Shown here one piece after another: positions 1 through 16,211 of a DNA stretch of 16,211 nucleotides. Below the pieces are notes generated by a model that made no database searches, was not told the origin of the DNA, and worked only from the letters and a program-made list of their open reading frames with translations. Each line of letters begins with the position of its first letter. Position 1 is the first letter of the stretch. Source of the stretch: Aquificaceae bacterium (lineage in GTDB: Bacteria > Aquificota > Aquificia > Aquificales > Aquificaceae); the NCBI GenBank assembly GCA_037924335.1, contig JAXSMZ010000002.1:1-16211 (forward strand), in the 5' to 3' direction. Both the position numbers and the translations under genes were made by a program.

Positions 1-119
1 GCTCCACCACACATGGGCTCTCTAAATTCCCTAAAGTTAGGCACGAATTTAGATAAGAAATTTACCGCTTTTGACTTGCCTCCGGGGTATCTAAGAGGAG
101 ACTTAACAGGATTTATCAT
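1..119 (-). CDS. Dam-family (D12 class, N6-adenine) DNA methyltransferase, N-terminal fragment running off the left edge
   Basis: Manual translation from ATG at 119: MINPVKSPLRYPGGKSKAVNFLSKFVPNFREFREPMCGGA. SPLRYPGGK (motif X) and EPxxGG (motif I, SAM binding) are typical of Dam-like MTases. ATGA overlap with the fabD stop. Not in the ORF track. Confidence 0.88.
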   Translation of the reverse strand, partial: MINPVKSPLRYPGGKSKAVNFLSKFVPNFREFREPMCGG

Positions 120-1045
120 ATAGCCTTCAAAACCTTCTCTAAATCCTCCACCTTCTCCACGTTAAAGACCCTCACATTCTGCACTGTCTGCTGAATTAGC
201 TTAGAAAGAACGTTTTTAGGACCTATTTCCACAAAGGTGTCCACACCTTGCTCTACCATATAAAGCACGCTTTGAAACCACCTTACTGGTGAGAATATCT
301 GTCTGTATAGGTTTTCTCTTATTTCAGGTGCCATTGTGTGAGCCTTTGCGGTGTAGTTTTGGACTATTGGGATGTTTATGTTTTTTATAGGAGTTTGGGC
401 GAGCTTAAGCCTAAAGGCGTCCGCCGCCGGCTTCATCAGAGAGCAGTGGGATGGGACAGAAACTTTCAAAGGAATAACCTTTCCACCCATGGCTTTGACT
501 ATTTGCGAAGCCTTTTCCACAGCTCTTCTCTGACCAGAGATAACAGTTTGTTCAGGTGAATTGTAATTTGCTGGCTCGACAACACCCTCATCCCTTGCCT
601 GCATGCATGCCTCTTCCACTTTCTCCGGAGGTAGCTTTAGCACTGCAACCATAGCACCTTCTCCCTCTCGAAAAGACTCCTGCATGTACTTGCCTCTCAA
701 ATGGGCAAGCCTTACAGCTTCAAAAAACTCAACACCCTTGGCAACTGTCAAAGCTGTATACTCACCCAAGGAGTGGCCAGAGACAAAAGAAGGTTCCGGA
801 AGACCATGAGCTTTAAGGACTGAGTAAACAGCGTAAGAGACTGTAAGTATGGCAGGTTGGGTGTTTATGGTTCTGTTTAGTTCTTCTTCTGGACCCTTAA
901 AGGTCATATCTGTCAAGTTGTACCTTAAAGCCATCTCTACTTGATGAAAAACGTCCGAAGCCTCATGAAACTCCTTGTAAAAATCGTAACCCATTCCTAC
1001 ATACTGGGAACCCTGTCCTGGAAAAACCAAAGCCAATCCACTCAT
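116..1045 (-). CDS. fabD: Malonyl-CoA:ACP transacylase
   Basis: FPGQGSQ N-terminus, TQPAI, GHSLGEY catalytic Ser motif, ANYNSPEQTVISG, VSVPSHCSLM, EIGPKNVL. Confidence 0.97.
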   Translation of the reverse strand: MSGLALVFPGQGSQYVGMGYDFYKEFHEASDVFHQVEMALRYNLTDMTFKGPEEELNRTINTQPAILTVSYAVYSVLKAHGLPEPSFVSGHSLGEYTALTVAKGVEFFEAVRLAHLRGKYMQESFREGEGAMVAVLKLPPEKVEEACMQARDEGVVEPANYNSPEQTVISGQRRAVEKASQIVKAMGGKVIPLKVSVPSHCSLMKPAADAFRLKLAQTPIKNINIPIVQNYTAKAHTMAPEIRENLYRQIFSPVRWFQSVLYMVEQGVDTFVEIGPKNVLSKLIQQTVQNVRVFNVEKVEDLEKVLKAI

Positions 1046-1048
1046 CTT

Positions 1049-3376
1049 TCACCTCTTCCTTTCTGGTCTTGCCATCTTCTTGTAAAATTCATAAAGCCTT
1101 CTTTTAACTATTCTATGAAACCTTTCTGCACTCACATCAAAAAAGAGTTCTATAACATCATCCACAGTGTCCGCCGTGTATATATGAAACTTTCCCTCTT
1201 TTAATGAATTTATAACTTCATCATCAAGAACAAGGTTATCATAATTTCTTGAAGGTATAACAACACCTTGCTTGCCAGTTAGACCCAAAACTTTACAAAC
1301 TCTGTAGAATCCTTCAACCTTCTCCTTTATACCACCAACTGGCTGTACGTTTCCGTACTGGTCAACAGACCCAGTTATAGCTATATCCTGCCTTACAGGC
1401 ATATCGGATATAGAAGAGAGTATGGCTATGAGTTCTGCTACAGAAGCGCTGTCTCCTTCCACCTCTTCGTAGGACTGTTCAAAGGTGAGGTTGCAAGAAA
1501 GATGAATTGGAAAATCCCTACCGTACATCTTCCCCAAGTATCCTGTAAGTATGAGCACACCCTTTGAGTGAATGGGACCGCTCAGTTCCACTTCCCTTTC
1601 TATGTTTATTACGCCTTTCTCCCCAAGATAAACAGAGGCACTTATCCTGCTTGGCTTACCAAAGCTTATATCTCCAAGCTCATAAACGCTTATACCGTTC
1701 ACCTGTCCCTTCTCCTTCCCTATTACGTTTACTATGATCTTACCCTCCTGGATAGCTTTCCTTATCTTCTCCTCCAAAAGGTTTGACCTGAATACCTTCT
1801 CCTCTATTGCCCTCTTTATATCCTCAGCCCCTATGTACTTACTCTTGGATATGGCATCAGCTTCCCTAATGATATCGACTATGTTTCCCATCAAGAGGCT
1901 TACTTTCTTCCTACTACCTGAAAGTCTTACTGCATACTTCAAAAGCTCAGAGAGAGCATCGGCTGACAAGTCTTTTATACCTTCTTCAACGAGTATCTTC
2001 TTTATTATATGTGGAAAGTCCTTTACAAATCTATCGTTGATATCTATAACGGGGTCGAACTCAGCCTTAACTTTAAAGAGTCTGTTGAATTCTGGGTCGT
2101 AAAGAAAAAGTATGTGATACAAAAAGGGATCGCCGACAAGGACAACTTTAAAGTCTGCAGGAACAGGCTCCGGAGATATACCTACATAAGGAAATAAACT
2201 ATCCTCCATAATGCCACCGGCCATATGGACCTTTTTATGCATGATCACCTTTTTAAAGCTGTTCCATAGGTAAGGATTCTTCAGAAGGTCTATAGCCCTT
2301 AGAACTATGTATCCACCCCTTGCCCTGTGAAGACTACCGGCACTTATACTCATATGGTCAGCGTACAGAATTCCCATCTCCATTGTGTAAGATACTCTTC
2401 CAAAGAGGTTTTGTATTGATGGAACCTCTTCGTATATCACTGGTGCTCCTTCCATGCTTGAGTTATCCACAATTGTGTTTATCCTAAACATGTTAAAAGC
2501 TCTATCCAGACCCTTCATCATAGCAATGTTTCCTTTAGCAGAATGCCATAGCATGAATAGGTCTGTATTTTTTACTATTTCTTCCTTTAACCTTTTTATG
2601 AAATCGTACACCTCCTTGTAGGTTTTATATTTTTCCTCAAACCTTGAAAACACTTTATCCACAACGTAGCTTGCAACTTTCTTTCTCAAATCAAGAATCT
2701 TATCCATAACTCCGTGCTCTATCTCTCTTAAGGTTCTCATAAACTCCATAAACCTTTCTTCAAACTCTGAAAGGCTCCTTTCATAAGACTCTTGTAATCT
2801 CACATTTTCGAGCAATTCCTTCTCCGTTATTATCCTTTTGCCCACAAGAGGAAAAAGCTTTATTCCAGTTGGTGTGAAAACAGCTCCCAGATTATGCCTC
2901 TGAGCCTCTTCTGTGAGCTCTTTGATAACTTCCTCCTTCTGAATCTCAGCCATCTTGTTTATCCTTGCAACCTCCTCCTCATACTCTTTACTCTCAAATG
3001 CCTTTGGCAGTTCATCCTTCAATGTCTCCAATGCCATATCTACATCCTGGGTAAGCATCTTTCCCTTACCGGGTGGAAGTAACAAACAACGTGGTTTCAG
3101 TGGATTGTCAAAGTTGTTCACATAACATACATCTTCCGGAGGCATCTTCCCCTTTGCTACTTCCCTTAACCTTTTAAGCGTGTACACTGTCCTTCCAACG
3201 CTCTCTGGTCCAGAAACGAATATATTGTACCCCTCAAAGACAGAGCTAAGAGCTAAATCGAAAGCCCTTTCTACCCTCTCTTGACCTGGAAAAAGCTCTG
3301 CGGGCTCAACCTGCTCTGTGGACTTTTCATAAAAAGAATCTATTAAAAGTTCATCTGCCTGAACCTTTTTTAGCAT
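1049..3376 (-). CDS. Lon-like protease (LonB/LonC/YcbZ type: AAA-like domain with coiled-coil insertion and S16 protease domain)
   Basis: GQER, GSLHRARGGY and FKVKAEFD AAA-like motifs. EGDSAS (catalytic Ser), AITGSVDQYG and PVGGIKEK (catalytic Lys). Degenerate Walker A GPESVGRT. Confidence 0.93.
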   Translation of the reverse strand: MLKKVQADELLIDSFYEKSTEQVEPAELFPGQERVERAFDLALSSVFEGYNIFVSGPESVGRTVYTLKRLREVAKGKMPPEDVCYVNNFDNPLKPRCLLLPPGKGKMLTQDVDMALETLKDELPKAFESKEYEEEVARINKMAEIQKEEVIKELTEEAQRHNLGAVFTPTGIKLFPLVGKRIITEKELLENVRLQESYERSLSEFEERFMEFMRTLREIEHGVMDKILDLRKKVASYVVDKVFSRFEEKYKTYKEVYDFIKRLKEEIVKNTDLFMLWHSAKGNIAMMKGLDRAFNMFRINTIVDNSSMEGAPVIYEEVPSIQNLFGRVSYTMEMGILYADHMSISAGSLHRARGGYIVLRAIDLLKNPYLWNSFKKVIMHKKVHMAGGIMEDSLFPYVGISPEPVPADFKVVLVGDPFLYHILFLYDPEFNRLFKVKAEFDPVIDINDRFVKDFPHIIKKILVEEGIKDLSADALSELLKYAVRLSGSRKKVSLLMGNIVDIIREADAISKSKYIGAEDIKRAIEEKVFRSNLLEEKIRKAIQEGKIIVNVIGKEKGQVNGISVYELGDISFGKPSRISASVYLGEKGVINIEREVELSGPIHSKGVLILTGYLGKMYGRDFPIHLSCNLTFEQSYEEVEGDSASVAELIAILSSISDMPVRQDIAITGSVDQYGNVQPVGGIKEKVEGFYRVCKVLGLTGKQGVVIPSRNYDNLVLDDEVINSLKEGKFHIYTADTVDDVIELFFDVSAERFHRIVKRRLYEFYKKMARPERKR

Positions 3377-3696
3377 CAGATAACCCTTTTTATCTCTCTT
3401 CCTATCTTCTCCTCCACTGACTTCAACTTATTTACTATTCCCTTTGACCTTCCTTCTCTATAATCTATCTTTATAAAAACATCAACTCTTCTGCAATCCT
3501 CTTTCAGGGATTCAAAACCCTTCTTTATCACTTCCATGACCTCATCCCAGCTTTCTCCTTCTATTACAGTACCCATAGGTGTTAGAACATAATCAAGCCC
3601 TGACCTGTCTACAATGTCAATGACCCTCGCCACATAACTGCTAACACTCTCTTCCTTACCTATGGGTACCATGCTTACAAAAGCTATAACACTCAT
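3376..3696 (-). CDS. MTH1187/YqgV family thiamine-binding protein
   Basis: SMVPIG..SVSSYVA, SGLDYVLTPMGTVIEG, RV...IKIDYR and KLKSVEEK; 106 aa. Confidence 0.92.
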   Translation of the reverse strand: MSVIAFVSMVPIGKEESVSSYVARVIDIVDRSGLDYVLTPMGTVIEGESWDEVMEVIKKGFESLKEDCRRVDVFIKIDYREGRSKGIVNKLKSVEEKIGREIKRVI

Positions 3697-3703
3697 GCTT
3701 AAA

Positions 3704-3709
3704 ATTATA
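3704..3709 (-). promoter_or_regulatory. -10 element (TATAAT) 7 nt before the MTH1187 ATG; putative leaderless promoter
   Basis: Minus strand reads TATAAT-tttaagc-ATG with no SD in the spacer. Confidence 0.6.
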
Positions 3710-3711
3710 AT

Positions 3712-4680
3712 TCACTCTCTTCCATTCTTATAAGCTTTTACATTCATCACATGCTGCCTATAGTTTGAACTGAACTTATGCCCACCGTTCCCGTCTGCCA
3801 CAAAGTAAAGATAGTTTACTTTTGAAGGGTTAAGCGCAGCCCACAGAGAATCCAAGGAAGGGTTGCATATAGGAGATGGTGGAAGACCAAAGTAAACATA
3901 AGTGTTGTACGGGTCATCAAAGTCAAGATCCTTAGAGAGGAGCTTACCATTCCAAAGACCTTTCCTTTTTAGAGAGTATATTACTGTTGGGTCTATCTGG
4001 AGCTTCATGTTTTTTCTGAGCCTATTGTATATGACAGCCGATATCAGTGGTTTCTCTTCTTTTATAGCTGTTTCCTTCTCTATAAGGGAAGCTACTGTTA
4101 CCCATTCTTCAATGGATATATCAAGCTTTTCCAACATACCCCTCATGTCCATTGTCTTTCTCATAAAATTGTTAAACATAACATCTATTATCCTAAGAGG
4201 ATGTGTGTTCTTTGAAAAGTAATATGTATCTGGAAAAAGAAAGCCCTCCATACCGTATGTGTTTATACCGTACTTTTTAGAAACCTGAGGGGATAGAGCA
4301 TACTTTAAAAAGTCCACCGCTTTACATATCTGCTCTTTTTCCAACACACGCGCAACTTCATATATATCTGATCCTTCTGGAATGGTAACCTTATGCAGTC
4401 TCTTGAATCCGTAGTGTATCTTCCTGTAAACATCCCAAGGGAAAACAAGTCCGTCAAATTCGTACTCTCCAGCCTCCAACTTTCCTTTTATTATCATGTG
4501 TATGGTCAAAAAAGAGATGGGGCTTCTTATAACACCTTCTTTGTATAATAGAAGAGCCATCTGTGTAGTTTTAGTCCCATAGGATAGGTCCACAACTTTT
4601 TTTTCCAACCTTTCTGGTGCAAAAGAGTAAACCAAAAAAACAAAAACAACAAGAAAAGGGATTAGAATTTTAAATCTCAT
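3712..4680 (-). CDS. mltG: Endolytic transglycosylase MltG (YceG family)
   Basis: N-terminal TM anchor, VTIPEG, EGFLFPDTY, ASLIEKE (catalytic Glu), VIYNRL..MKLQIDPTVIY, PYNTY..GLPPSPICNP, YLYFVA. Confidence 0.96.
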   Translation of the reverse strand: MRFKILIPFLVVFVFLVYSFAPERLEKKVVDLSYGTKTTQMALLLYKEGVIRSPISFLTIHMIIKGKLEAGEYEFDGLVFPWDVYRKIHYGFKRLHKVTIPEGSDIYEVARVLEKEQICKAVDFLKYALSPQVSKKYGINTYGMEGFLFPDTYYFSKNTHPLRIIDVMFNNFMRKTMDMRGMLEKLDISIEEWVTVASLIEKETAIKEEKPLISAVIYNRLRKNMKLQIDPTVIYSLKRKGLWNGKLLSKDLDFDDPYNTYVYFGLPPSPICNPSLDSLWAALNPSKVNYLYFVADGNGGHKFSSNYRQHVMNVKAYKNGRE

Positions 4681-5078
4681 AGACTTTCCAAGTACTCTTT
4701 AAGTATTATATAAGAAGCAAAACTGTCTTTCAACTCCTTCTTCTTTTTATAAGAAAGACCTTCAAGGAGTCTGTAAGCTTCCTCTGTAGTGAACCTCTCA
4801 TCCCAAAGAACGATCTCTACATTCTCCCTTAATCTTTCCTTTAACTTTTTTACAAAGCTCTCTACCTCCCTCGCTCTTTCTCCTACCTCTCCCCTCAAAG
4901 TGAGAGGAAGACCTACAACTACTATGGATATTGAGTAATCCTCTATAAGCTTTACTATCTCTTCTATAACATTCTCCCTGTTCTTTAAAACCCTAAGGGG
5001 AGAAGCTAGCTTTAAAGCAGTATCTCCAAGGGCAAGTCCTATCCTCTTTGCACCGTAATCGATGGAAAGAACCTTCAA
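4677..5078 (-). CDS. ruvX: YqgF/RuvX family nuclease (pre-16S rRNA maturation / Holliday junction resolvase-like)
   Basis: LSIDYGAKRIGLA, VVGLP and WDERFTT motifs. TTG start overlaps the upstream TGA. yqgF-mltG adjacency is common. Confidence 0.95.
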   Translation of the reverse strand: MKVLSIDYGAKRIGLALGDTALKLASPLRVLKNRENVIEEIVKLIEDYSISIVVVGLPLTLRGEVGERAREVESFVKKLKERLRENVEIVLWDERFTTEEAYRLLEGLSYKKKKELKDSFASYIILKEYLESL

Positions 5079-5260
5079 CCAGTCTTAAAACCTAACAACT
5101 TGTAAAGGGGGCAAAAACCTACAGCAGATGTGCCTATGAATATTATTCCTAATATACCAAGTATCCACCATGCACCACCCTTAGTAAAAGCAAGGTAAAG
5201 AAATATGATACCCAAAACTACCCTTACAGCCCTGTCCCACGTTGCCATATTTTTCTCCAT
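5075..5260 (-). CDS. DUF2892 (YgaP-like) small membrane protein
   Basis: MxxNM.xxDRxxR N-terminus, two hydrophobic helices and GFCPLY motif. Strong SD (AAGGAGGT) upstream. Confidence 0.9.
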   Translation of the reverse strand: MEKNMATWDRAVRVVLGIIFLYLAFTKGGAWWILGILGIIFIGTSAVGFCPLYKLLGFKTG

Positions 5261-5289
5261 GTCTGTAACCTCCTTTCAATTATTATAAC

Positions 5290-5745
5290 CTACTTTTCTC
5301 CTTGGACCTTGCATCCACCCTCCATCCAACCTTCAGGAAAGTACCAGTTTTTAAGATTAACGTAGCCATGGGACATAAGCTTCTGCCCTAGCCTTGTCTT
5401 TTCTATAGGTAGTCCCTTCTCCAGCTGAAGAAGAGTACACCTATCTTCGTAGTACTCAACAAATACCCTCCCAAAATACTCTGATATAAGGGAGTACAGC
5501 TCATCTTCAAAAGGGCTTGAGAAAAACTCAGGGTCCACATTAAAGATCTCTACCCATTCCTTCCAATAGGGTTTCCTACCATAAAAAACCTTTAGAAACA
5601 AAAACTTTCTTCCGCATAGCTCAAGGGTTAAATTCTCTTCCTCTAAAAACCTACCCTTTTTTCTGTCAGTAAGTATAAGGGTTTTATCCTTTAAAGTTAT
5701 CCCCTTCTCAAGACGAAGCATAAAGCTTTTAAACCTCTCCCTCAT
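5290..5745 (-). CDS. DUF1122 family protein
   Basis: KVFYGRKPYWKEWVEIF, FVEYYED, TRLG and WYFPEGWMEG..KVQGEK match DUF1122 from recall. The ATG at 5745 (MRERFK, 151 aa, 17-nt overlap with the tgt 3' end) is more plausible than the track start at 5784. Confidence 0.8.
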   Translation of the reverse strand: MRERFKSFMLRLEKGITLKDKTLILTDRKKGRFLEEENLTLELCGRKFLFLKVFYGRKPYWKEWVEIFNVDPEFFSSPFEDELYSLISEYFGRVFVEYYEDRCTLLQLEKGLPIEKTRLGQKLMSHGYVNLKNWYFPEGWMEGGCKVQGEK

Positions 5746-6865
5746 AGGTATACTTATTAAGCCACTCTCTTTTGAAACTTTCAAAGCAGCCTTCTTCTAT
5801 GGAAATTCTTATACTCTTCATAAGGCTATGATAGAAGTGTAAATTGTGTATGGTACCAAGTATGTAGGCGGATATTTCATCCGATTGATATAGATGTCTC
5901 AGATAAGCCTTTGTAAAGTTTCTACATGTGTAGCAACTGCACCCTTCGTCCAAGGATGAAAAGTCCTTCTTATAAACCTCTTTCCTTATGTTGACCCTAC
6001 CAAAGGAAGTGAACAAAGTTCCAGTTCTTGCCATCCTCGTTGGTGCCACACAGTCAAACATATCTATCCCTCTTTCTACAGATTGAACTATATCCTCTGG
6101 CATACCAACCCCCATAAGATACCTAGGTCTTTTCCAAGGGAGATGTTCGCACACAAGCTCAGTTATATCGTACATTAAATCCTTTGGCTCTCCAACAGAA
6201 AGACCACCTATGGCGTATCCAAAGAGATCTCTCTCCACTGTTAAGAGTGCAGAATCCCTTCTTAGGTCATCAAAAAAAGCTCCCTGTACAATACCAAAGA
6301 GCTTCTGACCTTCTCCTCTCATCCTACTTATGCTTCTGTCAAGCCACCTTACTGTTCTCTCCATAGCAAGTTTGGCTCTGGCATACGTGGTTGGATACTC
6401 GACGCATTCATCCAAGGGCATAACAAAATCAGAACCAAAAACTCCCTGAAACTCTATGACTCTTTCGGGTGTAAAAAAGTGAACACTGCCGCTCAGATGA
6501 TCTCTGAACTCAACCCCATCCTCAAAAACTCTCACCATTGCCTTGTTTTTCTCCGACCTTCTACCAGATAAGGAAAAGACCTGATAACCACCACTATCTG
6601 TAAGTATAGGCTTGTCCCAACCTATGAACTTGTGAAGACCCCCAGCCTCCTTTACAACTTCAATCCCTGGTCTTAAGTAAAGGTGATAAGTGTTACCCAG
6701 AATAATCTGAGTCCCAACATCCTCAAGTAGTTTATGGATCATAGCCTTTACAGTTCCCTGAGTTCCAACTGGCATAAAGACAGGTGTTTCAATGGACCCA
6801 TGGGGTGTTTTTATCCTACCTCTCCTTGCCTTACCGCAGTGAGATATGACCTCAAAGGAGAACAT
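5729..6865 (-). CDS. tgt: tRNA-guanine(34) transglycosylase (queuosine pathway)
   Basis: TPVFMPVGT, ILGNTYHLYLRPG, TDSGGYQVFSL, GIVQG, GGLSVGE, PRYLMGVG, GIDMFDCV.PTR and Zn site CxCxxC..H. The true start is likely MFSFEV at 6865 (378 aa) rather than 6934. Confidence 0.97.
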   Translation of the reverse strand: MFSFEVISHCGKARRGRIKTPHGSIETPVFMPVGTQGTVKAMIHKLLEDVGTQIILGNTYHLYLRPGIEVVKEAGGLHKFIGWDKPILTDSGGYQVFSLSGRRSEKNKAMVRVFEDGVEFRDHLSGSVHFFTPERVIEFQGVFGSDFVMPLDECVEYPTTYARAKLAMERTVRWLDRSISRMRGEGQKLFGIVQGAFFDDLRRDSALLTVERDLFGYAIGGLSVGEPKDLMYDITELVCEHLPWKRPRYLMGVGMPEDIVQSVERGIDMFDCVAPTRMARTGTLFTSFGRVNIRKEVYKKDFSSLDEGCSCYTCRNFTKAYLRHLYQSDEISAYILGTIHNLHFYHSLMKSIRISIEEGCFESFKREWLNKYTYEGEV

Positions 6866-6872
6866 TGGATGT

Positions 6873-6878
6873 ATTTTA
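6873..6878 (-). promoter_or_regulatory. -10 element (TAAAAT) 7 nt before the tgt ATG; putative leaderless promoter
   Basis: Minus strand reads TAAAAT-acatcca-ATG. Confidence 0.55.
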
Positions 6879-6908
6879 AATCCTCTTTTGTTAATATAAT
6901 ATCTTACA

Positions 6909-7456
6909 AATTTCACATACAAATTTAAAAGCATTGGTGTACAAAGGCTATAAAAATTATGATAAAAATCATATAAATGTATAAAATTATTGAAAACAAA
7001 TAACAGAAGCTATGTATTTTGTTAATATAATCTAGTACTCTACATTCTTTGACTTTCAACATTTAAATACGAATTTCACACCCCAAAAAATTTCTTCGTA
7101 ATATCAAAGACTTATGACCCAAGAATTCCACATACAATTTCACATTTTTCACAGAGTAAAACCTCTAAAAAGGTACCCTGTACGTAAGTTATTGAAAATA
7201 CGAGCAAATTTAAGAGAGAATTTCACATATATGAAATGCTTGATACACAAAGGTTTATTTTGAATTTCACATCATGAATCGTAAGTTCTCAATTTTATTG
7301 AACATTTTTAAATCAAAAAAGTAACGTACTATTCGTAACTTACGTTAATGGGTGTGAAGATGTGAAGAGAGTTTCATAAGTTACGAAAAATGTTGAACAT
7401 TTTTGAACACACCTTTCACTACAGAATCAACAACTTTATGCATGGGGTGTGAAATT
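6909..7456. repeat. Dispersed family of AATTTCACA-type 9-mers
   Basis: Forward: AATTTCACA at 6909, 7072, 7136, 7219 and 7263; AATTCCACA at 7124; TTTTTCACA at 7145. Reverse: TGTGAAGAT at 7353, TGTGAAGAG at 7361, TGTGAAATT at 7448. Confidence 0.9.
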
Positions 7457-7491
7457 CTTTTTCAAAAATCACGCAATTTCAATAACTTACG
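7183..7491. repeat. Four CGTAAGTT boxes (two forward, two reverse)
   Basis: CGTAAGTT at 7183 and 7280; AACTTACG at 7337 and 7484. Confidence 0.9.
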
Positions 7492-7558
7492 AAACAGGGA
7501 CCCCTTTTGAAGACCACCCCTATTATTTTATATAATAAATATATAAATAGAAGAAATA

Positions 7559-7573
7559 TAATAATAATAATAA
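7559..7573 (+). repeat. (TAA)5 trinucleotide repeat within an AT-rich tract
   Basis: TAATAATAATAATAA at 7559-7573, followed by GAA TAG AAG. Confidence 0.95.
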
Positions 7574-7591
7574 GAATAGAAGACGGAGATA

Positions 7592-9923
<2,332 letters not shown>

Positions 9924-9930
9924 TCATAAA

Positions 9931-9939
9931 ATTATAACA
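9931..9939 (-). promoter_or_regulatory. Extended -10 (TGtTATAAT) 7 nt before the purD GTG; putative leaderless promoter
   Basis: Minus strand reads TGTTATAAT-tttatga-GTG. The element overlaps the acuC stop codon. Confidence 0.62.
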
Positions 9940-11071
9940 AAAACATGGCTTTCAGCCTCTCTATAAGCCTCAATACATCTTTTCTTATGGGACCTTCTTT
10001 AAAGGTATCCAGTAGGCTGTTGTACATATAACTTCTATCTTCATCGTCTAGCTCTTCAAAGTTAACTTTAAAGAGCAACTCTTTTGCCCGTTGATTTATC
10101 TCTTTTGGTACCTCTTTATTCCCAATACTGCACCATATTAGCGTCCATGCCCTAACTAATGCTATTGGATGGTATCCACCCCCACCTAAGTATATGCCAT
10201 CTCCAAACATATCTCTTACCATGTTAAAAACCTTCAAATAACATGCGTTGGAAAGTTCAAACTTGGAAAGGTAATCTTCACTCAAAGCATCCGTTCCCAA
10301 CTGCATTATGTACACTTGATGGTTGAAGATATCCTTGACTATATTTAATCCTTCTTCAAGAGCGTAGAGGAATTCGGTATCTTTTATGTTCTTTGGGAGT
10401 GGGATGTTCATGTTAAAGCCTTTCCCTTTCCCCTTTCCTATCTCTTCCATGTGTCCGCTTTTAAAAGGAAAAGCGTACTCTGGAGATTGGTGTATGGAAA
10501 ATACAAATACGCTGTCATCTTCGTAATAGTACTCTTGTATAGCATCACAGTGGTGAGCATCAATGTCTATGTAAAGTATTCTTTTAAAGCCCTTTCTCTT
10601 TAGATACTCTATAGCTATTGCTGGGTCGTTTAAAAAACAAAAGCCGTTAGCTCTGTTTGGATATGCATGGTGCATACCACCAGCTGGATTGAAAGCCAGG
10701 TACCCCTGCAGAAAAAGCTCAACAGCTTGCAACGAAGAACCAGAAGCGAGTAAAGAACCCTTCCACATGGCAGGAGATATAGGGTTTTCGTATCTTCCTA
10801 TTCCGTACTTTTCTAGAGAACCATTCTTTACGCACATGCACTCATCAGACTCCTTAAGAGCCTGTATGTATTCCTTTGTATGAAATAAAAGCAGGTCCAG
10901 TTCTGTTGCCTCCCTTCCCTCTACAAGCTCATCCTCCTCTATTAGCTCCATAGCCCTGAGAAACTCAACTAACAAGGATACTCTTGGAATCCTGAGGGGA
11001 TGGTTTGTTGGATACCTAAGCTCTTTATACTTTTTGCTGTGTATGAGCTTAGCCTTAATAAGATCCTGCAT
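9932..11071 (-). CDS. acuC: Zn-dependent histone-deacetylase-like protein (AcuC/HDLP family)
   Basis: HPLRIPR, GGMHHA, GFC, YIDIDAHH.D, QLGTD and GGGGY catalytic and metal motifs. Closely resembles A. aeolicus HDLP from recall. Confidence 0.93.
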   Translation of the reverse strand: MQDLIKAKLIHSKKYKELRYPTNHPLRIPRVSLLVEFLRAMELIEEDELVEGREATELDLLLFHTKEYIQALKESDECMCVKNGSLEKYGIGRYENPISPAMWKGSLLASGSSLQAVELFLQGYLAFNPAGGMHHAYPNRANGFCFLNDPAIAIEYLKRKGFKRILYIDIDAHHCDAIQEYYYEDDSVFVFSIHQSPEYAFPFKSGHMEEIGKGKGKGFNMNIPLPKNIKDTEFLYALEEGLNIVKDIFNHQVYIMQLGTDALSEDYLSKFELSNACYLKVFNMVRDMFGDGIYLGGGGYHPIALVRAWTLIWCSIGNKEVPKEINQRAKELLFKVNFEELDDEDRSYMYNSLLDTFKEGPIRKDVLRLIERLKAMFLL

Positions 11072-12335
11072 AGCTTTTTACAAGCTTGTGTATCTCCCTA
11101 TAGTTTATATCACCGGATAGAACATAACTCTTGTCCCTGTATTGGAATTTGGCAGAAAGAGTTATACAGAAGTCATCAGTAGCTTGCGATATGTATATAT
11201 CCGATATGTAAATGTTATTTTCCATAGCTTGCTTAAAGTATGCTCTATCAGACCTATCAGCTCCTTTTTTCCCTGTTTTTATAGGGTACTTTATCTTAGG
11301 ATTTATTATGTTGTTGGATATCTGCAGACCTTTATCGTTCATTATATAAAAAAGTTCAAAGTATGGGTATTCCTTGAAGAAATCGTACAATGTATATTCC
11401 CACAAGTCGCTTTCTTCTTTTGCCACTTTTTCAAGTATCCTTTTGAAATCTCTGACTATATGTTCCTTTATTCTGGATATTATATCCTTCGCTTGATACT
11501 CGCATGTTATTATGTACGGTTGAAGGTCGTGGACTATAAAAAAAGACCCATCAACACTCTTTACTCTCTCCTTTAGCTCTGATGTTATTTTAAAAAAGTC
11601 TTCAAAACTTTTTATACTATCAAGATTTATCATAAAACCTTTAACATATACAGGTTTTGCATCAGCATAAAGAAGGTAGAACTCCTTATGAAAATCCTCC
11701 ATTATGCTCCTTATTTTCTCCTTTGAAAGTCTTTCCTTTGTAAGGGCATAAACTTCTCCCTCATCTTTCACAAATGAGACATCTCCATGAATGTTATCCT
11801 TTATATCTTCGTAGAGTACTTTATAAAGACCCTCCTCTTTTACAGGTCCAAACTCATCCCTAAAGGCCTTTTTCCCTTTAAGAAAGAACATGTAAACATA
11901 GTAAGAATGACCTAAAAGGTTTCTAAGCTTTTGGAAGATAGGAACGCCTATCTCTATATGTGCTGATATGTAGTGAAGCAACACATGATAAAATAGCAAT
12001 CCAATATAAAAACCCTGTCTGTTTACAACGAGTATCGGGTCTTTGTATGTGTTGAAAAGGTCCAGAAGACCTATAAGGTTATCAGTACGTGTTTTGCAGG
12101 ATATTAGTTTTATTAAAGAATGTGTTATGTCTCCAACAAGAATATCTTTTCTGTTCAGTGCAAGCTTTATATGTCTCTTTTTTATTATCCCTATTGGTTT
12201 TTTTCCTCTGGTCACTACCAATATATCGTGTATGTCATGCTCTTGGAAGAGCTTAAAGGCCTCTTGCATGCTGAGCTCATAGTCTATGGTTGGAATGTAC
12301 GTAGATATCTGTGAAAGGTCTATCTCTCTGGTCAT
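11055..12335 (-). CDS. Soluble multidomain signalling protein: CBS pair + degenerate GGDEF-like segment + C-terminal PDC/Cache-like domain
   Basis: CBS-like N-terminus (LSMQEAFKLFQEHDIHDILVV..KPIGII; PILVVNRQGFYIGLL). C-terminal ELFYIMNDKGLQIS..GADRSDRAYFKQAM..YISDIYISQAT..CITLS is typical of PDC/dCache. No TM helix. Confidence 0.7.
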   Translation of the reverse strand: MTREIDLSQISTYIPTIDYELSMQEAFKLFQEHDIHDILVVTRGKKPIGIIKKRHIKLALNRKDILVGDITHSLIKLISCKTRTDNLIGLLDLFNTYKDPILVVNRQGFYIGLLFYHVLLHYISAHIEIGVPIFQKLRNLLGHSYYVYMFFLKGKKAFRDEFGPVKEEGLYKVLYEDIKDNIHGDVSFVKDEGEVYALTKERLSKEKIRSIMEDFHKEFYLLYADAKPVYVKGFMINLDSIKSFEDFFKITSELKERVKSVDGSFFIVHDLQPYIITCEYQAKDIISRIKEHIVRDFKRILEKVAKEESDLWEYTLYDFFKEYPYFELFYIMNDKGLQISNNIINPKIKYPIKTGKKGADRSDRAYFKQAMENNIYISDIYISQATDDFCITLSAKFQYRDKSYVLSGDINYREIHKLVKSYAGSY

Positions 12336-13498
12336 ATCTTTAATTTATAAATTCTTTCTGCAGCTTGCATTAGTCTATCAGTTGGAAGCGTTAGGGATAT
12401 CCTAAAATATCCTTCTCCATGTTTGCCAAAGCCATTGCCTGGTGTGCATACTATGCCGCATTGGTCCAAGAGCATGGATACAAACTGGGAAGATGTGTAT
12501 CCCTTTGGTACCTTCACCCAAAGATAGAAAGTGGCGTTGGATTTATAAACTTCCAGCCCGGATCTCTCAAGTGCTTTTATCATAGCTTCCCTTCTCCTTC
12601 TATACTCATCCCTTATCTTTTGGAGGCTTTCCTCTGGCATGTTTAAGGCTTCTATACCTGCCTCCTGAATGGCTTGGAATTGACCAGAATCCACGTTAGT
12701 TTTTACCTTTCCAAGGCCCGCTATAAGTTCTCTGTTTCCCACAGCCATACCAATACGCCATCCTGTCATGTTAAAGGTTTTTGATAGAGAATGGAACTCT
12801 ATGGCTACATCTTTGGCTCCATCAACCTCAAGTATAGAACTGGGCCTTTTATTTCCAAAGTAAACTTCTGAGTAGGCAAGGTCTGAGCATACTATTATGT
12901 TTTTCTCCCTTGCCCATTCTACAAGCTCTTTATAGAAACTCTCATCTGCCTCAGCTGATGTTGGGTTGTTAGGATAATTAACCCATATTATTTTAGCTCT
13001 CTTTAGAACCTCTTCAGGGACACTTCTAAAGTCTGGAAGAAAACCGTTCTCTTCCCTTAGGGGCAAAATGTAGGGTTCTCCTCCAGAAAACATGGTTCCT
13101 ATCTTGTAAACTGGATAGGCTGGATCTGGACAGAGGACGACATCACCAGGGTTTACAAAGGCTAATGGGAAGTGTGCTATACCTTCTTTTGAGCCTATGA
13201 GGGTCAAAACTTCCGACTCTGGGTCGAGTTCCACGTTAAACCTTATTTTGTACCAGCTTGCTACACTCTGCCTGAAGGTTAGCATACCTTCGTAGGATGG
13301 ATATCTATGGTGTTCTGGTTTCTCCACAGCCTTTTGCATAGCTTGGACTATGGGACTTGGAGTTGGCATGTCTGGGTCTCCGATTCCCAAGTCAATGATA
13401 TCAACTCCTTGATATATCTTCTCCCTTTTCTTCCTATCTATCTCTGCAAAAAGGTAAGGTGGAAGATTTTTTATCCTATCTGAGTATTCAAAGGCCAT
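12332..13498 (-). CDS. dapL: LL-diaminopimelate aminotransferase (class I/II PLP aminotransferase)
   Basis: LPPYLFAEID, DLGIGDPD, LIGSKEGIAH, NYPNNPT, DLAYSE, EFHSLSKTFNMTGWRIG (PLP Lys), KTNVDSG and GEGYFRISL. SD GGAGGT upstream. Confidence 0.85.
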   Translation of the reverse strand: MAFEYSDRIKNLPPYLFAEIDRKKREKIYQGVDIIDLGIGDPDMPTPSPIVQAMQKAVEKPEHHRYPSYEGMLTFRQSVASWYKIRFNVELDPESEVLTLIGSKEGIAHFPLAFVNPGDVVLCPDPAYPVYKIGTMFSGGEPYILPLREENGFLPDFRSVPEEVLKRAKIIWVNYPNNPTSAEADESFYKELVEWAREKNIIVCSDLAYSEVYFGNKRPSSILEVDGAKDVAIEFHSLSKTFNMTGWRIGMAVGNRELIAGLGKVKTNVDSGQFQAIQEAGIEALNMPEESLQKIRDEYRRRREAMIKALERSGLEVYKSNATFYLWVKVPKGYTSSQFVSMLLDQCGIVCTPGNGFGKHGEGYFRISLTLPTDRLMQAAERIYKLKI

Positions 13499-13599
13499 CT
13501 TTTACCTCCATAACTTATTATATAACAGGCTTGTAGTACCTTGTTTATATAATGAATTTGATTATAATTATATTAATATAATCTTAAGGAGGAAGAAGC
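13499..13599. promoter_or_regulatory. Divergent promoter region between dapL and DUF2892
   Basis: Minus-strand TATAAT at 13517-13522 with SD GGAGGT for dapL. Plus-strand TATAAT at 13577-13582 with SD AAGGAGG for DUF2892. Perfect 16-bp palindrome at 13567-13582. Confidence 0.7.
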
Positions 13600-13797
13600 A
13601 TGACTATGAACAGAGCGTTAAGATTGACATCTGGTGTAGCCCTTATGATAGTTTTTCTTTTTGGGATAAAAGGTTCTGATGTTCATTGGTTTTGGAAAGC
13701 TTTCATAGTTTTTATGTCTCTAAATCAGATACAGTCTGCTTTTACAAACTGGTGCCCTGTTATGAGTCTATACAGAAGGTTAGGGATAAAAGAATGA
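13600..13797 (+). CDS. DUF2892 (YgaP-like) small membrane protein
   Basis: 65 aa with two hydrophobic helices and NQIQSAFTNWCP motif. Strong SD AAGGAGG. Confidence 0.88.
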   Translation: MTMNRALRLTSGVALMIVFLFGIKGSDVHWFWKAFIVFMSLNQIQSAFTNWCPVMSLYRRLGIKE

Positions 13798-13812
13798 TAA
13801 AATAATAACGGT

Positions 13813-14601
13813 TTGAATGTAAGTGTAAGGGTACCGCAGGAATATTTTTCAAGCCTGCAGCTGAAGCTAAAGGAGAAGGGCTTTAAGGATAGGTATATTA
13901 AGCATACTCTTTGGTCTCTTCAGTTTGAAGATATTTATATAACTCTTTATCCTTCTGGGTCTTTACTTTTACAAGGGAAAGATACTGATAAATTAAATGA
14001 ATTAAAAGATCTTATCCTTTCTTTTGTAGCAGTGCCATCGCATCCTCAGATAGGATGTGATGAATCTGGGAAGGGCGATGTTTTTGGTCCAATAGTTTTC
14101 TGCTGTGCTACCATTGAGCCAAAGGTTTACAGAGAAGTTTTAGGCTTGGCGCCTAAGGACTGTAAGCTCATCAAAGATGATGAGCTGCTCAAAAAAGTAA
14201 AGCTTCTTTCTGATATGGTTGATGTTTCGTGTATCCTTTACGAGCCAAAGGAGCTCAACAGCATGCATGCGCGGATAAAAAACATGAACAGAATAATGGA
14301 TATGGCCTATAAAAGCCTTTTGGAGAAAGTTAAAAAGAAGCACCCTATATGTGATATATACATAGATGCTTACTCAAAGGTAAATCCCTTTGGTGATCAA
14401 GTTCATTTTGAGCCAAAGGGCGAAAGAGTTGTGGCTGTTGCTGTGGCAAGCATGTTTGCAAGGGCAAAGTTTATAGAATGGTTAAAAATGTACGATCTTC
14501 CAAAGGGTTCAACTAGGGAAGCACTGCTTAAAGCAAAGGAGATACTAAAAAAAGACCCAATGGAGGCAAACGCCATTATAAAAACCTTCTTTTTAGAGTG
14601 A
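13813..14601 (+). CDS. rnhC: Ribonuclease HIII
   Basis: N-terminal TBP-like domain (ITLYPSGSLLLQGK), IGCDESGKGDVFGP active-site motif, KDCK, IYIDAY, KGE..VAVASMFAR and LPKGS. TTG start. Confidence 0.88.
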   Translation: MNVSVRVPQEYFSSLQLKLKEKGFKDRYIKHTLWSLQFEDIYITLYPSGSLLLQGKDTDKLNELKDLILSFVAVPSHPQIGCDESGKGDVFGPIVFCCATIEPKVYREVLGLAPKDCKLIKDDELLKKVKLLSDMVDVSCILYEPKELNSMHARIKNMNRIMDMAYKSLLEKVKKKHPICDIYIDAYSKVNPFGDQVHFEPKGERVVAVAVASMFARAKFIEWLKMYDLPKGSTREALLKAKEILKKDPMEANAIIKTFFLE

Positions 14602-15394
14602 TCAAAAACCTCCGTAAGGAAAATAGGATGAAGATGACGATCATACACAGAACTATGGCGCTGCTCGGTGGTATATCAAACCATAAAGAAATGGATATAC
14701 CTAAGATGGTTGCAAGGAGAGATGATGATACAGATAGAGCTAATGTAGACAGGAAAGATGTTGTTACGAGCAAAGATGACATGGGAGGTATGGCTATAAA
14801 AGATGCAGAGAGTATGAGCCCTACAGCCTTTATGGCTAGTATGATGTTTGCAGAGGCCAACATCACAAGCATATAGTTTAGAAGCTTGACAGGGACACCC
14901 CTAAGGGCAGCTATCTCTTCGTTAAAGCTTATAAGCATCAGGCTTCTATAATAAAGCCCTACAAAAATAGTTGTGACTAAAAAGGTTATGATGACTGCAT
15001 AGAGTTCTGTGCTTGATACAGTAAGTATGCTACCAAAAAGATAGGAGTAGATGTTGGTTCCCAAATTTTGCGTGATCCCAAGAACCAGAATGGCAAGAGC
15101 AACTCCAAAAGAAAAGAAAAGGGATATGACAGTATCTGCAGGAAGACCTTTCTTTTCAATCAGAAATTCAAGAAGCATACCTGCAAGCACTGTATAGATG
15201 AGAGTGAATATGGTAGGGTCAACGTTTAAGACAACGGCCAAAGCTATACCACCAAAAGCAGCGTGAGAGAGTCCAGCACCTAGCAAGGATAACCTTCTCA
15301 TGAGAAGGAAGATACCTACAAGCGATGTGGAGATGCTCACAAAGACAGCGCTCAGAATACCTTTCCAAAGGAATGCATACTCAAAAAGACCCAT
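14576..15394 (-). CDS. znuB: Zn/Mn ABC transporter permease (ZnuB-like)
   Basis: LMRRLSLLGAGLSHAAFGG, YLFGSIL, FNEEIA..GVP and VGLIL motifs. The likely start is ATG at 15394 (MGLFEY), just after the znuC stop, not 15433. Confidence 0.9.
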   Translation of the reverse strand: MGLFEYAFLWKGILSAVFVSISTSLVGIFLLMRRLSLLGAGLSHAAFGGIALAVVLNVDPTIFTLIYTVLAGMLLEFLIEKKGLPADTVISLFFSFGVALAILVLGITQNLGTNIYSYLFGSILTVSSTELYAVIITFLVTTIFVGLYYRSLMLISFNEEIAALRGVPVKLLNYMLVMLASANIILAIKAVGLILSASFIAIPPMSSLLVTTSFLSTLALSVSSSLLATILGISISLWFDIPPSSAIVLCMIVIFILFSLRRFLITLKRRFL

Positions 15395-15395
15395 T

Positions 15396-16067
15396 TCAGT
15401 GTAGCCTGTAAAGCTTAATAAGCATGCTTTCAAGTTCTCTTGGACTAACTATTTTACACTCTTCCATACCAAGGCATAGCACATTTGTGGCGTTCCTTAG
15501 AATAAAACCAATATCATGGGAAACAGCCACAACAGTCCTTTTTTTGCTTATTTCTTTTACCAAGCTCTCTATATGTTCTTGGGCGTGTATATCAAGACCT
15601 GTAAGGGGTTCATCTAATACGAGCAAGTCTGGGTTTGTTGTTAGGGAAAGGGCCAGAAGAACCTTCTGTTGCTCTCCACCAGACAGCTTGTTGAACTGCT
15701 TTTCCAGAAGGTCTTCAATATGAAGGTAAGTTATTATCCATCCTACTTTTTCCTTTGGTGCCACTGCCATAAAAAGCTCCTTTACGGTGCCAGTGAAAGC
15801 CTTCTCCACATTAAACCTCTGTGGTACGTATCCGACCCTTTTCCATTCCTTGAAATTCTCCAAGCTCCTTCCGAAAAGCTCTATGTTTCCTTTCAAAGGC
15901 TTTAAAAAACCTAACAGAAGCTTTAAAAGCGTTGTTTTACCAGACCCATTTGGGCCAAGTATGCCAAAGAATTCTCCCTCAAGCACAGAGAAGCTAAGTT
16001 CTTTTATGAGCGGTTCTCCCTTCCTGTAATAAAAAGTAAGGTTGTTAACCTTTATCACCTCTGACAT
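15396..16067 (-). CDS. znuC: Zn/Mn ABC transporter ATP-binding protein (ZnuC-like)
   Basis: Walker A GPNGSGKTT, GYVPQ Q-loop, LSGGEQQ signature, LLVLDEP Walker B and SHD H-loop. Confidence 0.9.
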   Translation of the reverse strand: MSEVIKVNNLTFYYRKGEPLIKELSFSVLEGEFFGILGPNGSGKTTLLKLLLGFLKPLKGNIELFGRSLENFKEWKRVGYVPQRFNVEKAFTGTVKELFMAVAPKEKVGWIITYLHIEDLLEKQFNKLSGGEQQKVLLALSLTTNPDLLVLDEPLTGLDIHAQEHIESLVKEISKKRTVVAVSHDIGFILRNATNVLCLGMEECKIVSPRELESMLIKLYRLH

Positions 16068-16211
16068 TCCAGCCCCTCTTTGATCCCTTCAAGATTCTTT
16101 CTCATTATTGAAAAGTAGTCGTCCCAAGCAGAAAATGGGAAAAGTGAAGAGTTAAGTAAGATCACCCTTGCACCTGTTTGACTGGCTATGAAGTCTGCTA
16201 CTTTTCTGTCC
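16055..16211 (-). CDS. Metal ABC transporter substrate-binding protein (ZnuA-like), C-terminal fragment
   Basis: Manual translation: ..DRKVADFIASQTGARVILLNSSLFPFSAWDDYFSIMRKNLEGIKEGLECQR*. IA.xTGA and YxxxMxxNL are typical of the cluster A-I SBP C-terminus. Overlaps the znuC start. Confidence 0.82.
   Translation of the reverse strand, partial: DRKVADFIASQTGARVILLNSSLFPFSAWDDYFSIMRKNLEGIKEGLECQR

Follow-up and report, generated by a model that had tools for sequence, protein, structure and literature searches.

Several bacterial origins of replication offer a comparison for the locus described here. In Escherichia coli, oriC is built from a DNA-unwinding element (DUE), a segment in which an IHF site lies between the boxes R1 and R5M, and left and right arrays of boxes (PMC10325909). 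In Bacillus subtilis, reversing the box adjacent to the DnaA-trios inactivates the origin; a distal box works in either direction, via a loop (PMC6669920). The trios themselves follow a rule under which at least three 3'-NAN-5' triplets are found past a GC tract (PMC8287927).

Nearer to hand is Aquifex aeolicus VF5, whose oriC is entered in DoriC as ORI97017010 and is itself a prediction (Tables S1 and S2 of PMC8287927). Origins in the Aquificae are, of course, hard to place, since the genomes of these organisms show next to no strand skew and their gene order has been shuffled.

The box read by DnaA also varies. That of the Epsilonproteobacteria has the core TTCAC, in which T is required at position 5 (PMC5043019), and that of Thermotoga maritima is a 12-mer, AAACCTACCACC, without a CACA core (PMC10225481). 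The base-reading residues of DnaA are R399, P423, D433, H434, T435, and H439 (10.1101/2020.07.08.193532, PMC5043019).

Here, the window is the whole stretch of 16,211 nucleotides that was analysed from an Aquificaceae bacterium. Its sole large gap is a non-coding segment of 726 bp with ~28% GC (6866-7591). Comparison of sequences indicates that this gap is very probably the chromosomal replication origin (oriC), with DnaA boxes that read AATTTCACA in place of TTATCCACA. These boxes have probably changed jointly with the initiator DnaA. Standard origin-finding rules would miss the element. It would be an oriC of a known type with a variant box, not a new kind of system.

The Element and Its Boxes

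The boxes and flanking genes are as follows.

5729-6865, minus strand: tgt, tRNA-guanine transglycosylase, left flank (TIGR00430, above cut-off)
6866-7591, no strand: whole element, likely oriC
6909-6917, plus strand: box AATTTCACA, identical in all 11 aligned genomes
7072-7080, plus strand: box AATTTCACA
7124-7153, plus strand: three near-tandem boxes, AATTCCACA at 7124 (1 mismatch), AATTTCACA at 7136, and TTTTTCACA at 7145 (2 mismatches)
7219-7227, plus strand: box AATTTCACA
7263-7271, plus strand: box AATTTCACA, 44 bp past 7219
7353-7369, minus strand: two weak tandem boxes, ATCTTCACA at 7353 (2 mismatches) and CTCTTCACA at 7361 (3 mismatches)
7448-7456, minus strand: last box AATTTCACA, 63 bp ahead of the trios and facing away from them
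7592-8662, plus strand: AI-2E family permease-like gene, right flank

All ten of the 9-mers listed in an earlier, sequence-only reading of the window were found at their positions and on their strands, and six of them are exactly AATTTCACA. Seven boxes point rightward and three leftward, forming two opposed blocks whose arrays point inward. When the gap is dinucleotide-shuffled 500 times, exact copies average 0.038 and never exceed two; no shuffle reached the six that are observed. The same reading proposed that a genome scan would find the densest cluster here, and it does: the 1.53-Mb, 39-contig assembly holds 15 exact copies, six of them in the gap, with at most one in any other 700 bp. One-mismatch boxes across the 16-kb window are unremarkable (nine, with 7.3 expected). 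The signal of the AATTTCACA boxes is their clustering.

The canonical pattern TTWTNCACA fits one of the ten boxes, that at 7145, just as had been reported, and the canonical count in the gap is no higher than in shuffles. Variant boxes occur in other lineages, and this poor fit lowers the case for "canonical," not that for "origin." The box had been described as keeping the CACA core and changing its 5' end. The core is indeed kept; the change is not confined to the 5' end, since position 5 has also gone from C to T. A further candidate box, TGATACACA at 7241, is probably not one, being unconserved and overlapping an IHF-like site (7233-7245). The weak sites at 7353 and 7361 are likely real, because their TGTGA cores are the same in all 11 aligned genomes.

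The claim that the gap is the only large non-coding stretch was confirmed, since the two other gaps in the window (211 and 314 bp) contain open reading frames of 61 and 65 aa. These small frames, at 5075-5260 (minus strand) and 13600-13797 (plus strand), are membrane-protein-like with a similar C-terminal "CP" motif, and presumably resemble DUF2892 proteins. Two gene calls at the element were treated as spurious, one a frame at 7507-7758 and the other a 23-codon upstream extension of tgt; the relatives' alignments begin at the 378-aa start. Elsewhere in the window, 11055-12335 (minus strand) encodes a protein of 426 aa in which a CBS domain at the N terminus is combined with a weak match to Cache at the C terminus, an unusual pairing. 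The source genome, G000, also carries a repeat of at least ~30 bp that ends in TTATGTTAAA, in five copies (C2:113615, C4:2322, C16:681, C20:9573, and C23:8600); this is possibly the end of an insertion sequence.

Conservation among Relatives

Of 61 genomes searched at the DNA level, 17 gave matches, among them all six from the same genus; several weak matches are due to chance. Eleven elements from three genera align from end to end, are collinear, and have invariant box cores. The genes that flank these aligned elements vary. At least five different gene pairs are found, and the neighbours are convergent in some genomes. The permease-like right neighbour recurs in G007, G018, and G015, and is not the neighbour in most other relatives. 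The use of tgt as a synteny anchor was dropped, as the box cluster adjoins it at only two of 30 loci (G000 and G006).

Pattern searches contributed three genomes of genus g12, together with the elements of G015 and G008. The element is found in 17 of the 19 genomes of one Aquificaceae clade, at one locus in each. This clade is composed of genera g1, g2, g3, g10, g12, and g6 on a tree of DnaA domain III, where g6 is a long branch; the two g6 genomes, G011 and G021, group with the clade and yielded no element. With the few patterns and stretches that were searched, no element was found in G011, G013, G014, G016, G021, G023, G025, G060, or most genomes of family f2. The prediction that the same cluster would recur in intergenic DNA of other Aquificaceae was borne out, whatever genes flank it.

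When all GTDB species genomes were scanned for a module of two boxes, 40 loci were returned. Seventeen of these, every one a dense cluster, carry the titles Aquificaceae, Hydrogenobacter, Pampinifervens, or Aquificota; of the 23 others, 19 have three copies or fewer. Records titled Hydrogenobacter contain the element. One metagenome-assembled genome (MAG), G094, has two diverged elements (L171, L191) and a single dnaA, with one copy amid sequence that does not look like core genome. The second element could possibly be a contaminant contig or a second replicon. Another MAG, G063, is titled Acidobacteria and has an Aquificaceae-type element adjoining a bioB-like gene (L189/L226) as well as an Aquificaceae-like DnaA; it is probably mislabelled.

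Comparison with Aquifex aeolicus and Hydrogenobacter thermophilus

Sister genera hold textbook boxes (TTATCCACA/TTWTCCACA) at corresponding positions, and the AATTTCACA-type and canonical elements share no similarity at the level of BLAST. In G020, an intergenic cluster of TTTTCCACA lies at 166.8-167.3 kb, and its end corresponds to the string and coordinates that Table S1 of PMC8287927 lists as the A. aeolicus VF5 origin. Related canonical clusters occur in nine further genomes from sister genera and families.

What is shared is an arrangement. The module of reversed box, IHF-like site, GC tract, and trios is present in G020 as well, at 60 bp. All 11 clade elements and all five canonical Aquificaceae elements have a reversed box 52-63 bp ahead of the trios, with an IHF-like site between box and trios in 10 of the 11 and four of the five; these counts rest on the 19 of 26 elements that the trio-calling script resolved.

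The element resembles the A. aeolicus oriC in belonging to the same family, in being intergenic and away from dnaA, and in having two opposed blocks of boxes, with a reversed box ~60 bp ahead of the GC tract and trios, an IHF-like site between, and an AT-rich end. It differs in its boxes, which are TTTTCCACA/TTATCCACA in A. aeolicus and AATTTCACA here. A. aeolicus has a weak forward box 13 bp ahead of seven trios, whereas here none stands ahead of the three trios. The DnaA of A. aeolicus keeps R399, T436, and H439, and that encoded here does not. Two distal motifs, TGTTAATATAAT and ATGAT-N4-ATCAT, are found here and are missing from the A. aeolicus oriC.

For Hydrogenobacter thermophilus TK-6, the DoriC-based string tabulated in PMC8287927 maps, through a 16-base piece, into a reading frame of 322 aa in G005 (L084:1321-2289). 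That frame adjoins dnaA, and the AATTTCACA element of G005 lies at 959 kb, ~45% of the chromosome away. The TK-6 entry is probably misplaced, because it falls inside a reading frame, the element is elsewhere, and four complete clade genomes have no tandem canonical pair. Literature searches returned nothing relevant on the AATTTCACA box or on a Hydrogenobacter origin; newer DoriC entries may list the locus.

Position Relative to dnaA

The single dnaA lies on contig C1, outside the window, as the sequence-only reading had it. No box cluster adjoins it. A canonical cluster elsewhere or beside dnaA would oppose the origin reading, and none was found: TTWTNCACA occurs at most three times per 700 bp anywhere in the assembly, the tandem canonical pair is present in none of five genomes searched (four complete clade genomes and G061), and neither the source assembly nor the four complete clade genomes gave a second cluster. 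As the assembly is in 39 contigs, another cluster could, of course, sit in a gap.

The element was rightly described as lying away from dnaA; this is not special to the one genome, however, as the distance runs from 2 kb to half a chromosome among relatives. It is 2-42 kb in G001 (2.3 kb), G030 (~15 kb), G026, and G020; 20-35% of the chromosome in G017 and G008; and 45-50% in four of nine closed genomes (G005, G032, G015, and G012), from four different genera. Congeners of these last four keep the element and dnaA close, a pattern that was noted post hoc.

Other marks of chromosome organisation were at noise level or inconsistent. This holds for GC3/AT3 skew per contig and for the polarity of de novo 7- and 8-mers, including KOPS-like words (strand bias with mean z 0.0, sd 0.9). 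Among the parS matches listed, all have 2-3 mismatches, and in close relatives these are no more frequent than a reversed control. A dif-like pattern in five closed genomes matched at inconsistent distances from the element, and nothing dif-like was recognised near the single tyrosine recombinase.

The Predicted Unwinding End, IHF-like Sites, and Further Motifs

Beyond what the sequence-only reading listed, the element has IHF-like sites, an end composed of GC tract, trios, and AT-rich DNA, and two further conserved motifs. The site search used WATCAANNNNTTR, which we take to be the IHF consensus.

6889-6900, plus strand: TGTTAATATAAT motif, copy 1, missing where the left gene converges
6959-6972, no strand: palindrome ATGAT-N4-ATCAT, putative regulator site
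7020-7031, plus strand: TGTTAATATAAT motif, copy 2, with GTTAATATAAT invariant in 11 of 11
7102-7114, plus strand: exact match to WATCAANNNNTTR, between boxes 52 bp apart
7185-7197, minus strand: IHF-like site, 1 mismatch
7233-7245, minus strand: IHF-like site, 1 mismatch, overlapping the box match at 7241
7425-7437, plus strand: IHF-like site, 1 mismatch, with ATCAA invariant in 11 of 11
7477-7489, plus strand: IHF-like site, 1 mismatch, between the last box and the trios
7497-7520, no strand: GC-rich tract ahead of the trios, without a recognisable forward box
7520-7528, minus strand: DnaA-trio-like run of three trios, bottom strand 3'-GAT AAT AAA-5' (top CTA TTA TTT), by the rule of PMC8287927
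7521-7570, no strand: predicted DNA-unwinding element, the least stable 50-mer of the 1.53-Mb assembly

The 50-mer that begins at 7521 has a summed nearest-neighbour energy of -43.1 kcal/mol and ranks first in the assembly, with the next locus at -47.4; the ranking uses standard parameter values and leaves supercoiling out of the model. This rank and the layout common to the predicted A. aeolicus oriC are further support for the proposal of a chromosomal origin. The AT-rich end is also retained where the neighbouring gene converges upon it (G036, G024, and G026), and it is therefore not just a promoter. The three trios are the minimum under the rule; the 11 clade elements that were resolved have 3-7.

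In the source genome alone, the IHF matches are weak: 80 of 500 shuffles reach the one exact match, and nine of 500 reach the eight at one mismatch. Across 27 elements, exact matches number 47 in 17,883 bp inside and five in 65,352 bp of flanks, a comparison, in related genomes, of AT-rich non-coding with coding DNA. The genome encodes three proteins of the HU/IHF family, two of them nearest to the IHF alpha and beta models, both under the curated cut-offs.

As to the remaining motifs, the core of TGTTAATATAAT is invariant in 11 of 11 aligned genomes and has one further copy in the genome. The palindrome ATGAT-N4-ATCAT occurs at 15 sites in the genome, and is probably the site of a regulator, because 13 of these are intergenic. 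The sites often lie 40-110 bp upstream of cytochrome-, metal-, or redox-like genes. They are likely to form the regulon of a factor that, in several genera, would also bind the element at its distal end.

The Box Code and DnaA Domain IV

The sequence-only reading had suggested an inspection of the residues in DnaA domain IV that contact bases. These are altered. Aligned against E. coli DnaA (1J1V), the protein encoded here has K332 at R399, T356 at P423, W369 at T436, and Y372 at H439; the D-H-T sequence is intact.

With boxes gathered through a fixed T-Y-CACA core, the clade consensus is A1 77%, A2 69%, T3 86%, and T5 91% (162 boxes, 16 genomes). The canonical consensus is T1 70%, T2 89%, A3 62%, and C5 91% (135 boxes, 10 genomes). 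Of the 16 Aquificaceae genomes with AATTTCACA boxes, 15 have lysine at position 399 (G017 has arginine), and none of the 10 canonical genomes has it. All 16 clade genomes have S, W, or A at position 436, where seven of the 10 canonical ones have T. G008, which keeps R399 and T436, has intermediate boxes. Within the Aquificaceae, the change to K399 is a single event.

A second occurrence lies far away on the domain-III tree. In G061, a MAG titled Rickettsiales, 10 of 17 genomic copies of RAATTTCACA fall in one intergenic cluster (L170, C7:53359-53742), and DnaA has K399, S436, and Y439. G064 has a smaller AATTTCACA cluster (L306, C1 at ~178.5-178.8 kb) adjoining a similar gene, and a DnaA with K399, G436, and H439. 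The two are sisters within their own group, far from the Aquificaceae clade, on a tree with long branches here. Among 30 relatives, G064 included, six have TTATYCACA clusters together with R399 and T436; G075 is mixed and has R399; G092 has K399 and T436, and no cluster was found in it; and the remaining relatives are without a clear cluster. With no trios scored in either genome, the clusters of G061 and G064 have a weaker status as origins than the Aquificaceae element; they are a candidate for an independent origin of the AATTTCACA box.

Counting both groups, K399 is found in 17 of 18 AATTTCACA genomes (15 of 16 Aquificaceae and two of two from the Rickettsiales group), and arginine in 16 of 16 genomes with canonical boxes. 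No single residue accounts for the box. H439Y, T436S, and R399K were each rejected as a sole explanation, as each has a counter-example: G017 has R399 and yet perfect AATTTCACA boxes, G037 has S436 and Y439 and yet TTATCCACA boxes, and Mycobacterium tuberculosis has K399, Y439, and T436 with the box YWRTCCACA (PMC5043019). That box type may track the residues of domain IV is a suggestive result, based as it is on two events.

Other lineages show that a box change can accompany changes in DnaA domain IV, as in both the Epsilonproteobacteria and T. maritima. The Epsilonproteobacterial box is also similar in its T at position 5 and its loose 5' end. It differs in that the Epsilonproteobacteria keep R399, whereas the box here has AAT as a fixed 5' triplet and residue 399 is mostly lysine.

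In some recognition helices, D433 itself has been replaced (L146/L147 of G025 and G016, L148/L150 of G021 and G011, and L149 of G013); these read SHSSVNH, GHTWAVN, and NHSIVIY. No box cluster was found in these five genomes, and their lineages may use yet other boxes.

Alternative Readings of the Element

A cluster of DnaA boxes need not, of course, be an origin. A DnaA-regulatory locus of the datA/DARS type, where DnaA and IHF titrate, inactivate, or reactivate DnaA while replication starts elsewhere, would also be composed of DnaA boxes and IHF sites, as datA and DARS2 are (PMC10325909). It would need no forward box adjoining trios, and a place 45-50% of the chromosome from dnaA, as in four of nine closed genomes, would suit it. 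Such a locus requires a separate oriC, however, and the draft assembly and the four complete clade genomes gave no second cluster to serve as one. Further, at its end the element has trios and the DNA that melts most easily in the whole assembly, and in four other genomes it lies within 2-42 kb of dnaA. The regulatory reading is accordingly an improbable one.

Still less probable is an array for another protein, be it one with half-sites of the CRP/FNR or Rex type or a partition or nucleoid-organising factor, that serves to anchor the chromosome or to control the divergent promoters of tgt and the permease gene. Half-sites for CRP and Rex also read TCACA, and the ATGAT-N4-ATCAT palindrome in the gap does behave as a transcription-factor site. 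Such half-sites would be expected as pairs, and TGTGA-N4-7-TCACA palindromes number zero in 27 loci. The flanking genes change freely and converge in some genomes, sister genera hold TTATCCACA boxes at the same positions, and promoter-like sites are without clear enrichment (8 against 5.4 +/- 1.9); the same scan found no terminator in the gap. Least credible are an iteron origin that belongs to a plasmid or phage now integrated, a degenerate CRISPR array, and a structured RNA. Direct repeats beside an AT-rich tract do look like iterons, and the MAG G094 has two copies; the reading is largely refuted by the conservation, in 17 genomes, of one locus that housekeeping genes surround. The window has no Rep, integrase, or cas gene, and the 11-nt repeats of the gap are irregularly spaced. 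Rfam gave two chance matches far below the gathering score, and no tRNA was found.

A Possible Opening Mechanism

With the element read as oriC, its boxes would be DnaA sites because their positions match the TTWTCCACA clusters of sister genera and domain IV has matching changes. DnaA would bind the ten AATTTCACA-type boxes, and ATP-DnaA would oligomerise on the box blocks. IHF would bend the DNA between boxes, leading the AT-rich segment 7521-7570 to open, and the helicase would load on the opened strands.

The layout has points in common with E. coli oriC. The element has two opposed arrays, a match to the IHF consensus between boxes spaced at about five helical turns, and a predicted unwinding element at one end, and is unlinked from dnaA. 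It is unlike E. coli oriC in having a different box and no R1-like box at the unwinding element. The arrays of E. coli oriC point outward, and those here inward.

The predicted unwinding end is like the basal unwinding system (BUS) of B. subtilis incC (PMC6669920, PMC8287927), with a GC tract, trios led by 3'-GAT-5', and AT-rich DNA. The DnaA here also keeps equivalents of B. subtilis I190, K222, R202, and R264 (I162, K194, R174, and R236). The differences from the BUS are that the equivalent of R206 is Met, the element is outside the dnaA-dnaN gap, and no forward box, allowing up to two mismatches, lies within 16 bp of the trios. Of 17 clade elements, 11 were resolved: one (G015) has a forward box next to the trios, four have that box inverted, and six lack it. 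G009 has the inverted box together with canonical boxes. Several relatives thus have an inverted trio-adjacent box, an arrangement that is lethal in B. subtilis.

Since no forward box lies within 16 bp, DnaA might be delivered from the reversed box at 7448 over an IHF bend. On the simplest reading, a sharp bend at the IHF-like site 7477-7489 would bring the DnaA of that box to the trios. Folded back, box 7448 would come to lie ~2-14 bp ahead of the trios and would be turned to the productive direction. The fold-back geometry of box 7448 rests on the general geometry of IHF.

A broader, and tentative, proposal combines this with the box code. It may be, although the odds are against it, that the clade opens its origin without the trio-adjacent forward box that Bacillus cannot do without, through an IHF U-turn that swings a reversed box across 55-63 bp, and also that the AATTTCACA code arose at least twice, in the Aquificaceae and in the Rickettsiales-labelled lineage, each time with K399, which is a minor-groove position, and the loss of Thr436; this would give a two-residue rule for predicting boxes.

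Implications

Were this proposal true, the two-residue rule would predict origin boxes from the DnaA sequence in genomes without GC skew. The clade would also provide a natural test of whether the rule of a forward box next to the trios is universal. As a natural pair of initiator and box that stands near the crystallographic model, A. aeolicus DnaA, it bears on how domain IV reads positions 1-5. If the reading as oriC is confirmed, the place of the origin would be settled in Hydrogenobacter as well as in four related genera, among which is a cultured model autotroph.
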